The notes below the pieces were generated by a model that did no database searches, was not told where the DNA came from, and was given only the letters and a program-made list of their open reading frames with translations. A program made the translations under genes and the position numbers. Below are positions 1-64,000 of a DNA stretch of 64,000 nt, piece after piece. Positions within the stretch are counted from its first letter, which is position 1. Every line of letters begins with the position of its first letter. This stretch comes from a phage: the sequence record PZ445488.1; one strand, written 5' to 3'.

Positions 1-514
1 AATCGGTAAGAGTCAAAGAATACTTAGGACGAGTCAAGCCAGAATCTTCAACTTTATTGTAACCATTGATAACAATTTTACCATCTTTATTTGTAATAGC
101 AATTGTATCAATCTGAAGACCACGTGAAACTCGAAGCAATTGTTGAAGGTCTTCGGCTTTAATTTCAGTAATCACAGAAGCCACTGGGAATTGAATTGGC
201 TTATTAGGAAAAACAATGGTGCTCTTGTCGGCAGCAGGCCAATAAACTGTGGAACGTGTATCTGCAATTTTAATATTGCCATCAGTGTGCATTGAAATTT
301 CAGCATCATCAGACACTAGACTCAAAATGCTTAAGAAGCTATTCAAATCATAAAGTGCTACGTCAAAATCAATTTCATCAGAGATATTTGCTTCTGCATA
401 AGTGGTGCCATTAACTGCACGAGTCATAATAAATTTACCTTGACTCAGCAGAATACCGGAGTTAATAGAGGCAAAGTTTTTCAGAATAGCGATAGTATCT
501 TTAGACAGTTTCAT
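1..514 (-). CDS. 45: DNA polymerase sliding clamp gp45, N-terminal ~171 aa; C-terminus lies beyond window edge
   Basis: Minus-strand ATG at 514 gives MKLSKDTIAILKNFASINSGILL...; close match to recalled T4 gp45 N-terminus; synteny with rpbA/46/47. Confidence 0.85.
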   Translation of the reverse strand, partial: MKLSKDTIAILKNFASINSGILLSQGKFIMTRAVNGTTYAEANISDEIDFDVALYDLNSFLSILSLVSDDAEISMHTDGNIKIADTRSTVYWPAADKSTIVFPNKPIQFPVASVITEIKAEDLQQLLRVSRGLQIDTIAITNKDGKIVINGYNKVEDSGLTRPKYSLTLTD

Positions 515-556
515 TTTATTTCCTTTCAAGACAATTCAAAGTTTATAACAAATTTA

Positions 557-973
557 TTATGCATCAACCATCTGCTTTTTAATAGCTTCAGGCAGTGATT
601 CAATATATTCTGGAATTTTAGAAGCAACAATTTCGCCAGCTGCAATTAATTGTTCGTCTGCATCAACACAGTAGAAATCTTCCAGACGCTCAGAACCGTC
701 TTTATCAAGAACGATTTTTCCACCGGCTTCAATAGAATCTTTATAGTGCTTACGCATCAGATGAATCCACATATCAGATACATCGTTATCAATAAAACCA
801 TAAATCATAAAACGAGTTTCTTGTGGCAAAGATTGAAGCTTTTTAGCACTTGCGTCATCACAATGCAGGACCCATGCTTTACGAACACGATTATGGTTAT
901 GCGGGTTAGCGTCAGTACGGATAGAAGTAACTTTCAGATCAGCAGCAGTGAAACCTTTAGCAGTAGTAAACAT
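557..973 (-). CDS. rpbA: RNA polymerase-binding protein RpbA-like (assigned by position)
   Basis: 138 aa ORF between gene 45 and gene 46 as in T4; ATG start. Confidence 0.5.
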   Translation of the reverse strand: MFTTAKGFTAADLKVTSIRTDANPHNHNRVRKAWVLHCDDASAKKLQSLPQETRFMIYGFIDNDVSDMWIHLMRKHYKDSIEAGGKIVLDKDGSERLEDFYCVDADEQLIAAGEIVASKIPEYIESLPEAIKKQMVDA

Positions 974-985
974 ATTATTTCTCTC

Positions 986-1186
986 TTATTCGTAGAAGTC
1001 AGTAACTGTCCATGCGGAATTGCGATTAGACATTATTTTATTATACTCATCTTTAAAAGCAGATTTGAGCATTTGTTCAGTAACAATATGTTCTTCACCT
1101 GAAAACGTATTGGTCAAAACATATTTTTTAATTTCAGGGACAACGAGAAGATGTTGTCCGGTTGAATACTCCATGTTGTTCTCCAT
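986..1186 (-). CDS. hypothetical small protein (T4 45.2 position)
   Basis: 66 aa ORF, ATG start, tightly packed between rpbA-like and 46. Confidence 0.45.
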   Translation of the reverse strand: MENNMEYSTGQHLLVVPEIKKYVLTNTFSGEEHIVTEQMLKSAFKDEYNKIMSNRNSAWTVTDFYE

Positions 1187-1228
1187 TTAATTTGATGTGG
1201 TCATTATAACCACATCGTGTTAAAGCGT

Positions 1229-2917
1229 TTATGAAACAGTCATTACCGTAAATCGTCCAACTTTGCTCATCTGAAGATGTTGTCCATAACGTTGAGGGTC
1301 ATGGTCTCGATGAGAGATAATGAACACATTAGTATTTTGTAAACTTCCAAGAATGGTATCTATAGCCTTAACAGCCTCAGAATCGACAGCACCATCAAAA
1401 ACCTCATCAAGAATCAGAGTGTTGATTTTAACGCCAGAGACCTTTTCAGCAATATCTCGCCATGTAAACAACAATGCGATATCGATACGTGCCTTTTCAC
1501 CTTGACTAAATGAAGCATAACTGAACTCTTCACGGCCACGTGATTTTATAGATTCATTGAATTCTTCGTCAATAGAAAACACGTAATCAGCTTCCATGAT
1601 TTTAAGATAGTGGTTAATCTGCTTGTTGAACAGAGGCACATATTTTTTAATGATAGCACCTTTAATACCAGAATCTTTTAACATATCTGTGATAATACCA
1701 CGATGGTATTTTTCAAGAACGATATCCGATTTTGTTTTAATGATTTTATCAAGTTCTTTTTGAAGCAAAGCTATCTCATCGGCGTGGTCGATAAATTCCG
1801 CCGAGGCTTGCTCTATTGCAGCTTTAACTTTCTTAGCTTTATCAATAGTGGCAATCATTGCTTGTTTCTTGGTACGGATATCGGATGCAAGGTCCTGTTT
1901 AGTCTTAACATTAGCTCGATATTCGTCCACTAGGACACTCAGATTATCTCTGTGGCAGGTAAGTTGCTCGAATGAGTGATTACATTCATGAAGCTTATCG
2001 GTAATCTTAGAGACAATAGGGTCACCCTGGTGCAACTGTGATGCGCAAGTAGGACATGTACCGCCATCATGATACATCTTAATAACTTTGTTATATGAGT
2101 CAATTTTAGATTTAATCAAGAATGCTTCTTGTCCGATCTTGTTGAATGCCTCAGTAGGGTCTTCGTCAAGAACGATATTAAGTAGACGCTCGTTAGCTTC
2201 TTCAATTTCTGCTTTTAATGAACGAGCTTCTTTGGCTAGGTCGTCATACATATTCTGTAGACGCGCTACATTATCGCCAGATAATTTCTTTTGACGTTCG
2301 ATATTCTCGTTATAAATCTTAATTTGTTGGATAATACCATCTTTCTTGGCATCGAGAACTTGTCCCTGGGAATTAAGTTCTCGAACTTGAGACTTATTGA
2401 TTTTATCCATTTCAGCTAGTGTTCCAACTTCTAATAAGTCTTCAACAAGCTTTCTGCGAGCAGGGGTGCTAAGAGCCATGAAAGGGGTATACCCTGCCGT
2501 CCCAAGCACAACGATCTGTTTAAAAGACGCGTATGACATTCTGATGCTACGTTCAAATTCTTCTTGGAAGTCACGACTGCTGGCAGATTCATCAAGACGA
2601 ACACCGTCAACGGAGATTTCGAAAATATTAGGCTTTTGGCCTCGTTTAATGAAGTATTTTTTATCATCGAATTCCATCCAAAGCTCAACTAAGAGCTCTT
2701 TCTTGTTCGTGCTATTAATGATTTGTCCTTTCTTAACATCACGAAATGGTTTACCGAAAAGTCCGAAAGTAATGGCTTCTAACATCGTAGATTTACCACC
2801 GCCATTTTTACCAGTGATTAATGTCTTTTGGACTTTATCTAATTGGATATCAATAGGATTCCCACCTACCGACATGATGTTTTGATAACGAACACGATTT
2901 AATTTAAATGATTTCAT
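1229..2917 (-). CDS. 46: recombination endonuclease subunit gp46 (Rad50/SbcC-like ATPase)
   Basis: 562 aa; Walker A GKNGGGKST; long coiled-coil middle; zinc-hook-like CPTC; C-terminal ABC signature region; T4 gp46 size. Confidence 0.92.
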   Translation of the reverse strand: MKSFKLNRVRYQNIMSVGGNPIDIQLDKVQKTLITGKNGGGKSTMLEAITFGLFGKPFRDVKKGQIINSTNKKELLVELWMEFDDKKYFIKRGQKPNIFEISVDGVRLDESASSRDFQEEFERSIRMSYASFKQIVVLGTAGYTPFMALSTPARRKLVEDLLEVGTLAEMDKINKSQVRELNSQGQVLDAKKDGIIQQIKIYNENIERQKKLSGDNVARLQNMYDDLAKEARSLKAEIEEANERLLNIVLDEDPTEAFNKIGQEAFLIKSKIDSYNKVIKMYHDGGTCPTCASQLHQGDPIVSKITDKLHECNHSFEQLTCHRDNLSVLVDEYRANVKTKQDLASDIRTKKQAMIATIDKAKKVKAAIEQASAEFIDHADEIALLQKELDKIIKTKSDIVLEKYHRGIITDMLKDSGIKGAIIKKYVPLFNKQINHYLKIMEADYVFSIDEEFNESIKSRGREEFSYASFSQGEKARIDIALLFTWRDIAEKVSGVKINTLILDEVFDGAVDSEAVKAIDTILGSLQNTNVFIISHRDHDPQRYGQHLQMSKVGRFTVMTVS

Positions 2918-3153
2918 ATGTATTCTCTTCGAATGAAGTCCTCTACATATTTTAACATGTCATCCCTATCAGCAAAATATTCATCTAGTTCTGCATACAT
3001 AACAACACCTGGGGCGTACTCACAGGTAACATACATTGTTCCAAAGAAACGAGGAGTTGATTCCTCGTAATTCTCAGTCCATTCAACTATACCAATATAA
3101 CCGTCACCAACACTAAATTCATGACGATGGATTTCATAATCAGTCTTCGTCAT
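2914..3153 (-). CDS. hypothetical protein
   Basis: ORF between 46 and 47; track start at 3168 is TTG, in-frame ATG at 3153 with GAGGA SD. Confidence 0.45.
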   Translation of the reverse strand: MTKTDYEIHRHEFSVGDGYIGIVEWTENYEESTPRFFGTMYVTCEYAPGVVMYAELDEYFADRDDMLKYVEDFIRREYI

Positions 3154-3397
3154 TATACGCATCCTCAATACACGCTTCAGCCATTTTAAGAATAGAGCCA
3201 GGAGTATCGTTGTCCATTATATTAAAGCTAAATTCAATAGCCCAGTCGGTACAGACATGAACGGCTTTAACTTCATTGCCTTCAACGCGTAATGGCTCAA
3301 TCCAATACTTGATAGTGTTCTCGAATCCATCATCATCTTTAACGTCTATTTCAACTTCAAGCCCGAGCCCAGCATTGTTAAATTCATCTAAAGTCAT
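3140..3397 (-). CDS. hypothetical protein
   Basis: 85 aa ORF, ATG start, stop/start overlap with gene 47. Confidence 0.45.
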   Translation of the reverse strand: MTLDEFNNAGLGLEVEIDVKDDDGFENTIKYWIEPLRVEGNEVKAVHVCTDWAIEFSFNIMDNDTPGSILKMAEACIEDAYNDED

Positions 3398-4413
3398 TGT
3401 GTTGCCTCAATATAAAGTTCGTTGGAATATTTGACCAGCGCTTCTCTGTCTTCGTCTGAGATATCTGGAATCGCGTCAATATATTCTTTAATGATATCTT
3501 GAAGTGATTTAATCTCGATTTCCTGGTCGTCATCAGATTCAACACTGTTATCAACTTTAGAAACCATACGAAGAGAGTGAACTACTTTTTCAAGTTCAGA
3601 TTCAAACTTAGTCAACTCTGAATCAATTTCTGATACTATAACACGTACGGCTAGATTAGTATAATCAGAATAATTAATTTTGCCTTTAAACGGATAAGTG
3701 ATTCGTCGATGCCATGTTGTTTCATTAGGAATAAATTCCATACGTTCAACATCAGTGTCAAATACCCAGAATCCGCGCGGATCGTTCTCATCACCTGCAG
3801 TAAGGGTCCATGGTGTCCCAATATATTTGACGTTAGCAGCTTCAGAGATTGTGTGGAAGTGGCCAGACCAGACTTGTTTATAGGTCTTTAAGAAATCAGG
3901 TTCAAGCCCATGAGACTTCATTCCTTTATAGAAATAAAAACCGTTCAGTTCCCAGTGACCAACACAATACGCAGCAGAAGAAGTCTTGATGTGCTCTAAG
4001 ATTTCACCTGTATTTTCTTCACACATCCACGGAACGATATCGATCAGACATCCGTCAAAATCTACAGTAGTTGGATGTTCGTAAATAGTAAAGTTTTCAA
4101 ATTGAGTTAACAATTCAGAAACAGTGTTAGGTGTTATTGTATTCTTAAACGCCATGTCATGGTTTCCTATCGTGACATGAACGTGAATGCCTGCCTTAGA
4201 AATCATATCAACGATTTCACGATTGAATTCCATTGTACGATGTGTTATTGCTTTACGGACGTCGAACCAATCACCGTACTGAATCCAAGTTTTAATCCCG
4301 TGTTTCTTAGAGTATTCAATTGCTTGACGAATACCATCGCGTTGAATATCTTGAACCCATGGGTCGTCTTGTTTGACTCCAATATGGAAGTCGCCTAAGT
4401 GCAAAATTTTCAT
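3394..4413 (-). CDS. 47: recombination endonuclease subunit gp47 (Mre11/SbcD-like phosphoesterase)
   Basis: 339 aa; N-terminal MKILHLGDFHIG and GNHD calcineurin-like phosphoesterase motifs; T4 gp47 size. Confidence 0.92.
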   Translation of the reverse strand: MKILHLGDFHIGVKQDDPWVQDIQRDGIRQAIEYSKKHGIKTWIQYGDWFDVRKAITHRTMEFNREIVDMISKAGIHVHVTIGNHDMAFKNTITPNTVSELLTQFENFTIYEHPTTVDFDGCLIDIVPWMCEENTGEILEHIKTSSAAYCVGHWELNGFYFYKGMKSHGLEPDFLKTYKQVWSGHFHTISEAANVKYIGTPWTLTAGDENDPRGFWVFDTDVERMEFIPNETTWHRRITYPFKGKINYSDYTNLAVRVIVSEIDSELTKFESELEKVVHSLRMVSKVDNSVESDDDQEIEIKSLQDIIKEYIDAIPDISDEDREALVKYSNELYIEATQ

Positions 4414-4457
4414 ATTATTTCCTCATTAGTTAATTCATTCTATCATCCGTTTATAAA

Positions 4458-4483
4458 GCAAAAAAGGAACTCCGAAGAGTTCC
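4458..4483 (-). terminator. rho-independent terminator-like hairpin (GGAACUC-UUCG-GAGUUCC + U6) on minus strand
   Basis: Perfect 7 bp stem with UUCG loop followed by TTTTTT on the minus strand, immediately after small ORF 4483..4656. Confidence 0.5.
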
Positions 4484-4656
4484 TATCCACATAGTACACC
4501 ATACAGAGGCTCATTTGAACTTTTAAATCGAATGGGCTTGTATGTAATAGTTCCTTCGGCTTTAGCTTTATCATAAGACTCTTTAAAACGTCTCATTCTT
4601 TCTGCTTTGCCTTTACGGATTTTATCGAAATTTTCAGAAGTCGGGATGTTCGTCAT
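4483..4656 (-). CDS. hypothetical small protein (57 aa, below ORF-track cutoff)
   Basis: ATG at 4656, translation MTNIPTSENFDKIRKGKAERMRRF..., stop abuts terminator hairpin. Confidence 0.35.
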   Translation of the reverse strand: MTNIPTSENFDKIRKGKAERMRRFKESYDKAKAEGTITYKPIRFKSSNEPLYGVLCG

Positions 4657-4695
4657 GCATAATCACCTCTCAGAAAATACCTAAATCGATTTCTC

Positions 4696-4902
4696 TCATC
4701 GTTTCCACCATTTCTTAACTTGAAATGAATCAACCCACACGAGTTGTTTTGGGTCTGCCTTTACAATAGGCGGACAAATTTCTGTAATAGAACCGTCGTG
4801 ATATTCCTTTTCAGAAATTTTAACACAAAGAGGACCTCCCAATTTAAGGGTGAACCCTGCATTCAGCTTCAGACGTTTAAACTTTGTTTGAACTAGCGCC
4901 AT
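4696..4902 (-). CDS. hypothetical protein
   Basis: Track start 4917 is TTG; in-frame ATG at 4902 preceded by GAGGA. Confidence 0.35.
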   Translation of the reverse strand: MALVQTKFKRLKLNAGFTLKLGGPLCVKISEKEYHDGSITEICPPIVKADPKQLVWVDSFQVKKWWKR

Positions 4903-5200
4903 TAATGATGTCCTCAATAGCCTGACGAGTAGTAACCCACTGGATTTTAATTAACTTGTCATTATATGGTTGTCGTAGAATATCCCGAGATTTCTTAATA
5001 GCATATTCGTAAGCTTCGAAGTTGTTTTGAATTGCTGCTTCTTGAGCATGAGCATAAAGACGGTTTAGTTCAAAACGATTCTTTTTAAGAATCTTTTCGG
5101 ATTTTTTACGTGCTTCAGCTTCATTTTTCTTTTGGATTTCTTGTAGCATTTTAGCTACTGCATCTTCTGCTTCTTTATTTTCAATAATCTCGGTAGTCAT
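4877..5200 (-). CDS. hypothetical protein
   Basis: 107 aa ORF with ATG start, Lys/Glu-rich. Confidence 0.45.
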   Translation of the reverse strand: MTTEIIENKEAEDAVAKMLQEIQKKNEAEARKKSEKILKKNRFELNRLYAHAQEAAIQNNFEAYEYAIKKSRDILRQPYNDKLIKIQWVTTRQAIEDIINGASSNKV

Positions 5201-5201
5201 A

Positions 5202-5417
5202 TTATCTCATTAAATTAAAATAAAAACGTCCATCCTCTTCAATACAGAACTCATACTCAACCGGAGTCCCATTTATCGAAAATGACACGTCATGTGGGTT
5301 CAAAGGGTCGATGTCAAAATTAATTTTAAATTCACGACCCAACAGTTTTACCAAATAAGGGATTGCTTCGTCAAAAGGTTCTTCTAAGTAGTTAGAGATG
5401 TCAATTGTCATCCTCAT
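5202..5417 (-). CDS. hypothetical protein (start uncertain)
   Basis: ORF immediately downstream of gene 55; internal Met chosen to avoid long overlap with 55. Confidence 0.35.
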
Positions 5418-5958
5418 ATAAAAAATCCAAACTAGGCGAATCGCTAACAACTTCCTTCTTTTCAGCCCCAGGAGCTTTATAAGCGGATTCTTCATAATGC
5501 GTCATTTTATCGTAGATGTCTTGAATAAACGTTTCATCTACCAACGCTACCATATCATCGTCATGACTGTCGTAGACATTATGAACGAAGTAACTATATT
5601 TCTTTGCAACTTCCTTACGTTCTTTTTTGATACGTTGGACAAAAGCATTAAAACAAGCTCGAGTTATGTATGCATGTGGGTTATTGTACTTAGTTTCGTC
5701 GAAATTATGAAGTCCCTTAATAGAGGCTTCAATCCCATCTGCAATCATCTCCTGCTTCCAAGACTGGGTATATCCTGAAAAGTTGAAACGTTTGGACAGG
5801 CCTTCGGCAATAAGCATAATTGCTAAACCGATGGTATCATTCTGACGAATAATTTTGTTTGGGTCTTTATTATTTAAGAGCTCCTTTTTCCACTCGATTA
5901 TAGCGGCGAGAAGCTCTTTATTATTCACATAGTTATTTTTAGGTTTTTGTTCAGTCAT
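5401..5958 (-). CDS. 55: late-transcription sigma factor gp55
   Basis: 185 aa from ATG at 5958 (track start 5976 is TTG): [24 protein letters not shown]...; near-identical to recalled T4 gp55. Confidence 0.92.
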
Positions 5959-5978
5959 AAGTACCTCTTGGCTCAATT

Positions 5979-6016
5979 CATAGGTCTATTATATCATAAT
6001 ATTTAGAGACCTATCT
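5979..6016 (-). promoter_or_regulatory. early-promoter-like element with flanking inverted repeat (PeSL-like) upstream of gene 55
   Basis: ATAGGTCT...AGACCTAT inverted repeat around a TATGATATAAT -10-like element on minus strand. Confidence 0.35.
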
Positions 6017-6030
6017 TAAAGCACGAGATA

Positions 6031-6300
6031 CTATCGGAGCAAACAATAAGCCTGAAACACTTTTTCCATTAAACGTTTGAACTCATGTATATCAATATAA
6101 AGCTCAGTAAGACCGGCATTATAAAGAAAATCTAAAAAGTTCTCATGTGTTTCGTTATAGTCGCCTTCATTTAATTGAGATACATGAGTTTCCCAAAAAC
6201 CAACACCTTTAACGAATGGAAAATACGTGACTTTCATGTATTCGTCAACATAAAATTCGCCCAGCTTTTCTTCAGTTATACTGATTCGAGTTAATTTCAT
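6031..6300 (-). CDS. hypothetical protein
   Basis: 89 aa ORF, ATG start. Confidence 0.45.
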   Translation of the reverse strand: MKLTRISITEEKLGEFYVDEYMKVTYFPFVKGVGFWETHVSQLNEGDYNETHENFLDFLYNAGLTELYIDIHEFKRLMEKVFQAYCLLR

Positions 6301-6524
6301 TCTAGTTCCTTTGCTGCTTCAAGAGCAGCATCAAGCGAATCAAATTGGTCAACGAAATCAATATTCAACGCATCGTCAACCGTAGCATATAGCCACCATT
6401 GTTTAAATTCATATTCTAGAATAAATCCAGGACCTTCGATCTGAGGAAGACCTAGACTATTTGTACCAACTTCGTAACCAGCTAGACGCAGATCATTAAT
6501 CAAAGTTTCTGTTAGTACGCTCAT
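6297..6524 (-). CDS. hypothetical protein
   Basis: 75 aa acidic ORF, ATG start, 4-nt overlaps with neighbours. Confidence 0.45.
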   Translation of the reverse strand: MSVLTETLINDLRLAGYEVGTNSLGLPQIEGPGFILEYEFKQWWLYATVDDALNIDFVDQFDSLDAALEAAKELE

Positions 6525-6853
6525 TTTACCGCCTTAACAATTTTCAAGTCAGCGAATTTTTTCTTACGTTGATTTTTCATACGACGGATAGTTTTTTCAG
6601 AGATTTCATGTTTCTGATAAGCTTTAGATTCAACACCAAATGCAGCAACGTCAAATTCAGAAAGAATATATTGTACTAGAATTTCGCGAATAGAATTACG
6701 TCCAATTTTCTGGTCGTGTTTTTGCATGATTTCATAAAGACGGAATTCCCACGCGTCAAGAACTTGAGGAGTAACAATACCACCTTTTTCTAGAAGACTA
6801 ACAACTTTATCGAAAGCGAAAGAGTTCACTACGTTTTTGATTTTAGTAGACAT
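6521..6853 (-). CDS. hypothetical protein
   Basis: Start moved to ATG 6853 (MSTKIKN...) preceded by GAGGAAA SD. Confidence 0.45.
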   Translation of the reverse strand: MSTKIKNVVNSFAFDKVVSLLEKGGIVTPQVLDAWEFRLYEIMQKHDQKIGRNSIREILVQYILSEFDVAAFGVESKAYQKHEISEKTIRRMKNQRKKKFADLKIVKAVK

Positions 6854-6871
6854 ATTATTTTCCTCTGTTAT

Positions 6872-6916
6872 TTTATTATCCAACGAGAGCATTATACTCT
6901 GCTCTCAAGAGTTTGT
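6872..6916 (-). repeat. 45-nt intergenic cassette, copy A (identical copy at 36283..36327)
   Basis: TTTATTATCCAACGAGAGCATTATACTCTGCTCTCAAGAGTTTGT on plus strand; contains GAGAGC/GCTCTC inverted repeat around GTATAAT (minus sense). Confidence 0.7.
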
Positions 6917-6919
6917 GCG

Positions 6920-7159
6920 TTATTTCGTGATAAGATAATGTAAATAGTTTGCTTGACGAACACTGATATCAACACCCATATCAAAGATACCTTTATAGAA
7001 CGGGTATTTGTTTTCAGTAGAATCTAGACTAAAAGCCTTTCCGCCACAACTAACGGTAATAGCATCAGTTAAAGTGTCATATGCAAACTTAATAGTTGAG
7101 CCGTTCACTACGACTTCAAGACGTTTTTTCGATGTAATAATGTCTAATTCTTGTTCCAT
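6920..7159 (-). CDS. hypothetical protein
   Basis: 79 aa ORF, ATG start. Confidence 0.45.
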   Translation of the reverse strand: MEQELDIITSKKRLEVVVNGSTIKFAYDTLTDAITVSCGGKAFSLDSTENKYPFYKGIFDMGVDISVRQANYLHYLITK

Positions 7160-7219
7160 GATATTTTCCTCATTTTAAGACGATAGGAAGATAACACTTC
7201 TTCCTACCATCGTAAACTA

Positions 7220-7420
7220 TTAACCGAACTTTTTAGCGCCTTTCCAGCCTTCGTACATAATTGCGCAAGTCAATAGCACAGCATGTTGGCATTCTTTGTA
7301 TTTGTAAATCCAGAACCAGCGTAAAAAGTCTTCATCCTCAACACCGTTGAGTTTCATATTGGCAAAGAATTCGGCACGTTCTTCACGAAGTTGCCATGAC
7401 ACAATATTTTCAGGATTCAT
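7220..7420 (-). CDS. hypothetical protein
   Basis: Start at in-frame ATG 7420 (MNPENIVSW...). Confidence 0.4.
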   Translation of the reverse strand: MNPENIVSWQLREERAEFFANMKLNGVEDEDFLRWFWIYKYKECQHAVLLTCAIMYEGWKGAKKFG

Positions 7421-7551
7421 TTTGTGTTCCACGCCCCATTTTCATCGATGAACTTAATCCAGTCATTTACAGACCATTTAGTTGTATCACCCTTTGGATT
7501 AACATTTAAAGTATATAATCCCTGCTTAAAAAGCATTCGTTTGATATTCAT
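7417..7551 (-). CDS. hypothetical small protein (44 aa)
   Basis: ATG 7551 with GAGGAAA SD; longer track ORF would overlap upstream gene by 86 nt. Confidence 0.3.
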   Translation of the reverse strand: MNIKRMLFKQGLYTLNVNPKGDTTKWSVNDWIKFIDENGAWNTK

Positions 7552-7558
7552 AATTTCC

Positions 7559-7852
7559 TCAACTGTAACGATAACATTCGTTAGCTTTACGTTTGGCTTC
7601 AGTATGAGAAGTATTATAATCATACTCTTCTTTACTGTAAACATCTTTTTTCAACTTACGAACCTCTTTGCGGAGTTGTCGATTCATTTCATTCTTGACT
7701 TCAGAATCAACACCTTTCATACGTTTCCATTTATCTGAGCGGAAGATGTTTTCAACCATGTCTTTGTGGCTAACACCGTCAGGAGCTTTACGCTTACCAA
7801 AATAGTCGTAATCGCGAACTTTCAAATCTTTACGACGATATGTTTTACCCAT
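7559..7852 (-). CDS. hypothetical basic protein
   Basis: ATG 7852 with GAGGT SD; Lys/Arg-rich. Confidence 0.4.
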   Translation of the reverse strand: MGKTYRRKDLKVRDYDYFGKRKAPDGVSHKDMVENIFRSDKWKRMKGVDSEVKNEMNRQLRKEVRKLKKDVYSKEEYDYNTSHTEAKRKANECYRYS

Positions 7853-7859
7853 AAGTACC

Positions 7860-8108
7860 TCAGAGGTTGATTGATACGACACGTTTGATAAAATTCACTT
7901 CACTTACTGAAAGGTCTTTGAGACCGATTGATTCTAAACGCTGAGTAAGCGTCAACATCGGGATATAATCCCATTGTGTTTTAGTCGTTTGATAAGTACG
8001 GACGCCATTAGCAATTTCAACATGTAAATCGGAAATGGTAATGAATACCAGTCGCTCGTCATTAACTTTAAGGGTTAGAACAACTTTCTTTGAATCTAAA
8101 CTAATCAT
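7860..8108 (-). CDS. hypothetical protein
   Basis: 82 aa ORF, ATG start overlapping upstream stop. Confidence 0.45.
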   Translation of the reverse strand: MISLDSKKVVLTLKVNDERLVFITISDLHVEIANGVRTYQTTKTQWDYIPMLTLTQRLESIGLKDLSVSEVNFIKRVVSINL

Positions 8109-8287
8109 GGCTTAATTTCCTTCGCAATTGAACAGAAGATACCACGGTCACAAAGCATTTCACCAATTTCTGGATATTTGATTGAACGGTACCAAACATC
8201 CAGGCTTGAAACTCTGGTTATCTGTACTGCATTACCGTTGACAGAATAATACTGGTCAACCTTAATTTCTTTATCTTCAATTGTCAT
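8105..8287 (-). CDS. hypothetical small protein
   Basis: ATG 8287 with GAGGAAAAT SD (MTIEDKEIKV...). Confidence 0.35.
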   Translation of the reverse strand: MTIEDKEIKVDQYYSVNGNAVQITRVSSLDVWYRSIKYPEIGEMLCDRGIFCSIAKEIKP

Positions 8288-8452
8288 TTTATTTTCCTCT
8301 ATAGTAGATGGTTTAATCTTAACACATCTATTGAGGATGTAAACTGTTTTATGAAAATATTTTTGATTTGAGAGGGGCACAAGGAGATAGTGAAGTGAGG
8401 ATTCCAATAGATTATATTAGAAATGGGATAAAGAAGACCAGGCGGCACCTGG

Positions 8453-8776
8453 TCAATCTTCTATGATATCAGAGTCGTATCCTAATGAAATCAAGGACTT
8501 TTTAAACTCTGCAATATTCTTTTGTTTCTTATCATTTAAAAATATGACAGGATAACGAATATTAAGTGAAGTGAATCCTGCACGTTTAGCAAGAGATACG
8601 ATTAAAGGACGATCATATTCAATCTTACCATTATTAGTGAGGACTTTATAAAATGTATAAGGAGCATTGAGCTCCTTTAAAAGTTTTGTAACAGTATAAC
8701 ATCCTGGACAACGACCTACTTCTTCAGGGATGCCATAAATTTCAATCTTGTTCTTTAAGTTCGAGTTTTGTTCCAC
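8453..8776 (-). CDS. glutaredoxin/NrdH-like redoxin (start uncertain, possibly GTG at 8776)
   Basis: CPGC active-site motif after beta-strand IEIYG; C-terminal YPVIFLNDKK glutaredoxin-fold pattern; lies upstream of nrdG/nrdD. Confidence 0.5.
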   Translation of the reverse strand: MEQNSNLKNKIEIYGIPEEVGRCPGCYTVTKLLKELNAPYTFYKVLTNNGKIEYDRPLIVSLAKRAGFTSLNIRYPVIFLNDKKQKNIAEFKKSLISLGYDSDIIED

Positions 8777-9059
8777 GAGAAATAATTCCTTGATAAGCCC
8801 AATAAGGAGGATTAACAGAATCATCACCAGAGTTTTCTTCAGGAAAATAAACCTGGATAACAAATCCAGATGCATCAAATGTAAAATAAACTGTAGGCAG
8901 TTCACCTAACAATTCGACACGAGCATTAATTTCTTCGAGATCTCGTTCGCGTTCAGCCCAAAAACTAGGATTTAGATTACATTCGTAAAAATAATAGTCA
9001 TTACCGAACATATCAAACCCATTCCAACTCTCTACCACGTACCGCTCAAAACTAATCAT
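8742..9059 (-). CDS. hypothetical protein
   Basis: 105 aa ORF, ATG start. Confidence 0.45.
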   Translation of the reverse strand: MISFERYVVESWNGFDMFGNDYYFYECNLNPSFWAERERDLEEINARVELLGELPTVYFTFDASGFVIQVYFPEENSGDDSVNPPYWAYQGIISRGTKLELKEQD

Positions 9060-9061
9060 AA

Positions 9062-9277
9062 TTAAGCCTTTTTATCAAGAACAGAATTCAGTCTGTTAGT
9101 AATTTTATCCAGACGCTCATTGAACTCATTAGAAGATAAGCCCTTTTCTGGAGAAATTAAACTAATCACGAAAAATACACCAGTAAAAGGAATAAGAAAA
9201 ATAGCTCCAACTGCCATAAACAAAAAGAACGTTACAGTTGTAAGAAAATCAGCTAAACCTTTACGAAATTTATACAT
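9062..9277 (-). CDS. hypothetical membrane protein
   Basis: 71 aa, one long hydrophobic segment. Confidence 0.45.
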   Translation of the reverse strand: MYKFRKGLADFLTTVTFFLFMAVGAIFLIPFTGVFFVISLISPEKGLSSNEFNERLDKITNRLNSVLDKKA

Positions 9278-9391
9278 ATTTACCCTTAATTAATTAACCA
9301 AGCATTGATAAGCACTAAACCATATTGCGAATAAAATTCTGGACCAAAATGAAAAATCATATCATTTATAGTATCCATAATGTAATTCAAT

Positions 9392-9862
9392 TTAATCATG
9401 TTTCCACACCCCATCGGTATTTGACCAAAGTCGCTGATTATCTGATCCTCGCCACAGCTTTTTGGTCGGAAGATTTTTCTCATACTTCCCATCAATAATA
9501 ACATCAACATATTTAAGCATTTCTAGCTGTTTAATATCTTCAAACTTATATCCTGTCCACAACCAAATGCTTTTATTGGGATAAAGATTTTTTACTGTTT
9601 GAACAATGTAATGAATAACATCTCGGTTATCAGGATAGAGAGGGTCTCCTCCGGTTATAGTTAATCCTTCTATATAATCATTATTCAAACATTCAATTAA
9701 TTGTTCTAGTGTTTCACCAGTGAATGGAATACCATTTCTAGCGTTCCATGTTGATTTATTATAACACCCTTCGCATTTATGCAAACAACCTGTAACGAAA
9801 AGAACGACCCTACAACCAGGGCCATTCACAAAATCGCAAGGATAAAATCTATCATAATTCAT
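9392..9862 (-). CDS. nrdG: anaerobic ribonucleotide reductase activating protein NrdG (radical SAM)
   Basis: 156 aa; CLHKCEGC radical-SAM cysteine cluster; immediately downstream of nrdD. Confidence 0.9.
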   Translation of the reverse strand: MNYDRFYPCDFVNGPGCRVVLFVTGCLHKCEGCYNKSTWNARNGIPFTGETLEQLIECLNNDYIEGLTITGGDPLYPDNRDVIHYIVQTVKNLYPNKSIWLWTGYKFEDIKQLEMLKYVDVIIDGKYEKNLPTKKLWRGSDNQRLWSNTDGVWKHD

Positions 9863-11676
9863 TGGTGTTTAACCCTATGCATGATTTCTTTATTTTTACC
9901 GAGATTAAATCCGCGTTCGTTCGGATTTCCAAGATAACCGCATGTTCTTCTTATGGTGTTCATCTTTTTAGGATCAGTTTCTCCACAAACTGAACAAACA
10001 AATCCGTTTTCAGTAGGAGTCATTTCATGGGTACTTCCACACGTAAAACATTTATCTACTGGCATATTAACACCAAAATAATCTAAATGTTGTGCAGCAT
10101 AATCCCACACAGCCTCAAGACCTTTTAGGTTATTTTTCATATCAGGAAGTTCAACATAAGAAATGTGACCACCTGTCGCAATGAAATGATATGGCGCTTC
10201 ACGAGAAATCTTTTCAAACGGAGTAATATTTTCTTCTACTGAAACATGGAAACTATTAGTGTACCAGCCTTTATCAGTGACATCCTTTACACTTCCATAT
10301 TTTTCTGTATCAAGTTTACAGAAACGATAACACAAGTTTTCAGCAGGAGTAGAATATAAACTAAAAGCAAATCCAGTTCTTTCAGTCCACTGTTTAAGAT
10401 GAGCATTCATTTTAGTTAAAATTTCTTGTCCAATATCACGACCAACAAGAATATTCAATTCATGAATACCAATATATCCTAAAGACACTGAACTTCTACC
10501 GTTTTTAAATAACTCAATTATATCATCGTCGGGTTTAAGACGAACACCAAATGCACCTTCTTGGTAAAGAATAGGAGCAACAGTAGCTTTAACTCCTTTT
10601 AAGGAACTAATTCTACACATCAAGGCTTCAAAGCACAGATCCATTCGTTCATTAAATAACTCAACAAATTTCTGTTCATTGAACTGTGTTCCAATATAAG
10701 AATCTAACGCGATGCGAGGAAGATTCAGTGTTACAACACCGAGATTATTACGTCCATCAAGAATTTCATTACCAGTCGAATCTTTCCATACACTCAAGAA
10801 ACTACGGCAGCCCATTGGAGAAACAGGAATAGATGAGCCGGTGATAGCTTTATTATTCTTAACAGAAATAATGTCAGGATACATTCTTTTGCTTGCACAC
10901 TCTAGAGCGAGTTGCTTAATATCATAGTTCGGATCGTCTTTATAAAGATTAACACCCTCTTCGACAAACATAACAAGTTTAGGGAAAATAGGAGTTATTC
11001 CATCACGACCAAGACCTTTAATCCGATTTTTCAGAATTGCTTTCTGAATCATTCGTTCGGTCCAATCAGTTCCAGTACCAAATGTAATTGTTACAAAAGG
11101 CGTTTGCCCGTTTGAACTAAAAAGAGTATTTACCTCATACTCATAAGCTTGAAATGCGTCATATACATCTTTTTCTGTTTTAGATTGAGCATAATTCAGA
11201 ATGTCTGGTATTTGCCATTTTTCTGCATCTTCAACATGTTTAGCGTATGTACGTTTAACATAAGGAGAAAGAACTTTATCGACATTCGCAAATGTAGTTC
11301 CGCCGTACTGATGTGAAGCAACTTGTGCAGTAATTTGTGCCATAATTGCAGTAGCAACACCAATCGATTTAGGCGTTTCAATTTGAGCATTGCCCAATTT
11401 AAATCCGTTCTCAAGCATCCCCTTTAAATCGACTAAACAGCAATTGGTAAACGGAAGAGCAGGAGAATAATCAATATCATGCATGTGGATAATTCCACTT
11501 TCATGCGCATTCATAATAAAAGACGGGACCATATTTTTGGCAATGTGCTTAGACACAATACCAGCCATAAGGTCCCGTTGAGTTGGAAAAACACGAGAAT
11601 CTTTATTAGCATTCTCGTTCAAAAGATCTTTATTAGTTTTATAAATTAATCCTTCAATTTCTTTTTCAATTTTCAT
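9859..11676 (-). CDS. nrdD: anaerobic ribonucleoside-triphosphate reductase NrdD (glycyl radical enzyme)
   Basis: 605 aa contiguous ORF; C-terminal zinc-ribbon CFTCG...CSVCG and glycyl-radical motif RTCGYLG; T4 NrdD length; no intron. Confidence 0.95.
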   Translation of the reverse strand: MKIEKEIEGLIYKTNKDLLNENANKDSRVFPTQRDLMAGIVSKHIAKNMVPSFIMNAHESGIIHMHDIDYSPALPFTNCCLVDLKGMLENGFKLGNAQIETPKSIGVATAIMAQITAQVASHQYGGTTFANVDKVLSPYVKRTYAKHVEDAEKWQIPDILNYAQSKTEKDVYDAFQAYEYEVNTLFSSNGQTPFVTITFGTGTDWTERMIQKAILKNRIKGLGRDGITPIFPKLVMFVEEGVNLYKDDPNYDIKQLALECASKRMYPDIISVKNNKAITGSSIPVSPMGCRSFLSVWKDSTGNEILDGRNNLGVVTLNLPRIALDSYIGTQFNEQKFVELFNERMDLCFEALMCRISSLKGVKATVAPILYQEGAFGVRLKPDDDIIELFKNGRSSVSLGYIGIHELNILVGRDIGQEILTKMNAHLKQWTERTGFAFSLYSTPAENLCYRFCKLDTEKYGSVKDVTDKGWYTNSFHVSVEENITPFEKISREAPYHFIATGGHISYVELPDMKNNLKGLEAVWDYAAQHLDYFGVNMPVDKCFTCGSTHEMTPTENGFVCSVCGETDPKKMNTIRRTCGYLGNPNERGFNLGKNKEIMHRVKHQ

Positions 11677-12146
11677 TTTAAACTCTTTCTAAGCTGCTTT
11701 TTGAATGAAGCTATTAATTGTGTTTTAGTATCAGATTCATTATATTCAAATCCTCTTTGAAGCATCTCAGTCATCATTTCCTCTTTACCTAGTCTTGAGA
11801 ACTCTTTAGTTTTGTCTGGAACAAAATTAGGATGGATATTATTATCAGAATAATCTTGTTTCAAATAAGCAAGAAGAGCTTCAAGCCATTCGAGGTAGTC
11901 GACATCACGACCTTTAAGACCAGAACGGTTGAACTTATGCTTCATTTGGCCTTCTGCTGCGTTGCACAGATTACAGAGTAATCCACGAACTCTACCGGCT
12001 TTTGGCCCGTTTAACTCGTGGTCGTGGTCAAGATGGTTACCTTGAACATCAGGGTCTAATTCACGGTGGCAAATAGGACACTTACCGTTCTGTGCATCAT
12101 AAAATTTTTGTTTTTCTTCTTTATATTTTGCGCCTGATAATAACAT
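11673..12146 (-). CDS. 49: endonuclease VII (Holliday junction resolvase) gp49
   Basis: 157 aa; MLLSGAKYKEEKQKFYDAQNGKCPIC...HLDHDHELNGPKAG; near-identical to recalled T4 gp49. Confidence 0.92.
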   Translation of the reverse strand: MLLSGAKYKEEKQKFYDAQNGKCPICHRELDPDVQGNHLDHDHELNGPKAGRVRGLLCNLCNAAEGQMKHKFNRSGLKGRDVDYLEWLEALLAYLKQDYSDNNIHPNFVPDKTKEFSRLGKEEMMTEMLQRGFEYNESDTKTQLIASFKKQLRKSLK

Positions 12147-12152
12147 GATAAA

Positions 12153-12183
12153 CCCTTACCTTAAATAGATAAGGGTATTTATA
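12153..12183 (-). promoter_or_regulatory. late promoter TATAAATA plus RBS-sequestering hairpin upstream of gene 49
   Basis: Minus strand TATAAATA (12183..12176) followed by CCCTTA-loop-TAAGGG hairpin whose 3' arm contains the SD of gene 49. Confidence 0.55.
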
Positions 12184-12185
12184 AT

Positions 12186-12356
12186 TTAGTAAATGTTATA
12201 AAAGTTACGATGAGAACGTTTAGCTTTGCGAAGCTGACGTTTAGTAGGACGAACTGTAAATGGTTGTCCAGAGAAAAAATTCGGATCGGTTTTAATAAGC
12301 AAATACCAATCACGCTTGCCATTTTTTAATAAACGGTACAATAATTTAACTTGCAT
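12186..12356 (-). CDS. hypothetical small protein (56 aa)
   Basis: Track start 12383 is TTG; in-frame ATG at 12356. Confidence 0.3.
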   Translation of the reverse strand: MQVKLLYRLLKNGKRDWYLLIKTDPNFFSGQPFTVRPTKRQLRKAKRSHRNFYNIY

Positions 12357-12484
12357 AATAATCTCTTCCCATTTCCATATCAATTAATTCATTTATTGAA
12401 GGTTCATCATAACATGGTTCTTCGTCGTTGTAAACCGTTTCGACGTCTGGCTCGACAGTCTCCCATCGAGCCGAATACCATGGT

Positions 12485-12841
12485 TTAACCCCGGAGTTTA
12501 TTGAGCTCTTCATAATCAATCCAGGATTCTAGCCCTGATGGCAGGTCACATTCAATGTTCCACAGAAGCTCTTCAATGGCTTGCAGGCGATTATATTCTT
12601 CAACGGTAATGGTAACCATTGGTGCAACCGGTTCTGCCTTTTTAACCATCATGTCGTTCATCAGGACGTAAAGGTCATCACGAACGACAGTGTCGTTCCA
12701 ACCCCATGATTTGGCTTCGTAAGCTAATGATGAAGGGAGCACATTTAAAACTTCAATAATAGTTGGAGCATCAGGACCAAGTTCATTGGCACAAACTTCG
12801 TATACATCTTGGAAATCTTTAAGATTTAATGAATATGTCAT
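12485..12841 (-). CDS. hypothetical protein
   Basis: 118 aa ORF, ATG start. Confidence 0.45.
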   Translation of the reverse strand: MTYSLNLKDFQDVYEVCANELGPDAPTIIEVLNVLPSSLAYEAKSWGWNDTVVRDDLYVLMNDMMVKKAEPVAPMVTITVEEYNRLQAIEELLWNIECDLPSGLESWIDYEELNKLRG

Positions 12842-12859
12842 TTAAAATATTCTCGCAGT

Positions 12860-13156
12860 TTATTGTTCTACCCAGGCACAGGAAACTTCGAAATCAGGAC
12901 CACCGTATTCCCAGTGATATTCACCAACAGGAATCCAGTCACCGTGCTCGTTTTCTTCATAGTCCTCAGCCTCAAGGCCAACGAATCGCCATTGGACACC
13001 GATGATTCGATTACCCATTAATATATGAAATTCACCCCATGGATTATCGATAGCATATTGGATATCGTTCTTAGCACGAGAACACATTTCTTGATATAAC
13101 AAAGCTTCTAATTCGCCCTGATCATAAGGGCCCGGGAAAGTTAAATCAATACTCAT
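12860..13156 (-). CDS. hypothetical protein
   Basis: 98 aa ORF, ATG start. Confidence 0.45.
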   Translation of the reverse strand: MSIDLTFPGPYDQGELEALLYQEMCSRAKNDIQYAIDNPWGEFHILMGNRIIGVQWRFVGLEAEDYEENEHGDWIPVGEYHWEYGGPDFEVSCAWVEQ

Positions 13157-13416
13157 TTAAAATATTCTCGTAGTTGGTCAAATCCACCAATATGACTTCC
13201 ATCAGGAGCAAATACTTGAGGCATAGTCAATCCAACTTGTGATTCACGTCCAAGCTTAACCAGAAGCTCAGCAATTTTCTCATCATCAAAAACACCTTTT
13301 TCTGGCATAACATTAATGAATTCGAATGGCTGTTTCTTAACAGTCAGCAATCGTTTCGCATTATCACAATAAATGCATTTATGAATAGTAGAGTCATACC
13401 CGTACACTTTAAACAT
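13153..13416 (-). CDS. nrdC: thioredoxin/glutaredoxin NrdC
   Basis: 87 aa from ATG 13416: MFKVYGYDSTIHKCIYCDNAKRLL...; near-identical to recalled T4 NrdC; AAAGGA SD. Confidence 0.9.
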   Translation of the reverse strand: MFKVYGYDSTIHKCIYCDNAKRLLTVKKQPFEFINVMPEKGVFDDEKIAELLVKLGRESQVGLTMPQVFAPDGSHIGGFDQLREYFK

Positions 13417-13822
13417 TATTTTTCCTTTCATCGATTAAATATGCAATGCCAAATACAATACATGTAATAAAACCTGTGATACAGATAGAAACCAACAACA
13501 CTGTACCAAAGAACCAAATCAAGTTATTTTTAGTAGTTTGTTTGATATCCATCTCACGAATTTCTATAGCTATCGTATCACCTTTATTCAGAAGCGTATA
13601 AAACGACGGTGATACACGCCTGTCAAAAACTCGTCCTTGCTCATCTTTATAGACTGCAATAAATTCTAATTTAGAATATTTTCCTGTAGATTGGCCTGAG
13701 ATTAATTCCACTACCTCCACAGGAATTACTTTAGTTTCCATGTAAGTATTCTGACTGTTCCAAATGAATGGAATAATGGCAAAAACTAAAGCTGCGATAA
13801 AACAACGAAGGCTATATCTCAT
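13409..13822 (-). CDS. hypothetical membrane protein
   Basis: 137 aa with N- and C-terminal hydrophobic segments. Confidence 0.5.
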   Translation of the reverse strand: MRYSLRCFIAALVFAIIPFIWNSQNTYMETKVIPVEVVELISGQSTGKYSKLEFIAVYKDEQGRVFDRRVSPSFYTLLNKGDTIAIEIREMDIKQTTKNNLIWFFGTVLLVSICITGFITCIVFGIAYLIDERKNNV

Positions 13823-14127
13823 TATAATATTCTCTCAAATTTGTGGAAGCATTTACGGCATTTCAATTTCAAGTTATCAGTGGTCCAGTTAACCAGTTGG
13901 ACTTGGATAGTTCCACATTCCGGGCATGGATGTTTTGCTGCTGATTTGGCAGCATTTTCACGTCGTTCAACCATTTTCATTATTTCGTTCCATGCCGGAG
14001 GAACGAACTCTTCTTCACCGTGGATTTTATCTCGCTGAACAAATTCAATCTTTGAACTATCGTCAATAAACTTAACCAAGCAGTGGTTAGTGTTCATATC
14101 AATATCCTCTAAAAGACGTAGTTTCAT
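13822..14127 (-). CDS. hypothetical zinc-ribbon protein
   Basis: 101 aa; CPECG...CRKC four-cysteine cluster at C-terminus. Confidence 0.5.
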   Translation of the reverse strand: MKLRLLEDIDMNTNHCLVKFIDDSSKIEFVQRDKIHGEEEFVPPAWNEIMKMVERRENAAKSAAKHPCPECGTIQVQLVNWTTDNLKLKCRKCFHKFERIL

Positions 14128-15077
14128 TATAACACCTCAATGGCATTTCGTAAACCATCCGCTTTTGCATTCAGAGCTTTTAATGATTTAGTTTGTTCTG
14201 CAATCTGGGCTTCGACTTCTTTCAGACGTGATTTGAGGTATTCACGTTCTTCGCTCAGGTTATCAACCTTTTCTGCTTTAGGTTCTTTAATAGGCTTAGA
14301 CTTAAACACATTAGGATTCTTCAGCTTAATTCGGGTGCGAGAACTATATAACATTGAACCGTTATCTTCGGATTCGTCGAACGTTTCAACAACATCCATA
14401 GTCTCTAACAATGTAATAAGTTTATAAGACAATGAACGAACGGTTTTGTTATGCTTATTAATTTCTTCAGCTTTCATGGTACCGAGATTACGTGAGTAGT
14501 AATAAGGAACCTGGATATCAATTGATAATGATGCGTTACCATTACCGGTTGGTTTGAATACTGCAGTAACCCAATCTTTAACATGAACTTTATTTGTACG
14601 GCCATCACCGCCAGTGAATAATTTACGAGAATGTTTAAAAAGCATATTCACTTGGTTATTGAATTCACAAGCAAATTTATCAGCAAATTTAGTTTCAGGA
14701 ATGGTAGATAACCAATCAGCCAAATGAGTCTTTTTAACATCATTAACAATAGTGAATTCAACCAAATCGGTTTTAGATGTCACAGATTTAATAAAGCTCG
14801 GCTTCATAAAGTTTTTAATGTTATCGCGAGCTACAGTAGAAGATAATAAACGAGAACGTTTGAACCATTGAAGCAGTGTCCCTAATGAATGAGAATACGC
14901 ATTCTGAGTATCTTTACAGATATGATTTTCTTGACCTGTGTATGTACCAAAATCGCGAAGAATACCACTTACTACATCTCGGTGTGGAACATCAAATCCT
15001 AGTGCACCAACAGCGCGCTTGGCATGAACGTTAGCGATAAGACCGGCAAAGTATTCAATGTAATGTGAACGTGTCAT
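14127..15077 (-). CDS. hypothetical protein with C-terminal coiled coil
   Basis: 316 aa; ATG start; heptad-like C-terminal ~50 aa; preceded by early-promoter repeat. Confidence 0.55.
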   Translation of the reverse strand: MTRSHYIEYFAGLIANVHAKRAVGALGFDVPHRDVVSGILRDFGTYTGQENHICKDTQNAYSHSLGTLLQWFKRSRLLSSTVARDNIKNFMKPSFIKSVTSKTDLVEFTIVNDVKKTHLADWLSTIPETKFADKFACEFNNQVNMLFKHSRKLFTGGDGRTNKVHVKDWVTAVFKPTGNGNASLSIDIQVPYYYSRNLGTMKAEEINKHNKTVRSLSYKLITLLETMDVVETFDESEDNGSMLYSSRTRIKLKNPNVFKSKPIKEPKAEKVDNLSEEREYLKSRLKEVEAQIAEQTKSLKALNAKADGLRNAIEVL

Positions 15078-15106
15078 AATATTTTCCTCTCGTTAAGATA
15101 GATTCA

Positions 15107-15132
15107 TTATACTCCAACCATCCTTGGTTGTA
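15107..15132 (-). promoter_or_regulatory. early-promoter-like repeat (GTTTAC - stem-loop - TATAAT), copy 1
   Basis: Minus sense GTTTACAACCAAGGATGGTTGGAGTATAAT; 26 nt identical to 16127..16152. Confidence 0.5.
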
Positions 15133-15139
15133 AACCGTT

Positions 15140-16099
15140 TTATGATTTTAATGCATTCATTGCATTAAAAAGTTTAGAATACTGCAACTGGAGATTCGTT
15201 ACAACACTTTGAGCATCACGAAGCTTAGCTTGTGCTTTGTCAAGTTCAACGGACAGTTGGTCCATAGTGGCCTTGATTTGATTGTAATGGTAATCTTCGA
15301 CCGGAAGAAGGTCATTAGAAACATTTAGTTTTACTGCAGACAGTTTGCACACATTTGGCAAACCTTTAAACATTGATTTACCCGAAGTAGAATATGAACC
15401 TAGAACTTCAGCATTACCAATTGGGGTTGCAGTAATTGACGCTTCAAATGTTGCATTTTCCTTTTTAAGATTTTGATAGTATTCAGAGTCTTTGTGCCAC
15501 CATGGCGCAGGAACCTTTTTACCAATAGATACACGAGCCTGGATAGCGATATGGCCCTTATTCTTGATAGGGTCGATAATATTAAGCTCACGAGAATAAA
15601 TTGCTTTAATCTGGTGGATATTATCACCTAAAACTTCCAACGCTTGGTGGAATACACGAGCAACGTTATCATTCTTAGGTTTATACGTAAGAGTGAACTC
15701 GTTCTCACTGATAACCATGATTTCCAACTTATCGTAAGTATATTTCAAATGTTTCATGTTAATTGCTTGAGGACGAATACGAGAAGCAATGGCCATCAGA
15801 TTGTTAAGGTTATTCCGGAACTGCTTAGCGAAATATTGTCCTTCACCGCCAATACAAAAATTACGAAGTTTCTGTTTGGCTAATAAACGGCTGAACTCAC
15901 CATTTTTAATGAACTCTTTAACGGGCGTGTTAGTAACACATTCAAATTGAGTAAACATACGAGAAGTAATCCCATAATACGAACAGACTTCCTCAATCTC
16001 TTCAGGAGTTTTTACAGGCATACGGATAGGATTAGGTCCTGGAGTATATGCGTTCGAGGTAAATTCTTTGATAAGTTCTCTACGTGTAATAAAAGCCAT
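15140..16099 (-). CDS. hypothetical protein with C-terminal coiled coil
   Basis: 319 aa; ATG start; C-terminal coiled-coil-like segment. Confidence 0.55.
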   Translation of the reverse strand: MAFITRRELIKEFTSNAYTPGPNPIRMPVKTPEEIEEVCSYYGITSRMFTQFECVTNTPVKEFIKNGEFSRLLAKQKLRNFCIGGEGQYFAKQFRNNLNNLMAIASRIRPQAINMKHLKYTYDKLEIMVISENEFTLTYKPKNDNVARVFHQALEVLGDNIHQIKAIYSRELNIIDPIKNKGHIAIQARVSIGKKVPAPWWHKDSEYYQNLKKENATFEASITATPIGNAEVLGSYSTSGKSMFKGLPNVCKLSAVKLNVSNDLLPVEDYHYNQIKATMDQLSVELDKAQAKLRDAQSVVTNLQLQYSKLFNAMNALKS

Positions 16100-16126
16100 T
16101 TTATATTCCTCATGTTGAAAAATTTA

Positions 16127-16152
16127 TTATACTCCAACCATCCTTGGTTGTA
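16127..16152 (-). promoter_or_regulatory. early-promoter-like repeat, copy 2
   Basis: Identical 26-nt core to 15107..15132 upstream of the next gene. Confidence 0.5.
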
Positions 16153-16154
16153 CA

Positions 16155-17150
16155 TCATTCCTTAAGAAGTTTTACTACTTGAATAAGATTAGCTCGTTCT
16201 GTTTTATTTTTACCATTTAAGCCTGCTAATCGTGAGATTTCATCGTCAGTCTGTTGAATAGTTACATTAAGTTCGTTAATCAAAGCTTCAAAGTATTTGA
16301 TTTGCTCAGCATGTTTTGATTCAAATTTCTGAACCGGAATAACGTCTTGGTTCAGTTCATCAATAAGGTCTTTAAGAGCATCTTCTTGGTTGATATCATA
16401 TTCAACTTCTTTTATTTCTTCAACGAGCTCGTCTTTATATCTAACGTCTTTTAGTCCTGGAGCTGGTCCTGAAATCTCTTCTTTAAGAGTACAAACATAC
16501 CCAATACGGTATCCAATGCCGTCTCGCTTGATATCAACTTCGTCGATAAATCCACAATGTTTAAGACCAGAGCCGATTATGTCAAAATATCCTTGACGTC
16601 GTCCTTCAAACGTTACACGAACTACTAAGACAGTTTTACCACCAACCTTTTGAAGCTCACATTTATAAAAGTCTGTTGAACCTGAATAACGTGGATGAGT
16701 TTTAAAGTTCATCTGACGATCTAGGCCCATTTGTAAACGTGCTGTTACGGCCATAAAACGTGTTTGGTTCTCGTTAAGATGAGCAACAATCCATTTCAAA
16801 GGCATTTTACACTGTTCACGACCGAACAAATCAGTACGTCCTAGATTACGCAGGATATTGTTAGAGTTAATCATCGACAGAACGTTAAGTTTATTCAGCG
16901 CGCTGAAGATTCCATCAGCCATTGATTTTCCATAACCTTTACACGCTTTAATAAGTGCTCGCGGCAGATTAGTATAGATTTCAGACGGCATATGAAAATC
17001 AAATTTACTAGTCAGTAATTGATGAACTTGGATAGCAATTTGCTCATAATTAAGTGCTCTGCGATCGTTATGGTCTTTAAACCACACTTTAATCTGTGAA
17101 GCACATAAACCGTTAATTTCATGTTTTACCGCATCAGATGTAATACTCAT
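16155..17150 (-). CDS. hypothetical protein with C-terminal coiled coil
   Basis: 331 aa; ATG start; C-terminal coiled-coil-like segment. Confidence 0.55.
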   Translation of the reverse strand: MSITSDAVKHEINGLCASQIKVWFKDHNDRRALNYEQIAIQVHQLLTSKFDFHMPSEIYTNLPRALIKACKGYGKSMADGIFSALNKLNVLSMINSNNILRNLGRTDLFGREQCKMPLKWIVAHLNENQTRFMAVTARLQMGLDRQMNFKTHPRYSGSTDFYKCELQKVGGKTVLVVRVTFEGRRQGYFDIIGSGLKHCGFIDEVDIKRDGIGYRIGYVCTLKEEISGPAPGLKDVRYKDELVEEIKEVEYDINQEDALKDLIDELNQDVIPVQKFESKHAEQIKYFEALINELNVTIQQTDDEISRLAGLNGKNKTERANLIQVVKLLKE

Positions 17151-17212
17151 AACTATTTCCTCAGATTGAATTGGAACTCAAAACCATTATAACCCGTCCT
17201 TGGGTAAAGCGT

Positions 17213-17740
17213 TTATGCGTGAACCGTCTTTAAACGTTCTTCAAATTTCCGAAGAGTACTAATACGTTCTGCTTTCTGTTTTGTATAGTTTGCAATACGT
17301 TCTGAAGTGAGAGCGTATCGTTCGTTTACTGTTTCTTTCATGAAGTCAGGGATTTCACGAGAAGCTTTAATTTCATCAAACTTGTCGAGTACTGCCTGGT
17401 CTTCAGCGATTAAATTTTCATACATCTCGATATCTTTCTTGATAAACTCGATATCTTCCTGAGTTACTTTGGATAAACGAGATGCTTTATCCTTTTTGTA
17501 CTGCTCGTTAGTTTCACGAGACCAGAATAATGTACGTTTTTTGTTAGTGTTTTTGTAGACTTCCACAATTCCAACTGAATCGATGATAACAATCCAATTC
17601 CAGCGAGATTTGAAAATCTGACCTCCATCCACGGTAATCTCGTTACCATAAGCAACGTCATTAAAGAACTTGCTCTGTGCTTCAGATTTAAATTTACCGT
17701 CGTTATAATTTACCAGGTTGAAAATATCTTTAGCGTTCAT
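17213..17740 (-). CDS. hypothetical protein
   Basis: 175 aa ORF, ATG start. Confidence 0.5.
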   Translation of the reverse strand: MNAKDIFNLVNYNDGKFKSEAQSKFFNDVAYGNEITVDGGQIFKSRWNWIVIIDSVGIVEVYKNTNKKRTLFWSRETNEQYKKDKASRLSKVTQEDIEFIKKDIEMYENLIAEDQAVLDKFDEIKASREIPDFMKETVNERYALTSERIANYTKQKAERISTLRKFEERLKTVHA

Positions 17741-17758
17741 GTTTTACCTCCAGTAGTT

Positions 17759-17796
17759 GATAGGTCTATAATAACATAACCATAGACCTTGTAAAC
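17759..17796 (-). promoter_or_regulatory. PeSL-like early promoter with stem-loop
   Basis: Minus sense GTTTAC...TATTATAGACCTATC with TAGGTCTAT/ATAGACCT inverted repeat. Confidence 0.5.
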
Positions 17797-17798
17797 AA

Positions 17799-18086
17799 CT
17801 AAAAGAAACTTTTTTCGGTATTTTTTCCACTGAACCAAACAGACTTCGGGATTTTTTGTAATTTTTCAGATTTAAGTTTCTCTTCCTGTTCTTTCTTATA
17901 TACACTCTTGTCGTACTGGAGCATCTCTATGGCATTCTTTTGCAAATGATCTAAGGTAATTAAGGCTTTAGTTTTTCCTTTCAAGGAAGAGTCCTGGCGA
18001 ACTTCCTCGCTATATTGCATCGTAGAACTAACCATACGATGTGCATAGAGTTCGACTGCGGCTTTAATTTTTTGCATAAAATCCAT
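17799..18086 (-). CDS. hypothetical protein
   Basis: 95 aa ORF, ATG start. Confidence 0.45.
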   Translation of the reverse strand: MDFMQKIKAAVELYAHRMVSSTMQYSEEVRQDSSLKGKTKALITLDHLQKNAIEMLQYDKSVYKKEQEEKLKSEKLQKIPKSVWFSGKNTEKSFF

Positions 18087-18223
18087 AACATATCCTCTTT
18101 GATTTGTACATCATTATTTTAAATATTTCTATGCCCTCAGTAGGTTCCTGGTGTCCTTCTTTGAGGTAAGCCATATGATTATTCATCTTTATGGCTTTTG
18201 TTACCTCAGGACTTCCTGTAAGC

Positions 18224-19225
18224 TTATTTCAGTAAAGTTACTTCAGAGATTTCCTCCCAACCATCTTTATCAGTTGAAATAAAATCTGCTACATAAAGAG
18301 CCGTACGTAATGATACATTGCGAAGACGAGATACGTTAGCCTTCATCCAGGACAATGCTTTGTACGTTTCAGCATCAGTCAAGCCACGTTTCTGCATCAT
18401 GTCAGTAGATAATATTACATCTTCAACTCGAACCATAATCTCTTCATTAGAGTGTACTCCAAGGTCCAAATACACTGAACGAGATACTAAAGCTTGAAGG
18501 TGTGGAGCAAGTTTCGAACCGCGTTCTAACTCTTTATCAATATCAACGTTTGTAATGAAAACGATAGTACCTTCAAACTCAAATTCTTTATCGATACCCT
18601 TATCCTCGAGATAAGATGACGCAGTGCTCCAACAAACTTTGCGTTTATCTCCGGTATCTAATGCTGCTTTAAGAAGGTTCAGGATGTCCATATCTGAGAA
18701 TACGTCAACGTCATCGATTAAGAGAACGCTGTCTTCATCACGGTTGAGCCAAAGTTGTTCGTAAAGGCCAATACCGGAGATTTTACCATTAATGCTTTTG
18801 TATTTGATGAAACCATTATCATTAGCATTATTAAGTGCTTTATCCAGAGAATACGTCTTACCAATACCAGCTGCACCTGAAATAATGAGTGAACGAATTT
18901 TGCCATCAATAATGCCATTCGTCATCATGTTCATTACTTTAAAGCGTTTGTTGATACGAGTTTTCATATCTTCAGTGCTTTCAACAACTGCAACTGGTGA
19001 CGTCTCAACTCCTTCCATTACGATGTCTGATTTGAAGACCCATACTCCACGTTCAGAACCATCAATCATAACGAAAATTTTACCGTCACCTAAGTGGGAA
19101 CATTCAGGATTAAGCTTTGCCGGGAACCATGTCTTTGTGGCAACATAAGAACCAGAGATTTCGTTATTACGATAGATACCTTTTTTGATTTGAACGTTGA
19201 ACATTTTATTCTCCAATTTACTCAT
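18224..19225 (-). CDS. P-loop NTPase (Walker A/B) of unknown function
   Basis: 333 aa; Walker A GAAGIGKT, Walker B-like LLIDDVD. Confidence 0.6.
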   Translation of the reverse strand: MSKLENKMFNVQIKKGIYRNNEISGSYVATKTWFPAKLNPECSHLGDGKIFVMIDGSERGVWVFKSDIVMEGVETSPVAVVESTEDMKTRINKRFKVMNMMTNGIIDGKIRSLIISGAAGIGKTYSLDKALNNANDNGFIKYKSINGKISGIGLYEQLWLNRDEDSVLLIDDVDVFSDMDILNLLKAALDTGDKRKVCWSTASSYLEDKGIDKEFEFEGTIVFITNVDIDKELERGSKLAPHLQALVSRSVYLDLGVHSNEEIMVRVEDVILSTDMMQKRGLTDAETYKALSWMKANVSRLRNVSLRTALYVADFISTDKDGWEEISEVTLLK

Positions 19226-19233
19226 TTCGTTTC

Positions 19234-19271
19234 GATAGGTCTATAGTATCATATCCTAAAAGCATGTACAC
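19234..19271 (-). promoter_or_regulatory. PeSL-like early promoter with stem-loop
   Basis: GATAGGTCTATAGTATCATATCC...GTACA motif upstream of ATPase gene. Confidence 0.45.
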
Positions 19272-19300
19272 TACTTTTTAAAAATATTTTAACCCCCTAA

Positions 19301-19318
19301 GGGGACCCGAAGGTCCCC
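19301..19318 (-). terminator. GGGGACC-UUCG-GGUCCCC hairpin at 3' end of late gene
   Basis: Perfect 7 bp GC stem with UUCG loop 5 nt after stop of 19323..19589; near-identical hairpin at 37209..37224. Confidence 0.45.
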
Positions 19319-19322
19319 ACAT

Positions 19323-19589
19323 TTACTTATCACACTTAGCAACATAATTAGGCATATCACAGAATACAGAGCGAGTAACTACTCGTCCCTTTGACCATGC
19401 TTCAGTTGCTTGTCCGGCCGTGCTATTAATATAGCTTGATTTAATGTTCTCAATACCCTGAGAATGTGATGCATTTACCGAACCGTTAGAAGGCGCAGGA
19501 GCCGGTGGTAACCAGTCTCCTGCGCCCGTGGTAGCACCAACAGAGAATGCCATCATTACTGCGAATAAACCAATTACTAATTTTTTCAT
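19323..19589 (-). CDS. small secreted protein (signal peptide), late-promoter driven
   Basis: 88 aa; N-terminal MKKLVIGLFAVMMAFSVGA signal-like segment; TATAAATA 29 nt upstream. Confidence 0.55.
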   Translation of the reverse strand: MKKLVIGLFAVMMAFSVGATTGAGDWLPPAPAPSNGSVNASHSQGIENIKSSYINSTAGQATEAWSKGRVVTRSVFCDMPNYVAKCDK

Positions 19590-19616
19590 ATTTACCTCAA
19601 GTTAATGGTTATTTAT

Positions 19617-20606
19617 CTATTTATAGTAAGAATTATGATTTTCGAGATAGACTTGCTCAAGGAAATCATCCCAGAAACTCATATCTACTTTTTGTTGCAT
19701 ACCATTCTTGGCAGCTTGTTCTGACGCATGTTCAACTTGGTCAACGATATCTTCTAGGAATTCTTGTACAGTTTTAAACGTATGTTTACCAAGCTTAACA
19801 TCGAGAATAAATGGAGCATCTTGAAGTGGGTAAACCAGGTCGCCGGTTTTGTAAATTTCCAATAATTGAAGTCCACCACGACATGCATGACTCAATGCTT
19901 TCCAGTCAATACCTTCGTTAGCTTCTGCCTTACGAGCACGTTCACCATAGTTCTCTTCCAGTTTAACCAGGATGGCATTGAACTCTTTATTGGTTAACGT
20001 GTCTTGGAATTTACGGTCTAACAGATTATAGAATGTTTGCTTACCTGTTTTCTCGTTTTCGGTTTCAACCCACGAAGCAAATTCACCTACAGGCAGAACA
20101 TTCTTCATATGTGATAAACGAATTACTGCACCATTATCAAAGTATTGTCCCCATTCATTAGAACGTTTAAGGGCTTGACGAAGAACAGCCAGTCGAGAAC
20201 CCTTGACACCGTATTTAGAAGCTTGCTTACGGACATACCCTAAATAAGATTTCATGTTAGTGGTATAGAAACGAGACCTGTTATCTTGAATATACTTCCA
20301 TACATCAGGCAAATCAGATTTAACTACTAGACTTGGTGGAGTGTGAAGCATATCTAATGCGACGGTTTCACCATCCGCAGCTAGTTTAAAGAAATATTTG
20401 AGACTATACAACTCATGGTCTACGTCGTCTTTTGTGTTCTTAGAAGATGTGTTATTCGTGTTCTTGCTCATGTGTTCTTTAACGTTACCGGTCAAGATAT
20501 CACGAGCATGAGGGACATAAATTTCTTTAAAATCGACGTCAGATTCAGGAGTAGACGTTCCATAAAGGTGGCTACCAAAGTAGCTTTTCATAATTGTTTT
20601 CATCAT
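19617..20606 (-). CDS. Pol-beta-superfamily nucleotidyltransferase-domain protein
   Basis: 329 aa; N-terminal YFGSHLYGTSTPESDVDF matches the minimal nucleotidyltransferase signature GS-x(10)-D-x-D. Confidence 0.6.
   Translation of the reverse strand: MMKTIMKSYFGSHLYGTSTPESDVDFKEIYVPHARDILTGNVKEHMSKNTNNTSSKNTKDDVDHELYSLKYFFKLAADGETVALDMLHTPPSLVVKSDLPDVWKYIQDNRSRFYTTNMKSYLGYVRKQASKYGVKGSRLAVLRQALKRSNEWGQYFDNGAVIRLSHMKNVLPVGEFASWVETENEKTGKQTFYNLLDRKFQDTLTNKEFNAILVKLEENYGERARKAEANEGIDWKALSHACRGGLQLLEIYKTGDLVYPLQDAPFILDVKLGKHTFKTVQEFLEDIVDQVEHASEQAAKNGMQQKVDMSFWDDFLEQVYLENHNSYYK
19618..19625 (-). promoter_or_regulatory. T4-type late promoter TATAAATA
   Basis: Exact TATAAATA on minus strand upstream of 19323..19589. 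Confidence 0.5.
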
Positions 20607-21076
20607 TTAGCCTTATATTCAAGAGTAGGACAGACTTTTTCTTTACGAGCTTTAAGGTATTCACCTATTAATGATTTCTTACGTTCAATAGGCTCAAGTC
20701 CATTTTTAATTCGTTCTTGGTTTTGCGCAATGAGCTCAATTTCTTTATAATATTTTCTGTCGTTATATTTGTCTAACAACCAAGACGGACCAATTACCAA
20801 CCCGGTAGCAATAAAAGCCATGACTGCTACAATTAAAATGCCTACACCAATTGAGGCTGGAACTAATGTCCATAGACTGCTAAAAACAAAGAATTTAGTT
20901 AAAATTTCCTGGCCAATGATTGTGACTGCTGCTAAAATCGCAAATCCAATAATTGAAACAGCCAATACCGGGATTAACGTTTTCCAAAAATAAGCACATA
21001 ATGTTTTCGGACGATTCCACGTACTATTGAACGCGGCATAAATTTTAAAGTGCCAAGAGTTTTCATTGATAATCAT
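20603..21076 (-). CDS. hypothetical multi-pass membrane protein
   Basis: 157 aa with several hydrophobic helices; 4-nt overlap with nucleotidyltransferase gene. Confidence 0.5.
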   Translation of the reverse strand: MIINENSWHFKIYAAFNSTWNRPKTLCAYFWKTLIPVLAVSIIGFAILAAVTIIGQEILTKFFVFSSLWTLVPASIGVGILIVAVMAFIATGLVIGPSWLLDKYNDRKYYKEIELIAQNQERIKNGLEPIERKKSLIGEYLKARKEKVCPTLEYKAK

Positions 21077-21085
21077 AATAATTCC

Positions 21086-21616
21086 TTATTTCAAAGTCGG
21101 GATAATAGAATCGAGATAAGCTTTAAGAGCAACTGCTTCATCTTTGTCTAATGTAACGATATGTTGACGAAGGTCATCAATTTGGCGAATAACTACGACA
21201 TCACCGTCTTCATAAGAAGGATTAACGCCTAGGACCGTTGTATAGTCAGGGCGGTCCTGATTTGTAATAAAAGCATTACGGCATTTAGCCCATTGAAGTT
21301 TGGCTTTTTTGACTGTTTCAGATTCCATGAATTCTTTCACCTTAGTGACAAATGTTTTCCAATTATTAATAGAAAAACATTTGTCTTCAGTTTCGATATT
21401 AACCCCACTATAAAGTCCGTGATAAAAACGAACTTGAAGGTCTTCATCAATGTTAATTACAGATGCATGGCCGGGTGGATTGAGTTTCAAAATCTTGTCC
21501 AGTTCCATAGGAAGAATAGTAACAGCATCATCTTCTTGTGTCAGAACGTAAGCATAACCACGTTTTTCGATACATAAATCACCAAACAACTCGGTTGTTT
21601 CAATTACAATTTTCAT
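21086..21616 (-). CDS. hypothetical protein
   Basis: Start at ATG 21616 (MKIVIETTEL...); first gene of a tight three-gene unit. Confidence 0.5.
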   Translation of the reverse strand: MKIVIETTELFGDLCIEKRGYAYVLTQEDDAVTILPMELDKILKLNPPGHASVINIDEDLQVRFYHGLYSGVNIETEDKCFSINNWKTFVTKVKEFMESETVKKAKLQWAKCRNAFITNQDRPDYTTVLGVNPSYEDGDVVVIRQIDDLRQHIVTLDKDEAVALKAYLDSIIPTLK

Positions 21617-21617
21617 A

Positions 21618-21797
21618 TTATTCACCAATTAAAGTTTCAACAAAATTCACCAAAGCATTCTGGCACGCATCAACCTGATTTTCATAAAAGTCTCCGTTAT
21701 CATTTACCGCGTGATAAGCTACATCATTCAAATCTGAATCGGCTTCACGTAGGTCACGGATAAGGCCCATCAATTTATTAGCTTGTTCACGGGTCAT
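21618..21797 (-). CDS. hypothetical small protein (59 aa, below ORF-track cutoff)
   Basis: ATG 21797, MTREQANKLMGLIRDLREADSDLNDVAYHAVN..., stop overlaps next start. Confidence 0.3.
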   Translation of the reverse strand: MTREQANKLMGLIRDLREADSDLNDVAYHAVNDNGDFYENQVDACQNALVNFVETLIGE

Positions 21798-21923
21798 TTT
21801 ACCATACTCGTTTCAATAAGATTCACTATGCCGTTTACCATGTTATAAGTAAACATCGGATAATTGTATTGTACTACAACATAAGCGATAAGCAAAAGTT
21901 TCATTTTGTTCTCCGTTCATTTT

Positions 21924-21962
21924 GGTAGGACTACTATAACATAATCCTACCAAGATGTAAAC
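21924..21962 (-). promoter_or_regulatory. PeSL-like early promoter with stem-loop
   Basis: GTAGGACTACTATAACATAATCCTAC...GTAAAC on plus (GTTTAC -35 on minus). Confidence 0.45.
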
Positions 21963-22195
21963 TACCGATTGTGTTTTAAATGTTGATAAAGTTCTTCAAC
22001 TTGTTTTGGGTCCAAAACAATTAGATCATTTTCTTGACGAAGATAAATCCATCCCTTATCCCCAGGGCCATTTTTACAAAACATCACCACCATATCATCA
22101 TCTTCAGCGCTTTCAGGTAAAAGTTCAAGTACACCGTCTTCAGATTTTCCAGTATAATCGTAAAGCATAATGTCCTCACATAATCTCGTTAACAT
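21962..22195 (-). CDS. hypothetical protein
   Basis: 77 aa acidic ORF, ATG start. Confidence 0.4.
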   Translation of the reverse strand: MLTRLCEDIMLYDYTGKSEDGVLELLPESAEDDDMVVMFCKNGPGDKGWIYLRQENDLIVLDPKQVEELYQHLKHNR

Positions 22196-22355
22196 ACATT
22201 TGCAATTCGGTGTGGGCGTCGGCCATCTTTTTCATAGCTCTGTTAATGTCGATGTCTCCATCTTCGCAACCATGAGCATTTTCCCAATCGGATACAGAAT
22301 TAGCATACTCTTCAATCAAAAACATCAACTTAGAAATCTTTTCTTTACGTGTCAT
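22176..22355 (-). CDS. hypothetical protein
   Basis: Start moved to ATG 22355 (MTRKEKISKL...) downstream of PeSL-like promoter. Confidence 0.4.
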   Translation of the reverse strand: MTRKEKISKLMFLIEEYANSVSDWENAHGCEDGDIDINRAMKKMADAHTELQMYVNEIM

Positions 22356-22359
22356 AACG

Positions 22360-22411
22360 TTCTCCTCTAGTAAGTAAGGACTACTATAACACAACCTGAG
22401 GAGAAGTAAAC
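22360..22411 (-). promoter_or_regulatory. PeSL-like early promoter with stem-loop
   Basis: TCTCCTC...GAGGAGA inverted repeat around TATAAC, GTTTAC on minus. Confidence 0.45.
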
Positions 22412-22456
22412 TGATAGATGCCAAAAAGCCCCAACCATAAGGAAGGGGCTAGTAAA

Positions 22457-22759
22457 TTAGATAGATGTAGGCTCTAATTTTATTTTCATGAACTCAGCAA
22501 ATTGTCTGGCAGTTTTTATGCCTTGTTCATGACATTCAAATGCATCATCACAGGGGCTATTTTTGTAATGCTTTGCCATATACTTATAGAATTTTTCAGA
22601 ATTCTCGACATTTTGAATTTCAAACAAAGTATATACGTTTTTAATCCCTGATTCCATAAAGTTATCAAAATATGGGTCAATATGTGCAGTACCAACGATA
22701 GGAGTTGTTGCTGCAAAAAACCCCAGCATCGCTATGACAGCTATCGCTCTTAAGGCCAT
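22457..22759 (-). CDS. rI: lysis inhibition regulator rI-like membrane protein
   Basis: 100 aa; N-terminal signal-anchor; similar to recalled T4 rI (MALKATALFAMLG...DPHFDKFMESGI...). Confidence 0.75.
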   Translation of the reverse strand: MALRAIAVIAMLGFFAATTPIVGTAHIDPYFDNFMESGIKNVYTLFEIQNVENSEKFYKYMAKHYKNSPCDDAFECHEQGIKTARQFAEFMKIKLEPTSI

Positions 22760-22771
22760 ATAGGCCTCCTG

Positions 22772-22984
22772 TTAATTTTGGCCAGTATTTATTTTTCGCC
22801 TTTGGACGGCCTTAACATCTGCGAGGTATTTTTCCAGCTTGCGCTTGCGTGTATAATCAGCTTTAGAACCGGTTTGACGGATATCCTCGTTTAAATGAGA
22901 AATAGAATGTCCTAATTCTCTTCGGATTTCGTCCAATTGGGTTACAGTAAGATTACGAAGTTGTCTTTCGTTTAATTGCTGCAT
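22772..22984 (-). CDS. hypothetical protein
   Basis: 70 aa basic ORF between rI and tk. Confidence 0.45.
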
Positions 22985-23011
22985 ATATACCTCTTGGTTA
23001 GATATTAGTAT

Positions 23012-23593
23012 TTATAACAACCCTGTCAAATCATTCCAATGCTTCCGGCATAATGACACGTATCTATCGGTATCACCAATTTCAATTTGACTGCCATCTG
23101 TAATTGGAAGTCCGTCTTCCGTGACTCTAGCTACCATTGTGGCCTTTTTACCGCAATGACAGACACCTTTAAGTTCAACAAGCTTATCGGCAATAGCCAT
23201 TAATGCTTGAGAACCTTCAAATAGATTACCTTTAAAATCTGTTCGTAGTCCATATGCCATTACTGGCACATTGTATACGTCAACAATACGACTAAGTTGA
23301 TACACCTTTTCAGTAGTTAAGAACTGAGCTTCGTCAACAAATACACAGTGAATATCCTTTTGTGCTGCAGCCCATTTATAGAATTCAAAGATATCCATGT
23401 CTTTTGTAATTATATTGGCATCCTGACGAATACCAATACGAGAGACTATTTCACCTTTTGAATCACGAGTATCAATAGCCGGTTTAAGAACTAATACACC
23501 CATGCCACGTTCTTTATAGTTATGTGCGGCAGTAAGTAATGAAGCAGACTTACCAGCGTTCATAGCGGCATAGGTAAAAATTAAACTAGCCAT
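23012..23593 (-). CDS. tk: thymidine kinase
   Basis: 193 aa; P-loop NAGKSASL, conserved TK motifs, C-terminal zinc ribbon CHCGKKA...LCRKH. Confidence 0.95.
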   Translation of the reverse strand: MASLIFTYAAMNAGKSASLLTAAHNYKERGMGVLVLKPAIDTRDSKGEIVSRIGIRQDANIITKDMDIFEFYKWAAAQKDIHCVFVDEAQFLTTEKVYQLSRIVDVYNVPVMAYGLRTDFKGNLFEGSQALMAIADKLVELKGVCHCGKKATMVARVTEDGLPITDGSQIEIGDTDRYVSLCRKHWNDLTGLL

Positions 23594-23783
23594 AAGAGTC
23601 CTTAGTTAAATTTTCTAAATATGTTTCTAAATCATTTTCAGCTTTATTGATAGATTTTACTAATTCGTAATATGTTTCGGCATCTCCATATTCAGAAGAT
23701 ATTTCAAAAGACAAATCCTTTTCTAAACTAATAATTTCACCAACTAAAAATAATATTTCGTTCTTTTGTTCGCGAGTAATCAT
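23586..23783 (-). CDS. hypothetical protein
   Basis: 65 aa acidic ORF, ATG start. Confidence 0.4.
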   Translation of the reverse strand: MITREQKNEILFLVGEIISLEKDLSFEISSEYGDAETYYELVKSINKAENDLETYLENLTKDSYG

Positions 23784-23971
23784 AAGGAATTTATATAATT
23801 AATAAGTTCTTGTTCTTTATTATCGAATTCTTTAGAAAGTTCTTCGTACTCGTTTTCACTAAAAGGACCGCATTCATTACAAACTTTTTCCAATTCACTA
23901 TTTTTATCCATAACTTCGTGGATAAGAGAAAAGAGTTTGTCTTTTTGTTCTTTACTTAAACTCATAACCAT
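23780..23971 (-). CDS. hypothetical protein
   Basis: 63 aa ORF, ATG start. Confidence 0.4.
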   Translation of the reverse strand: MVMSLSKEQKDKLFSLIHEVMDKNSELEKVCNECGPFSENEYEELSKEFDNKEQELINYINSL

Positions 23972-24174
23972 GTCACCTTTAAGCAGTATTCTTCTACATG
24001 CTGTTTACGACCTTTCTTATCAATAAAGGTATATTCAACGAATGTTCCGATGTAGTCTTTATCTACATCATGTGGACTATTAATTGGACATTTGGTACGA
24101 CAAATGCGTTCCCATTGACGAATAATTACTGCCTTATTCTTTGGGTCATATGGATGCGGATAATGTATATTCAT
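23962..24174 (-). CDS. hypothetical protein
   Basis: Track start is TTG; in-frame ATG at 24174. Confidence 0.4.
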   Translation of the reverse strand: MNIHYPHPYDPKNKAVIIRQWERICRTKCPINSPHDVDKDYIGTFVEYTFIDKKGRKQHVEEYCLKVTWL

Positions 24175-24638
24175 AATAATGGTTCCCAATCAACAATCAC
24201 AATTTCTAGTTTAGTGGAATACGTATCTAAAATCTCTTCGATGACATCCCAGTTTCCACCACCTATACCTGCACCAATTCTTGGCATATAAATTACAGGC
24301 TTTGCTATCTTATTCTTTCCGAATTTATTTAATTCTATTATACAATTCATTAAAGCAGAGTACTCAAAATTAGGTCCCGGCTCAAACTGCGTATAAAGAT
24401 TAAAGCAATAAGCTTTATGGGTCTTGAAATATTTTTCATAAACCGAATAGGAACCGAGTTTAGTCTCATCGCCGAATTCGGTTTGGAGCTTATCGGCTTC
24501 TAAAATCTTTGGAAAGGCCTTCGCTAATTGCCCGGCTACTCCTGCGCCCATTGTATGGAAACAGTTACAACCATGAGCAACATTTTTACCTTCAGAAAAC
24601 AGGGCGACAATATCGCCCTTGATATAGTTTTTAATCAC
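24171..24638 (-). CDS. TARG1/OARD1-like macrodomain protein (putative ADP-ribosyl hydrolase); apparent GTG start
   Basis: 155 aa; YIKGDIVALFSEGKNVAHGCNCFHTMGAGVAG and MPRIGAGIGGGNWDVIEEIL align with TARG1 motifs (KGDLF...AHC...MGAGIA; MPRIGCG...W..V..IEE). Confidence 0.7.
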   Translation of the reverse strand: MIKNYIKGDIVALFSEGKNVAHGCNCFHTMGAGVAGQLAKAFPKILEADKLQTEFGDETKLGSYSVYEKYFKTHKAYCFNLYTQFEPGPNFEYSALMNCIIELNKFGKNKIAKPVIYMPRIGAGIGGGNWDVIEEILDTYSTKLEIVIVDWEPLL

Positions 24639-24978
24639 TTGCTACAAGTCCTCTAGTATAAGAGTCAACTAGACGGTCCACCATAGAATTGCATGCTGCC
24701 TTATCTTTAGGTTCCGCCACCGAGCATTCTAATATTTGCCATTTTTTATAGTATCTTTTAATTAAGGTAGATGCCTTGAACCTACTAGACGCCCCATCTT
24801 TTTCTCCGTCTTTATACGCATATAACAATTTTTGTGAAAAATCTACTTTACACTCTTGACTTTTACCACAATAATCAGACGCCGTTCTGTTTGTATACTC
24901 CGTTACATCAGTATATGTAGTATTAGCAAGAGCGTTAAATGAAACCAAGCTAACTATTAAAGCCAACATTTTGGTCAT
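24631..24978 (-). CDS. small secreted protein; positional counterpart of T4 vs
   Basis: 115 aa (same length as T4 Vs by memory); N-terminal signal-like segment; position between macrodomain gene and vs.1-like gene. Confidence 0.4.
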   Translation of the reverse strand: MTKMLALIVSLVSFNALANTTYTDVTEYTNRTASDYCGKSQECKVDFSQKLLYAYKDGEKDGASSRFKASTLIKRYYKKWQILECSVAEPKDKAACNSMVDRLVDSYTRGLVASD

Positions 24979-25517
24979 TCTTTTATTTCCAGTAGTTTAT
25001 TTGATTTAAGGTAATTAGCCTTTTCTAGGACTTCAGAAGCATATTTACTTCCAGCACTTGTCTTCCATCCCGCATTATATGAGGATATAGCTTTTCTTAT
25101 ATCCCCGTTATGTATATTTAACCAATAAGAAAATTCGATATAAGCCCATCTTGCTGAATTAGACCGCTTAGATAGCATTTTCTTAATTTGGGCATCAGTC
25201 ATATTATAACCAAGCTGGTTAATTCTTGCCCTCATTGTTGGTAGATAGTTTTGGAACATTCCATACGCATGGTGACCTTTCTTATCTTTAAGATTAATAC
25301 CTGCGGATGATTCTTGCCATAGTATTGCGGCCATTATGTATCCAAGTCCTTTCTTATGCATATTTTCATGCGTTTTAAATTTTCCGTCCTTAGAAAACTG
25401 TTCCCCAAACTGATAAGCATAATTCAAGTTATCGAGTTGGACATTACTAAAAGTATGCTCGGAGCTATGTGCTGATAACGAAAGAGCAAATAGACCAGCG
25501 AGTAGTGCTTTTCTCAT
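24975..25517 (-). CDS. lytic transglycosylase (SLT-domain)-like protein with signal peptide (T4 vs.1 position)
   Basis: 180 aa; signal peptide; WQESS...GMFQ motif typical of soluble lytic transglycosylase catalytic region. Confidence 0.6.
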   Translation of the reverse strand: MRKALLAGLFALSLSAHSSEHTFSNVQLDNLNYAYQFGEQFSKDGKFKTHENMHKKGLGYIMAAILWQESSAGINLKDKKGHHAYGMFQNYLPTMRARINQLGYNMTDAQIKKMLSKRSNSARWAYIEFSYWLNIHNGDIRKAISSYNAGWKTSAGSKYASEVLEKANYLKSNKLLEIKE

Positions 25518-25525
25518 GTTTACCT

Positions 25526-25984
25526 CTAGATTTTAATCACTGCTTTAGAAGCTTTTCCTGGTAGTCGTTTACTGTTAATAATAGCCATTCTGCATTGAAG
25601 AGTCTTCATTTTGAATGCTGGATTTTCGCGACAGACTGTAAGTCCTAACCAAAGATTTCCATCAGTTATTTCTAAACGGCCTGGGCGATATTCGACACCT
25701 TCGACAAAATCTTCATCAACATCTGGACGTGCCGGCATTGATAAAAATTCTGCAACTTCTTTAACATGATTTTTTACTTTATGAAATAATTCAAAAACGT
25801 AATTCTCATCTATTTCTCTCTGGATGGCACGATCTAAGAGATGTTGAGAATACTTGATATGAAAGCCTGGTAGTCCAAGAGACTTTGCAGCATCTTTTAT
25901 ACCGGCATTTATTTTGCGGAACTCCGTTTCAAAGATTCGACGGAGTTTATTACGGCGGATAAAAACTTCCGAATTGATAGACAT
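25526..25984 (-). CDS. regB: site-specific endoribonuclease RegB
   Basis: 152 aa; MSINSEVFIRRNKLRRIFETEFRKIN...; highly similar to recalled T4 RegB. Confidence 0.9.
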   Translation of the reverse strand: MSINSEVFIRRNKLRRIFETEFRKINAGIKDAAKSLGLPGFHIKYSQHLLDRAIQREIDENYVFELFHKVKNHVKEVAEFLSMPARPDVDEDFVEGVEYRPGRLEITDGNLWLGLTVCRENPAFKMKTLQCRMAIINSKRLPGKASKAVIKI

Positions 25985-25991
25985 TTTGATT

Positions 25992-26041
25992 TCTCCTCTA
26001 GTTGACAGGTCTATAGTAACACAACTAGAGGAGAAGTAAAC
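25992..26041 (-). promoter_or_regulatory. PeSL-like early promoter with stem-loop upstream of regB
   Basis: 13-nt inverted repeat TCTCCTCTAGTTG/CAACTAGAGGAGA flanking TATAGT; GTTTAC on minus. Confidence 0.5.
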
Positions 26042-26045
26042 TACT

Positions 26046-26261
26046 TTATTGATAAAACGGAGTTAAAGCCCAAGATTCTTTAGATACCATATCGGTGAAA
26101 TGTCTCATCTCTTCGATTTGGCGACGACGCTGGTCAGCATAATCTTCTTCACCTTCTTCCTTACAATCTTCAAGGTCTTCTTCAAGATACTTTAAGTATT
26201 CACTACAAATTTTGTTGACCTTTTCTTGAAAGTCCAATAACCCAGTAATAGTAGAAGCCAT
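26046..26261 (-). CDS. hypothetical acidic protein
   Basis: 71 aa ORF, ATG start. Confidence 0.45.
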   Translation of the reverse strand: MASTITGLLDFQEKVNKICSEYLKYLEEDLEDCKEEGEEDYADQRRRQIEEMRHFTDMVSKESWALTPFYQ

Positions 26262-26527
26262 TAGTATTTTTCCTCAGGTCGAAATACTGCACGACACGCC
26301 CACATGCTGGCTTCTTTTAGATGTTGCTTAGCATACTTAAGAGCCTGTACTGCATCCATATCTTCTTTGGTTTGTTGCTCTGTTTCATTTTCTTTCAAGA
26401 TATAGGCTTCTTCAATCAGAGCATCAAACAACAATCCAAGACGGACTTCTGCATCTTTAATAGCGTTCACTTTACCGATTTTATCATCGGTATGCGGCTT
26501 GTAGCCTTTGATGTCTTCAATCGACAT
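26261..26527 (-). CDS. hypothetical protein; positional candidate for T4 vs.4 (Acb2 anti-CBASS sponge)
   Basis: 88 aa from ATG 26527 with GAGGAA SD; helical, acidic; position after regB matches T4 vs.3/vs.4 order from memory; no sequence confirmation. Confidence 0.35.
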   Translation of the reverse strand: MSIEDIKGYKPHTDDKIGKVNAIKDAEVRLGLLFDALIEEAYILKENETEQQTKEDMDAVQALKYAKQHLKEASMWACRAVFRPEEKY

Positions 26528-26741
26528 AAGGAATTTCCTCATCGGTGGCAAGGTCATATTCGACCAATTGGATAGGCTCATTAATACCATATCCACGTAC
26601 AATGATATCAGTTGTCGGATAGTTTCCAGTAATATCACCCATTCTAAATGCTTCAGTGAATGATTGCTCGCCAGAGCAACTAAACCAGGCGGCAAAACAT
26701 TTTAAAACATCTTCAGACCCTTCTATAATCAATTTAGCCAT
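26517..26741 (-). CDS. hypothetical protein
   Basis: 74 aa ORF, ATG start. Confidence 0.4.
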   Translation of the reverse strand: MAKLIIEGSEDVLKCFAAWFSCSGEQSFTEAFRMGDITGNYPTTDIIVRGYGINEPIQLVEYDLATDEEIPYVD

Positions 26742-27103
26742 TATAGGCTCTCAGTAAAGGTACGAGCGATAACGTCGCGCTGCTGTTCCGGAGTCAGAGA
26801 GTTAAAGCGAACTGCATAACCGGATACACGGATGGTCAGCTGAGGATATTTTTCCGGATGCTTAACTGCATCTTCCAGAGTTTCGCGACGCAGAACGTTA
26901 ACGTTCAGGTGTTGACCACCTTCAATTTTAACTTTAGGTTGATGTTCAATTTCAATTTCACGGGCATTCAAACCGTAGAAAATTTCCGGGTCTACAATAG
27001 CGTCTTCTTTAAAAGTCTTAGAGACAATAATCCGGGCTTGAGTACCGTCTTCAAAATAAATAGTGCCTTTGTGTGTGCCTTCAAGAATTTGATATGCTTT
27101 CAT
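26741..27103 (-). CDS. autonomous glycyl-radical cofactor (GrcA/YfiD-like; T4 Y06I-like)
   Basis: 120 aa; C-terminal glycyl-radical motif [27 protein letters not shown]. Confidence 0.8.
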
Positions 27104-27109
27104 ATAACC

Positions 27110-27418
27110 TCAATTAGAAAATAAATTTATCCAAGTTTTTTCTTTAATCAAAAATGGGTCAGAATTAAACGCCATTAAACTTTGAGTGATTAATCCCTTA
27201 AACGGCCCATCAATAAATTCCATTTTGAAATGCGGAATACTAGTCATCAACCGTGCATTAGGAGCAGTACAAAGAACCTGCTGCCCTGCGAACGGACCTT
27301 TAGTCAAACGATATCGTTTAGGTTTAAAATGGTAAATCTCGTAATTTTCTACAAGAGCCCTTTTATTGCATACTGGGCTGTTATAACAATACTCAAAAAC
27401 TTCAATAGTGGTCATCAT
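27110..27418 (-). CDS. hypothetical protein
   Basis: Track start is TTG; in-frame ATGs at 27418/27415. Confidence 0.35.
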   Translation of the reverse strand: MMTTIEVFEYCYNSPVCNKRALVENYEIYHFKPKRYRLTKGPFAGQQVLCTAPNARLMTSIPHFKMEFIDGPFKGLITQSLMAFNSDPFLIKEKTWINLFSN

Positions 27419-27954
27419 TGCATTCCAATCACAAAAAATTGAGGACGAGCAATACCGCCGATGCAATATTTGCTTTTGCAACAGTGTTGGACTGTTTTAA
27501 TATGGACATTGTAAATCTTATCCATATCAGGAGCTTTAATAGGCTCGTCAATTATGTACAGAATACGAGAAAGCGTTAATCCACGGAATTTAGAACCTTC
27601 ATTGCCAATAAAACTACGGACAGAATCAGTAAATAAACGGAATCGAATATCATCGCTAGAATAACGAGAAAATTCTTTTTTAATGTTGCCAGCAGAAATT
27701 TTAGCATAGGCTGAAGTATTAGAAAGAACAATAACTGTTCCACCGTCATACAGCCAATTAACAGCAAAATTAGTTACTGCAGTCGATTTACCTGATTGTC
27801 GGCCGCCGTCTAAACGAAGTGTACAGTACTGCTTGAGTACGTCTTCAAACGGTGGGATATAACCGTTCTTACAAATTTCTTCTACTCTAGCATCAGAATG
27901 GTGTGTAAAAGCATTCATCAGGGATAGATAAGGTCCAGTTAAAAATGTTCTCAT
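27415..27954 (-). CDS. hypothetical P-loop protein
   Basis: 179 aa; GGRQSGKST Walker A-like motif. Confidence 0.5.
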   Translation of the reverse strand: MRTFLTGPYLSLMNAFTHHSDARVEEICKNGYIPPFEDVLKQYCTLRLDGGRQSGKSTAVTNFAVNWLYDGGTVIVLSNTSAYAKISAGNIKKEFSRYSSDDIRFRLFTDSVRSFIGNEGSKFRGLTLSRILYIIDEPIKAPDMDKIYNVHIKTVQHCCKSKYCIGGIARPQFFVIGMQ

Positions 27955-28126
27955 TTAGTTTCTCTTAAGGTTGGGGCCATTCCGTGGCACATGTTAGGTC
28001 CTTCGACTCGCTATGTAAACCCATTACCGCATTGCGCTCGACCTTATTACAGGTTGGAAAAGGTACATCACTTAGAGGACTCGACGTTCATAAGGAGAGG
28101 TTGCGTTTCCCTTTATTAGACAAGAA

Positions 28127-28456
28127 TTATACTCTAGGCTTTTGAGCTTGTTTGGTATTGGATTCCCATGCGGCTTTGGTAATTTTGTTAGCGGCATAGC
28201 CAAAGGCATTAGATAGAACACCTTTAGAGTTGAATACATCCAATCCAATAAGTACACCTGCTGTGTTAAATTTAGGAGCAAAGTATGCATTAGTTTTAGA
28301 AAGAGCTTTTTTCAATTCAGGGTCTTGAACCAAGCCATCAAAAACGCCTTTACTATTTACTTTATATGTTACTTTGGGATTTTTACCTTCTTCGATAGCA
28401 GCTTTCTGTTCAGCAGATAATGTAACTTCAGTGATAAATTCTTGATACATTTTCAT
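28127..28456 (-). CDS. internal-protein-like protein with capsid-targeting N-terminus
   Basis: 109 aa; N-terminus MKMYQEFITEV resembles T4 internal protein CTS MKTYQEFIAE. Confidence 0.55.
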   Translation of the reverse strand: MKMYQEFITEVTLSAEQKAAIEEGKNPKVTYKVNSKGVFDGLVQDPELKKALSKTNAYFAPKFNTAGVLIGLDVFNSKGVLSNAFGYAANKITKAAWESNTKQAQKPRV

Positions 28457-28462
28457 TTTTCC

Positions 28463-28876
28463 TTAGTAAATTGATTTACCATAGTATTTGTACCAAGTCA
28501 GTCGTTGAGCAATTTTTTCATCTAAGCGTGCTTGACTTATCGCAATGGACGCTTCGGAAGGGACATAATTATTACGAAATTCGGCAGGGATGTCGGAAAT
28601 ATCCTGGACTGTCGTGTCCTTGATTTTGAAACCACGTTTCAAGCATTCAGCGATTAGCTCGATTTGTCGTAAACGTAAAAATTCAAGTTTGTCGTAAAAG
28701 AATGTTACGTGACCTGTGCCTAAGATAAATGTTGGAGAGATTTTAAAATCCTTTACACGTTTACCGTTTTGAACATGTTTACGGACTGCACCAAATACGC
28801 GTGGTAATTCACGATACTCAGCCATAAGATGTTGGTCGGTCAGTTCAGAAACAAGTGTTAAATTGATACGGGTCAT
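28463..28876 (-). CDS. denV: endonuclease V (pyrimidine dimer DNA glycosylase) DenV
   Basis: 137 aa from ATG 28876: [35 protein letters not shown]...; near-identical to recalled T4 endonuclease V. Confidence 0.92.
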
Positions 28877-28894
28877 AATTTCCTCCAAGTAGTT

Positions 28895-28933
28895 GATGAA
28901 TGTATAGTATCAAAGTCCTTGGAGGAAGTAAAC
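28895..28933 (-). promoter_or_regulatory. PeSL-like early promoter with stem-loop upstream of denV
   Basis: 9-nt inverted repeat TCCTCCAAG/CTTGGAGGA flanking TATAGTAT; GTTTAC on minus. Confidence 0.5.
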
Positions 28934-28934
28934 A

Positions 28935-29216
28935 CTATTTTTCTGAAGCGCCTGAAATATATTTTTCAAGACGTTGTTTCATTAACGAGCCGTTCTTAGC
29001 GATTTCTTCCGGTTTATCGCACATACGCAACAGTGCTTCAAGCTTAGCGATATCGCTGGTACGTTCAAATTTGCGAGTATCTATCTTACTGGCAAGTTCA
29101 GAAATACGTGCTAATAGACTTTCGGCTTCAACCAAAGCTGCACCTAGCTTAGTTGCAAATGTGTCAGTAGCTTCGTTAAGAATAGATTCTGATAAAAATT
29201 CACTATATGTTTTCAT
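28935..29216 (-). CDS. internal-protein-like protein with capsid-targeting N-terminus
   Basis: Start at ATG 29216 ([16 protein letters not shown]...), ATGA overlap with lysozyme stop. Confidence 0.5.
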
Positions 29217-29701
29217 ATATACGCTTTCCAAGTTCCTGTTTTAAATGTTGAGATTACGCGTTTCGCGCGATTAGGTGTCTGACGATACCATTTAGATTGG
29301 GCTAGATTTACTGCCGCTTCATCCCAACGTTTCTGTTGAAGCATACGAAGAGAATTAGTAAAACCAGCAACGCCTGCTACACCCATTTGGAAGACCATAT
29401 TGACCAATGCACATCGACGAACTGCATCTAAAGAATCATATACCGGTTTAAGTTTAGCATTACCCAAGATTCCGCGAACGGCTTTATCGACGTCTTCATT
29501 AAATAGCTTTTCAGCCTCATCAAGGGTAATTGTACCGTTGCATTTACGACCGATCATTCTGTCAAGTTCAGCTTTAGCTACGGCTAAAGACGGGTTCTTT
29601 GTTACTAAATGGCCTATGCCAATCGTCCAAAAGCCTTCAGTGTCTTTGTATAAAGTCAGTCTAAGACCTTCGTCATTACGAAGCATTTCAAATATATTCA
29701 T
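29213..29701 (-). CDS. e: endolysin (T4 lysozyme, gene e)
   Basis: 162 aa; [32 protein letters not shown]...; near-identical to T4 lysozyme including catalytic E11/D20/T26 context. Confidence 0.95.
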
Positions 29702-29729
29702 AATACCTCCTACGTTTATAGGAGGTATT
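29702..29729 (-). promoter_or_regulatory. 11-bp hairpin sequestering the Shine-Dalgarno of gene e
   Basis: AATACCTCCTA-loop-TAGGAGGTATT immediately 5' of the e start codon; SD AGGAGG lies in the 3' arm. Confidence 0.5.
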
Positions 29730-29735
29730 TATTAC

Positions 29736-30194
29736 TTATAGGAGGGTAGTGAGCACCTTATATAATGATTTGCCCATCACATATTCCCATTGAGAAGGTT
29801 TAATTAAAGCGAATGCATCAAATTCAGGAATCTGTCGTCCGTCTGGGAATGTATGATAGGAATTACAAACACTGTTTCTGAATTGCTCGTGCTCTACAGG
29901 GATGGTATATAGGAACAGATGAATATTCTTATTGTCTGAGTAATGATGTTCACCTAGGTCTTTCAGGAAGGCAGGGTCATATTGTGTAAACCCAGTTTCT
30001 TCTTCGCATTCACGAATAGCGGCTTCAATAGGAGATTCGCCAGGTTCGACACGGCCTTTAGGAATATCCCAGCGATGAGCTAATGCACCTTTAGGACGAG
30101 AACCAGTTACACGCCCCATGAATAATTCTTTATCTTCGGTAAGGAAAATAATACCGGCTGATAGCTCTTTCACTTTATTTTTCTTACTCATCAT
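29736..30194 (-). CDS. nudE: Nudix hydrolase NudE
   Basis: 152 aa; Nudix box GRVEPGESPIEAAIRECEEETG; position downstream of e as in T4. Confidence 0.85.
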   Translation of the reverse strand: MMSKKNKVKELSAGIIFLTEDKELFMGRVTGSRPKGALAHRWDIPKGRVEPGESPIEAAIRECEEETGFTQYDPAFLKDLGEHHYSDNKNIHLFLYTIPVEHEQFRNSVCNSYHTFPDGRQIPEFDAFALIKPSQWEYVMGKSLYKVLTTLL

Positions 30195-30435
30195 CTCGGT
30201 CCCATGATTTGGCCATTAATTCGGACATAAATTCTTCAATGCGCGTTTCTTTAGATGGACTTTCACTATTAGAGACCACAAGTTTGTAATCTGCAATAGG
30301 ACAGAACATATCAAGGTCCGTATTAAGGTCGTCTTTGATTTTTTCTTCTGACACATCTTTATCGTATGTGTACAGATAACTATCACATGATTCTGATTTA
30401 ATGTAAATTGCTATACTCATCTCAAATTCCTGCAT
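30184..30435 (-). CDS. hypothetical acidic protein
   Basis: 83 aa ORF, ATG start. Confidence 0.45.
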   Translation of the reverse strand: MQEFEMSIAIYIKSESCDSYLYTYDKDVSEEKIKDDLNTDLDMFCPIADYKLVVSNSESPSKETRIEEFMSELMAKSWDRDDE

Positions 30436-30908
30436 TCGGTAATAAAACGTTCAACTTCATTATTCTTGGCTTTTATCTTGTCTTTATGTTCTTGTAAACC
30501 ACTTTTAATAAGATTAATAATGATGGCGGCGGTACCGCCGCCAATGATGCCACCAACAACACTTACGATACTAGATGCTAATAAGATAGCAATAATATCA
30601 ACAAAACCGAAAGAACTCACCTTAGTACTGAAAAACCATACCGACGGTACAAATATAATCCATCCTGTTATCCATTGGCACTTATTGAAAAACTTTTCAA
30701 GCTCAGCTTGAGTTGTTCGTATTACTTCATCGATAGGTTGATATCCATTAATGTATCTGTTCACGATAATACCTGCTGGCTGGTCGATTTTAAATTCTTG
30801 GCAAATACGTTTCACTAAGTAGGATGGACATCCTGTCCAATCCACTGAATAGTACGAAATACCTTCGTTGCCATCGTCTATATTAGACCAATATGTTTTG
30901 TTAATCAT
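30417..30908 (-). CDS. hypothetical membrane protein, C-terminal E-x-F-I-x-E-C-R motif family
   Basis: 163 aa; hydrophobic core; ends ...VERFITECRNLR. Confidence 0.5.
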   Translation of the reverse strand: MINKTYWSNIDDGNEGISYYSVDWTGCPSYLVKRICQEFKIDQPAGIIVNRYINGYQPIDEVIRTTQAELEKFFNKCQWITGWIIFVPSVWFFSTKVSSFGFVDIIAILLASSIVSVVGGIIGGGTAAIIINLIKSGLQEHKDKIKAKNNEVERFITECRNLR

Positions 30909-31594
30909 TACCAGCCTTCCATAGGGAATTCCAGATAAACTTGAGCATTGACACGAATTTCATTGGTAATCTTTTTAACTCGGTCTGTATTACGAGATAC
31001 ACGTCCGAACCAACGCCATCCGTTACTAGTTGCACGAGAACCAGTGTGCCATGTTTGCCAATCAAACTGAAGAAGAGTACGATCTGGAGCTTCCCATTTC
31101 TCTAGTTCGCCTTTTTCGATTTTTTCGAGGACTTCTTTGTGCCACTGGCGATAGATAAGTTCGCCATCAGGAATCTGACTGAACTCTGCAGTTCCTGTTG
31201 CAAAATGAGTAGGACACACATCAGCGTTAACAAGACCAAGAATATGTTCAGACAAATAGCGAGGATTGTCATAGTCAGGTTGTCCTGCAGTAATAAAATG
31301 TTGACCAACCGGAATATCCGGGCGTGGTACGTCATCATGGTGATAACCAGGAATAGCAGGATACCAACCAGGCATCAGCATATGGACTCGTGAATCAAAT
31401 ACTACATCTGAGTCTTTCCAATCGTCAGGGAGATTTTGGATAAAGCTACGAGTAATTGGACCGCCGTTATCAAAAGCAAAATTCAAATCGCAATTAAAGA
31501 ACATAGGCTCGTTTTTAATCTGGTCATTTTTAATCGCATGAGCAAAACCACCTACTGCACGAGCTTGACTATTAAACACTTTAGAACTATTCAT
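30908..31594 (-). CDS. hypothetical protein
   Basis: 228 aa; Trp/His-rich; no confident domain assignment. Confidence 0.5.
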   Translation of the reverse strand: MNSSKVFNSQARAVGGFAHAIKNDQIKNEPMFFNCDLNFAFDNGGPITRSFIQNLPDDWKDSDVVFDSRVHMLMPGWYPAIPGYHHDDVPRPDIPVGQHFITAGQPDYDNPRYLSEHILGLVNADVCPTHFATGTAEFSQIPDGELIYRQWHKEVLEKIEKGELEKWEAPDRTLLQFDWQTWHTGSRATSNGWRWFGRVSRNTDRVKKITNEIRVNAQVYLEFPMEGW

Positions 31595-31595
31595 A

Positions 31596-31901
31596 TTATT
31601 TTCCTCGACATTCTTTAATGAAATTTTCTAGATTGGTAGATTCAATAGCTTTTTTACGAGCTTCTGCGTGTTCTTCTTCAGACAATTTACATTTATAATT
31701 GACCCAGACGTTATGGTCGAAACTAGTCGTGGCATATAATAACAATGCTCCAACGAATAGCAAAAACGGCGATAAGAATACAAAACCAGGAACACCATCC
31801 ATACTGTAAGCCTTTTGTAATACTGCAACAGAAAGAGCTGCGTAAAAAAGTGATACAAATATTGTTAAAAGACCAATTCGGTTGGTTTCGCCTAATTTCA
31901 T
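31596..31901 (-). CDS. hypothetical membrane protein, C-terminal E-x-F-I-x-E-C-R motif family
   Basis: 101 aa; two hydrophobic helices; ends ...LENFIKECRGK. Confidence 0.5.
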   Translation of the reverse strand: MKLGETNRIGLLTIFVSLFYAALSVAVLQKAYSMDGVPGFVFLSPFLLFVGALLLYATTSFDHNVWVNYKCKLSEEEHAEARKKAIESTNLENFIKECRGK

Positions 31902-31922
31902 AATATTCTCCTCATGTTTTAA

Positions 31923-31958
31923 TAGGACTACTATAACATAGTCCTATCAGTTTGTACA
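31923..31958 (-). promoter_or_regulatory. PeSL-like early promoter with stem-loop
   Basis: TAGGACTACTATAACATAGTCCTA inverted repeat around -10-like element. Confidence 0.45.
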
Positions 31959-31959
31959 C

Positions 31960-32160
31960 TTATTTTGACATTTCTTCGATGTCACGACGATACCCATCAC
32001 GAACTTCACGAAGAGCTTCAAGGCCACACATAGGCTCGATACCAGTAATGTGAACTTGATTAATCTGATACTCTACATCTTCTAACTGAGCGAAAACATA
32101 ACGACGTTCTGCTGCACAACCAGGTTTAGCTTTACCGAAACGTTTATTCAAAGTAGTCAT
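31960..32160 (-). CDS. hypothetical protein
   Basis: Track start is GTG; in-frame ATG at 32160 with GGAG SD. Confidence 0.4.
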   Translation of the reverse strand: MTTLNKRFGKAKPGCAAERRYVFAQLEDVEYQINQVHITGIEPMCGLEALREVRDGYRRDIEEMSK

Positions 32161-32189
32161 TTTTATATCTCCATTCACTCATTTGTTTT

Positions 32190-32228
32190 GATAGGTCTAT
32201 AGTATCAACAACTACAGACCTTGTAAAC
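32190..32228 (-). promoter_or_regulatory. PeSL-like early promoter with stem-loop
   Basis: GATAGGTCTATAGTATCAACAACTACAGACCTTGTAAAC on plus. Confidence 0.5.
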
Positions 32229-32240
32229 TGTTTTGTGAAA

Positions 32241-33197
32241 TTATTTGAAAGGTTTTACCATATGAAAGTTTTGTTTGAAACGCTTGACGTAATCGTCGTG
32301 TCCTAAGCTTTGGTACATACTTACTACTTTGCTATAATTTTCCCAAGCGAACTCACGGAACCATCCTGATGTGATTGATGTACAGACCTTTTCAAGGGCC
32401 ATCATAAAACTATCACGTGGATGGATTTCAAAGTTATTAGGAATCTGAGAACGTTCTAACGCTAGTACACATGATTCTTCGTATACGCCGGCCAATTTGA
32501 CCATTTCTGGTAATGATTCGAACTTCTCGCGTGAGGTCATGACTTCAGAACCATCTTTCATATAAAATGTATACGCTGGACGGTCTGTTAGTGCAATGGC
32601 TTCATGAATAGTATCATGGTCATATGTATAGATGTCATCTTTAAAGAACGCACTTTTAGAAGTGTCAAGAACTGGGTGAGCATAATTCAAGGTTTCTTTC
32701 TGGCGTTTCAGCATAATTTCAGTAAGTTCATCGTTCAGTGTAACACCTTTACCACGAAGATACTGAATATGGTTCATAGTCTTTAAAAAGAATGGATTAT
32801 TTTTCTTGAAACGATGAGACATCTTAATTGCAAGACATATCTCAGGAGTTGCCCAGTAAAACCCGTTCAAACGGTCTTTAGTCAAATTTTTCTTGGCGTA
32901 TTTTAAAAGGTCATAAGAAGACGTGAAATCTTCAGGAGTGAGTTCACCGACTAGTTCGCGAACGTTAGTGATAGCCGGAACGATGTATGCTTCAAAATGA
33001 GTTTCGCGTCCATTATGGAAGCATTTGAAAACTTGGACATCAGGGTTATCTTGGTGAACATATACACCCATCATTTGATTTTTGAATGCATTCCAAGAAC
33101 CTTGGTCCGCAATAAAGTCCCAATCACTATTTTTAATAGCGCTAGAATCAATAAGACCGTGATAGTGAAGTGCACGAGAACCAATAACTAACATCAT
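32241..33197 (-). CDS. hypothetical protein with weak nucleotidyltransferase-like N-terminal motif
   Basis: 318 aa; IGSRALHYHG...SDWDF loosely fits GS...DxD pattern; low confidence in the domain. Confidence 0.5.
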   Translation of the reverse strand: MMLVIGSRALHYHGLIDSSAIKNSDWDFIADQGSWNAFKNQMMGVYVHQDNPDVQVFKCFHNGRETHFEAYIVPAITNVRELVGELTPEDFTSSYDLLKYAKKNLTKDRLNGFYWATPEICLAIKMSHRFKKNNPFFLKTMNHIQYLRGKGVTLNDELTEIMLKRQKETLNYAHPVLDTSKSAFFKDDIYTYDHDTIHEAIALTDRPAYTFYMKDGSEVMTSREKFESLPEMVKLAGVYEESCVLALERSQIPNNFEIHPRDSFMMALEKVCTSITSGWFREFAWENYSKVVSMYQSLGHDDYVKRFKQNFHMVKPFK

Positions 33198-33225
33198 AAT
33201 ATTTTCCTCGGATTAATTCATTAAC

Positions 33226-33477
33226 TTAAATTTCGCGACATGCGATATTATATTCATCCCAGAGGTCGTCATGTGAAGCCTCTACCAATGGAACGATTGT
33301 GCCGTTTATGTCTTCATTATAAGGGCAAATTGTACAGTGCGCATCTTCGAATCGGATGTCTTTGTGTTCAGATTTTTTATAACGCATATCGAATATCTTT
33401 GCAAACTTTTCACGAGTAATAGTTTTAGCAACTACTTCGGTTCCGATACTTTCGTAATAAATCATTGTGGACTCCAT
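33226..33477 (-). CDS. hypothetical protein
   Basis: 83 aa ORF, ATG start. Confidence 0.45.
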   Translation of the reverse strand: MESTMIYYESIGTEVVAKTITREKFAKIFDMRYKKSEHKDIRFEDAHCTICPYNEDINGTIVPLVEASHDDLWDEYNIACREI

Positions 33478-33484
33478 TTGTTTT

Positions 33485-33523
33485 GATAGGACTACTATAA
33501 CATAGCCCTATCTTGTTGTAAAC
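33485..33523 (-). promoter_or_regulatory. PeSL-like early promoter with stem-loop
   Basis: GATAGGACTACTATAACATAGCCCTATC...GTAAAC on plus. Confidence 0.5.
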
Positions 33524-33527
33524 TGTT

Positions 33528-33725
33528 TTAGCAAGAATAACTAGATGATACCCAGCCTTGAACAGTGATACTATTGTGGGATAATGAGATCGCGTCCTGG
33601 AGATTCAGACCTGCGTTATCTTCAATCCACAATGTAACTTCTTCACGCTCTTCGGTTGCAATCTGGAACAGGTTTTCCAGGGCAGCTACTGCCGTACGTA
33701 CAGCACAATCTAATTCACGAGACAT
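33528..33725 (-). CDS. small protein, C-terminal GWVSSSxxC family, paralog 1
   Basis: 65 aa ending ...VQGWVSSSYSC. Confidence 0.5.
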   Translation of the reverse strand: MSRELDCAVRTAVAALENLFQIATEEREEVTLWIEDNAGLNLQDAISLSHNSITVQGWVSSSYSC

Positions 33726-33734
33726 ATGATTTCC

Positions 33735-34007
33735 TTAACAAGTGTGAGAAGATGCAACCCAACCACCATCTTCAAGGCTCAGGTTGTAGTCGTATTGGTA
33801 AACGTCAGCCCATTCAGCCTGGCCGTTTTTTGTACAACGTTCAAGATCGGCTTTAAGATGTCCGGGTGAATGATAGGTTCCACCCATGCCATAAGCTGGA
33901 TACAAGTTGAATGTTGTGTTTTGTTTATCAGCAATTTCTTTGGCAGCCTCAATAGCTGCATAGATTTTTGCTACAGCTTCAGCCAGTTCGGTTTGTTCTT
34001 TAGACAT
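33735..34007 (-). CDS. small protein, C-terminal GWVSSSxxC family, paralog 2
   Basis: 90 aa ending ...DGGWVASSHTC; shares YxxGxGxTY motif with paralog 3. Confidence 0.5.
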   Translation of the reverse strand: MSKEQTELAEAVAKIYAAIEAAKEIADKQNTTFNLYPAYGMGGTYHSPGHLKADLERCTKNGQAEWADVYQYDYNLSLEDGGWVASSHTC

Positions 34008-34016
34008 AATGATTCC

Positions 34017-34322
34017 TTAGCACAACGCAGAAGACGAAACCCAAGCACCTTCAGTAATAACGTATCCATTACCTTCACGCTTAACATCGCCGCCATTATT
34101 TTCAATTTCATCTTTCATCCACTGGGATACGATTTCACCCTTAGGATAATAAGTACGACCGCTACCATAATCACCTACAGAAAATGATACGGCATATTGG
34201 TCTGCGATCTTTGTTGCTTCTTCTTCGATACGTTCAGCTTGATTCAGAAGTTTATAAATTGCATCTGAAGCGGATTTGGCATCATTAAACTCTGGTACTT
34301 TAATTTCAATAATCTTACTCAT
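34017..34322 (-). CDS. small protein, C-terminal GWVSSSxxC family, paralog 3
   Basis: 101 aa ending ...EGAWVSSSALC. Confidence 0.5.
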   Translation of the reverse strand: MSKIIEIKVPEFNDAKSASDAIYKLLNQAERIEEEATKIADQYAVSFSVGDYGSGRTYYPKGEIVSQWMKDEIENNGGDVKREGNGYVITEGAWVSSSALC

Positions 34323-34678
34323 TTTCTACATTCCTTAATAAAGTTTTCGATTGTTTCATTTTCACGTCTAGCTAGGAGTTCATTATAACTAATCATTTGA
34401 GAAGCGTAAACCTTTTTATTTTTCTTGTTGTGGTTTATAAAATCGTAGTAAAAATAGACTACAGTAAAAAATGATGCGATGGATGCAAAGGCTTGGGTAT
34501 ACCGTAAGTCCTGCCATTGGTCTGTGAATCCACCAGTGTTCCCTATAAATCCTAACACAACGCCGTCAATAAGAAATCCAACTAATCCAAAGGCAAATCC
34601 CATGCCAATACTCATAATAAAAATTAGAATGTTCTCACCAAGAGAAGGCCATACGGTTAAGAGTTGAGGCTTTTGCAT
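34319..34678 (-). CDS. hypothetical membrane protein, C-terminal E-x-F-I-x-E-C-R motif family
   Basis: 119 aa; hydrophobic; ends ...IENFIKECRK. Confidence 0.5.
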   Translation of the reverse strand: MQKPQLLTVWPSLGENILIFIMSIGMGFAFGLVGFLIDGVVLGFIGNTGGFTDQWQDLRYTQAFASIASFFTVVYFYYDFINHNKKNKKVYASQMISYNELLARRENETIENFIKECRK

Positions 34679-35052
34679 CTTATTTCCTTAACGAATTCCA
34701 TAGCTTCTTCATATTCATACTTTTTAACAGCTTCATCATACTGAGCTTGGGCTTTTGCGCACTGAACTTTCCATTCTCTTAATCGGGCTCTGTGATGACG
34801 TCCTTGGTACCAATATCCCATCCAGTTAATAGGCATTAATAAAAACGGTACAATAAGTGGTGCGACGAACATTAATGAAAATGCTGCATCGGACGATATA
34901 ACTTCACTAGAATCTAAAACGGCTCCTATAATCATAAAGATTAAAAATGCTAAAGCTAAAATAGGGCCAAATAGTACTTCATTTGGGATTAATTTACGCT
35001 TGTATTCATACGCCCAGGGCTTACTTGGCATGTACAGGGTTGGCTTTGACAT
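34657..35052 (-). CDS. hypothetical membrane protein (start uncertain)
   Basis: Start placed at ATG 35052 inside the C-terminal codons of the upstream gene; ends ...EFVKEIRCKSLNS. Confidence 0.4.
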   Translation of the reverse strand: MSKPTLYMPSKPWAYEYKRKLIPNEVLFGPILALAFLIFMIIGAVLDSSEVISSDAAFSLMFVAPLIVPFLLMPINWMGYWYQGRHHRARLREWKVQCAKAQAQYDEAVKKYEYEEAMEFVKEIRCKSLNS

Positions 35053-35617
35053 ATTCTCTACATTCCATAATAAATTGCTCAAGGATTAAATTGTTAGTGA
35101 AATTAGGACTAACAACCATAGTTTCATAAAGCGCATCAATAGAACTTAAAGCATCAACTCTTTTAAGCAAAGGCTTGCCTTCATACATAGTTTCAGAATC
35201 GACGATTAACGTAAAGTAGTATTTTTTATTATCGACTAGAACTTCTGTATCGATATAAAACATATTAGACCTCAGAAGCTTATCTCTAAAACCATAATAA
35301 TCTTCAGAGCGTTCGCTGATATATTCCCATTCAGTGTTTAAACAACAAACAGACCACGTAGGAGCAACGAAATCAGTGAATCTAATATCATGGTCTGCAA
35401 CTAGTTTAGCAATAGCTCCGATATCATTAATCATGATACCTGGGGCTAATAAAGATTTTCGGTTATTTGCATATTCAGTTGTCTCATAAGAAGACGACCA
35501 GTACCATTTACGTCCAGTTGCAACATATCGTAATGAATCAACTAAAGACGTAGGTGGATTTACCTTATTTCGGAACTCTTCGAACATTGAGTCAATATCA
35601 TTATTTTGGTTTCGCAT
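35021..35617 (-). CDS. hypothetical protein, C-terminal E-x-F-I-x-E-C-R motif
   Basis: Start at ATG 35617 with AAGGAG SD; ends ...LEQFIMECREYVKANPVHAK. Confidence 0.5.
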   Translation of the reverse strand: MRNQNNDIDSMFEEFRNKVNPPTSLVDSLRYVATGRKWYWSSSYETTEYANNRKSLLAPGIMINDIGAIAKLVADHDIRFTDFVAPTWSVCCLNTEWEYISERSEDYYGFRDKLLRSNMFYIDTEVLVDNKKYYFTLIVDSETMYEGKPLLKRVDALSSIDALYETMVVSPNFTNNLILEQFIMECREYVKANPVHAK

Positions 35618-35640
35618 GTTAACTCCTTTATTATCCAAAA

Positions 35641-35658
35641 GGAGGACCGGAGTCCTCC
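35641..35658 (-). terminator. GGAGGAC-UCCG-GUCCUCC hairpin followed by U-rich tract (minus sense)
   Basis: Perfect 7 bp stem between genes 35667..36260 and 35021..35617, followed by UUUUGG. Confidence 0.45.
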
Positions 35659-35666
35659 GTATTATT

Positions 35667-36260
35667 TTATTTCAAAGAGTTAATATATTCTTGTACATCA
35701 GCAGAAGTGGTTTCGACACCGGTTGGAGTGCCATTGAACGTTTCAACACGAGTCAGAGTGTCTTCGATATCAACCTTGGTCAGTGCAGCGATTTCAATTA
35801 CATCATCAGCCGTAGAGATACCAAGGGCATTAGCTGCTCGAGTTTCACGAATGTATTCGAGTTTGATTGCCAGGTTCTGACGAGCATCGTCAAGTTCAAC
35901 CACCTTACGAGCAATTTCAATTCGCATAGCGGCATACCCGTCAGCTTTTGTATTAAGTTGTTCGGCAGTTCGACGATACAGAAGACCAAGCTTAGCATGC
36001 ATAGTAACATCTTGTCCTTCAGCCAGGAGCTTACGAATTTCACGTTCCTTAGAAGCGGCTTGCTTGTTCTTTTCATTAACAAGTTCGCGAATACGTTTTT
36101 CTTCGTTAATAGATTTAACAGAAGCCGTTTTTAGTTCTTTGATTTGGGTAATCAACTTATCTGCAGCTGCGTTATACTGTTCTTCGACAGTCAGATTTTT
36201 AGCCATAACAGTACCCAGTTTAGTGCGGATGAATTCAACAAGTTTCTTCAGTGTGTTCAT
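35667..36260 (-). CDS. hypothetical coiled-coil protein
   Basis: Start at ATG 36260 ([10 protein letters not shown]...); track start is TTG. Confidence 0.5.
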
Positions 36261-36282
36261 ATTATTACCTTTCAATTGGTGG

Positions 36283-36327
36283 TTTATTATCCAACGAGAG
36301 CATTATACTCTGCTCTCAAGAGTTTGT
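36283..36327 (-). repeat. 45-nt intergenic cassette, copy B (identical to 6872..6916)
   Basis: Exact 45-nt identity with copy A, same position relative to downstream start codon. Confidence 0.7.
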
Positions 36328-36330
36328 AAA

Positions 36331-36558
36331 TTATTTTTTAATCAAATTAACATAAAACTTGGCGTCTTCCGGGTGCATTCCTTCGCAGTATTCTTCAACC
36401 ATGAACTTCTTAACAGCTTCATAAGGACCACTCAGATTAAGCTCAGTTGTCCAGAACTTGGAATCTTGTACTGAATCGATACGAACTTCAGGGTGACGGT
36501 TGCGAATAACTTCTTCTGTGTATTCATAATCAACGACATCAATACTAACTTTAGCCAT
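36331..36558 (-). CDS. hypothetical protein
   Basis: 75 aa ORF, ATG start. Confidence 0.45.
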   Translation of the reverse strand: MAKVSIDVVDYEYTEEVIRNRHPEVRIDSVQDSKFWTTELNLSGPYEAVKKFMVEEYCEGMHPEDAKFYVNLIKK

Positions 36559-36588
36559 TTTGTTTCTCCTCTTGATTTGATAGGTCTA

Positions 36589-36620
36589 TAGTAACACCGT
36601 CCATGGTGTTTGTACATCAT
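36589..36620 (-). promoter_or_regulatory. PeSL-like early promoter element
   Basis: GATAGGTCTATAGTAACACC...TGTACA motif on plus. Confidence 0.4.
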
Positions 36621-37120
36621 TTATTTTTAATTTTGCAAATTTTTCCAGCTTCGATACATGCAGCATAGATGATGCTCTGGGCAATTTTATTGCTAGTAGA
36701 CCTTGCAATCACACTAAGAACAATTTCTTTTTCTTCACCACCACAACCCCAGGACCTTTGCTCATGAGTACCTTTAACTACGGCTGAAACTTCAACAGAA
36801 CGTCCGCCATCAGAAGTTTTAACATCTACAACCCAATCGCCATCTTTCTCTTCAACCTGTGGTTTATCCCAAGAAATACTAATATATGATTCACTGTCAA
36901 TAGAAGTCGCCGGGTTTTTCTTTACTGTAAGGCCTTCACTTTCCAGCCATTCAATAGTATTTGCGCATAAATCAGAAGAACACCTCATCGGAAACCGGCA
37001 AGATTTTTCACCTTTAGCTGCAGTGTTATACATCTTTTCTAAAATACGCTTTTGCACGTTTTTAAAAATAGTTTCAGCAGATTCTTCAGATTTTTTATTC
37101 AGTTCAGTGTAAAGACTCAT
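36617..37120 (-). CDS. hypothetical protein
   Basis: Start at ATG 37120 (MSLYTELNKK...) with GAGGAAAAT SD; longer track ORF would overlap upstream gene and hairpin. Confidence 0.5.
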   Translation of the reverse strand: MSLYTELNKKSEESAETIFKNVQKRILEKMYNTAAKGEKSCRFPMRCSSDLCANTIEWLESEGLTVKKNPATSIDSESYISISWDKPQVEEKDGDWVVDVKTSDGGRSVEVSAVVKGTHEQRSWGCGGEEKEIVLSVIARSTSNKIAQSIIYAACIEAGKICKIKNK

Positions 37121-37138
37121 AATATTTTCCTCTGTGGT

Positions 37139-37177
37139 TGATAAATCTATAGTATCACATCTAGGGAAGAAGTAAAC
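37139..37177 (-). promoter_or_regulatory. PeSL-like early promoter
   Basis: GTTTAC...TACTATAGA on minus sense upstream of 36617..37120. Confidence 0.45.
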
Positions 37178-37208
37178 AACTTTTTCAGTAAGTTGTAGAC
37201 CCCCTAAT

Positions 37209-37224
37209 GGGGACCGAAGTCCCC
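37209..37224 (-). terminator. GGGGAC-UUCG-GUCCCC hairpin at 3' end of late gene
   Basis: 6 bp GC stem with UUCG loop, 6 nt after stop of 37230..37856; near-identical to 19301..19318. Confidence 0.45.
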
Positions 37225-37229
37225 ATTCT

Positions 37230-37856
37230 TTACTTACGAGTTTTTGCATACTGAGCAGCGTCAGCAGCCAAACGACCTGCTTGTCGAAGTTTTTCTTTAA
37301 TCTCATCATGAAGTGGTTGAGTATACTTCAAACCTTCGATAGTCAAATAAAGACGATAAAGGTCTGGGGTATCAAGGTTGTTGATATGTTGGCCATTACG
37401 AAGACTATTGAATTCACGAACGAGTGAAGATGTATCAGATTCAATATCACGAACAAGCGAAGATAGTTGTTTATATTTTTTTTCCAGGCTAGAAGTATCA
37501 AACTTAAGAGCAGGAGCTTTAGGAGTTGCTTTTACTTCCGGCTTAGGCTCAGGTTTTGCTACTGCTTTAGGGGTCGCAGGTTTAGGAGTGGTAGGAGCAG
37601 GTTTTACTTTAGGCGAACCAGATTTAGCAGAAACACCACCACTAACAATATCTTTGAATGCTTTAGAAGCTCTGTAATATTCTTTTTGGCTGGAAGTGTC
37701 GATACCGTACATGGCTTGAACGTTTTTGAAAAACTCTGTACTAGTTTTTGTACCAGAAATAGCATCGTAAGCAGCTTGCCATTTCTCTTTTGTCATACGT
37801 ACACCGGCTTCGGTGATTACTTCCGTTTCGGCTAAAAATTCATTAAAAGTATACAT
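37230..37856 (-). CDS. internal-protein-like protein (CTS-like N-terminus, Pro/Lys-rich linker), late-promoter driven
   Basis: 208 aa; N-terminus MYTFNEFLAETEVITEAG; PKPATPKAVAKPEPKPEVKATPKAP low-complexity linker; TATAAATA upstream. Confidence 0.55.
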   Translation of the reverse strand: MYTFNEFLAETEVITEAGVRMTKEKWQAAYDAISGTKTSTEFFKNVQAMYGIDTSSQKEYYRASKAFKDIVSGGVSAKSGSPKVKPAPTTPKPATPKAVAKPEPKPEVKATPKAPALKFDTSSLEKKYKQLSSLVRDIESDTSSLVREFNSLRNGQHINNLDTPDLYRLYLTIEGLKYTQPLHDEIKEKLRQAGRLAADAAQYAKTRK

Positions 37857-37891
37857 TGATGGTCCTTAGAAAGTAGGTTTATTGTTTACTA

Positions 37892-37899
37892 TATTTATA
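37892..37899 (-). promoter_or_regulatory. T4-type late promoter TATAAATA
   Basis: Exact TATAAATA on minus strand ~36 nt upstream of ATG 37856. Confidence 0.5.
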
Positions 37900-37900
37900 C

Positions 37901-37928
37901 AAAAAAGCCCCAACCTTTCGGAAGGGGC
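37901..37928 (-). terminator. rho-independent terminator (GC hairpin + U6) at distal end of tRNA region
   Basis: GCCCC..CCTT-TCGG-AAGG..GGGGC hairpin followed by TTTTTT on minus strand. Confidence 0.55.
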
Positions 37929-37971
37929 TATATACCTTGTCGGGGTTTCCACCTACTAGGTAAGTGTTTGT

Positions 37972-38063
37972 ACGAAACGCCGGGATTCGAACCCGGTTAT
38001 TAAGCAGTTGACGCTACTCAATATTTTTAAAAGGCCATATCTCTACCATATCCGAACGTCCCG
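37972..38063 (-). ncRNA. tRNA-like element: canonical T-arm and acceptor 3' strand but no convincing cloverleaf (tRNA remnant or stable RNA)
   Basis: Minus sense CCGGG-TTCGAAT-CCCGG followed by CGTTTCG-T; possible 5' partner CGGGACG 85 nt upstream gives 92 nt; D and anticodon arms not convincing. Confidence 0.3.
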
Positions 38064-38231
38064 TCAAAAACGCTACTCGGCTTACGGCAAAGATATTTCC
38101 TCGAATCGATAATTCTGTGCGCCGTTTCTGCTGTGATGTAAGGGGATATTAACGAATCATAAAGATTTATTAAGACCAGTCCTTACTCAGGGAACATCAG
38201 TCCGACGACTTGCCGGTAGCGACCCGGCTTC

Positions 38232-38576
38232 TTATTTTGGCATATCATCAATTTGCTCTCGACGCCGATGCCATAGATTAATCGCTTCATAAACACATTC
38301 AGCATTTGGTATATGGCGACAATAGTATAGTGATTCGCGTTTCTGGAACCGATGTTGCAATGGGATTTCGTTTAAAAGGTCTTTACGGTCAAAGTATTCA
38401 AAACTAGTTAACCCGGAACGGTTTTTAAGAAACTTCCAATGGCCAAATTCATTTTGGAAATAAACGTAATCAGCGTGTTGATATAATGAATTAATCAACC
38501 GGTCGGAAATAACTGTATCCTGTTCGTTAAAATAAAACGTTAAATCATGAACTACCAGATAAATATTACCTTTCAT
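38232..38576 (-). CDS. hypothetical protein in tRNA region
   Basis: Start at ATG 38576 (MKGNIYLVVHDL...) with GAGGAAA SD; avoids overlap with tRNA-Arg. Confidence 0.45.
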   Translation of the reverse strand: MKGNIYLVVHDLTFYFNEQDTVISDRLINSLYQHADYVYFQNEFGHWKFLKNRSGLTSFEYFDRKDLLNEIPLQHRFQKRESLYYCRHIPNAECVYEAINLWHRRREQIDDMPK

Positions 38577-38594
38577 ATTTTCCTCACTTGAAGT

Positions 38595-38671
<77 letters not shown>

Positions 38672-38674
38672 AAT

Positions 38675-38749
38675 TGGTGACCCTGGCTGGTTTCGATCCA
38701 GCTACCTATCAGTTATGAGCTGACAGCTCTCCCATTGAGCTACAGGGCC
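38675..38749 (-). tRNA. tRNA with CAU anticodon (Ile2-type as in T4, or Met), CCA encoded
   Basis: Minus strand GGCCCTG-TA-GCTCAATGGGAGAGC-T-GTCAG-CTCATAA-CTGAT-..-GCTGG-ATCGAAA-CCAGC-CAGGGTC-A-CCA; manual cloverleaf. Confidence 0.75.
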
Positions 38750-38828
38750 TTAATAACTTTCTATTATGAAAGGCACTTTAGAGCACCTTTGGTAATAGAG
38801 GGTATGAATTAATAATAACACATAATTC

Positions 38829-39344
38829 TTAAAGCAAATCAATCATTTTAACAGTTGGCAAAACAATTTCTTCTTCAATATAAGCAAATTCGACACGTTC
38901 AACTACACGCAAGAAATCGTAATCATAGTATTCAGAAGCATAGCCAAGAATATCAATAAGTCCTTGAGATATCTCATCGCCTTTCACAAAGAACAGGTCG
39001 AATACGCGGGCTTCGTCTTCTTCAGATTTATCACCAAGGTCTACTTCGATGCCAAAGACCTTTTTAATAAATTCCGGTTGGAGTTGGTCTGAGAACAGTC
39101 CTTCAACCAGATATTCGTAGATAATAAGCGAGCAACGACCGAATGGTGTATTACCGCAATAACGTTCGGCTTTGGTGCTAGAATGACGGCTCTTAAATTT
39201 CTTCAAGAGATATTTAAACTGTTGGAGCTCATGCTCTTCCACTTCAAACAATGTTTTGGTTTTATAGTTGTCACCATCACTTTCATAGGTAGTGACATCA
39301 ATTACGTAGCCCTTAGGAATTGTACTGCCTAATCGAATATTCAT
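38829..39344 (-). CDS. hypothetical protein
   Basis: 171 aa ORF, ATG start. Confidence 0.5.
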   Translation of the reverse strand: MNIRLGSTIPKGYVIDVTTYESDGDNYKTKTLFEVEEHELQQFKYLLKKFKSRHSSTKAERYCGNTPFGRCSLIIYEYLVEGLFSDQLQPEFIKKVFGIEVDLGDKSEEDEARVFDLFFVKGDEISQGLIDILGYASEYYDYDFLRVVERVEFAYIEEEIVLPTVKMIDLL

Positions 39345-39348
39345 TTAA

Positions 39349-39639
39349 TCACCGTACCATATTAATGTAATTATATTCAATGCAACGTAATTTCAAAGGA
39401 TTCTTGAAAATATCATATTCAAGAGGGCCTTTTTCTGTTTCAATAAAGAAATCAAAGTTAACTGTGTTAAATTTATCATCTTCACAGAGTAATTTAACCT
39501 GTGAAGACGAACGGTCAATGTAAACCTTTTCAACTTCAAAATATGTTAAAATGCCATAATCATCGACTAGTGCTTTAGCTGCACGTTGATCGCTTTCGTA
39601 TCCATTCTCGACAGATTTTACTTTAGCATAAAGAATCAT
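39349..39639 (-). CDS. hypothetical protein
   Basis: 96 aa ORF, ATG start. Confidence 0.45.
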   Translation of the reverse strand: MILYAKVKSVENGYESDQRAAKALVDDYGILTYFEVEKVYIDRSSSQVKLLCEDDKFNTVNFDFFIETEKGPLEYDIFKNPLKLRCIEYNYINMVR

Positions 39640-39998
39640 GAGTGTTCCACCACTTCAAAGGTATGAGCATCAACAATATGATACCAGTCAAAATTTTCTT
39701 CTGCGTTTTTATAAATTTCGCGAAGAGCTTCAACAGTTTTTCCTGTAGCAACAAGGTCGTCAATACCACCAAGAGGATAACAGTCATAACCAGCAAACAG
39801 AAGGAAATTAATAGTTTCTGTAGGTTCTGGATGCAAAACACCATTATCATCTACCACTTCAAAGAAAGTGTAAGAAGGAGTACAAGTTTTAATCCAGGCC
39901 CATGCTTGAGCTGCTGAATCAAACGGATTACGGAATAAACGACAATCCGGGTCTTTAGAAGGATTTGCTTCAAAATCCGCATATATGTGATATTTCAT
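39636..39998 (-). CDS. hypothetical protein
   Basis: Track start is TTG; in-frame ATG at 39998 with AAGGTGAG SD. Confidence 0.45.
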   Translation of the reverse strand: MKYHIYADFEANPSKDPDCRLFRNPFDSAAQAWAWIKTCTPSYTFFEVVDDNGVLHPEPTETINFLLFAGYDCYPLGGIDDLVATGKTVEALREIYKNAEENFDWYHIVDAHTFEVVEHS

Positions 39999-39999
39999 T

Positions 40000-40206
40000 T
40001 TACTCACCTTTTGCAATTTTATCCATAACGATAGCGATTAAGCCGATTAGAAATGCTACTACCAATGAGATAGAGTTTTCAGTTGTTGTCAGTAGTCCAC
40101 AAATGAATCCTACAAACATCGAAAAACTAAAAGCCATTGAAGCAATTACTACAGCAACATTACGAATCAGTTCAGCGCGTTTCATTTTATTTCTCCATTT
40201 ACTCAT
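40000..40206 (-). CDS. hypothetical membrane protein
   Basis: 68 aa, two hydrophobic helices. Confidence 0.45.
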   Translation of the reverse strand: MSKWRNKMKRAELIRNVAVVIASMAFSFSMFVGFICGLLTTTENSISLVVAFLIGLIAIVMDKIAKGE

Positions 40207-40213
40207 TTGATTT

Positions 40214-40249
40214 GATAGGACTACTATAACATAGTCCTATCATGTAAAC
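40214..40249 (-). promoter_or_regulatory. PeSL-like early promoter with stem-loop
   Basis: GATAGGACTACTATAACATAGTCCTATC + GTAAAC (plus); same core as 40542..40580. Confidence 0.5.
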
Positions 40250-40251
40250 TA

Positions 40252-40515
40252 TTAAATACCAGCTTCGCGTTTAACATAATCGACGTAAGCTTGGATAGCT
40301 TTCTTGCTGGTAATTTTTACCTGGCCTCGTCCGTTGCCTTCTTTAGAGTTTTTCTTAACAACTACATTACCATCTTTAACACCCCATACATGGACATAAG
40401 TACCGATGTTTCGGTCGTAGAACATTGCATGGTCGTTGTTGTAAGAGAATGATTCGTAGTTCTCTGACAGAGTAGAAGATTGAGATTCAGCGATAAATTC
40501 TTTATAGGTTTTCAT
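40252..40515 (-). CDS. internal-protein-like protein with capsid-targeting N-terminus (ipI position)
   Basis: 87 aa; N-terminus MKTYKEFIAES matches T4 IP CTS. Confidence 0.6.
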   Translation of the reverse strand: MKTYKEFIAESQSSTLSENYESFSYNNDHAMFYDRNIGTYVHVWGVKDGNVVVKKNSKEGNGRGQVKITSKKAIQAYVDYVKREAGI

Positions 40516-40541
40516 TTGTTTTTCCGTTTGGTTGTTGATTT

Positions 40542-40580
40542 GATAGGACTACTATAACATAGTCCTATCAGCATGTAAAC
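40542..40580 (-). promoter_or_regulatory. PeSL-like early promoter with stem-loop
   Basis: GATAGGACTACTATAACATAGTCCTATC...GTAAAC; minus sense GTTTAC-N17-TATAGT. Confidence 0.5.
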
Positions 40581-40583
40581 TAC

Positions 40584-40871
40584 TTACAGAAGAGTTTTTG
40601 CAATAATTTTAAGCTGAGCTACAGAAATATGCTTAGCTTTAAACAGTGCGGTCTCTTCGGCCGGAGAGATAACAACAGTAGCGCCATCTTTCTTAGCAGA
40701 CCATCCGTCCCCTAAGTAAACAGTACCTTTTACTTCTTCACCATCAACCAGACTAATCATCGGTTTACCCTCACGTCCTTTATTTGCTTTAATAACTTCG
40801 GAAGTAAGGGTTGCTTCGGTCAGAGTAGAAACGTTAGCAACAGGTGATATAAATTCTTTATAGGTTTTCAT
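40584..40871 (-). CDS. internal-protein-like protein with capsid-targeting N-terminus
   Basis: 95 aa; N-terminus MKTYKEFISPV. Confidence 0.55.
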   Translation of the reverse strand: MKTYKEFISPVANVSTLTEATLTSEVIKANKGREGKPMISLVDGEEVKGTVYLGDGWSAKKDGATVVISPAEETALFKAKHISVAQLKIIAKTLL

Positions 40872-40906
40872 TTTATTTCCTTGAGGTTGTTTATTTGATA
40901 GGATGA

Positions 40907-40935
40907 TAGTATCACACCATCATCCTTATGTAAAC
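40907..40935 (-). promoter_or_regulatory. PeSL-like early promoter with stem-loop
   Basis: GATAGGATGATAGTATCACACCATCATCC...GTAAAC. Confidence 0.45.
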
Positions 40936-40948
40936 TGTTTTGTGAAAA

Positions 40949-41634
<686 letters not shown>

Positions 41635-41638
41635 TTTA

Positions 41639-42373
41639 TTACCTTAAGATTGTTTCAATTTTAGAATAAAGCTCTTCTAAAGAGCCGTCGTTTGTAATAA
41701 CTAAATCGCCTTCTTCAATAGGCAACCCAGCTTCTGTAATATGTTTATCGGTGGATTCCGTACCAGAGCGAACCACATGAATAACTGTAGCACCCATCGC
41801 TCTAGCGGTTTCCATTTCATGGACTTGGCGTGTATCGGTTACAACATAGTAATCGAAATCACTTCCAATATAATCCATATAATTTAATGCAAAAAGTTTA
41901 ACCCAATACATACGGTCAAATAAATTAACGACAACATCCGTACCGAGGGCTTGCATAAGACGGCGGATTGACCATGTGTCGTTGATATTATTTATAGCTT
42001 CACGCAGGGCTTCATATGGTTTAATATCTAGATATGAATATCCACCTTCTAACGATGATAATACTTTAACATTATTAATTGGTAAATATTGACTTTGTAA
42101 ATAAATTAGCGCTTCTTCCAATAATTCAATAACATCCAACTTATTGAGATTTAATGGTGTTTCACGGTCATATCCAACACCTTCAAAGTATTCGTATTTC
42201 AACTCGGTGAATACGTTGGGGTTTTCAGCATGTTTACGCTCCCAGGCTATTGCTAGAGCGTCTTTAATTGGATATGCCAATTGGTATTTTACGGATTTAA
42301 AGTTTGAATTGATGTAATCAGCAGTAGTGTCTTTACCACTACGTTTGATGCCACTTAAAAAGATTAGCTCCAT
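41639..42373 (-). CDS. 1: deoxynucleoside monophosphate kinase gp1
   Basis: 244 aa; P-loop SGIKRSGKDT; T4 gp1-like. Confidence 0.85.
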   Translation of the reverse strand: MELIFLSGIKRSGKDTTADYINSNFKSVKYQLAYPIKDALAIAWERKHAENPNVFTELKYEYFEGVGYDRETPLNLNKLDVIELLEEALIYLQSQYLPINNVKVLSSLEGGYSYLDIKPYEALREAINNINDTWSIRRLMQALGTDVVVNLFDRMYWVKLFALNYMDYIGSDFDYYVVTDTRQVHEMETARAMGATVIHVVRSGTESTDKHITEAGLPIEEGDLVITNDGSLEELYSKIETILR

Positions 42374-42426
42374 AGGTTTTCCTCATATAATTTATGAATG
42401 ATTATAACATACAGAGCTAGAAGCGA

Positions 42427-43011
42427 TTAACGCAAAGAAGGGTGTCTAGAAATGGATTTAGATTCGACCGCTTGACGTGGTTGTTGAGATACAATGACTT
42501 CGCCGTCTTTTTCTATCGTCATATACGCGAAGTGAATAGTTGCTACGCACGTAACGGCAGGGTCAGAATCTTCAGTGTAACTAAATTCAATTTCGCTCAG
42601 ATCGGAAATCCATGGTTTATAGAAATTCGCAGTCAAAACTACTTCGGTCTTATTGTTGTTTAAAATGTGCAAAGTAACAAACTCAGGACCATCGGCATGT
42701 GCCGTATTATGTCCGGTTATATAGTTATTAGTGCTGAGCATCCATTTATACATGTTCATCCAGGACGTCATGTCTTCATCAACTATAAATCGTACAATAA
42801 AAGGGTCATATTCAAATGTAGTGCCTGCACGCATTGCACGCCCTAGCCCCATTGTGCCTGTCACAGTTTCAACAACAGGAATTCTCACACCTGGCAGTGG
42901 AGCCGTTTGGGCATTGAGCACAAAACCTGAAGTTCGTGTACTATCCGGGATATCCACAACAAAGTTTGTTATATTTGTTTGGTTAAAAATCTGTCTCGCT
43001 GGACGAGTCAT
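42427..43011 (-). CDS. 3: tail completion/sheath stabiliser protein gp3
   Basis: Start at ATG 43011 (track start is GTG); position between 1 and 2 as in T4. Confidence 0.7.
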   Translation of the reverse strand: MTRPARQIFNQTNITNFVVDIPDSTRTSGFVLNAQTAPLPGVRIPVVETVTGTMGLGRAMRAGTTFEYDPFIVRFIVDEDMTSWMNMYKWMLSTNNYITGHNTAHADGPEFVTLHILNNNKTEVVLTANFYKPWISDLSEIEFSYTEDSDPAVTCVATIHFAYMTIEKDGEVIVSQQPRQAVESKSISRHPSLR

Positions 43012-43113
43012 AAGCACCTCAAAAACGCTTTAATAAAAATGCAGTATAATGGTTTTAGGTCTCTTCCATTAATCCGGTTCAACAGAATATCAGAAGAACG
43101 GAAGAGAATAGAA

Positions 43114-43935
43114 TTAAGATTTCCAAACAGTATTCGCAGAGAAACGTTTTCCTTTTGACATAAACTGCTGAGTAGGTAACATGATTATGTTAGCCCAGTC
43201 TTTAGGAGCGATTTCTGTTATTGTTCCTCTAATGTGGCCTGGCAGGTATGCTTTAATCATTTTGTCAGCACCTTGAAATCCTTTCACCTTGCTCCAGTCT
43301 ATCTTCAACTTTGTGTTATTAGTAATAGTAGTTGTGCTAGCATATTGCTTCAGCAATTCTTCAAGAAACTGTTGTCGTGCTTTAGGTGGGATATAGTGCA
43401 AGTTTAACCCATACATCAAATTATGTTTACCTAATCCTAAATAAATAATCAAAGGATATCTGTCCCAATACGGCAGAGTATCTTTATGTTTAGCATCATA
43501 CACGTAAGTATAAATTTTGCCTGGCGTAGGCTTGACTACTTTATGACCTTTTACACTTTTCTTAATTGTTTCAACAAACCACTTAGATGATTTGTTGTTT
43601 ACTGCTGCGCCTTCATTTCTAATCTTTTCTCGTATTGAACTGCGAAACGAGTTTATCATCAGAAGTTGACGTTCTTGCTTATTAAGTTTATTTTTAGGTT
43701 TAGATTCAAGCGTTTCAATTTTCTGTGCAGTCTTAATAGATGATGCATATCTAGACATTGCAGATGTAAACGACGAGTATTTTATTCCTTTTGATTCTGC
43801 AAATGCTTTTGCAGTGATTCCTTTCTCTTTAGCTTTCTTGTATTCTAATCCTATCTCAATCCATTTTCTTTCATTCATAGACTGAGCAATCTTAGGGGCT
43901 TGTACGCCTTCAGATATAATTTGGAATATGCTCAT
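43114..43935 (-). CDS. 2: DNA end protector protein gp2
   Basis: 273 aa; T4 gp2 size and position. Confidence 0.8.
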
Positions 43936-43937
43936 AA

Positions 43938-44387
43938 TTACCCCTTGTATCCGAGTTTCCTAAGTCCGTCTTCGGTTAGAACTCGAAATTTTATATTTCT
44001 CTTTTCAGCAACAGCTGAAGCAGCTTTCCATTTGTCACAGTTCACAGACCAGGTGTATATTTCATTCATATAACGTTTCTTTGCTGCGGTAGTAAGATTT
44101 GCAGGCTTAATAGGTGGTTGAGTTTCTTTCTTTGGTTTTATTTCTACAAAGAACTCTTGACCTGATGCATCTTTCATCCATATATCCATAAAGTATCGAC
44201 GTTTTTTACCTTCTGCGTTACAGAAATATGGAATTACTGCCGTTTCGCTGCCCCATGCAATAATTTCTGGATTTTTATCTAACCATTCGAAAAAGAATTT
44301 TTCCCAGTTTGAACGGTACGTTATTTTGGTATGGTCTCCACGGTATTTTTTTAAATTTTTTGGGACCCATTTACCAGAGTAGGCCAT
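43938..44387 (-). CDS. 4: head completion protein gp4
   Basis: 149 aa; [18 protein letters not shown]... matches recalled T4 gp4 N-terminus. Confidence 0.85.
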
Positions 44388-44398
44388 GTTGTCCTCCT

Positions 44399-44406
44399 TA
44401 TAAATA
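44399..44406 (+). promoter_or_regulatory. T4-type late promoter TATAAATA for gene 53 / baseplate operon
   Basis: Exact TATAAATA on plus strand in the 4/53 divergent intergenic region. Confidence 0.5.
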
Positions 44407-44413
44407 GTATTAT

Positions 44414-44421
44414 TATTTATA
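44414..44421 (-). promoter_or_regulatory. T4-type late promoter TATAAATA for gene 4
   Basis: Exact TATAAATA on minus strand ~27 nt upstream of gp4 ATG. Confidence 0.5.
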
Positions 44422-44448
44422 CCAATTTAATATTGGAAGGAGACTATT

Positions 44449-45024
44449 TTGTTATTTACATTCTTCGACCCAATAGGATATAGTGCTAAAACAGTTGATA
44501 AGAATGCACCTACTATTCCTATGACAGACATATTTCGTAACTATAAAGAGTACTTTAAACGTGTTGCTGCCAATTATAGATTACGTTCTTATTACATTAA
44601 AGGCTCTCCACGTCCTGAAGAACTAGCAAACATAATTTATGGCAACCCTCAATTATACTGGGTCCTTTTGATGTGTAATGATAACTATGATCCGTATTAT
44701 GGTTGGATTACATCTCAGGAAGCAGCGTATCAAGCGTCTATTCAGAAATATGCAAATGCTGGTGGAGACCAAATTCTTTACCATATTAACGAGAACCGTG
44801 AGAAATTTTACAATTTAGTTTCATATCCAGACGAGCCTTTAGTGTGGTATGATAAAGGTGATGAAGCTCGTAAGTATCCGCAATATAAAGGACCTTTAGC
44901 TGCAGTAGATACTTATGAAGCGGCAATATTAGATAATGAAAAACTTCGTAAAATAAAAATTGTTGCAAAAGAAGATATAAACTCGTTTATTACTGATTTG
45001 ATTCGTGAGATGGAGATTGCATAA
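44449..45024 (+). CDS. 53: baseplate wedge protein gp53 (apparent TTG start)
   Basis: 191 aa; MLFTFFDPIGYSAKTVDKNAPTIPMTDIFRNY...; GGAAGGAG SD 7 nt upstream of TTG. Confidence 0.8.
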   Translation: MLFTFFDPIGYSAKTVDKNAPTIPMTDIFRNYKEYFKRVAANYRLRSYYIKGSPRPEELANIIYGNPQLYWVLLMCNDNYDPYYGWITSQEAAYQASIQKYANAGGDQILYHINENREKFYNLVSYPDEPLVWYDKGDEARKYPQYKGPLAAVDTYEAAILDNEKLRKIKIVAKEDINSFITDLIREMEIA

Positions 45025-46760
45025 TGGAAATGATTAGCAGTAGCCTTAATTGGTTCGTGGGTGTTGTTGAGGACAGAATGGACCCATTAAAACAAGGGCG
45101 AGTTCGAGTTCGAGTCGTTGGTCTTCATCCAGCACAGAGAGCACAAGGTGATGTACAAGGTATTCCTACAGAAAAACTTCCGTGGATGACTGTTATTCAA
45201 CCTATTACGTCTGCATCAATTTCAGGTATTGGTGGTTCTGTTACAGGTCCTGTTGAAGGAACTCGAGTATATGGTCATTTCTTAGACAAATGGAAAACAA
45301 ACGGGATTGTACTTGGTACATACGGCGGAATCGTACGTGAAAAGCCTAATAGACTTGAAGGTTTTTCAGACCCGACTGGCCAATATCCGCGACGTTTAGG
45401 TAATGATACGAACGTATTAAACCAAGGTGGTGAAGCTGGTTATTATTCAAACTCTAACGTAATTCAAGATAACAACTTGGATTATGGTATAAACCCAGAT
45501 GATACAGATTTAGCAAATATTCCAGAAGATGATGACCCTAATTTTACAATAACAGAAATGTTACGTCGTGACGAAGGACTTCGTGATAAAGTGTATTGGG
45601 ACCATCTAGGGTATCCTACAGTAGGTATTGGACACCTTATCGTAATGGAAAAGACCCGAGATATGTCTCGAATTAATAAATTGTTATCTGATCAAGTAGG
45701 GCGTGAAGTAACAGGAAATCCCGGGACTATTACATTAGAAGAAGCAACAGCGTTATTTGAGAAAGACCTTGCTAAGATGCAGAAAGATATTCGTTCTAAT
45801 TCTAAAGTAGGTCCTGTTTATGCCAAAATGAATAGGTCTCGCCAAATGGCATTAGAAAACATGTGCTTCCAAATGGGTGTTGGCGGTGTAGCAAAATTCA
45901 ATACTATGCTTAAAGCAATGGCCGCAGGCGATTGGAAAACTGCATACAAATCTGGGCGTGATTCGTTATGGTTCCAACAGACTAAAGGACGTGCTTCACG
46001 CGTAACAACAATTATTTTAACTGGTAACATGGAATCATACGGTGTTCCTGTTAAAACACCACCTTCGCCTGGTGTTGGTGCCGATTTAGTTACTAGAAAT
46101 ACAGATCCAGAAGATCCGGCTAGTCCTCCTGTTCCATTAGATTCACGTATCCTTTTTAAAGAACCGGAATCAAGTTATCGTGGTGAATACCCGTATGTTC
46201 ATGCTATGGAAACAGAAAGCGGACATATCCAAGAGTTTGACGACACTCCAGGTAATGAACGTTATCGCTTAGTTCATCCAACAGGGTCATATGAGGAAGT
46301 TTCTCCATCCGGTCGTCGTACTCGTAAAACTGTAGAAGACCTTTTTGACATCACTAATGGCGATGGGAACTTCTTGATTTCTGGTGATAAACTTGTTAAC
46401 GTTGGTGCTAATGAAATATATTATAACATGGCAGACCGCCTCCATCAAATAGATGGCAGCGACACAATCTTTATTCGTGGTAACCAAACTAAAACTGTTG
46501 AAGGCGATGGAACTCTTTACGTTAAGGGCAATATCAAAATAGTTGTTGACGGAAATGCAGATATTCTTGTTAAAGGTGATGCTAAAACTCAGGTTGAAGG
46601 GAATCATGATTACACCGTCAACGGAAACGTTAAATGGACTGTTAATGGTAATGTTGATATGACTGTTGCCGGGAATTGGGCAGAAACAATGTCTACAATG
46701 AGCTCAGTAGCTTCAGGACAATACACAATTGATGGTAGCCGTGTGGATGTCGGGTTATAA
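45024..46760 (+). CDS. 5: baseplate hub subunit and tail lysozyme gp5
   Basis: 578 aa; N-terminal OB domain, central T4-lysozyme-like domain (GIGHLIV...), C-terminal VxGxxxxxx beta-helix repeats. Confidence 0.93.
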   Translation: MEMISSSLNWFVGVVEDRMDPLKQGRVRVRVVGLHPAQRAQGDVQGIPTEKLPWMTVIQPITSASISGIGGSVTGPVEGTRVYGHFLDKWKTNGIVLGTYGGIVREKPNRLEGFSDPTGQYPRRLGNDTNVLNQGGEAGYYSNSNVIQDNNLDYGINPDDTDLANIPEDDDPNFTITEMLRRDEGLRDKVYWDHLGYPTVGIGHLIVMEKTRDMSRINKLLSDQVGREVTGNPGTITLEEATALFEKDLAKMQKDIRSNSKVGPVYAKMNRSRQMALENMCFQMGVGGVAKFNTMLKAMAAGDWKTAYKSGRDSLWFQQTKGRASRVTTIILTGNMESYGVPVKTPPSPGVGADLVTRNTDPEDPASPPVPLDSRILFKEPESSYRGEYPYVHAMETESGHIQEFDDTPGNERYRLVHPTGSYEEVSPSGRRTRKTVEDLFDITNGDGNFLISGDKLVNVGANEIYYNMADRLHQIDGSDTIFIRGNQTKTVEGDGTLYVKGNIKIVVDGNADILVKGDAKTQVEGNHDYTVNGNVKWTVNGNVDMTVAGNWAETMSTMSSVASGQYTIDGSRVDVGL

Positions 46761-46778
46761 ATAATTCAGAGGTAAATT

Positions 46779-47240
46779 ATGAAGAAATCCAAAACCATAC
46801 AATTCCGTTACATTTATAAATCAACAGTAACCAACCCAAAGGGGTTGGTTCGAATATATATAGGAAAGCATGAATCCAGATATTTTAATCTAGAGGATGA
46901 TAATTACGTAGGAAGCGGGGATTATATACAAAAGATTAAAAACAAACCAGGCTATGCTATAGATTTCGAAATTATCGAATTCGTTTCAACACTCGATGTT
47001 TTAAATGAAAGAGAAAAATTTTGGATATCTGAATATAGAAAAACAGGCCAGTGTGTTAATATAAAAGACGGTGGAGATGGATTTTCTTCAAACGATTTAA
47101 AACGAATGTGGTCTAATCCTGAGTATCGAGAAACTCAACTTAAAGCTTTGGCAAAAGGAAAATCTACAAAAGAATTTTCAGAAAAATTTCAAAAATTAAT
47201 AAACTTAGATGTTCGGAATCTGAATATCGAAAGAAAATGA
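46779..47240 (+). CDS. GIY-YIG homing endonuclease, catalytic N-terminal part (frame 1 of split gene)
   Basis: RYIYKSTVTNPKGLVRIYIGKHES...YVGSG...EREKFWISEY = GIY-YIG motifs; C-terminus begins NUMOD-like repeats. Confidence 0.65.
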   Translation: MKKSKTIQFRYIYKSTVTNPKGLVRIYIGKHESRYFNLEDDNYVGSGDYIQKIKNKPGYAIDFEIIEFVSTLDVLNEREKFWISEYRKTGQCVNIKDGGDGFSSNDLKRMWSNPEYRETQLKALAKGKSTKEFSEKFQKLINLDVRNLNIERK

Positions 47241-47641
47241 GTAATGCGATGAAAACTGCTTTTGAAAATGATCCCACATTAAAAATTCGTATTTCTAATA
47301 CTGTCAAATCTTTATGGAAATCCGATGAATATAGAAACAAATTAATTAATCATCCAGGAAAAATAGAAGGAACGAAAAAATCCTGGAATAATCCTTTAAT
47401 AAGAAAATCAAGATTAGATACTAGAAATAAAAAACTAAGATCAGTTGAACCTTGGATTAGTATTGAAAAAGTCAAAAAACTTTGGGAGGATTTGGGAAAA
47501 CCTCATCCGCAGAAATATAAATGGTTTAGAGAAAAAGCAATTGAACATAATCTACCGGATGTAAGTTATAACGCAATTTTAAAAGCATTGAAAAAATGTG
47601 ATTATAAATTTACACCATTGGAGAATTCAATAATTGGCTAA
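47237..47641 (+). CDS. homing endonuclease C-terminal DNA-binding part (frame 2 of split gene)
   Basis: Repeated W-x-[SN]-x-E-Y-R-x-K-L-like modules; reading frame is open upstream of its ATG back to 47144. Confidence 0.5.
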   Translation: MSNAMKTAFENDPTLKIRISNTVKSLWKSDEYRNKLINHPGKIEGTKKSWNNPLIRKSRLDTRNKKLRSVEPWISIEKVKKLWEDLGKPHPQKYKWFREKAIEHNLPDVSYNAILKALKKCDYKFTPLENSIIG

Positions 47642-47675
47642 TATACTTCCTTTAAATACCGACTTAGGAGAAGAC

Positions 47676-48149
47676 ATGGAAGGGGCGTCTATTGACGTCC
47701 TTTTTACTCCACAGTTAGAAACAACCGAAACTTTAGTGTCAATAAATATAACAGATTATGAACCGACACAAGGCATTACGGTGGACGGTAATCGTTTATA
47801 TGGAACATATGAAAGTGTGTTTAGCTTTTCTTCTGATGCATTGAAATACCGATTAAATGATGATTTTGAAACCGCATCTTCATGGGATGATTTACCAAAA
47901 GATGAGTCAACACAGTTATATTTGTGGAGAGCTCCTCAGAATCTTCGTAAAGTGTTTAGTTATACGGTTGAAATGATTTATAACCACCAAGAAGAAAGTT
48001 CATCAGGCGGTTCTAGAAGTGACTCTGGTACAGAACCTCCACCGGCTCCAGTACAAAAAACTCTTACTAAGGTTTATACAAAAACTATAGTAGGAAATTG
48101 GAGCAAATGGGCTCATCAATTACGAAACTATGTTTATGTGAGGCCGTGA
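47676..48149 (+). CDS. hypothetical protein
   Basis: Track start is TTG; ATG at 47676 with AGGAG SD ([10 protein letters not shown]...). Confidence 0.5.
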
Positions 48150-48151
48150 AA

Positions 48152-48445
48152 ATGTCTGGTTTAAGTTACGACAAGTGCGTTACAACAGGTCATGAAGCAT
48201 GGCCTCCTACTGTAATAAATGCTTCCCAATCTAAAGTGTTCACCGGCGGTATTCCTGTTCTTGTGGCAGGAGACCAAATAACACCTCATACAGAAATTAA
48301 AAAACCATACGAGACTCATGGAGGTGTTACTGAACCTCGTACATCTAAAGTATACATCACCGGTAAAAAGGCCGTTCAAATGGCTGATCCAATTTCATGC
48401 GGTGATACTGTTTCTCAGGCCTCGTCAAAAGTCTTTATAAAATAG
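48152..48445 (+). CDS. 5.4: PAAR-repeat spike tip protein gp5.4
   Basis: 97 aa from ATG 48152: [21 protein letters not shown]...; near-identical to recalled T4 gp5.4. Confidence 0.85.
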
Positions 48446-48453
48446 GAATTAAA

Positions 48454-50424
48454 ATGGCAAACACTCCTGTAAATTATCAATTAGCCAGAACAGCGAATGC
48501 TATTCCCGAGATTTTTATCGGTGGTACATTTGCCGAAATCAAACAAAACATTATCGAATGGCTCAATGGGCAGAATGAATTTCTTGATTATGATTTTGAA
48601 GGTTCACGCTTAAATGTATTGTGCGACCTTTTAGCATATAATACTCTTTATATCCAACAGTTCAGTAATAGTGCAGTGTATGAAAGTTTTATGCGTACTG
48701 CAAACTTGCGTAGTTCTGTTGTACAAGCGGCTCAAGATAACGGATATCTGCCTTCATCTAAATCAGCAGCACAAACAGAAATTATGCTCACATGTACGGA
48801 TGCATTAAATAGAAACTATATCACTATTCCACGTGGTACTCGTTTCCTGGCGTATGCTAAAGGTACTTCTGTAAATCCATATAACTTTGTTTCCACCGAA
48901 GACGTCATTGTAGTTAAAGACAAAAATAATCAATATTTCCCACGTCTTAGGTTAGCTCAGGGACGTATTGTTCGCACTGAATTAACATTTGATAAATTAA
49001 AACCTATCATTATTCGTGATAAGAACATTGACCGTAATTTGGTTAAATTGTATGTTGACGGAGCAGAATGGATTAACTGGACTCGCAAATCGATGGTTCA
49101 TGCTGGTTCTACTTCAACCATTTATTATATGCGAGAAACTGTTGACGGGAACACTGAATTTTATTTTGGTGAAGGTGAAATCTCTATTAACACATCAGAA
49201 GGTGCTTTAACATCCAACTACATTGGTGGCCTTAAACCTGTCCAGGGTTCTAAAATCGTAATTGAATATATTTCTACTAATGGTGCTGAAGCAAATGGTG
49301 CAGTAGGATTCTCTTATGCTGATACATTAGCTAATATCACAGTTATTGGAATTAATGAAAACCCAAGTAATAACCCTGACTTCGTTGGTGCGGATGGTGG
49401 TGGCGACCCTGAAGATATTGAACGTATCCGTGAATTAGGTACAATTAAACGTGAAACTCAACAACGATGTGTGACTGCAACCGATTACGACACATTCGTC
49501 TCTGAACGATTTGGTTCTATTATTCAAGCGGTTCAGACATTTACGGATTCATCTAAGCCTGGGTACGCATTTATTGCTGCTAAACCTAAGTCTGGGTTAT
49601 ATTTGACTTCCGTCCAACGAGACGATATTAAAAATTATCTTAATGAGTATAACTTAGGGACGATAACTCCTGTTGTTATTTCTCCTGATTATTTGTTTAT
49701 TAAAATGAATATTCGCGTTACGTATGCATTGAACAAATTACAAGAATCTGAACAATGGTTAGAAGGCCAAATTATTAATAAAATCGACCGGTATTATATT
49801 GAAGACGTGGAAATTTTTAACTCGTCATTCGCAAAATCTAAAATGCTAACATATGTCGATGACGCAGATATTTCTATCATTGGTTCGTCTGCGACTATTC
49901 AAATGGTTCGCGAGGTACAGAACTTCTACAAAACACCTGAAATAGGTATTAAATACAATAACCAGATTAAAGATAGAACATTAGAATCTAACGTGTTTTC
50001 ATTTGATAGTTTACGCGTTGACCCTGAAACAGAAGCTACTATTAAATACGACGTTCGCATTGTAGGTTCAGATAGAAATGACCGTGGCATTGGACAAGTT
50101 ATCATTGGTCCGTTTGCAGATGGCGACGTTATAGAAAACGCTTATATTCAACCATATACTGGTGACGATTTTAATAAACTTCATGTTACGGACGGAAGAA
50201 ACAAATATTACTCTATAGGTGAAGTAAATTATCCGGCTGATTCAATTTATTGGAATATAGCTAAAATTGATTTAACTTCTGATAGGTTTGAAGTTCAAAC
50301 TATTGAACTCTATTCAGACCCAGCTGATGATGTTATCTTTACTAAAGACGGGTCATTAATTGTATTTGAAAATGACTTACGTCCACAATATTTAACCATA
50401 GATTTGGAGCCTATTTCACAATGA
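48454..50424 (+). CDS. 6: baseplate wedge protein gp6
   Basis: 656 aa; MANTPVNYQLARTANAIPEIF...; T4 gp6 size and order. Confidence 0.9.
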   Translation: MANTPVNYQLARTANAIPEIFIGGTFAEIKQNIIEWLNGQNEFLDYDFEGSRLNVLCDLLAYNTLYIQQFSNSAVYESFMRTANLRSSVVQAAQDNGYLPSSKSAAQTEIMLTCTDALNRNYITIPRGTRFLAYAKGTSVNPYNFVSTEDVIVVKDKNNQYFPRLRLAQGRIVRTELTFDKLKPIIIRDKNIDRNLVKLYVDGAEWINWTRKSMVHAGSTSTIYYMRETVDGNTEFYFGEGEISINTSEGALTSNYIGGLKPVQGSKIVIEYISTNGAEANGAVGFSYADTLANITVIGINENPSNNPDFVGADGGGDPEDIERIRELGTIKRETQQRCVTATDYDTFVSERFGSIIQAVQTFTDSSKPGYAFIAAKPKSGLYLTSVQRDDIKNYLNEYNLGTITPVVISPDYLFIKMNIRVTYALNKLQESEQWLEGQIINKIDRYYIEDVEIFNSSFAKSKMLTYVDDADISIIGSSATIQMVREVQNFYKTPEIGIKYNNQIKDRTLESNVFSFDSLRVDPETEATIKYDVRIVGSDRNDRGIGQVIIGPFADGDVIENAYIQPYTGDDFNKLHVTDGRNKYYSIGEVNYPADSIYWNIAKIDLTSDRFEVQTIELYSDPADDVIFTKDGSLIVFENDLRPQYLTIDLEPISQ

Positions 50425-53400
50425 CAGTAAAAGCGCCAGCAGTCACGAGTCTCAGATTATCTAAATTGTCCGCAAACCAAGTTCAAATTCGCTGGGATGA
50501 GGTTGGCGCTAATTTCTACTATTTTGTGGAAATAGCTGAGACCAAAACAGCTAACGGGGAAGTAATTCCACGTAATAGCTATAGATGGACTAATTTAGGA
50601 TATACCGCTGATAACAATTTCTTTGAGTCTGGTTTAAATTCATTAACAACATATATGATGCGTGTGGCTACAGCAGCGGAGGGATTTGAGCAGTCTGATT
50701 GGAGATATACCGAAGAGTTTGAAACATTTGAAATAAACGCTTATACATTCCAACATATGATTGAAATGCAATTAGCTAATGAGTTTATTTCTGAAAAATT
50801 TACAAAAAATAATACAAACTACGTTGATTTTAATAATGACACGATCATGGCAGCACTGATGAGCGAGTCGTTCCAATTTAGTCCTGCATACACCGATGTG
50901 TCATCGATTAGAAATTTTATAATTGGCGAAAATCAGTATCATGAAATCCAGGGGCATATCCAAGATGTATGTAAAGATATAAATCGAGTATATCTAATGG
51001 AATCTGAAGGAATTCTTTACCTTTTTGAAAGATTCCAACCTATTGTAAAAGTGTCTAATGATAAAGGCCAAACATGGAAAGCGGTTAAATTGCTTAATGA
51101 CCGTGTAGGATATCCACTTTCACGAACTGTATATTACCAATCAGAATATACGACGTATTTGCTCGGCTATGATAAGATTTTTTACGGGCGTAAATCATCC
51201 GATATTCGTTGGTCTGCTGATGATGTTCGTTTCAGTTCACAAGATGTAACATTTGCTAAAATCGGGGATCGATTAAATTTAGGTTTTGATGTAGAGATTT
51301 TCGGTACATACGCGTCATTACCAGGAAACGTATCACGTATTGCAGAAGCTATTACTTGTAATGATGACTATGTTTATATTGCGGCCAGAGATAAAGTTCG
51401 CTTCGTTAAAACCAGTAACGCTCCTATTGATTCAGATCCATTATCTCCGACCTATTCCGAACGGTTGTTTGAACCTGAGACGTTTACAATAACAGGCAAC
51501 CCTAAAGCAGTTTGTTATAAAATGGATTCTGTTGGTGGAAGAATATTCGCTCTTATTATTGGTGAAGTCGAAAACGTTAATGACGACCCAAGAACAAAGC
51601 CTATTTTAGATTCCGTTGATAAAGGTGTATACGTTTTAGACCATGACGCTGGAACATTTAAAAGGATATTTGGTAATACCGAAGAAGAACGCCGTCGTAT
51701 AGAACCGGCTTTCACCAATATGTCTACTGACGGTGTTGAGCTTTATATCTCTTCTAGTAATTTTAAATTTTTGGAATCTGATATTGTTGACGACCCAGAA
51801 ACGCAATCTAAGTATGGACTTTTAGGAGCAGTTAAGTACGAATATCCTAGAGAATGGCTCGCAGATAAACATTACCATATGATGATTTTCGCATCAAACG
51901 AAGAAAGTAATTGGGAAACTTTTTCACCAACTCCTATGCAGTATTATGCAGAACCTTTCTTTAGTTATTCTAGAAAATCAGGCACACGTTCTTGGATTAA
52001 TAACTCTGATAGAGCGGTAGTGATTTATTCTGATTTGCTTTACACAAAGGTAGTGGAAAGCCACCCTAGCACTTCACCTGATCGTAAAGTTCATGAATAC
52101 TGGAATGATGGCGATTGTAAGATTGTTATGCCGAATATAGAATTCACTGGATTTAAAAAATACGCATCTGGTATGTTGTTTTATAAATCATCAGGTGAAA
52201 TAATTTCATATTACGATTTTAGTTATCGTGTTAGAGATAACGTTTCTATAATTTGGAAGCCCACTAATGTATTTTTGACCTCCTCATTACAAAACCAAGA
52301 AAAAGAAACTTCTTGGGTTCCTGTTGAAGAGACAGGTCTAGCTGACCCGGATTTACGCCCATTACTCACTACAATGATGCCAGAGTCTTATCTGTTGGAT
52401 AATACAAACTTTGAAGCATTTTGTGAAGCGTATATTCAATATCTTTCTGATGGATACGGGACTCATTATAATAACTTATTGAATTTGATTAAAAATAAAT
52501 ACCCACGAGAAGAACACGCATGGGAATATCTTTGGTCCGAAATTTATAAACGGAACATTTATTTGAATGCTGAGAAACGTGATTTAGTTTCTAGGTTCTT
52601 TGAGTCCAGAAGTTATGATTTTTATTCTACTAAAGGAACTGAAGCGTCGTATAAGTTTTTGTTTAAAGTTCTTTATAACGAAGACGTTGAAGTGGAAATT
52701 GAGTCATCTGCTGGAACAGAGTACGATATCATAATTCAATCTGATTCTATAAGTGAAGATTTGGTTGGACAAACTATATACACCGCTACAGGTAGATGTA
52801 ATGTTACATATTTAGAAAGAAGCTATTCTAAAGGTAAATTACAATGGACTGTGACTATTCATAACCTTTTAGGTAGGCTTTTAGTCGGTCAAGAAGTAAA
52901 AGCCGAAAGACTAGCAGATTTTGAAGGTGAAATAGTTCGCGGTATTAAAGGTAAAGAACTTGCCCAAAACACTATCGATTATTTTAATCGTGGTAGAGCT
53001 TATTACGTCATGAAAATAAAGTCAAATCTTCCGTCCTCTCGTTGGAAATCTGACGTACTACGTTTTGTACATCCGGTAGGATTTGGATTTATTGCAATAA
53101 CCTTATTAACAATGTTTATTAATACAGGATTAACGCTTAAACATGTTGAAACTATTATTAATAAATATAAAAATTATAAGTGGGATTCCGGACTGCCTAC
53201 GGAATATGCAGACCGCGTCGCTCGTTTAGACCCTCAAGGTAATGTAGAATTCAATCCTGTTACAGGTGAAGTAATTTATGATGCTGGGCCTTATGCCGGT
53301 ATCGAATACCCTTTACCTGCAAATTATAACGAAGAAAATGATAACTCTATTTTCCAAGGACAATTACCGTCCGAACGACGCAAGCCAATGAGCCCATTAT

Positions 53401-53519
53401 TTGACGCATCAGGTACAACGTTCTCTAGATTTAGAGAGCTTGTTAATGAAAGATTGTTAGATAACGTGGGAAATCCTAGAGACCCGATTAATCCACCACA
53501 GGTTAAATTAGATGAATGA
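50421..53519 (+). CDS. 7: baseplate wedge protein gp7
   Basis: 1032 aa; MTVKAPAVTSLRLSKLSANQVQIRW...; same length as T4 gp7. Confidence 0.92.
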   Translation: MTVKAPAVTSLRLSKLSANQVQIRWDEVGANFYYFVEIAETKTANGEVIPRNSYRWTNLGYTADNNFFESGLNSLTTYMMRVATAAEGFEQSDWRYTEEFETFEINAYTFQHMIEMQLANEFISEKFTKNNTNYVDFNNDTIMAALMSESFQFSPAYTDVSSIRNFIIGENQYHEIQGHIQDVCKDINRVYLMESEGILYLFERFQPIVKVSNDKGQTWKAVKLLNDRVGYPLSRTVYYQSEYTTYLLGYDKIFYGRKSSDIRWSADDVRFSSQDVTFAKIGDRLNLGFDVEIFGTYASLPGNVSRIAEAITCNDDYVYIAARDKVRFVKTSNAPIDSDPLSPTYSERLFEPETFTITGNPKAVCYKMDSVGGRIFALIIGEVENVNDDPRTKPILDSVDKGVYVLDHDAGTFKRIFGNTEEERRRIEPAFTNMSTDGVELYISSSNFKFLESDIVDDPETQSKYGLLGAVKYEYPREWLADKHYHMMIFASNEESNWETFSPTPMQYYAEPFFSYSRKSGTRSWINNSDRAVVIYSDLLYTKVVESHPSTSPDRKVHEYWNDGDCKIVMPNIEFTGFKKYASGMLFYKSSGEIISYYDFSYRVRDNVSIIWKPTNVFLTSSLQNQEKETSWVPVEETGLADPDLRPLLTTMMPESYLLDNTNFEAFCEAYIQYLSDGYGTHYNNLLNLIKNKYPREEHAWEYLWSEIYKRNIYLNAEKRDLVSRFFESRSYDFYSTKGTEASYKFLFKVLYNEDVEVEIESSAGTEYDIIIQSDSISEDLVGQTIYTATGRCNVTYLERSYSKGKLQWTVTIHNLLGRLLVGQEVKAERLADFEGEIVRGIKGKELAQNTIDYFNRGRAYYVMKIKSNLPSSRWKSDVLRFVHPVGFGFIAITLLTMFINTGLTLKHVETIINKYKNYKWDSGLPTEYADRVARLDPQGNVEFNPVTGEVIYDAGPYAGIEYPLPANYNEENDNSIFQGQLPSERRKPMSPLFDASGTTFSRFRELVNERLLDNVGNPRDPINPPQVKLDE

Positions 53520-54516
53520 TTCAAGTGTTGTCTATCGTTCGATAGTTACTTCAAAATTTAGAACTGAAAAAATGTTGAATTTCTACAATTCAATAGGTGA
53601 TGGTGATAATAAAAACACCATCTTTATAACGTTTGGTCGGTCTGAACCATGGGCTGCTAATGAAAATGAGGTGGGCTTCGCCCCGCCGTATCCAACAGAC
53701 TCGGTTTTAGGCGTAACAGATATGTGGACTAACATGATGGGTTTAGTTAAAGTTATCCCATCTATGTTAGACTCGGTTATTCCTAGACGTGACTGGGGAG
53801 ATATTCGTTATCCAGACCCTTATACATTCAAAATAAATGATATAGTCGTATGTAATACAGCCCCTTATAATGCTACTGAAGTCGGTGCCGGGTGGTTAGT
53901 ATATCGTTGCGTAGATGTTCCTGATGTTGGGATGTGTTCTATTGAGTCTCTCGACAACAAAGAAGAATGTCTTAAATTAGGTGGTAAATGGACTCCGTCT
54001 GTTAGGTCTTTAACCCCTCCTGAAGGCCGTGGAGATGCTGAAGGGATTATCGAAGTTGGTGATGGATATATATGGGAGTATCTTTATGAGATTCCACCTG
54101 ATGTGTCTATAAACCGATGTACTAATGAATATATAGTCGTTCCATGGCCGGAAGAAGTTAAAGAAGACCCTGCTCGTTGGGGATACGAAAACAATCTAAC
54201 CTGGCAACAAGATGATTTTGGCCTTGTGTATAGAGTTAAAGCAAACATAATTCGTTTTAAAGCCTATTTAGACTCAGTTTATTTCCCTAATGCAGCACTG
54301 CCTGGTAATAAAGGATTTAGACAAATTTCTATTATCACAAACCCATTGGAAGCTAAACTCCGTCCTAATGACCCTAATATAAAAGCTGAAAAGGATTATT
54401 ATGACCCCAGAGATTTACAGCGTCATTCTGGTGAAATGATTTATATGGAAAACCGTCCACCTATTATTATGGCAATGGACCAAACCGAAGAGATCAATAT
54501 TTTGTTTATGTTCTAA
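53512..54516 (+). CDS. 8: baseplate wedge protein gp8
   Basis: 334 aa; same length and position as T4 gp8. Confidence 0.9.
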   Translation: MNDSSVVYRSIVTSKFRTEKMLNFYNSIGDGDNKNTIFITFGRSEPWAANENEVGFAPPYPTDSVLGVTDMWTNMMGLVKVIPSMLDSVIPRRDWGDIRYPDPYTFKINDIVVCNTAPYNATEVGAGWLVYRCVDVPDVGMCSIESLDNKEECLKLGGKWTPSVRSLTPPEGRGDAEGIIEVGDGYIWEYLYEIPPDVSINRCTNEYIVVPWPEEVKEDPARWGYENNLTWQQDDFGLVYRVKANIIRFKAYLDSVYFPNAALPGNKGFRQISIITNPLEAKLRPNDPNIKAEKDYYDPRDLQRHSGEMIYMENRPPIIMAMDQTEEINILFMF

Positions 54517-54520
54517 TTTA

Positions 54521-54538
54521 GGGAGACTTCGGTCTCCC
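54521..54538 (+). terminator. GGGAGAC-UUCG-GUCUCCC hairpin + U-rich tail between genes 8 and 9
   Basis: Perfect 7 bp stem, UUCG loop, followed by TTTCGTG then late promoter. Confidence 0.45.
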
Positions 54539-54545
54539 TTTCGTG

Positions 54546-54553
54546 TATAAATA
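54546..54553 (+). promoter_or_regulatory. T4-type late promoter TATAAATA upstream of gene 9
   Basis: Exact TATAAATA 26 nt upstream of gp9 ATG. Confidence 0.55.
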
Positions 54554-54578
54554 GTATAAACTATTAAGGATTAGCCAC

Positions 54579-55442
54579 ATGTATATTCAAACTCCAAAAC
54601 AATTGATTGACGTTGGCGAAATTGGTAACGCTTCTACAGGCGATATCCTTTTTGACGGCGGTGTTAAAATAAACAATGATATAAATGCTATTTACAATGC
54701 GTTTGGTGACCAACGAAAAATGGCAACTGCTAATGGGACAGGACCAAATGGACAAATAATCCATGCCACTGGATACTATCAAAAAGGAGGCCCTACTGAT
54801 TATTTCACCCCTGTTCCAGTAGGAAGTAGACACGACATAGATGCTTCTACCGGTGGTGTTATTGTTACTGTTGCTAGAGGTGAACTCGGCGATTCCGTGG
54901 AATTTATAAATTCAAACGGGTCAATTTCTGTAAACAACCCATTAAGTATCCAAGCATTAGATTCTATTAAAGGTGTTGCAGGTAATTTAGTTATAACTAC
55001 ACCTTATACTAAAGTTACTCTTCGTTGTATTTCTTCTGGTGCAGGCGGTTCAATATGGGATTATTCTACAGAAAGTATGTTTAGTCATACCGAAATTCCT
55101 GTAGACGGGACATGGAATATTATTTCAGACTATGTCAATATTCCTCTATTTTATAAAACCGAATATAATGCTGCTAAACTTTTGGTTACATGCCAATCTG
55201 CCAACGGCAGAAAAATTAAATCATGTGAAATAAATATTCTAATAGATACAATTAATTCAAGAGTTATTTCAACCGAATACGCAGTGATGCGCGTTGGTAA
55301 TGATAACGAAGAAGACGAAATTGCTAATATTAGTTTTTCGATAATTAACAATTTTGCCACTATGACAGTTTCTTCACATATAAATGGTCTTCGAGTGGCA
55401 GCTAAAGTTATTTCAACTCAGAAAATTAGGGTCGCTCAATAA
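54579..55442 (+). CDS. 9: baseplate wedge / long tail fibre connector gp9
   Basis: 287 aa; MYIQTPKQLIDVGEIGNASTGDILFDGG...; T4 gp9-like. Confidence 0.9.
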   Translation: MYIQTPKQLIDVGEIGNASTGDILFDGGVKINNDINAIYNAFGDQRKMATANGTGPNGQIIHATGYYQKGGPTDYFTPVPVGSRHDIDASTGGVIVTVARGELGDSVEFINSNGSISVNNPLSIQALDSIKGVAGNLVITTPYTKVTLRCISSGAGGSIWDYSTESMFSHTEIPVDGTWNIISDYVNIPLFYKTEYNAAKLLVTCQSANGRKIKSCEINILIDTINSRVISTEYAVMRVGNDNEEDEIANISFSIINNFATMTVSSHINGLRVAAKVISTQKIRVAQ

Positions 55443-57256
55443 TGAAACAAAATATTAAAATTGGGAACGTCGTTGATGACGGACAAGGCGATTACCTTCG
55501 TCGTGGTGGTGCAAAAATTAATGAAAACTTTGATGAGTTGTATTATGAATTAGGCGATGGCGAAGTTCCATATTCCGCTGGTGCCTGGAAAACATACCAT
55601 TCTTCAGATGGACTTAATTTAGCTGCTGAATGGGGTAAATCATACGCAATTGATACTTCAACAGGGCGTGTTTCTATAAATTTACCTAAAGGAACAGTGG
55701 AAGATTATAATAAAGTAATTAGAGCCCGTGATGTATTCGCCACATGGAATATTAACCCTGTAACATTAATTGCTGCCAGCGGTGATACTATTAAAGGTTC
55801 TTCTAGCCCAGTAGAAATCAATGTGCAGTTTTCAGACTTAGAATTAGTTTACTGTTCTCCTGGGCGCTGGGAATACGTTAAAAATAAACAAATAGACAAA
55901 ATTACTAGTTCTGATATTAGTAGTGTAGCTCGTAAAGAATTTTTAGTCGAAGTTCAAGGTCAAACTGATTTTCTTGATGTATTTGGGTCTGTTTCTTATA
56001 ATGTGAATAATATCCGTGTAAAACATCGTGGTAACGAATTATACTACGGTGACGTGTTCAGTGACAATAGTGACTTTGGTTCTCCAGGAGCTAATCCTGG
56101 TGAAATCGTTGCATTAGATGGTAAAAACATCCGTTTAAGACAACCATGTAATATCGGCGACACCGTACAAATTGAAACCTTTTTAGATGGGATTACACAA
56201 TTACGTAGTTCTTATTCTCGCCGCCAAATACGTATTTTAGATTCGAAATTAACAACCCGTCCTTCCTTAGAAGGAAGTGTATATGTCGCGGATTTGTCAA
56301 CTTTGAAATCTATTCCTTTTTCGGCATTTGGAGTTAATCCTTCAGAACCGGTCAATACCAATTCTTTAGAAGTTCGTTTTAACGGTATTCTTCAAGAATT
56401 AGCTGGTACTGTTGGTTTACCTATGTTCAGATGTGAAGGTGCTGATGCAGAAACTTCTACCGAGTGTTCAGCTTTAGGTGGGACTTGGGTTACATCTAAC
56501 ACCGATTATTCTATTGAATATGATGATAACGATGCAACTATTGCACGTGCTTTAGTCTTTGACCGTAAGTTTGAAGACCAAGACATTATTGATATTACAT
56601 GGTTTAATAACGATTTAGGCACTTTATTAAGTATCGATGACATTTTAGATACAACTGATGAAAGGTATGTCGCACAAGGTGCAACCGTAAATGTGACCGG
56701 CGATGTGGCTTTGACCGATTTCAATAATATCGGATGGCCTAATGTAGAATCTGTTCCGGCATATAGCAGGGAATTCTCATCTATTGCAAATATTTTTAAC
56801 ACTATTTACCCTGTCGGTACTATTTACGAAAATGCAGTGAACCCTAATAACCCAGCCACGTATTTAGGATTTGGTTCTTGGAAATTATGGGGACAAGGAA
56901 AAGTATTAGTTGGATGGAACGACGATATTAGCGATCCTAATTTTGCATTAAATAATAACGACCTTGATTCTAGCGGGAATCCTACACATACCGCCGGTGG
57001 AACAGTCGGAACAACGTCTAACACACTAACTAATTCTGATTTACCTCCTACTCAAACTGACGAGAAAGTTCTTATTTCCGATGAGAACGGTACAATTATT
57101 ATTGGTGGCTGTCAATACGACCCTGATGCAGAAGGTCCTATATACACCAAATACCGTGAAGGCCACGTCACAACGAATAGTACACACGTACCGCCTCAAG
57201 CCGTAAATAATATTCAACCGTCAATTACCGTATACCGTTGGGTAAGGATTGCATAA
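55442..57256 (+). CDS. 10: baseplate wedge subunit and tail pin gp10
   Basis: 604 aa; T4 gp10 size and order. Confidence 0.9.
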
Positions 57257-57915
57257 TGACCATACTTAATACTAAAGCGGGAGTAATATCCCGCGAAGCA
57301 GATTTTTTAGGATTTAGAAAAAATCCTACTCAAATTGATATTTTAAACAACCAAGGCGTAGGTTCTGTAACTATTTCTCAATTGGCAAAAGGATTCTACG
57401 ATGATAACGTAGAATCTGCAATAAACGATGTTCATAATATTGCTAGAGCAGATGTAGGAACAGTTACAATTAACACCTCAGGTGTATCTCCTGAAGGAAC
57501 TTCACAGGTAGATTATTGGTCCTTTAGTGGAAGTGTAACTGACCCTAGTTTGCCCGATGGAAGCCCTGTTATTGTAAAAGTTTACGGGCTTCCTGTTAAT
57601 GCTACTGTAGGTATGACAGCCGACGAATTTGTTGTACAATTACGTACTACTCTCCGGAATGCGATTTCCGACCAATTGGCTATTGCAGAGTATAAAGATG
57701 ACCCTACTGTTGGGACTAAATTACAAATAACATATTTAGATAACCAAAGACACGTACTCCCAACGTATTCCGCTTATGGTATCACGGTTTCTCAAGAAAT
57801 AGTGTCTCAGGCTAAGTCCGGATACGGCACTTGGAATTTACTAGGTGCGCAAACCCTTACTCTTGACAACCATACTTCACCTACAACCTTTTATTATTTT
57901 GTGAGAACCGCATGA
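57256..57915 (+). CDS. 11: baseplate wedge subunit and tail pin gp11
   Basis: 219 aa from ATG 57256 (TAATG overlap with gp10 stop): [20 protein letters not shown]... Confidence 0.9.
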
Positions 57916-59462
57916 GTAACAATACATATCAACACGTTTCGAACGAATCTGTATATGTTGAATTTGACCCTACTGGGTCAAATTTTGATAGTTCAATAAC
58001 CAATGTCCAGACGGCCTTAGCCTCAATTAGCGCATATGGTGTTAAAGGTGTTCCGGACGCAAGCGAAGCAGAAAAAGGTGTAATTCAATTAGCGACAGAA
58101 CAAGAAGTTCTTGATGGATTTAATAGTACTAAAGCCGTTACACCCGCCACATTAAATGCAAGACTTCAGTATCCGAACGCGTCAGAAACACAATACGGTG
58201 TAACTAAATACGCAACACAAGAGGAAGCCATTGCCGGCACTTTAGACACTGTTTCTATTACTCCGCTTAAATTAAACCAAACTATTGATAACACGTTCTC
58301 TACTCGTTATTCAACAGAAACAACTAACGGTGTTATTAAAATTGCAACTCAAACCGCTGCACTTGCCGGGTCCGATGACACCACAGCAATGACTCCGCTT
58401 AAAACGCAGCAATTAGCAATAAAATTAATTTCTCAAATAGCTCCTAATAACGACCCGGCTTCAGAATCTATTACCGGTGTTGTGCGTTTAGCTACTGTGG
58501 CTCAAACACGTCAAGGAACTCTTCGCGAAGGATATGCAATTTCCCCGTATACCTTTATGAATTCTGTTGCAACACAAGAATATAAAGGTGTTATACGTCT
58601 AGGAACACAAGCGGAAATTAATAGTAATTTGGGAGATGTTGCTGTAACAGGTGAAACGCTAAATGGTAGAGGAGCTACCGGTTCTATGCGTGGAGTCGTA
58701 AAATTAACGACGCAGGCCGGTGTTGCACCCGAAGGCGATAGTTCTGGAGCATTAGCATGGAACGCAGATGTAATTAATACACGCGGTGGGCAAACTATTA
58801 ATGGTTCTTTAAATTTAGACCATCTCACAGCAAATGGAATTTGGTCACGTGGTGGAATGTGGAAAAACGGTGACCAGCCGGTTGCAACAGAGCGATACGC
58901 ATCTGAACGTGTTCCTGTTGGAACAATTCAAATGTTCGCAGGTGATAGCGCTCCTCCAGGTTGGGTTTTATGTCATGGCGGGACCATTTCTGGGAACCAA
59001 TTTCCGGACTATCGAAATGTGGTTGGAACGAGATTTGGCGGTGATTGGAATAATCCTGGAATTCCAGACATGCGCGGTCTTTTTGTTAGAGGAGCTGGTA
59101 CAGGCAGCCATATTTTAAATAATCGCGGTCAAGACGGCTATGGAAAGGATAGATTAGGTGTAGGATGTGACGGCATGCATGTTGGCGGTGTCCAAGCACA
59201 ACAAATGTCATATCATAAACATGCCGGTGGATGGGGCGAATATAGTCGGCATGAGGCACCGTTCGGAGCATCTGTATATCAAGGTTATTTGGGTACTAGA
59301 AAATACTCTGATTGGGATAACGCATCATATTTCACAAATGACGGCTTCGAATTAGGTGGTCACCGCGACGCAACAGGCACTCTTAACCGTGAAGGACTTA
59401 TCGGATATGAGACTCGTCCATGGAATATATCTTTAAATTATATTATTAAAGTCCATTACTAA
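57912..59462 (+). CDS. 12: short tail fibre protein gp12
   Basis: 516 aa; [22 protein letters not shown]...; T4 gp12-like. Confidence 0.92.
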
Positions 59463-59471
59463 GGGTAAAAA

Positions 59472-60914
59472 ATGATCGAATTAAAAAGTCTACCATATGT
59501 TGATGGCCCTCCTGATGAGGGTCAAAAACGTTTAAACTGGATTAAAAATTCAGAAGAAATAACTGGCGCTGATACGTTATACGGTTCCGAAGGAGTAATG
59601 AACCGTCCAATAACAGAAGTTCAACGAAATGTAGAAACAATTAACGATAACGTTAAGACTATCGCAGAATCTTTAGATACCGCTAATGCCGATATTGTCA
59701 CAATTAAAAGTATCTTGGATGTTTCTGGTGACGTAGATGCTTTAGCACAAATTGGACATAACACTGATGATATTGAAGTATTAAAACACACTGTAAATTC
59801 ACACAGTGTTGATATTTTAAACACTGAAGAAAAACTAGATGATACTATTGCTAATATCGGAGTAGTTAATCCAGAAACAGATTCAGTGTATCGTACTGTG
59901 CGTAACGACCTTCTTTGGATTAAAACCGAATTAGGGCAATATACTGGTCAAGATATTAATGGTGTCCCGACCGAAGGTAATGAAAGCACCGGGATGAAAC
60001 GACGTATTATTACTAACAGCTCAGTGTTGGTTGACCAAGGCGTTCGTTTAACCGAGTTAGAAAATAAATTTGCCGATTCTGATGTTGGGGCTCTGACAAC
60101 CGAAGTTGAAAACCTCCGTCAAGAAATAGGTCCTAGACCATCGTTAACAGTACCGGTTTACACTCGTTTATCTGGTATTGATTCATCCATTTCTATCCAA
60201 ACTAGAGATATTGCAGCGTTAAAAGATTTTGTTGGATATCCTAATTCAACCGCTATTAAAACTCAAGTCGAGGCCAATCGTCTTTCTATATCAACAATAA
60301 ATTCAGACATTAACTCGCCTGGCGGTATTAAACCACGTTTGACAACGTTAGAAACTACTATAGGCTCTCCAGATTTACCGACTACTCTTCAGGGTAAGAT
60401 CAAATTAAATACCGATTCCATTTCAGGTATTAACACAGTTTTAGGTGTTGATTCTTCTAGTGGTTTACGTTTTAACGTAGCATGGCTTAATCAGGTGGTT
60501 GGCGTTGATTCAAATGGTGGACAACCTGAACCGGCTGGTTCACTTTTATATAGGACTCGTATTCTTGAAACTGGTGTTACTGACCTAGGCAATAACATTC
60601 AAAACGTTCAAACCGAATTGGGAACTAATTCGTCCGGTATTAAAGGACAAGTGACTAGTTTAAATAAACTTATAAGCGGCACTAACCCAAACGGTCAAAC
60701 CATAGAAGAACGTGGTATATTGCCAACAGTTAAAAACCATGACACGACAATTACGGATTTAACTACGCGTGTTACCACTTTAGAAACAGACCTTGCTGCA
60801 GCAGAAGCAGAAATTCAAGCCCTTAAAGAGGCTGGATATATCGAAGATGCTCCTTCAGACGGTAAATTCTATGTTCGTAAAGATGGTGCTTGGGTTGAAC
60901 TTCCTACAGCTTAA
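59472..60914 (+). CDS. wac: fibritin (whisker antigen control, wac)
   Basis: 480 aa; coiled-coil repeats; C-terminal foldon GYIEDAPSDGKFYVRKDGAWVELP. Confidence 0.92.
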   Translation: MIELKSLPYVDGPPDEGQKRLNWIKNSEEITGADTLYGSEGVMNRPITEVQRNVETINDNVKTIAESLDTANADIVTIKSILDVSGDVDALAQIGHNTDDIEVLKHTVNSHSVDILNTEEKLDDTIANIGVVNPETDSVYRTVRNDLLWIKTELGQYTGQDINGVPTEGNESTGMKRRIITNSSVLVDQGVRLTELENKFADSDVGALTTEVENLRQEIGPRPSLTVPVYTRLSGIDSSISIQTRDIAALKDFVGYPNSTAIKTQVEANRLSISTINSDINSPGGIKPRLTTLETTIGSPDLPTTLQGKIKLNTDSISGINTVLGVDSSSGLRFNVAWLNQVVGVDSNGGQPEPAGSLLYRTRILETGVTDLGNNIQNVQTELGTNSSGIKGQVTSLNKLISGTNPNGQTIEERGILPTVKNHDTTITDLTTRVTTLETDLAAAEAEIQALKEAGYIEDAPSDGKFYVRKDGAWVELPTA

Positions 60915-60920
60915 TGAAAA

Positions 60921-60934
60921 GGGCCTTCGGGCCC
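60921..60934 (+). other. GGGCC-UUCG-GGCCC hairpin between wac and gene 13
   Basis: Perfect 5 bp GC stem with UUCG loop in a 32-nt intergenic spacer. Confidence 0.4.
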
Positions 60935-60946
60935 TAAAGGATTTAT

Positions 60947-61873
60947 ATGTCAGGTTATAATGCACAAAACCCTAAAGAATTAAAGGATGTAATATTACGT
61001 CGTTTAGGCGCTCCTATTGTAAATGTTGAATTAACTACAGACCAAATTTATGACTGTATTTCACGGGCATTAGAACTTTATGGCGAATACCATTTTGACG
61101 GGTTGAATAAAGGTTTCCACGTATTTTTTGTTGACGACGAAGAAAAATATCGTCATGGTGTGTTTGATATGCGTGGTTCTAACGTATTTGCCGTAACAAG
61201 AATTATAAGAACAAACGTTGGCTCTATTACTTCAATGGACGGTAATGCAACTTATCCTTGGTTCACTGATTTCCTTTTAGGAATGGCCGGTGTTTCTGGC
61301 GGTATGGGTAGTAATTGTGGTAAATTCTACGGTCCGAACGCTTTTGGTGCCGACCTCGGATATTATTCTCAATTAGTATCTTATATGGGTATGCTTCAAG
61401 ATATGATTGCTCCTCTTCCGGATTTTTGGTTTAACTCTGCAAACGAGCAATTAAAAGTAATGGGTAACTTTAGACAGAAAGATGTCATTATCGTTGAATC
61501 GTATGTTCGCTCTTATATCGAGACCCATAAGATGGTAGGAAATACAGTAGGGTACGGACAGGTCGGTCCTCGTGATTCATGGTCTATTTCTGAACGTTAT
61601 GATAATCCAGACCATAATTTGGTCGGACGTCGAGTTGGTGAAGATCCTGCAACTAAACAAGGCGCATATAACAACCGCTGGGTTAAAGATTATGCAACTG
61701 CATTAGCTAAAGAGCTTAATGGACAAATTCTTGCTAAACATCAAGGTATGATGTTACCTGGTGGTGTCACTGTTGATGGTGTTCGATTAATTGAAGAAGC
61801 TCGTTTAGAGAAAGAAGCTTTACGAGAAGAGTTATATTTACTGGACCCTCCTGCAGGTATTTTGGTAGGTTAA
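60947..61873 (+). CDS. 13: neck protein gp13
   Basis: 308 aa; T4 gp13 size and order. Confidence 0.88.
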
Positions 61874-61874
61874 T

Positions 61875-62639
61875 ATGGCAACTTATGATAAAAATCTTTT
61901 CGCCAAGCTGGAAAATCGTGGTGGCTATTCTAAAACTAATGAAACTGAGATTTTAAACAAATACGTGAACTTCAACAAATACGAAAATAGTCAAACCCTA
62001 GCTGATGTTTTAGTGGCAGAAAGCATACAGATGCGCGGTATTGAATGTTTTTATGTTCCACGTGAATATGTTGCCGTGGACCTTATCTTTGGTGAGGACC
62101 TTAAAAATAAATTTACTAAAGCATGGAAATTTGCTGCATATCTGAACTCTTTTGAAGGTTATGAAGGAGCGAAATCGTTCTTCAGCAACTTCGGAATGCA
62201 AGTTCAAGACGAAGTTACATTATCTATTAACCCGGGTCTTTTCAAACACCAGGTCAACAATCAGGAGCCCAAGGAAGGTGATTTAATATACTTCCCAATG
62301 GACAACAGTTTGTTTGAGATTAACTGGGTTGAACCATATGACCCATTCTATCAAGTAGGTAAAAATGCGATTCGTAAAATTACTGCAGGCAAGTTTATTT
62401 ACTCTGGTGAAGAAATCAATCCGGTGCTTCAGAAAAATGAAGGTATCAATATACCTGAATTTAGTGACTTGGAACTTAATCCTGTTAGAAATCTTGACGG
62501 TATCCATGACATTAATATCGATGAATATTCTGAAGTTGAGCAAATCAATTCAGAGGCAAGTGAATACGTTGAACCATACGTAGTAGTTAACAACCGTGGT
62601 AGACAAAATTCACCGTTTGACGATTGGTTTATGAATTAA
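61875..62639 (+). CDS. 14: neck protein gp14
   Basis: 254 aa; T4 gp14 size and order. Confidence 0.88.
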
Positions 62640-62661
62640 TAAATAGATAAGATAAAGCAAA

Positions 62662-62679
62662 CACCGGTCGAAAGGCCGG
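62662..62679 (+). other. ACCGGUC-GAAA-GGCCGGU hairpin immediately upstream of gene 15 RBS
   Basis: 7 bp stem (one G-U) with GAAA loop, 2 nt before TAGGAG SD. Confidence 0.35.
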
Positions 62680-62691
62680 TTAGGAGAAATG

Positions 62692-63513
62692 ATGTTTGGC
62701 TATTTTTACAACTCGTCGTTCAGGCGATATATCACAATGATGGGCGATTTGTTTTCAAATATCCAAGTTAACCGTCAATTGTCTACAGGCAATAAATTAA
62801 TTAGAGTTCCTATTACGTATGCATCTAAAGAGCACTTTATGATGAAACTTAATAAATGGACCTCTATAAACTCACAAGAAGATGTGGCTAAAGTCGAAAC
62901 TATTCTACCACGTATAAATCTCCAAATGGTAGATTTCGTTTATAACCCAACGTTTAAAACGAATATATTGAATAACTCTCTTTTGAGTAAATCGTCTAAG
63001 GATATTGTAGACCAATACAACCCATCACCAATTAAAATGATTTTTGAACTGAGCATTTTTACTCGTTACGAAGATGATATGTTCCAAATCGTTGAGCAAA
63101 TTATTCCATATTTTCAGCCGCATTTTAATACGACTATGATTGAGCAATATGGGCAGGATATTCCATTTGAAAGGGATATTAAAGTCGTATGGATGGCAGC
63201 AGCAATGGATGAACAAATAGACGGCGATAATTTATCCCGTCGACGTTTAGAGTGGTCATTAACATTTGAAGTAAATGGATGGATGTATCCTCCGGTAGGC
63301 GCAGCTGAAGGCCTTATTAAAACGACTTATCTTGATTTTCATGCTAATGAACGAGACCTTCAAACAGCCGCCAGCGTTTTTGAATCAGTTGATACAGAAA
63401 TTAAACCGAGAGACGTTGAAGCACAAGATTGGAATGGTGAAGTTGAACAAACTTATACTCATGATATTCCAATCCCGACTCCACCAACCCCTCCTGGTCC
63501 TAGAAAACAATAA
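62692..63513 (+). CDS. 15: tail sheath stabiliser / tail terminator gp15
   Basis: 273 aa from second ATG (MFGYFYNSSFRRY...) with TAGGAG SD; matches recalled T4 gp15. Confidence 0.9.
   Translation: MFGYFYNSSFRRYITMMGDLFSNIQVNRQLSTGNKLIRVPITYASKEHFMMKLNKWTSINSQEDVAKVETILPRINLQMVDFVYNPTFKTNILNNSLLSKSSKDIVDQYNPSPIKMIFELSIFTRYEDDMFQIVEQIIPYFQPHFNTTMIEQYGQDIPFERDIKVVWMAAAMDEQIDGDNLSRRRLEWSLTFEVNGWMYPPVGAAEGLIKTTYLDFHANERDLQTAASVFESVDTEIKPRDVEAQDWNGEVEQTYTHDIPIPTPPTPPGPRKQ

Positions 63514-64000
<487 letters not shown>

Follow-up and report, generated by a model that had tools for sequence, protein, structure and literature searches.

A candidate internal head protein gene in a predicted late-expression cassette of a Mosigvirus phage

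The minus-strand gene at 37230..37856 of a 64,000-nucleotide stretch of phage DNA (sequence record PZ445488.1, referred to throughout at its full length as the window) probably specifies an internal head protein, hitherto without annotation, of a phage of the T4 family, borne on a predicted self-contained cassette for late expression. The window is RB69-like; it was assigned to Mosigvirus and matched phage CEV1 at 100%. Reading of the minus strand reproduced both the open reading frame, with the stop codon lying within its coordinates, and the 208-residue translation quoted in an earlier note on this DNA, which had proposed an autonomous, late-expressed module packaged in the virion; that interpretation was supported in every part open to sequence analysis; late transcription, cleavage and packaging of the product are inferred.

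Codons 1–10 (37827..37856, minus strand) specify MYTFNEFLAE, a propeptide resembling a capsid-targeting sequence (CTS) and ending in L-A-E, a motif of the prohead protease gp21, which cleaves after L/I-x-E (PMC9026906). Compared with the T4 sequence MKTYQEFIAE, six of the ten residues are identical and the remainder mostly conservative, the departures including Y rather than K at residue 2 and F rather than Y at residue 4. Mapping in T4 assigned targeting to residues 4 and 7 of the CTS and processing to residues 8 and 10 (PMC9026906), and the fit at these functional positions (F4 for Y, F7, L8 for I, and E10) bears out the earlier suggestion of an internal-protein CTS with L-x-E protease sites. 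A second predicted gp21 site, I-T-E, is located at codons 14–16 (37809..37817, minus strand), use of which would place the mature start at A17, and an analogous I-T-E occupies residues 17–19 of T4 IPI; throughout the protein, [LI]xE was found only at residues 8–10, 14–16 and 186–188. The predicted mature protein has a mass of ~21 kDa and a pI of 9.7. When the 967 candidate open reading frames of the window were searched for an initial M-x(1-3)-[FY]-x-[ED]-F-[LI]-x-E, just four were found to begin with this motif, the three others all lying within the two classical internal-protein loci.

AlphaFold2 modelling upheld the proposal that a Pro/Lys linker is followed by a helical carboxy-terminal domain, with pLDDT values below 50 for linker residues 74–112 and above 90 for residues 122–206. 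The architecture beyond the propeptide, all coded on the minus strand, consists of a small three-helix N-domain at residues 17–73 (37638..37808; helices 23–31, 39–50 and 57–72, pLDDT ~80–87), which more members of the family share than any other domain; a disordered Pro/Lys/Ala-rich linker with a pI of 10.3 at residues 74–117 (37506..37637), where domain swaps occur; and a helical C-domain at residues 118–208 (37233..37505; helices 122–153, 164–177 and 180–206). Sequence searches of Pfam, NCBIfam and the PDB returned only sub-threshold low-complexity matches originating from the linker (proline-rich TonB, PspC), and fold searches with the C-domain gave only generic helical-bundle matches; neither kind of search pointed to what the mature protein does.

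The gene was assigned to PHROGs family 2280, of 'unknown function', and is present in 139 phage records, being described as a 'hypothetical protein' wherever annotated among the records listed; the phages concerned include coliphages together with those of Enterobacter, Klebsiella, Serratia, Yersinia and Kosakonia. Values of dN/dS between 0.09 and 0.29, determined against four orthologues, establish that it is a real gene. When 1.84 billion representative proteins were searched with a profile, only 13 clusters were recovered, distributed over at least seven phage genera. A CTS-like amino terminus, which no other feature of the family equals in persistence, is kept in all 13, even where one of the two domains has been exchanged: each of the eight new cluster representatives inspected has a CTS-like decapeptide at its start, in one case at an internal Met. 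E16 is invariant across the family, and the position after the tRNAs is likewise kept among the clusters, while in CIP9 and P0023 a different C-domain is present past the Pro/Lys linker. The comparison of gene content across T4-like genomes that the earlier note had recommended indicated that the gene is absent from the corresponding position in the T4 annotation, that related genera keep the locus, and that RB69 has at the homologous locus a divergent, frameshifted allele (ORF149c plus ORF148c) which, when stitched over the frameshift, aligns collinearly with P0022, a member of the family (E = 7e-14).

The T4 internal proteins IPI, IPII and IPIII (Mullaney & Black 1996; review PMC9026906) are similar in several respects. 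They too begin with a MKTYQEFIAE-type decapeptide in which position 4 is aromatic, F stands at position 7 and L/I-x-E at positions 8–10; they are small and basic; IPI likewise has a further cleavage motif shortly after the first; and their genes lie on the strand of the early genes, within the plastic region bounded by genes 57B and e. In size, the product is near to IPIII (193 residues) and about twice as large as IPI or IPII, with its two domains and Pro/Lys linker. In other respects it differs. There is no detectable sequence homology past the first ~25 residues; an extended homology to T4 IPIII beyond the propeptide was considered and found to be unsupported, hhalign aligning residues 1–27 only, with a probability of 19%, and the mature part yielded neither homology to IPI, IPII or IPIII nor any Pfam or NCBIfam family. 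Such a lack does not bar the protein from the functional class, since internal proteins are by definition diverse. The family is, moreover, conserved over seven genera, in contrast to the hypervariable internal proteins. The gene also lies outside both known internal-protein loci (ipI by 57B; ipII/ipIII by denV and e), being 2.4 kb from the former (40252..40871) and 8 kb from the latter (28127..29216) at a third location behind the rnaC terminator, whereas internal-protein genes have been described as occupying two loci only and as missing from the rest of the T-even genome (Arbiol 2010, PMC2839356). Location is typical of the internal-protein family rather than mechanistic, and a candidate outside the two loci of the literature would suggest that such genes are not confined there.

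According to the mechanism proposed, the 208-residue product would enter the scaffolding core of the prohead by means of MYTFNEFLAE, as its match to the defined T4 CTS suggests, and gp21 would cut after L-A-E (residue 10) and/or I-T-E (residue 16) to yield the basic mature protein, comprising the three-helix N-domain, linker and helical C-domain. This protein may then remain with the DNA in the head and pass with it into the next host, where it might act before phage gene expression; as a matter of speculation, it may counter a host defence, as T4 IPI* does with GmrSD, or may alternatively be a basic protein that associates with DNA, as IPII and IPIII do. So far as is known, a cell contains no phage proteins other than internal proteins at the moment of DNA entry, and T4 IPI*, which disarms a restriction system, is the one internal protein of known function. 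The family therefore offers a concrete candidate, open to test, for a new factor that is injected to counter host defences or to handle DNA, a matter of relevance to the phages used in therapy and biocontrol, CEV1 included.

A bolder extension of the preferred reading, possible but doubtful, is that the gene marks a third internal-protein locus of T-even-like phages devoted to injected two-domain effectors, in each of which the N-domain is conserved and the C-domain is a variable 'warhead' exchanged at the recombination-prone Pro/Lys linker. If so, domain swapping would allow phages to re-tool an immediate-early anti-defence protein, and strictly late synthesis would ensure that the protein reached the next host only. 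The product could instead be targeted by its CTS and serve not as an injected effector but as a structural, charge-neutralising basic component of the head, or as a degraded core accessory. This is unlikely, even though the basic pI of the mature protein and its Lys/Pro/Ala-rich disordered segment, of a type that can bind DNA non-specifically, are in keeping with such a role, as are the lack of a fold suggestive of an inhibitor or enzyme and a purifying selection and conservation in seven genera that distinguish the family from hypervariable, host-specific internal proteins. RB69 appears to tolerate its frameshifted allele and T4 has no copy of the gene, which argues that the protein is dispensable for head assembly, and the presence of two well-folded helical domains that shuffle independently is more reminiscent of an interaction module than of a simple polycation.

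It is improbable that the gene specifies a late protein of the cytoplasm, such as one that regulates late functions or the host, which remains unpackaged and in which the CTS resemblance is convergent or vestigial. The resemblance does extend over just ten residues, two of which (2 and 4) differ from T4 as described above; published work places internal-protein genes at two other loci only (PMC2839356); literature searches for virion proteomes covering the family, or for mentions of RB69 ORF149c or JS98 orf135, found nothing relevant and no proteomic support for packaging; and the cassette at 19 kb, identical in design, has as its product a protein with a signal peptide rather than a CTS, so that the design by itself does not imply packaging. 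Against this, the decapeptide and the second L/I-x-E site are kept in all of the family clusters despite replacement of the domains, the frameshifted RB69 allele has the near-canonical start MKTYAEFLTE, and the other window open reading frames that share the motif are all situated in known internal-protein loci.

The gene lies directly behind the terminator of a tRNA/rnaD/rnaC stable-RNA unit and ahead of the e.x genes. Homologues of rnaD and rnaC (species 2 and 1; 37930..38237, minus strand), which end the upstream transcription unit, are 88% identical to the equivalent region of T4 and 92% to that of RB69, and are followed by an intrinsic terminator, AGCCCC-uuccgaaagguu-GGGGCU plus six U (37901..37929, minus strand; MFE −16 kcal/mol, z = −3.4), equivalents of which were found behind rnaC in both of these phages. 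By analogy, the terminator would close the upstream RNA unit and shield the cassette from early and middle read-through, and because it is strong and immediately 5' of the late promoter, the gene is considered to be transcriptionally isolated. On the downstream side, beyond the limits of the cassette, lies an early gene of 167 residues (36617..37120, minus strand), the N-terminal half of which is a homologue of RB69 ORF146c. The description of the surroundings as an otherwise early region was therefore a fair one, given the tRNA/stable-RNA unit and terminator on one side and the early-promoter-driven e.x/frd.3 homologues on the other.

An exact copy of the T4-type late promoter motif of the gp55-dependent class, TATAAATA, was located as previously claimed at 37892..37899 on the minus strand, 35 nt 5' of the ATG, with a Shine-Dalgarno sequence, AAGGA (37863..37867, minus strand), read 6 nt 5' of the same codon. 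The arrangement is indistinguishable from that of T4 late promoters (gp55/gp33/sliding clamp; PMC2988020), which have the exact 8-bp motif at about −13 to −6, no −35 element, and a few tens of nucleotides between motif and start codon. As TATAAATA sits directly after the terminator, there is no room for an early promoter; an overlapping MotA (middle) or sigma-70 promoter was considered and rejected from the sequence on the grounds of wrong spacing and a poor −35 match. A late transcript is predicted to start ~6–8 nt downstream of the motif. Plain enrichment was dropped as a line of evidence, since the nine copies of TATAAATA in the window correspond to the 8.6 expected by chance, and positional statistics were used instead: eight of the nine lie 15–45 nt upstream of an open reading frame start, a range occupied by only 4.7% of positions, and the placement is clearly non-random (binomial P ~2e-10). 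In eight loci, sampled across seven genera, xATAAATA is retained 27–36 nt 5' of the start, with TATAAATA, GATAAATA or CATAAATA recorded at that distance in JS98, CBH8, Kosakonia 305, fHe-Yen9-01, PG7, Marfa and CIP9, and in T4 late promoters variation at position −13 is both tolerated and the site of the commonest variants (PMC2988020). The ip genes of T4, by comparison, have early-type promoters directly upstream and no TATAAATA within their 100-nt upstream regions, so that the seemingly late-only arrangement of the cassette gene appears to depart from the T4 norm.

Taken in sequence, early and middle transcription arriving from the tRNA/rnaD/rnaC unit would halt at the terminator, as its T4 homology suggests; RNA polymerase bearing gp55 would initiate at TATAAATA after the onset of replication; and the resultant late mRNA, of ~680 nt, would be ended or stabilised by a C(UUCG)G hairpin, AAUGGGGAC-UUCG-GUCCCCAUU (37206..37227, minus strand), which has a 9-bp stem and an MFE of −15.5 kcal/mol. 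The earlier note had described a GGGGAC-UUCG-GUCCCC hairpin 6 nt after the stop codon; this hairpin is indeed present, but its core (37209..37224) begins 5 nt after the stop and the extended 9-bp stem only 2 nt past it. Such C(UUCG)G hairpins were reportedly described in T4 intercistronic regions by Tuerk et al. in 1988, and the present example is similar in its tetraloop, its closing C-G pair and its position just past a stop codon. The 16-nt core, with up to three mismatches allowed, occurred three times compared with 0.09 expected; hairpin z-scores against shuffled sequences were modest (−2.5 and −1.1). No U-tract follows the hairpin, its place being taken by AGGGGGUCUAC, and the structure is accordingly not a rho-independent terminator of the standard form; it is nevertheless predicted to act as the 3' end of the late transcript, or as a barrier or attenuator. 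Equivalent post-stop hairpins were found in JS98, CBH8, Kosakonia 305 and Marfa, while true terminators follow the stop codon at the PG7 and CIP9 family loci. Rfam, at permissive thresholds, returned two tRNAs only and no family for the hairpins, rnaC or rnaD, and a terminator scan flagged the hairpin as terminator-like solely on the opposite strand.

A conserved run, TTAGGGGGT (37199..37207, minus strand), present also in JS98, CBH8 and Marfa, follows the hairpin and could pair with the CCCC of its 3' arm. Beyond this lies a T4-type early promoter, TTTACT-N17-TACTAT (37149..37177, minus strand), which would drive the next gene from its ATG at 37120; although missed by a generic sigma-70 scan (8/12 matches, under the cut-off), it fits exactly the promoter consensus of T-even promoter-early stem-loop (PeSL) elements, TTTACW-N17-TAYWAT (PMC4122927). 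The successive hairpin, promoter, GAGGA and ATG conform to the PeSL layout, of which a near-identical copy is present at 19215..19325 and another in JS98, and the hairpin is on this basis the stem-loop half of a putative composite PeSL that also launches the next gene. Repoila et al. are said to have described in 1994 regulatory elements of the internal-protein locus, which are grouped with the PeSL-type cassettes. The likeness to those cassettes (Arbiol 2010, PMC2839356; Comeau 2014, PMC4122927) embraces the order of stem-loop, early promoter, Shine-Dalgarno sequence and next gene, the exact promoter fit, repetition within the genome and coincidence with replacement breakpoints; promoter and terminator/attenuator activities have been demonstrated in the literature for the RB49 elements only (PMC2839356). 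However, the G/C-rich C(UUCG)G hairpin is closer to the RB49 type than to the AGNA...TCNT stems of T4 and PST, the cassette gene has a late promoter of its own, and the PeSL constitutes the 3' joint only, the 5' joint being the rnaC terminator.

The second TATAAATA-led cassette (19292..19625, minus strand) repeats this design of late motif, open reading frame, hairpin and early promoter. Its late motif is at 19618..19625 and is followed by an 88-residue signal-peptide open reading frame at 19323..19589 and a hairpin, GGGGACC-UUCG-GGUCCCC, at 19301..19318, all on the minus strand; the earlier observation that a nearly identical hairpin closes a late cassette at 19301..19625 was therefore correct, the stem being one base pair longer than that at 37 kb. 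After both hairpins there is a common TTAGGGGGT and then an early-type promoter ending in GATACTATAGA, a motif that occurred eight times, always on the minus strand, compared with 1.6 expected.

Comparison of related phages suggested that the cassette has been exchanged between them. Homology with RB69 stops at 37893, in the late promoter, and restarts at 37132, within the 5' UTR of the gene that follows, and in JS98 the segment 37926..37138 is conserved as a single block; the coincidence of the RB69 breaks with regulatory elements is apparent cassette behaviour, for which the PeSL and the upstream terminator may act as conserved joints between phages. That the promoter and hairpin are instead chance matches or the property of neighbouring genes, the open reading frame being transcribed mainly by read-through with no autonomous cassette, is very hard to credit: the chance-level count of TATAAATA, the modest hairpin z-scores and a hairpin that has no U-tract and is part of the early-promoter element of the next gene are in its favour, but a strong terminator immediately upstream, the non-random placement of eight of the nine TATAAATA sites before open reading frames, the recurrence of a late motif plus post-stop stem-loop or terminator at orthologous loci of other genera, and recombination breakpoints that fall on the promoter and hairpin elements all argue against it. 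The locus offers a clean natural example of putative gene exchange, the joints being a terminator, a late promoter and a PeSL. The 'morons' of lambdoid phages are autonomous units of promoter, gene and terminator, and the cassette resembles them in comprising one accessory gene that brings its own promoter and 3' structure and is shielded from the genes on either side. It differs in that the gene has the same orientation as those genes, and in that exchange would take place where regulatory joints are conserved, and not through illegitimate insertion (a contrast drawn from PMC2839356).

The best-supported reading of the minus-strand ORF at 37230..37856 (208 aa), present with the translation previously quoted, is that proposed in the earlier note: an autonomous, late-expressed, virion-packaged module. 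Judged by the T4 paradigm, the gene would be transcribed late only and insulated from its neighbours; a capsid-targeting sequence (CTS) would load the product into the prohead core, where the prohead protease gp21 would trim its N-terminus, and the mature protein would enter the next host together with the DNA. What the sequence itself shows are the elements of the cassette and their conservation, set out below.

The claimed late promoter was located as an exact TATAAATA (37892..37899, minus strand), 35 nt 5' of the ATG and with the Shine-Dalgarno sequence AAGGA in between. A UUCG hairpin was likewise found beyond the TAA stop, AAUGGGGAC-UUCG-GUCCCCAUU commencing 2 nt past it as a 9-bp stem (MFE -15.5 kcal/mol) on the same strand, but with the GGGGAC core at 5 nt rather than the reported 6 nt. 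An element missing from the earlier note was a strong intrinsic terminator directly 5' of TATAAATA (AGCCCC...GGGGCU plus six U; 37901..37929, minus strand; MFE -16 kcal/mol, z = -3.4): this rnaC terminator abuts the late promoter and leaves only 44 nt up to the ATG, too short for an early promoter. T4's own ip genes differ in having early-type promoters directly upstream, which counts against a late-only internal protein.

Since TATAAATA occurs 9 times in the window against 8.6 expected from shuffled sequence, one occurrence alone proves nothing; however, 8 of the 9 sites lie 15-45 nt 5' of an ORF start, a placement shared by just 4.7% of positions (P ~ 2e-10). The hairpin core was recorded three times (0.09 expected), and GATACTATAGA, allowing at most one mismatch, eight times, exclusively on the minus strand (1.6 expected). 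At all eight loci compared, TATAAATA, GATAAATA or CATAAATA was present 27-36 nt 5' of the start codon, and RB69 has AATAAATA; in T4, 32 of 50 late promoters match perfectly, and the rest deviate most often at -13 (PMC2988020). A stem-loop followed the stop codon at seven of the eight, as a full terminator in PG7 and CIP9, its place being taken in fHe-Yen9-01 by a second CTS gene 9 nt 3'. The tandem paralogues concerned, gp154 (MLQYNEFLKE) and gp153 (MLEYSEFLKE), occupy 1501..2616 of that locus.

In T4 the CTS is the N-terminal decapeptide of IPIII, MKTYQEFIAE; residues 4 and 7 are the main determinants of targeting, residues 8 and 10 those of processing, and gp21 cleaves after L/I-x-E (PMC9026906). 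The resemblance to this signal noted earlier was borne out: the candidate N-terminus, MYTFNEFLAE, retains six of ten residues and supplies F4, F7, L8 and E10, although its differences at residues 2 and 4 count against packaging. Residues 14-16 form a second such site, I-T-E, and T4 IPI has a comparable I-T-E at its residues 17-19; the only further [LI]xE spans residues 186-188. A CTS-type decapeptide (MKTYNEFLNE, MLKFKEFISE, MLNFNEFITE, MLQYNEFLKE, MLKFKDILTE and MITFNEFLNE among others) starts each of the seven orthologues and of the eight additional representatives read, in one case at an internal Met, and most members compared have a second L/I-x-E, with E16 invariant.

Within the whole window the motif starts only 4 of 967 candidate ORFs, the other three being in the two classical internal-protein loci: 40252..40515 adjoins the ipI homologue, and 28127..28456 and 28935..29216 flank denV. 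Internal-protein genes have been described at two loci only (PMC2839356), which counts against a third. Of the minus-strand denV-flanking ORFs, one belongs to PHROG 3499 ('internal head protein') and the other to PHROG 3966 ('unknown function'), the latter probably another unannotated internal protein; no exact TATAAATA was found within 90 nt 5' of either. The ORF at 40252..40515 (minus strand; 87 aa, MKTYKEFIAE), beside the ipI homologue at 40584..40871, lies between perfect 36-nt direct repeats (40207-40242 and 40535-40570), each holding a palindrome inside the early-type promoter TTTACA-N17-TATAGT. This textbook promoter/stem-loop repeat of internal-protein loci could serve to excise or swap the gene.

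The candidate protein has no Pfam or NCBIfam family and corresponds to PHROG 2280, 'unknown function'. By tblastn it was present in 139 phage records, the 60 listed all calling it 'hypothetical protein' or leaving it unannotated, and a profile searched against 1.84 billion representative proteins matched only 13 clusters. Orthologous loci were compared in six further genera, seven with Mosigvirus: Dhakavirus (JS98 orf135), Winklervirus (CBH8), Kanagawavirus (Kosakonia 305, CIP9), Tegunavirus (fHe-Yen9-01 gp154), Karamvirus (PG7_146) and Marfavirus (Marfa_137). Values of dN/dS of 0.09-0.29 against four orthologues indicated a real coding gene, and in most retrieved loci it lay just 3' of the annotated tRNA cluster. 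An AlphaFold2 model (mean pLDDT 74) predicted a short N-terminal helix, a three-helix N-domain (residues 23-72), a disordered Pro/Lys/Ala linker (74-112) and a confident helical C-domain (122-206); fold searches returned generic helical bundles only. The family's domains are shuffled: CIP9 and the family representative P0023 keep the N-domain with a different C-domain, and in representatives P0025 and P0027 and in fHe-Yen9-01 gp153 the C-domain type is retained next to another N-domain. With 16 residues removed, the protein has a computed mass of 21.3 kDa and pI of 9.7, and by analogy could either counter a host defence, as IPI* does, or be basic and DNA-associated in the manner of IPII/IPIII. 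The components of the cassette (CTS, L/I-x-E sites, late promoter, C(UUCG)G hairpin and PeSL, the composite stem-loop and early promoter element) are all known T4-family devices; what appears new is the family itself, functionally unannotated among the records listed, its linker-joined two-domain architecture with domain swapping, a breadth of conservation unusual for an internal protein, and the third locus. It offers specialists a concrete, easily testable injected-protein candidate.

Over the surrounding 2.2 kb, identity is 100% with Escherichia phage CEV1 and 95-97% with many Mosigvirus (RB69-like) genomes. The 5' neighbours are tRNA-Met, tRNA-Arg, an RB69 ORF150c homologue and, at 37930..38237 (minus strand; 88% identical to T4), homologues of rnaD and rnaC (stable RNA species 2 and 1 of T4) ahead of their terminator, these RNAs being called by neither ARAGORN nor Rfam; the 3' neighbours are early-promoter-driven homologues of RB69 ORF146c, frd.3, e.6 and e.5. 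In T4, ~280 nt of non-coding DNA separate the rnaC terminator from e.8, and the candidate gene fills the place of that gap.

Behind the hairpin come the run TTAGGGGGT, an early promoter (TTTACT-N17-TACTAT; 37149..37177, minus strand), a Shine-Dalgarno sequence and the next gene's ATG at 37120, an arrangement matching the PeSL definition of a stem-loop just 5' of TTTACW-N17-TAYWAT, then a Shine-Dalgarno sequence and start codon (PMC4122927). In RB49, PeSLs terminate and promote transcription and mediate gene exchange (PMC2839356). RB69 homology ends at 37893 (92%) and restarts at 37132 (97%), so the exchanged segment is exactly late promoter, gene, hairpin and early promoter; RB69 has its own allele plus e.8 there, and 37926..37138 is conserved in JS98 as one continuous block (69% identity). 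RB69 ORF149c, equivalent in position, starts MKTYAEFLTE and, stitched to ORF148c across a frameshift, is collinear with family representative P0022 (E = 7e-14). At 13429..13991 of the RB69 locus the two look like one split CTS gene, either a pseudogene or a record error.

The UUCG hairpins are succeeded by a conserved TT(A/C)GGGGGT run, at 37199..37214 and 19292..19307 (minus strand) in the window and also 3' of the JS98, CBH8 and Marfa orthologues; CCCC-AUUA-GGGG could form an alternative hairpin competing with the main stem's 3' arm. At 54521..54553 (plus strand), TATAAATA stands 7 nt behind a GGGAGAC-UUCG-GUCUCCC hairpin and 5' of a plus-strand ORF; this stem-loop and late-promoter composite is a late-mode analogue of the PeSL. 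The other cassette cited previously, at 19 kb, is real and almost a copy of that at 37 kb: on the minus strand, TATAAATA (19618..19625) precedes an 88-aa signal-peptide ORF (19323..19589; MKKLVIGLFAVMMAFSVGA..., PHROG 2243, 'unknown function'), behind which come GGGGACC-UUCG-GGUCCCC (19301..19318), TTAGGGGGT and an early promoter with GATACTATAGA at its end. Its product may be a periplasmic or envelope protein made late, acting for example in superinfection exclusion or lysis control.

Follow-up and report, generated by a model that had tools for sequence, protein, structure and literature searches.

The closest described system is the pair of RNAs called species 1 and species 2 in phage T4, which are encoded by rnaC and rnaD. 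Species 1 RNA was sequenced in the 1970s, and its precursors served as substrates of RNase P and RNase E. T4 mutants from which the tRNA region has been deleted still grow on laboratory hosts. The reference genome of T4 (NC_000866) annotates rnaC (70908-71046) and rnaD (71053-71171) as misc_RNA features after the gene for tRNA-Arg. RNAC of T4 has been seen by Northern blot and counted among the late RNAs, with no function assigned (PMC9697503), and both RNAC and RNAD have been treated as RNAs of unknown function (PMC3014915). The two genes have also been mapped in another T4-like phage, with a recurrent SNP in rnaD (PMC12685909).

The DNA analyzed here (the window) is a stretch of 64,000 nt from the phage record PZ445488.1, to which all coordinates refer unless T4 is named. 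It belongs to a Mosigvirus, a T4-type phage resembling RB69; Escherichia phage CEV1 has an identical region (100%), and other Mosigviruses match it at 96-99.7%. An initial annotation, made from the letters alone, had marked an orphan tRNA-like 3' end of 92 nt without a recognizable cloverleaf. The sequence motifs on which it was built are present on the minus strand exactly where it placed them, and the reduced tRNA cluster lies upstream:

37996-37980, minus strand: CCGGG-TTCGAAT-CCCGG, a T arm read from the sequence
37979-37973, minus strand: CGTTTCG, the 3' acceptor strand, followed by T at 37972
38063-38057, minus strand: CGGGACG, read from the sequence
38595-38749, minus strand: reduced tRNA cluster of tRNA-Met(CAT) and tRNA-Arg(TCT), found by ARAGORN and Rfam, upstream of rnaC

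The exact GGTTCGAATCC occurs once in the 64 kb; when one mismatch is allowed, the sole further match is the T arm of tRNA-Arg (chance expectation, 0.75). As in a tRNA, this consensus T arm (37996-37980) abuts the 3' acceptor strand (37979-37973). ARAGORN found two tRNAs in the window, tRNA-Met at 38675-38749 and tRNA-Arg at 38595-38671, where eight are annotated in T4, and the same two were the only matches of Rfam at the gathering score (59.4 and 71.1 bits). With default settings, ARAGORN called no tRNA at the rnaC element and no tmRNA anywhere in the window. The Rfam tRNA model (RF00005) left the element unmatched even at E ≤ 10, and the sole match from the tRNA clan on it at that cutoff was tRNA-Sec (RF01852; 37972-38064; E = 7.4), whose score of 15.2 bits falls short of the gathering threshold of 47. 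No known RNA family was recognized at the site either at the gathering score or at E ≤ 10, and Rfam holds no family for rnaC. Because neither ARAGORN nor Rfam detects a tRNA on the element, the statement that there is no recognizable cloverleaf holds. A mere third tRNA, one of the outcomes that had been named as refuting the annotation, is ruled out, since the covariance models found no complete tRNA here. The extent of 92 nt, on the other hand, has to be revised. By itself, that piece has no folding advantage over shuffled sequence (z = −1.47), whereas the conserved unit of 139 nt (38109-37971) has a minimum free energy of −53.3 kcal/mol and z = −4.74.

We propose that this unit is the ortholog of T4 rnaC ("species 1"), a 139-nt non-coding RNA folded as a tRNA-shaped four-way junction, and we put the probability of this reading at about 0.9. 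The ends of rnaC and rnaD in the window were transferred from the T4 annotation, and nucleotide n of the RNA corresponds to window coordinate 38110 − n. The transcription unit contains, in addition to the tRNAs, the following features:

37971-38109, minus strand: rnaC ortholog, 139 nt, from alignment with NC_000866 70908-71046 and from the family model R1
38116-38235, minus strand: rnaD (species 2) ortholog, 120 nt, directly upstream of rnaC, from alignment with T4 71053-71171
37901-37970, minus strand: conserved 3' trailer (37929-37970) plus intrinsic terminator, closing the tRNA/rnaD/rnaC unit
37901-37928, minus strand: the terminator, with its stem at 37907-37928 and its U run at 37901-37906

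Pairwise alignment showed that rnaC of the window and of T4 are identical at 136 of 139 nt. All three differences are neutral to the predicted structure: two keep the pairing (U-A versus U.G), and the third is at a position that is mismatched in most relatives. The order tRNA-Arg, rnaD, rnaC, trailer, and terminator is the same as in T4, the window aligning with it from rnaD through the terminator, and the minimum-free-energy (MFE) fold of rnaC is identical in the window, T4, and relatives. Apart from the three substitutions, the window differs from T4 in an open reading frame (ORF) that precedes rnaD and in the reduction of the tRNAs to Met and Arg. The supposed orphan tRNA end is the 3' two-thirds of rnaC: its T arm and acceptor strand are real, but they are parts of a 139-nt RNA. 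The option of a stable RNA like T4 species 1 or 2, which the initial annotation had listed among others, was thus the right one, rnaD lying directly upstream. The rnaC gene has been known in T4 for decades and is not a new kind of element. The comparative fold, the kissing loops, and the coupling of the T loop with a GG dinucleotide described below may be new, the older primary literature (1970s-80s) lying outside this comparison.

We gathered 38 distinct rnaC homologues from about ten genera of T4-like phages. RNAalifold, with 23 sequences as input, predicted a four-way junction of P1 to P4 with compensatory changes in 20 of 35 pairs. The named structure, including the pairs between the loops L2 and L3, was scored on 32 distinct sequences; 92.8% of the cells were paired, compared with 34-49% when the partners were slid by one to three columns, and 16 of 36 scored pairs carried two-sided changes that keep the pair, these covariation counts referring to sequences and not to independent events. 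A MAFFT alignment gave the same picture, and none of 500 shuffles reached the observed pairing values. The elements of the predicted fold are as follows:

38102-38108, minus strand: P1 5' strand (nt 2-8, CGAUUCG), the acceptor-stem equivalent, paired by RNAalifold with nt 131-137
37973-37979, minus strand: P1 3' strand (nt 131-137, CGUUUCG), from the sequence and RNAalifold
37971-37972, minus strand: A139 (37971) and the discriminator-like U138 (37972), 3' of P1
38032-38101, minus strand: P2, a 70-nt irregular hairpin (nt 9-78), from the MFE fold
38062-38067, minus strand: L2, the apical loop of P2 (nt 43-48, UUGACG)
38035-38036, minus strand: G74-G75, candidate equivalent of tRNA G18-G19, from comparison of 32 sequences
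38024-38031, minus strand: J2/3, an A-rich single-stranded linker (nt 79-86, UUUAAAAA)
37998-38023, minus strand: P3, a 10-bp hairpin (nt 87-112) where a tRNA would have its anticodon or variable arm
38008-38013, minus strand: L3, the loop of P3 (nt 97-102, CGUCAA), a perfect complement of L2
37980-37996, minus strand: P4, the T arm (nt 114-130, CCGGG-UUCGAAU-CCCGG)

In both the MFE fold and the RNAalifold structure, P1 leads straight into P4. Standard pairs occupy five of the seven positions of P1 in 32/32 distinct sequences, and the two U.U mismatches are invariant. The third pair is never broken; the 15 sequences of the T4/Mosig/Gapriver group have A-U here, and the other 17 have G-C. It is the sole covarying pair of P1 and reflects a single clade split. 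The stem of P4 is 100% paired, its middle pair alternating between G-C and U-A. In P3, 8 of 10 pairs change on both sides and 94% of the cells are paired. From base to tip, P2 consists of AGG/CCU, an internal loop AA/GG, a 14-bp helix, CCGA/UCGG, a GUA bulge, and the apical stem. Its basal pairs are invariant, and in the apical stem (columns 38-42/49-53) all five pairs change on both sides and pairing is 100%. The middle of P2 occurs as two unrelated sequence types, A and B, with a common architecture that includes a 3- to 4-nt bulge below the apical stem. The AAAAU core of J2/3 is nearly invariant across the family.

This fold bears on the 5' partner of the acceptor strand. CGGGACG, located 85 nt upstream of that strand, had been regarded as the only plausible one, but the RNA's own 5' end, CGAUUCG (38108-38102), pairs with the strand and has comparative support. 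CGGGACG (nt 47-53) comprises two nucleotides of L2 and the 3' strand of an internal hairpin, P2d, in which 5/5 pairs covary. Its pairing with the 3' strand shows no compensatory change, loses one of its pairs in 12 of 23 sequences, and breaks down in rnaC of type B and of the Marfa type. In T4 and the window, a duplex of CGGRACG and the 3' strand can be drawn and might exist as a minor conformer.

Within rnaC, the 9-mer GAGUAGCGU occurs twice on the minus strand, at nt 32-40 (38070-38078) and nt 91-99 (38011-38019); the repeat is absent from type-B sequences. The core of the repeat, (G)UAGCG, is a complement of the loop GUCGCUA in the 5' hairpin of rnaD, together with the first C of its stem (about 38215-38222, minus strand), a match that could indicate a contact between rnaD and rnaC or could be due to chance.

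Among the 38 distinct homologues, L2 and L3 are UUGACG/CGUCAA in 32 and UUGGCG/CGCCAA in 6, the latter being of the Marfavirus type. All six L2-L3 pairs are standard in 32/32 scored sequences; of these distinct sequences, 26 have A-U as the middle pair and 6 have G-C, and no one-sided change occurs. Both loops are more conserved than their own stems and than the T loop. No third variant was found in viral contigs, in scans with TTNNCG/CGNNAA and with the loops unconstrained, or in metagenomes with the loop-free pattern. The covariation, which amounts to a single evolutionary event in the Marfavirus clade, suggests a kissing-loop contact. A longer alternative helix of which L2 and L3 would be a part was ruled out, the complementarity ending exactly at the loop boundaries in 37/38 sequences; VPA32 alone extends it further. 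The kiss may form within one molecule or between two (dimer). Because P2 has about 27 bp and P3 has 10 bp, an intramolecular kiss would need a sharp bend in P2. Two hairpin loops also pair in the purine riboswitch (L2-L3) and between RNA I and RNA II of ColE1. In rnaC, the pairing comprises 6 complementary nt confined to the loops and shows one compensatory change, and unlike in those systems the two hairpins are very unequal (about 27 bp and 10 bp).

In tRNA, the elbow is held by the contacts G18:psi55 and G19:C56. In rnaC, the two nucleotides that immediately precede the 3' strand at the base of P2 (nt 74-75) are GG in all of the 29 sequences out of 32 that have a UUCRARY T loop, and they are CG in the remaining 3, in which the T loop is UGCAUSC (position 55, U → G). 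This coupling would fit a tRNA elbow in which P2 is a D arm with an insertion of roughly 60 nt; it rests on one or two events, with the P2 base remodeled in the same lineages, and should be taken as a lead only. The T loop has been replaced (UGCAUCC or UGCAUGC) in Serratia phage LC53 and a related lineage of Enterobacter phages, with L2 and L3 untouched. The loci concerned (L018 526-665, L103 5960-6099, and L148 4203-4342) have the change of GG to CG and the remodeled base of P2.

The distribution of rnaC was analyzed with R1, a covariance model built from 23 sequences and used to filter matches of pattern scans in viral, metagenome, and bacterial collections. In the window, R1 gave one match, full length, with 153.9 bits and an E value of about 3e-34. 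Full-length copies were found in Tequatro-, Mosig-, Gapriver-, Karam-, Moon-, Gelderland-, Winkler-, Kanagawa-, and Marfavirus, as well as in unclassified relatives and 13 metagenome contigs. A loose pattern used on viral contigs, TTCGAGGA..TTGRCG..CGYCAA, returned mostly noise, R1 keeping 5 of 100 searched among the matches listed. In the scan of bacterial genomes, R1 accepted none of the 78 loci that match the pattern, so no host homologue was found. By BLAST, the rnaD-rnaC region is present in about 800 phage records, and rnaC alone reaches more distant genera.

In most genera, rnaC lies between tRNA genes with spacers of about 5 nt. The arrangement is tRNA-Trp/rnaC/tRNA-Gly in Karam- and Gelderlandviruses and tRNA-Met/rnaC/tRNA-Gly in phage Moon. 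In Dhakavirus dhabil, R1 found no rnaC; rnaD and the trailer are kept, and the loss is clean, leaving no fragment. Like a tRNA gene, rnaC behaves as a self-contained module that phages acquire and lose. The Marfavirus-type loci (L017 600-745, from F48; L029, L076, L087, L164, and L243) encode CGUUCCG-U-CCA at the 3' end, where other members have U-ACA, and in F48 (L017), L076, and L087 rnaC does not abut a tRNA gene but is 60-65 nt from the nearest one. As to existing records, rnaC or rnaD is labeled in a few (T4, T4T, RB6, RB9, and Kha5h). The locus is labeled tRNA-Met in Enterobacter phage PG7 and tRNA-Phe in KKP_3262 (L003 1251-1345; H200), both mislabels, and LH01 carries over it lh_147, a "hypothetical protein" of 34 codons on the opposite strand (38008-38112, plus strand).

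Compared with rnaC, rnaD is restricted to Tequatro-, Mosig-, and Dhakavirus-like phages. Its 18 distinct homologues have conserved ends and a variable central hairpin, and they share the 5' hairpin CCGG-GUCGCUA-CCGG and a closing stem, GUCGUCG/CGGCG.C. The reverse complement of this 5' hairpin scores as a plus-strand terminator (38212-38228). A 114-codon ORF (38232-38576, minus strand; phrog_3355, function unknown) lies between tRNA-Arg and rnaD, and its stop codon overlaps the first nucleotides of rnaD. In T4, by contrast, the gene for tRNA-Arg is immediately followed by rnaD. The junction sequence CCAAAAUAAG is similar to the one that joins the CCA end of tRNA-Arg to rnaD in T4, a similarity that suggests insertion at the end of the tRNA. 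Searches of Pfam and PHROG with the three neighboring ORFs returned unknown-function families only, the 114-codon ORF having no significant Pfam match. Downstream, the trailer and terminator align with the sequences that follow rnaC in T4 and with those of dhabil, which lacks rnaC. The terminator was missed by a consensus scan because its stem contains two U.U mismatches. The trailer of roughly 40 nt (37929-37970, minus strand) has ACCU..AGGU repeats. It might be a processing signal or another small RNA. No T4 late-promoter motif TATAAATA was found directly upstream of rnaD or rnaC, and the two are therefore probably cotranscribed with the upstream tRNAs and the ORF. A late-promoter-like TATAAATA is located right after the terminator (37892-37899, minus strand), upstream of a gene with its ATG at 37856.

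Several other explanations of the element have to be considered. It could be a degenerate or unusual tRNA of class II or of the selenocysteine type, 92-95 nt long, with CGGGACG or ACGGGACG as the acceptor strand and P3 as the variable arm. The 7/7 standard pairs between CGGGACG and the 3' strand in the window and T4 agree with this, as does the tRNA-Sec match of 15.2 bits over 37972-38064; on the equivalent 95 nt, ARAGORN with default settings calls tRNA-Met(CAT) in PG7 and tRNA-Phe(GAA) in L020, and with lowered thresholds it draws such a cloverleaf on the window sequence. However, the "anticodon" varies among orthologues (CAT, GAA, or a 4-nt "ttta"), and in the forced cloverleaf the D and anticodon stems are mostly mismatched around a 4-nt "anticodon," unlike the arms of a tRNA. 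The acceptor pairing that this model needs shows no compensatory change, its 5' strand covarying with nt 38-42 instead, the Rfam tRNA model is unmatched, and tRNA-Sec scores far below the cutoff of 47. Moreover, the rnaC gap is empty in the tRNAscan-SE annotation of Erwinia phage COW86c, and T4 annotates an RNA of 139 nt, not of 92 nt. The ARAGORN calls on rnaC are false positives driven by the T arm, and we consider a tRNA of this kind very improbable. When the P2 insertion was deleted in silico, ARAGORN gave no tRNA at default, and with -ps80 it gave a poor call with P1 as the acceptor stem. The least probable explanation, to which we give almost no weight, is that recombination or deletion, in shrinking the cluster from eight genes to two, left a 3' fragment of a tRNA behind. 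The window does have two tRNAs where T4 has eight, and the T arm is a perfect tRNA consensus, but the same element is present in T4 despite its full cluster, and phages whose neighboring tRNAs number from 2 to 12 or more have kept the 139-nt unit over its full length. The 90 nt upstream covary with themselves and with the 3' strand, and in Dhakavirus dhabil the whole unit is cleanly absent, not fragmented. The two other options of the initial annotation, a degenerate tRNA and a recombination remnant, thus find no support in a 139-nt module that is conserved in many genera with differing flanking genes and in which 16/36 pairs covary.

A protein-coding origin is scarcely more credible than the fragment. 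The 34-codon ORF on the plus strand (38008-38112) exists, LH01 annotates it as lh_147, and many records have "hypothetical protein" under the match; however, the substitutions keep the RNA base pairs and not the reading frame, the alignment shows indels of one nucleotide within the region, at columns 58, 73, and 84, and T4 and several RB phages annotate rnaC, whose RNA was seen in T4 by Northern blot (PMC9697503). A more serious competitor, although still an unlikely one, is a structured spacer that folds or processes the polycistronic tRNA transcript or guards its 3' end and has no function once released. rnaC is always inside or at the end of a tRNA cluster, it has been cleanly lost in dhabil, and T4 remains viable on laboratory hosts when the tRNA region is deleted; these points favor a spacer. 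On the other hand, conservation in both loops and in the A-rich linker exceeds that of the T loop and of every stem, which is more than a mere spacer would need. The unit is also kept in the phage of the window and in Marfaviruses despite few nearby tRNAs, Marfa-type rnaC being 60-65 nt from the nearest one, and the RNA accumulates as a stable species in T4 (PMC9697503).

Judged from the sequences, the best reading is that rnaC would be a tRNA-shaped RNA excised from the tRNA transcript by the tRNA-processing enzymes of the host. The P1-P4 minihelix would make it a substrate for enzymes of tRNA maturation, namely, RNase P, those of 3'-end trimming, and the CCA-adding enzyme; RNase P would cut the 5' end, and removal of the trailer or of the next tRNA would make the 3' end. 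RNase P substrates of the minihelix class have a terminal stem of at least 7 bp stacked on a T stem-loop and an unpaired 3' tail; the predicted fold would offer this geometry in that P1 continues into P4, but P1 has two U.U mismatches, and CCA is encoded by the Marfa type alone. In most genera, where tRNAs lie within about 5 nt on either side, RNase P sites would be expected at or near both ends of rnaC. In this way, the RNA could be released precisely from the polycistronic tRNA transcript, and its tRNA-like end might keep it stable, like a natural "tRNA scaffold." The kiss of L2 with L3 would lock a compact body with no free anticodon, and hence the RNA would not decode. The conserved L2/L3, J2/3, and GG most likely bind a protein partner: such highly conserved loops, together with the A-rich linker and the GG, point to a specific partner that is probably a protein.

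Compared with tRNA (RF00005), rnaC has a consensus T arm that abuts a terminal stem of seven positions, a discriminator-like U, and a place in the tRNA cluster, and its GG may play the role of G18-G19. Unlike tRNA, it has no D or anticodon arm of normal size, no 7-nt anticodon loop, and two U.U in the acceptor-like stem; a 70-nt hairpin stands in for the D arm and an 8-nt linker for nt 26. Mimicry of the acceptor and T arm gives access to processing and stability in the tRNA-like domains of tmRNA and of bacterial YrlA/Y RNAs and in engineered "tRNA scaffolds," and by analogy rnaC would share their principle. It differs from tmRNA in having no coding tag, and most members are without the alanine identity pair G3.U70. 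The sole match of the Rfam YrlA model in the window at E ≤ 10 (16.2 bits; cutoff, 69) was on the true tRNAs and not on rnaC.

A bolder idea, which we regard as rather unlikely, is that rnaC is a "self-capped" tRNA mimic with the acceptor stem, the T arm, and possibly the elbow of a tRNA, in which a conserved kiss of 6 bp permanently ties the loop standing in for the anticodon to the insertion of about 60 nt in the D-loop equivalent, and that it could serve as a decoy or sponge for a tRNA-binding enzyme of the host or a tRNA-targeting anti-phage effector. Neither the fold nor a role of the decoy type was found in the literature searched, the primary reports of the 1970s-80s being outside its reach. 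If the idea is true, the self-capped mimic would enter the tRNA-processing and tRNA-binding machinery of the host without ever decoding.

Irrespective of its exact role, rnaC is a conserved RNA gene that is missed by tRNA finders and by Rfam, the records being blank at its position or labeled "hypothetical protein," tRNA-Met, or tRNA-Phe. A covariance model like R1 would correct the annotation in more than 800 phage records, and the terminal stem, the covarying kissing loops, and the coupling of the T loop with the GG provide testable handles on the function of rnaC.

Follow-up and report, generated by a model that had tools for sequence, protein, structure and literature searches.

The 64,000-nucleotide stretch of phage DNA analysed in this study (hereafter the window) encodes, directly beside the gene for internal protein IPI, an 87-amino-acid protein, ORF-A, which combines an internal-protein propeptide with an unrelated body. 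The main finding added by this analysis is that, by sequence comparison, this body is derived from a family of small leaderless early proteins of T4-like phages. Taken as a whole, ORF-A is probably a packaged, processed and injected protein, presumably directed against host defences and encoded at a cassette locus beside IPI. Incorporation of the protein into the phage head is, on the evidence of its leader, highly likely, while an anti-defence role, argued by analogy with other internal proteins, is a tentative proposal that falls a little short of an even chance.

The ipI locus and its IPI orthologue

The window belongs to a Mosigvirus (RB69-like T-even coliphage). Across the compared stretches (positions 40000-41000, 39500-40200 and 40950-41650), it shares 100% identity with a partial record of Escherichia phage CEV1 and 95-99% identity with complete Mosigvirus genomes such as those of phage 55, LH01 and JK45. 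The gene order trna.4 - ORF-A - ORF-B (ipI) - 57B - 57A - gene 1 - gene 3 - gene 2 is collinear with that of T4 (trna.4 - ipI - 57B - 57A - 1 - 3 - 2; NC_000866), which bears out the assignment of both small genes to the ipI locus in the initial annotation. This collinearity further places the 95-amino-acid ORF-B (40584..40871, minus strand; start MKTYKEFISPVANVSTLTEATLT), the IPI precursor, at the ipI position itself, with the candidate internal protein ORF-A (40252..40515, minus strand; start MKTYKEFIAESQSSTLSENYES) representing an extra gene between ipI and trna.4. The array is bounded by two conserved flanks. Downstream is the homologue of trna.4 (40000..40185, minus strand), the name under which the gene appears in the relatives and in T4, which codes for a 61-amino-acid small membrane protein (phrog_1692; e-value: 2e-32), and upstream, in the same position as T4 57B, is the gene for the Acb1 anti-CBASS phosphodiesterase (57B; 40949..41404, minus strand; Pfam PF23474 Acb1; e-value: 6.5e-59).

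It had been stated initially that the bodies of both proteins resemble nothing known, and the 95-amino-acid ORF was accordingly put forward as a novel candidate. The former statement is wrong in this form, only the 87-amino-acid ORF-A being uncharacterised, and the latter is contradicted by the matches of ORF-B. Residues 20-95 of its translated product cover the complete Pfam profile of IPI_T4 (PF11634; profile positions 1-76 of 76; Bitscore: 168.4, against a cut-off of 25; e-value: 3.2e-50) and align with chain residues 1-76 of the solved IPI* (2JUB_A; e-value: 8.2e-42), with 71 of the 76 residues being identical. Across the full precursor, 83 of 95 residues are identical to T4 IPI. Judged by its sequence the 95-amino-acid ORF is IPI, an already known gene, and nothing new is gained from the IPI gene itself.

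T4 IPI, in its IPI* form, is an injected inhibitor of the GmrSD type IV restriction enzyme (PMC3012670, PMC12373910). The window protein resembles it in its equal length, its locus and a 19-residue propeptide ending in L/I-T-E. The sole L/I-x-E motif in the 95-amino-acid protein is L17-T18-E19, located directly before A20, in agreement with the L/I-x-E specificity of the prohead protease gp21 (PMC9026906), and its T4 counterpart is I17-T18-E19, likewise followed by A20 (leader MKTFKEFTSTTTPVSTITE; mature protein ATLTSE...; NC_000866). The propeptide of the window IPI (MKTYKEFISPVANVSTLTE; residues 1-19, positions 40815-40871, minus strand) would be cut after LTE19 to release mature IPI* (residues 20-95, positions 40587-40814, minus strand), which would in turn act as an injected inhibitor of a GmrSD enzyme. 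The GmrSD inhibited by T4 IPI is that of E. coli CT596.

ORF-A has in common with T4 IPI only the style of its propeptide and its locus. When ORF-A is compared with the IPI protein by BLASTP, the alignment is restricted to residues 1-18 of the former and 1-19 of the latter (12/19 identical). Profile comparison, which matches the 95-amino-acid ORF to IPI, does not do so for the ORF-A body, and a distant homology between this body and IPI* was rejected (hhalign: 0.2%).

The ORF-A propeptide and its predicted cleavage sites

The N-termini of the two proteins (MKTYKEFIS in ORF-B and MKTYKEFIA in ORF-A) are encoded by an identical sequence of 23 bases, ATGAAAACCTATAAAGAATTTAT, at the start of both coding regions. 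This pattern occurs exactly twice in the 64-kb window, as compared with 0.01 occurrences expected from shuffled sequences. The T4 proteins IPII and IPIII both start with MKTYQEFIAE (NC_000866), the 10-residue capsid-targeting sequence (CTS) of Mullaney and Black as reviewed in PMC9026906, and residues 1-10 of ORF-A (MKTYKEFIAE; positions 40486-40515, minus strand) match it in nine of ten positions, the sole change being Q5K. The occurrence of MKTYQEFIAE and MKTFKEFTSTTTPVSTITE at the start of T4 internal proteins indicates that the likeness of the window leaders to the T4 CTS, which had been recognised initially for both ORFs, is real rather than due to chance. Suppressor analysis has mapped the critical CTS positions as Y4 and F7 for targeting and I8 and E10 for processing, and these ten residues alone are sufficient for the packaging of foreign proteins in T4 (PMC9026906). 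All four critical positions are retained in ORF-A.

Both N-termini qualify as true T-even capsid-targeting/propeptide sequences, with L/I-x-E motifs at LTE19 in IPI and at IAE10 and LSE18 in ORF-A. The two motifs in ORF-A, I8-A9-E10 and L16-S17-E18, are the only ones in the protein, its body being free of such sites. They delimit an eight-residue spacer (SQSSTLSE; residues 11-18, positions 40462-40485, minus strand), which resembles the VSTLTE at the end of the IPI propeptide, and leave a predicted mature body of 69 amino acids (residues 19-87, positions 40255-40461, minus strand). A DNA-level comparison of six ORF-A orthologues shows no amino acid change at residues 1-10, L16 and E18, while four of the six distinct changes fall within residues 12-17 (Q12E, S14F, T15A and S17T) and the differences in the body are mostly synonymous. 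Such clustering of substitutions is as would be expected if residues 11-18 constitute a spacer that is discarded between two cuts, with N19 as the start of the mature protein.

On sequence grounds, the ORF-A propeptide is a composite of a 10-residue CTS of the IPII/IPIII type and an IPI-like STLSE spacer. It shares the CTS, including the I-A-E cleavage site, with T4 IPII and IPIII, but differs from these in the added eight-residue spacer and second L-x-E site, as found in IPI, in its unrelated body, and in its location at the ipI rather than the ipII-ipIII locus.

PeSL elements and reassortment of internal-protein cassettes

In T4-type phages, promoter-early stem-loops (PeSLs) act as mobile cassettes for gene regulation (Arbiol et al. 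2010, PMC2839356; Comeau et al. 2014, PMC4122927). One such element is found upstream of each of ipI, ORF-A and trna.4, all on the minus strand, in accordance with the early promoters of PeSL type that had been proposed for the two ORFs. Those of ipI and ORF-A each hold a sigma-70-like early promoter. The ipI element (40895..40936) comprises TTTACA-N17-TACTAT (40934->40906) overlapping the hairpin AGGATGATGGTG/TACTATCATCCT (-16.6 kcal/mol; z -3.9), and that of ORF-A (40535..40584) comprises TTTACA-N17-TATAGT (40579->40551) overlapping the hairpin GATAGGACTA/TAGTCCTATC (-18.8 kcal/mol; z -4.6). The third, upstream of trna.4 (40207..40253; -17.5 kcal/mol; z -4.6), shares a 36-nt core, at 100% identity, with the copy at 40535-40570, and these two form direct repeats which bracket the ORF-A cassette. 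All three elements follow the pattern TTTACA-N17-TA(T/C)(A/T)(G/A)T with a 12-bp hairpin that holds the -10 box in its loop and folds at -16.6 to -18.8 kcal/mol (z -3.9 to -4.6). Five PeSL copies with at most three mismatches are present in the window, as compared with none expected, and three other small genes are preceded by one. The T4 ipI gene displays the same promoter-hairpin architecture with another stem sequence.

As in the PeSLs known to date, the promoters in the window fit the PST/T4-type consensus (TTTACW-N17-TAYWAT; PMC4122927), overlap a hairpin, are dispersed and are located at indel boundaries of close relatives. No T-run (U-tract) follows the hairpins and a terminator scan returned 0 sites, so that the 'terminator' half of the composite PeSL is not evident here. 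The ipI locus further differs from known PeSL systems in its apparent use of a second recombination substrate, the leader codons common to the two genes.

At least six arrangements of the interval from 57B to trna.4 occur among Mosigviruses, namely IPI only (mar005P1), IPI with ORF-A (the window and phage 55), IPI with Ip7 (Shf125875), ORF-A only (ST0), Ip7 only (p000v), and Ip7 with a fourth cassette of 87 amino acids which starts with MKTFNEFISE (G2285 and ECO111 5-P). In a four-way alignment, mar005P1 carries a single PeSL where the window has PeSL-ORF-A-PeSL (328-nt repeat unit), while in ST0 the promoter and ribosome-binding site of ipI lead straight into ORF-A (356-nt repeat unit), the deletion junction falling inside the 23-nt leader coding sequence common to ipI and ORF-A. 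These two junctions suggest two recombination substrates, the PeSL and the repeat within the leader codons. From the sequences compared, ip cassettes appear to be gained, lost and reassorted by recombination at PeSL repeats and common leader codons.

The polymorphic nature of the ipI locus has been described in outline (PMC12373910 and PMC3012670, citing Repoila et al. 1994), and Ip7 of RB15 is one such polymorphic internal-protein cassette (Repoila et al. 1994, as cited there); that the locus represents a known cassette array was a point missing from the initial annotation. ORF-A shares its locus, CTS leader and small size with Ip7 of RB15 and with Bas37_0260, and in close relatives Ip7 and the fourth cassette are interchangeable with it. 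The leader is the only sequence likeness to these proteins, the body of ORF-A being different. ORF-A is best placed among the CTS-tagged internal proteins, a class known already, as a member not yet characterised, and could coincide with one of the Ip4-Ip12 proteins of Repoila et al. (1994). Literature queries for Ip7, Ip8 and Ip9 returned inositol-phosphate papers only.

Compared with ipI, ORF-A has a weaker ribosome-binding site (GGA at approximately -11). Directly upstream of ipI and ORF-A no late promoter is present, the nearest late-promoter consensus TATAAATA (41989..41996, minus strand) being located inside the coding sequence of gene 1. Head assembly requires a supply of protein in the late phase. 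The number of TATAAATA matches across the window is no higher than the chance level, and the motif occurs at the equivalent place in gene 1 of T4, Shf125875 and ST0. The gene 1 copy is a putative promoter and possible source of late read-through across 57A-57B-ipI-ORF-A.

Leaderless relatives and proposed function of ORF-A

ORF-A matches phrog_13302, a group of unknown function, over residues 16-87 (e-value: 2.2e-37), and has no match to a Pfam family or in PADLOC. Sequence searches of the PDB, run with ORF-A as well as with the family profile, yielded chance matches only, among them a WD-repeat-like 'VWD' and an ankyrin designer protein. By tblastn, full-length ORF-A is found at 95-100% amino acid identity in 29 phage records, all of them Mosigvirus-like and all annotated as 'hypothetical', and outside these 29 records only leaderless homologues were detected. 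This leaderless family, which the initial annotation did not mention, was exposed by tblastn seeded with a distant member, a word-indexed protein search having given very few relatives.

Leaderless homologues are present in a broad set of T4-like phages. The Dhakavirus phages IME08, IME341 and AnYang encode a 73-amino-acid homologue, 63% identical to the ORF-A body, between gene 52 and motA. Homologues of 67-72 amino acids are found in Klebsiella phage pzk-kv8, Shewanella phage Thanatos-1, the Aeromonas phages Aes012, 25 and phiAS4, and a metagenomic T4-like contig, while Pectobacterium phage PM2 carries a truncated copy. Overall, the members are 65-73 amino acids long, share 29-66% identity with the ORF-A body and are all annotated as 'hypothetical'. 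Homology with ORF-A begins at approximately residue 15-19. In the six leaderless homologues that were read, the ORF opens at the body, in-frame stops occur just upstream, and each is preceded by its own sigma-70-like early promoter. The family differs from ORF-A in lacking a CTS or propeptide and in occupying other accessory regions (52-motA, gp60-rIIA and after dexA). The motifs HAMFF, Y(I/V)HVWGV, VK.N and KK are common to the ORF-A body and the leaderless proteins, with M13, V25, V35, N38, K53 and K54 invariant in the family and H11 kept in all full-length members. All members are basic (pI 9.0-9.7), as is the mature body of ORF-A (pI 9.4; 11 K+R as compared with 7 D+E).

The leaderless proteins and ORF-A are also predicted to share a common fold. 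An AlphaFold2 model of the mature ORF-A body built from eight sequences reached a pLDDT of 92.3 and a pTM of 0.79 and superimposes on an independent BFVD model with a TM-score of 0.99, while the model of full-length ORF-A, obtained from a three-sequence alignment, was unusable (pLDDT 45.8). According to these models, the body is a real folded domain, basic and of a beta-sheet-plus-helix type. Foldseek comparison of the body with the PDB returned nothing below E = 1, and comparison with BFVD retrieved only ORF-A's own family. A match to the anti-CRISPR AcrIF13 (PDB 7FI4), at 7% identity, was not recovered by Foldseek. This likeness is a generic beta-sheet-plus-helix resemblance and provides no evidence of a common function. 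AcrIF13, an acidic DNA mimic, also differs in charge from the basic ORF-A.

The proposed course of events begins with the joining of an internal-protein propeptide to a basic early protein of approximately 69 amino acids, from which ORF-A would have arisen. Its expression would start at the early promoter in front of it, with late read-through as a probable second source, and residues 1-10 would carry the protein into the scaffolding core of the prohead, where gp21 would cut after IAE10 and LSE18. The mature form of approximately 7.9 kDa would be kept together with the DNA and be injected when the phage next infects a cell, where it would most likely bind and block, by stoichiometric inhibition, a host defence protein that acts before phage genes are expressed, for which the precedent is a modification-dependent nuclease. 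Packaging, cleavage, injection and anti-defence activity are what we infer from the features of the gene; the literature surveyed contains no virion proteomics or genetics on ORF-A and no Mosigvirus virion proteome that names it. Ip1, Ip2 and Ip3 each inhibit distinct GmrSD enzymes (PMC12373910), and Bas37_0260, also encoded at the ipI locus, inhibits McrBC (bioRxiv 10.1101/2025.11.20.689424). All four internal proteins with known targets thus block type IV restriction with narrow specificity, and the Acb1 gene adjoins the locus, which makes inhibition of a host defence the likeliest role for ORF-A.

A chance ORF between two PeSL repeats might also be always annotated as 'hypothetical' and lack a Pfam family, as ORF-A does. 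This reading is effectively refuted by the conservation of ORF-A at 95-100% amino acid identity in the 29 phage records with mostly synonymous differences, by homologues at 29-66% identity in other genera and by the confident fold prediction, and is given next to no credence. ORF-A could instead be packaged through its leader without having a specific defence target, as a small basic protein for the neutralisation of DNA charge and for condensation or ejection. The basic mature body would suit such a role, in T4, lysines of the internal proteins touch the phosphates of the DNA and approximately 1000 of these proteins occupy each head (PMC3012670), and ORF-A is dispensable in many Mosigviruses, which have other cassettes instead. 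The body is also retained in distant T4-like phages, in an early gene that has no leader and whose product cannot be a head component. This argues against such a role, as do the well-defined fold and the invariant non-basic positions M13, V25, V35 and N38, which are not those of a low-complexity basic protein, and the specific target of every internal protein tested to date. We regard this explanation as unlikely.

Somewhat more improbable still is that the leader represents a recombination scar without targeting function and that ORF-A is an ordinary early cytoplasmic protein, absent from the virion. ORF-A does possess its own early promoter, and its homologues function without a leader; the body can evidently work unpackaged, and the leader might on that account be dispensable. 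Recombination inside the leader codons, as seen at the ipI locus of ST0, could moreover have given rise passively to a chimeric N-terminus. Yet orthologues with differences elsewhere in the leader all keep residues 1-10, L16 and E18, and the four experimentally critical CTS positions are all present. As ten CTS residues suffice for packaging in T4, a protein with an intact CTS that is present at head assembly would be expected to be packaged, which is the reading preferred here.

A bolder version of the packaging reading holds that ORF-A is an early cytoplasmic counter-defence or host-takeover protein that has been turned into a pre-loaded and injected one through a grafted composite propeptide of the IPIII/IPI type, with the leaderless relatives in Aeromonas, Klebsiella, Shewanella and Dhakavirus phages forming a new and widespread family of small inhibitors. 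Its chances are clearly below even. If true, the tagging of ORF-A would imply a target that acts before phage gene expression, possibly a nuclease which recognises the modified DNA of RB69-like phages. RB69 DNA carries arabinosyl-hydroxymethylcytosine.

Each of the four T-even internal proteins whose targets are known inhibits a different type IV restriction enzyme, so that each uncharacterised cassette at the ipI locus can be viewed as a probe for an unidentified specificity of host defence. To the specialist ORF-A will be unsurprising, yet the candidate is clearly delimited and easy to test, belongs to a field of current activity, and offers a clear construct design (the mature form, residues 19-87) and a natural control in its leaderless homologues. 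It also provides sequence-level evidence for the portability of the CTS tag in nature, which until now has mainly been shown by engineering.

Gene content around the ipI slot

The minus-strand gene 57B (window 40949-41404), which adjoins ipI directly upstream, matches the Pfam family Acb1, an anti-CBASS phosphodiesterase (6.5e-59), and the ipI cassettes therefore lie beside a second counter-defence gene; in many phage records 57B is still labelled 'RNA ligase' or hypothetical. In phages vB_EcoM_G2285 (L011 753-1016, minus strand) and ECO111 5-P (L013 756-1019, minus strand), this slot between 57B and trna.4 contains a fourth kind of cassette. Its 87 amino acid product (MKTFNEFISE/SSGVKINK...), annotated as hypothetical or left without annotation in the records, has a body unrelated to those of IPI, Ip7 and ORF-A, the candidate internal protein encoded next to ipI.

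Further ORFs with capsid-targeting-like N-termini

Besides ipI and ORF-A, N-termini resembling the capsid-targeting sequence (CTS), with L/I-x-E sites, are observed on three more ORFs in the window, all on the minus strand. These encode proteins of 109 amino acids (28127-28456; MKMYQEFITE...; phrog_3966, unknown), 93 amino acids (28935-29216; a CTS-like N-terminus followed by /SILNE...; phrog_3499, 'internal head protein') and 208 amino acids (37230-37856; MYTFNEFLAE/TEVITE..., the middle part being rich in Pro and Lys; phrog_2280, unknown). Pfam gives no match for any of the three. The candidate internal proteins of this phage thus number at least five.

Additional promoter elements

Three more copies of the early promoter with overlapping stem-loop, PeSL (GATAGGACTA...TAGTCCTATC), are present in the window with one to three mismatches, against zero expected by chance. 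Read on the minus strand, they lie at 21923-21952, 31920-31949 and 33484-33513, each upstream of a short ORF on that strand; the ORF starts are at 21904, 31901 and 33477, respectively. The copy at 21923 carries paired changes in both arms, by which the stem is kept. The late-promoter consensus TATAAATA is furthermore found inside gene 1, which codes for a dNMP kinase (window 41989-41996, minus strand), within the codons of the conserved INNI motif. It occurs at the equivalent gene 1 position in four phages, namely the window phage, Shf125875, ST0 and T4 (L014 5006-5013), and this putative late promoter could provide late transcription of 57A-57B-ipI.

Annotation of ORF-A homologues

In Pectobacterium phage PM2 (L008 2010-2153), the homologue of the ORF-A body comprises only 47 amino acids. 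The family N-terminal motif FHFTRADSVNLSHA is encoded upstream in the frame of the annotated ORF, reaching the annotated start codon, while a stop codon precedes the motif and no start codon occurs between this stop and the annotated start. As such, the PM2 copy looks mis-started, decayed or truncated at its N-terminus. In phage NHEP36 (L017 441-764), ORF-A is annotated as 107 amino acids from a start 60 nt further upstream, an extension that crosses the PeSL element. The start codon was probably called wrongly in this record, which masks the CTS at the true N-terminus.

Follow-up and report, generated by a model that had tools for sequence, protein, structure and literature searches.

Results

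Two reading frames downstream of gene 5 are the halves of one endonuclease gene

The two open reading frames (ORFs) located between genes 5 and 5.1 of the phage DNA analysed here belong together as halves of a single free-standing homing endonuclease gene of the GIY-YIG (Seg-like) type, encoding 287 aa when intact, and this gene is probably an ordinary decaying homing endonuclease gene that was recently frameshifted when one A was lost at a slippage hot spot. The DNA is a stretch of 64 kb of a T4-like phage (hereafter the window), assigned by megablast to the genus Mosigvirus with 96-97% identity to Mizar, APCEc01 and others. Judging by sequence identity, the window phage is CEV1 or a near-clone thereof, since two draft contigs of CEV1 from 2014 match it near-perfectly (KM389388 corresponds to 27034-47156 with 0 mismatches and two T-run length differences, KM389399 to 47474-49885 with three mismatches) and since the exact gp5 of the window was found in the gene index on one contig only, that of the CEV1 draft. 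The gene order around the two ORFs, in positions of the window, is as follows:

44449-45024, gene 53
45024-46760, gene 5 (baseplate hub and lysozyme)
46779-47240, plus strand, ORF1 (153 aa)
47237-47641, plus strand, ORF2 (134 aa)
47634/47676-48149, plus strand, gene 5.1 (likely true start ATG 47676, with GGAG at 47667-47670)
48098-48445, gene 5.4 (PAAR)
48454-50424, gene 6

In the preliminary description of this DNA, the endonuclease had been placed between genes 5 and 5.4. It does lie 3' of gene 5, but its true slot is 5/5.1, and 5.4 follows 5.1. The ORF of gene 5.1, as called mechanically, starts with TTG 47634 and overlaps the stop codon of the endonuclease gene (seg); in T4, F2 and ZQ3, the ATG equivalent to 47676 is annotated. 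Mosigviruses without seg carry an extra in-frame ATG GCA CAA at gene 5.1, so an upstream 5.1 start was removed by the insertion. We considered whether gene 5.1 might be translationally coupled to the stop of seg, which would give ORF2 a reason for remaining open; this proved unnecessary as an explanation, because gene 5.1 has its own GGAG and ATG 47676.

Both ORFs were found as previously described. The frame of ORF2 is -1 relative to that of ORF1, the stop of ORF1 and the start of ORF2 overlap in ATGA, and the frame of ORF2 is indeed open upstream to 47144, encoding ...ISKINKLRCSESEYRKK ahead of its ATG. The phages F2 (QIG57562.1) and vB_EcoM-ZQ3 (QWY13391.1), whose proteins are named 'Homing endonuclease' in UniRef, carry the same gene in the same slot and with the same cassette edges, as an intact gene of 864 nt and 287 aa that is annotated as a single CDS and is 99.7% identical to 46779-47641. 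The window differs from these copies at three places in total, namely by a missing A and by two substitutions, of which the one at 47224 (G to T) is synonymous in the original frame and the one near the 3' end (G to A) leads to V285I. Alignment to the intact genes of F2 and ZQ3 located the single indel that had been predicted to fuse the ORFs near the A-runs at ~47185-47215: inside this interval, a run of six A (A6) is shortened to five (A5) at 47182-47186, the letters being CAGAAAAATTTC in the window and CAGAAAAAATTTC in the intact alleles. Thus, the F2 and ZQ3 copies have A6 and one ORF, and the window copy has A5 and two ORFs. The parts of the split gene are:

46769-46772, plus strand, Shine-Dalgarno-like GAGG, 6 nt 5' of the ORF1 ATG, read from the sequence
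46779-47240, plus strand, ORF1, in which 136 native residues, comprising the GIY-YIG domain and the first of the linker repeats, precede 17 out-of-frame residues
47182-47186, plus strand, frameshift site, A5 run (A6 in intact alleles), by alignment with intact alleles
47237-47641, plus strand, ORF2, covering the last 134 residues of the protein, with linker repeats and a C-terminal domain of DNA-binding type, starting at the internal Met154

Past Lys136, ORF1 continues with the 17 out-of-frame residues FQKLINLDVRNLNIERK and terminates with a TGA stop at 47238. Direct reading of the sequence ahead of the ORF2 ATG revealed no Shine-Dalgarno sequence. With the A restored, the window protein is identical to P0156 (287 aa), which is present on at least 24 long contigs; neither ORF1 nor ORF2 of the window had an exact match in the protein collection searched. 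Nuclease and DNA-binding region are thus joined in one polypeptide in F2, ZQ3, the T6-type phages (see below) and metagenome contigs, but not in the window. Since ORF1 is no longer joined to ORF2, the split gene has most likely lost its function as a site-specific nuclease, as far as its sequence tells. Recent inactivation had been one of three causes proposed for the split, next to a homopolymer sequencing error and a programmed frameshift, and it is the best supported of them: the intact gene is 99.7% identical and only two other substitutions separate it from the broken copy.

With respect to the programmed frameshift, the idea is not absurd: were tRNA-Lys to slip by -1 on G-AAA-AAU (47181-47187), the peptide made would be exactly that of the wild type, EKISKINK. 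For homing endonucleases, very low expression suffices (PMC2988022). Some full-length enzyme could accordingly be made from A5 by a -1 ribosomal slip or by transcriptional slippage, but the two-frame layout is not conserved: in 33 phage records and in dozens of metagenome and read-archive contigs the gene forms one uninterrupted ORF, and neither ORF was found as an independently conserved unit in the relatives. Moreover, the overlap of the two frames offers only A AAA UUU and A AAA UGA and no canonical X XXY YYZ heptamer, and the sole downstream hairpin is weak (z = -2.2) and begins 21 nt away, where 5-9 nt would be expected. For efficient slippage of RNA polymerase, a run of five A is too short. 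We therefore regard recoding as very unlikely, and the proposal of a programmed frameshift finds no support in the layout of the relatives, the slippery sequences or the placement of structure.

Assignment of the nuclease and DNA-binding regions

The GIY-YIG catalytic motifs described for ORF1 are in place (Y11-I12-Y13, Y27-I28-G29, E79 and N94), and the domain that they define is the following:

46803-47081, plus strand, GIY-YIG catalytic domain, residues about 9-101, with Y13, Y27-I28-G29, E79, N94 and G98-G99-x-G101

ORF1 matched PHROG 314 'homing endonuclease' with E=6e-18. A full HMMER scan yielded 1257 relatives, 60 of which were used for the profile and for domain counts. The profile of these 60 homologs matched the catalytic domain of I-TevI (1LN0) with E=4.8e-10, with Y13, Y27-x-G29, E79 and N94 on motif positions. 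Y13, Y27 and G29 are invariant or nearly so among the 60 homologs and align to the IYQ/VYVG motifs of I-TevI; E79 and N94 align to E75 and N90 of I-TevI, N94 being invariant and E79 conserved in at least 90% of the homologs. R34 is present as well, but the profile alignment puts R27 of I-TevI in an insertion, and no Arg column is conserved in the 60 homologs. The domain agrees with the GIY-YIG alpha/beta fold. In Pfam scans, neither ORF1 nor ORF2 nor the intact protein gave a match, the thresholds of PF01541 and PF19835 not being reached, and NCBIfam scans of the same three proteins returned nothing meaningful. Among the 60 homologs, 25 matched PF19835 (SegE_GIY-YIG), 20 matched PF01541 (GIY-YIG) and 13 matched NUMOD3; in view of the 20 and 25 homologs matching the two GIY-YIG families, the failure in Pfam points to divergence rather than to a different fold.

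The NUMOD-like repeats ascribed to ORF2 stand up in part. ORF2 has four repeats of the type W-x-x-P-E-Y-R, and NUMOD3 occurs in the 13 homologs mentioned, but ORF2 itself has no Pfam match; from its sequence, 'NUMOD-like' seems a fair description of these repeats. The C-terminal part of ORF2 matched the PADLOC homing-endonuclease model with E=9e-5, and a phmmer search of PDB sequences with ORF2 returned nothing. An AlphaFold model of the full 287-aa protein, based on an alignment of 6 sequences, was of low quality (pLDDT 54) and yielded nothing but noise in Foldseek.

In overall design, the intact protein resembles I-TevI of the T4 td intron (1LN0/1MK0), in which a GIY-YIG domain is likewise connected through a long linker to a DNA-binding domain at the C-terminus; I-TevI differs in being intron-encoded and in having another DNA-binding domain, with no sequence match to ORF2. 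Closer in location is SegC of T4 (NP_049761.1), a free-standing GIY-YIG endonuclease in the baseplate cluster from gene 5 to gene 6, which is 32% identical to the intact protein over the N-terminal 122 aa (E=3e-8). SegC differs in that its gene occupies the slot 5.1/5.3 and encodes 140 aa without the long C-terminal region. The earlier remark that T4 carries a seg gene near gene 5 is right insofar as segC exists, but segC occupies the adjacent slot, 5.1/5.3, and is a distant relative rather than an ortholog. We rejected segC as an ortholog because of the different slot and because the similarity is confined to the N-terminal 122 aa.

The A5 allele occurs in other assemblies

The cluster of proteins at 90% identity to which the intact gene belongs includes one 153-aa and one 134-aa member, and the contigs of these carry A5. 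The same A5 was found in a Logan assembly (L012, SRR1518976), with one SNP relative to the window, and in an ENA metagenome scaffold (L013, SAMN11097773), with one SNP in the gene. The gene 5.1 flank of the ENA scaffold is ~25% divergent, starting immediately past the seg stop, so this scaffold represents a different phage background. The last 34 nt of the Logan contig (positions 869-902) are unrelated, GC-rich and adapter-like, so that this contig end is not phage DNA. Since the same A5 is present in two other public assemblies, one of them with different flanks, it would seem to be a real circulating allele, and a one-off sequencing error is unlikely; the Logan assembly may, on the other hand, not be independent of CEV1. 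We also asked whether the T at 47224 could serve to trace the A5 alleles to a common ancestor, and dropped the idea because T is the majority state among intact alleles. Exact 35/36-mers across the A5 or A6 site gave 0 matches in IMG/VR and JGI metagenomes, so the allele frequency cannot be derived from these collections.

If the A5 in the record were a sequencing or gap-closure error, the phage would truly have A6 and an intact gene. The frameshift site does lie inside a gap of 317 bp (47157-47473) between the two CEV1 draft contigs, which was closed separately; a repeat elsewhere in the window that could have caused this contig break was searched for and not found. In addition, the sole differences between the window and KM389388 in 20.1 kb are a T8 (37476) and a T6 (44356) in the window, which are T7 and T5 in the draft, so that either homopolymers were miscalled in one of the records or the stocks differ. 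The split gene also shows no further decay, having only the two substitutions relative to F2. This has to be weighed against the A5 being assembled independently in L012 and L013, the latter with different flanks, and against the integrity of the other genes compared: with the 119 ORFs of Mizar as reference, no other gene was found to be split over two frames in window 1-48520, and full length was seen for every baseplate and tail ORF (genes 6 to 15) between 48454 and 63513, so that no second split gene was found in the 64 kb. Finally, frameshift alleles of the same gene at a different site, a (TA)n repeat, occur on 15 contigs from several samples (see below), from which we conclude that natural decay of this endonuclease gene is common. 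A homopolymer error is thus an unlikely cause of the split, albeit one with some footing in the assembly history. Runs of A6 are, for their part, slippage hot spots in T2, T4 and T6 (bioRxiv 10.1101/2025.10.21.683753), and breakage by frameshift or splitting is recognised as a signature of homing endonuclease genes (PMC10448857).

An insertion cassette at the gene 5 / gene 5.1 junction

The gene is present in 35 of 186 matching phage records and absent from T4 and most Mosigviruses, in which gene 5 is directly followed by 5.1; like Seg-type genes, it thus stands alone between conserved neighbours and is found in some close relatives but not in others. Comparison of both types of junction delimited a cassette with the following parts:

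46736-46760, plus strand, recoded last 8 codons of gene 5 plus new stop TAA (46758-46760), left cassette edge
46756-46763, plus strand, TATAAATA, exact T4 late-promoter consensus, overlapping the gene 5 stop and present in seg+ phages only
47633-47641, plus strand, ATTGGCTAA, the original gene 5 end (I-G-stop), which now ends the endonuclease ORF, right insertion edge

In T4 and Mosigviruses without seg, gene 5 ends with ...GGATC(G/T)(A/C)G(G/T)ATTGA(C/T)ATTGG(C/G)TAA, and in all seg+ phages with TAGCCGT.T.GA.GT.GG.TTATAA instead, the recoding of the last eight codons being synonymous. With slashes marking the junctions, the T4 arrangement without seg reads ...ACAATTGATGGATCGAGGATTGACATTGGCTAA/TATACTTCC..., and the seg+ arrangement reads ...ACAATTGATGG/TAGCCGT.T.GA.GT.GG.TTATAAATAATTCAGAGGT.AATTATG...seg.../ATTGGCTAATATACTTCC. 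The TATAAATA motif may serve as late promoter of the cassette, if its match to the consensus is taken at face value; in the window as a whole, the motif is not enriched (9 found vs 8.6 expected).

The T4-type sequence of gene 5 reaches at least 50 nt further upstream in F2 than in the window and ZQ3, a difference that looks like a co-conversion tract of variable length. An altered target in the carrier together with flank co-conversion, as known for Seg-type genes, is accordingly seen here at the level of sequence. From this anatomy we infer a homing-type insertion with a target spanning the 3' end of gene 5, and the insertion anatomy makes this 3' end, ...ATTGATGGATC.CG.ATTGA.ATTGG.TAA, the likely cleavage target in DNA without seg.

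Another mobile nuclease shows a presence/absence polymorphism in the same phages: Mizar carries a homing-endonuclease-like gene, CPT_Mizar140 (NUMOD3 + DUF559; 40010-40885 of L009), between tRNA genes, and the window has only ~75 bp at the counterpart of this site (about 38598-38674).

The T6-type allele and mosaicism of the C-terminal half

About 30 T6-like Tequatroviruses, among them T6 (BBF63565.1), ACG-C40, PST-like Yersinia phages and the Shigella phage vB_SsoM_113 (CAA7537962.1), carry an intact homolog of 867 nt and 288 aa in the same slot, which is annotated in vB_SsoM_113 as 'Seg-like homing endonuclease, GIY-YIG family'. This T6-type allele shares with the window the slot 5/5.1, the recoded gene 5 end, TATAAATA and the domain order. 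It differs in the N-terminal half, where nucleotide identity is only ~72% and synonymous sites are saturated, and in lacking the A6 run and the (TA)n repeat. No broken copies of the T6-type allele were seen in the 30 genomes or the 15 listed cluster members.

The divergence between window and T6 type is unevenly distributed. ORF2 is 96% identical to residues 155-288 of the T6 protein, and 47243-47602 (within ORF2) shows 90-98% nucleotide identity to T6 (L007), compared to 63-87% for gene 5, the N-terminal half of seg and gene 5.1 versus the T6 type; expressed as divergence between the two allele types, 2-10% in this island stands against 22-35% in the three other regions. Synonymous divergence falls in parallel, with a pS of 0.21 in the C-terminal half against 0.82, and this parallel drop argues that the C-terminal half was recently exchanged by recombination and not that the protein is under extra constraint. 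By this comparison, the C-terminal half is best described as a recent recombinational mosaic between the allele types. The same mosaicism is seen in the cluster members P0158, P0160 and P0165, which have mixed linker sequences.

The N-terminal half contains a further element:

46829-46850, plus strand, perfect 9-bp hairpin with a 4-nt loop inside ORF1 (codons 17-24), AACCAACCC AAAG GGGTTGGTT

The hairpin encodes VTNPKGLV, a subfamily-specific insertion in the GIY/YIG loop. The T6-type allele encodes the same peptide with another perfect hairpin, TACTAATCC GAAA GGATTAGTA, which differs by three two-sided synonymous third-position changes. The fold z-scores are -3.3 for the window and -4.4 for the T6 type, and L028 and L029, alleles that are more distant, preserve most of it. 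On the minus strand, the hairpin is followed by a U-rich stretch, which gives it a terminator-like look.

Repeat-length variation among natural alleles

Besides the A-run, a second simple repeat of the gene varies in length:

46854-46862, plus strand, ATATATATA repeat encoding IYI of the YIG motif, of wild-type length in the window

In natural contigs, the ATATATATA repeat is expanded by +2 nt (L022-L024) or by +4 nt (L021, L025 and L026). Expansion of (TA)n abolishes the nuclease domain and leaves a C-terminal ORF of 178 aa (P0159), which was found on 15 contigs from several samples and in two flanking backgrounds. Natural isolates are therefore polymorphic for repeat length within the coding region, with A5/A6 at gene position 404 and (TA) of +0, +2 and +4 nt at position 76. 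The protein P0164 (244 aa) was disregarded because it stems from a chimeric scaffold end.

These data raise the question of a reversible on/off contingency locus, in which slippage at A6 and (TA)n would toggle the endonuclease, and A5 would be an 'off phase' and not a dead gene. All natural disruptions are indeed changes in the length of simple repeats (A6 to A5, (TA) by +1 unit and by +2 units) and occur in more than one flanking background, and the T6-type allele, which lacks both repeats, is full length in all its 30 genomes and 15 listed cluster members. Simple sequence repeats of at least 6 bases mutate at about 3e-4 in T2, T4 and T6, and a +1A insertion in the A6 run of rIIA reverted about 10,000x more than a point mutation (10.1101/2025.10.21.683753). 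However, the repeats are short, and slippage hot spots would give the same pattern without any adaptive role. The independent events are few (3 to 6), and four A6 runs of the C-terminal half are without variants, although in a sample of little statistical power. We know of no benefit from turning a homing endonuclease off, which we count against such a switch as well. There remains a small chance of reversible switching, for the reason that the disruptions are confined to two simple repeats missing in the T6-type allele, and we rate it as quite unlikely. If it is combined with a low level of wild-type protein made by a -1 slip, so that A5 would be the reversible off state of a selfish nuclease at a phase-variable locus, we still consider it improbable, if marginally less so.

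The disruptions also bear on the question of whether ORF2 could be useful alone, as a free DNA-binding domain that is re-initiated at the ATGA and acts as a regulator or as an occupant of the target site. The C-terminal ORF, of 134 or 178 aa, is intact in all three kinds of natural disruption, and the shared ATGA of the ORF1 stop and ORF2 start would suit re-initiation. Yet the ORF2 ATG lacks a Shine-Dalgarno sequence, the low C-terminal divergence between the allele types extends to synonymous sites (pS as given above), and the disruption events are few and recent. A function of ORF2 by itself is therefore extremely unlikely in our view.

Discussion

The evidence assembled here favours recent decay, and the history of the locus may be pictured as follows. 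A Seg-like GIY-YIG gene entered the genome precisely at the junction of genes 5 and 5.1, as part of a cassette that brings along a recoded copy of the last eight codons of gene 5, the late-promoter-like TATAAATA and its own ribosome-binding site. In a co-infection, the intact 287-aa enzyme would cleave the gene 5/5.1 junction, the putative target, of relatives lacking seg, and recombinational repair would then copy in the gene plus flanks of variable length. In CEV1 or a near-clone, replication slippage presumably shortened A6 to A5; the frame thereby shifts after Lys136 and runs into a stop 17 codons on, unlinking the nuclease half (ORF1) from the DNA-binding half (ORF2).

Comparable events have been described in other homing endonuclease genes. 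In the phage ICP1, the genes of gp115-gp116 are split by a frameshift (PMC10448857), and I-TevIII of T4 is inactivated by a deletion (PMC2988022). As in the window, nuclease and DNA-binding domains were separated or lost in these cases by a small mutation, variably among close isolates; they differ in belonging to HNH nuclease families and to other phages. What is mildly unusual about the present gene is that the same broken allele occurs in more than one background and that the natural disruptions all lie in two short simple repeats.

For the annotation of this and related genomes, it follows that both ORFs should be entered as a single frameshifted gene for a Seg-like homing endonuclease and not as two hypothetical proteins. 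The enzyme encoded by the intact gene of F2, ZQ3 and T6 is annotated but uncharacterised, and the 3' end of gene 5 as its likely target makes a direct test possible. Together, the intact, A5-frameshifted, (TA)n-frameshifted and absent alleles provide a natural series for the cycle of invasion, decay and loss in T-even phages, and the same series could reveal whether short simple repeats make such decay reversible.
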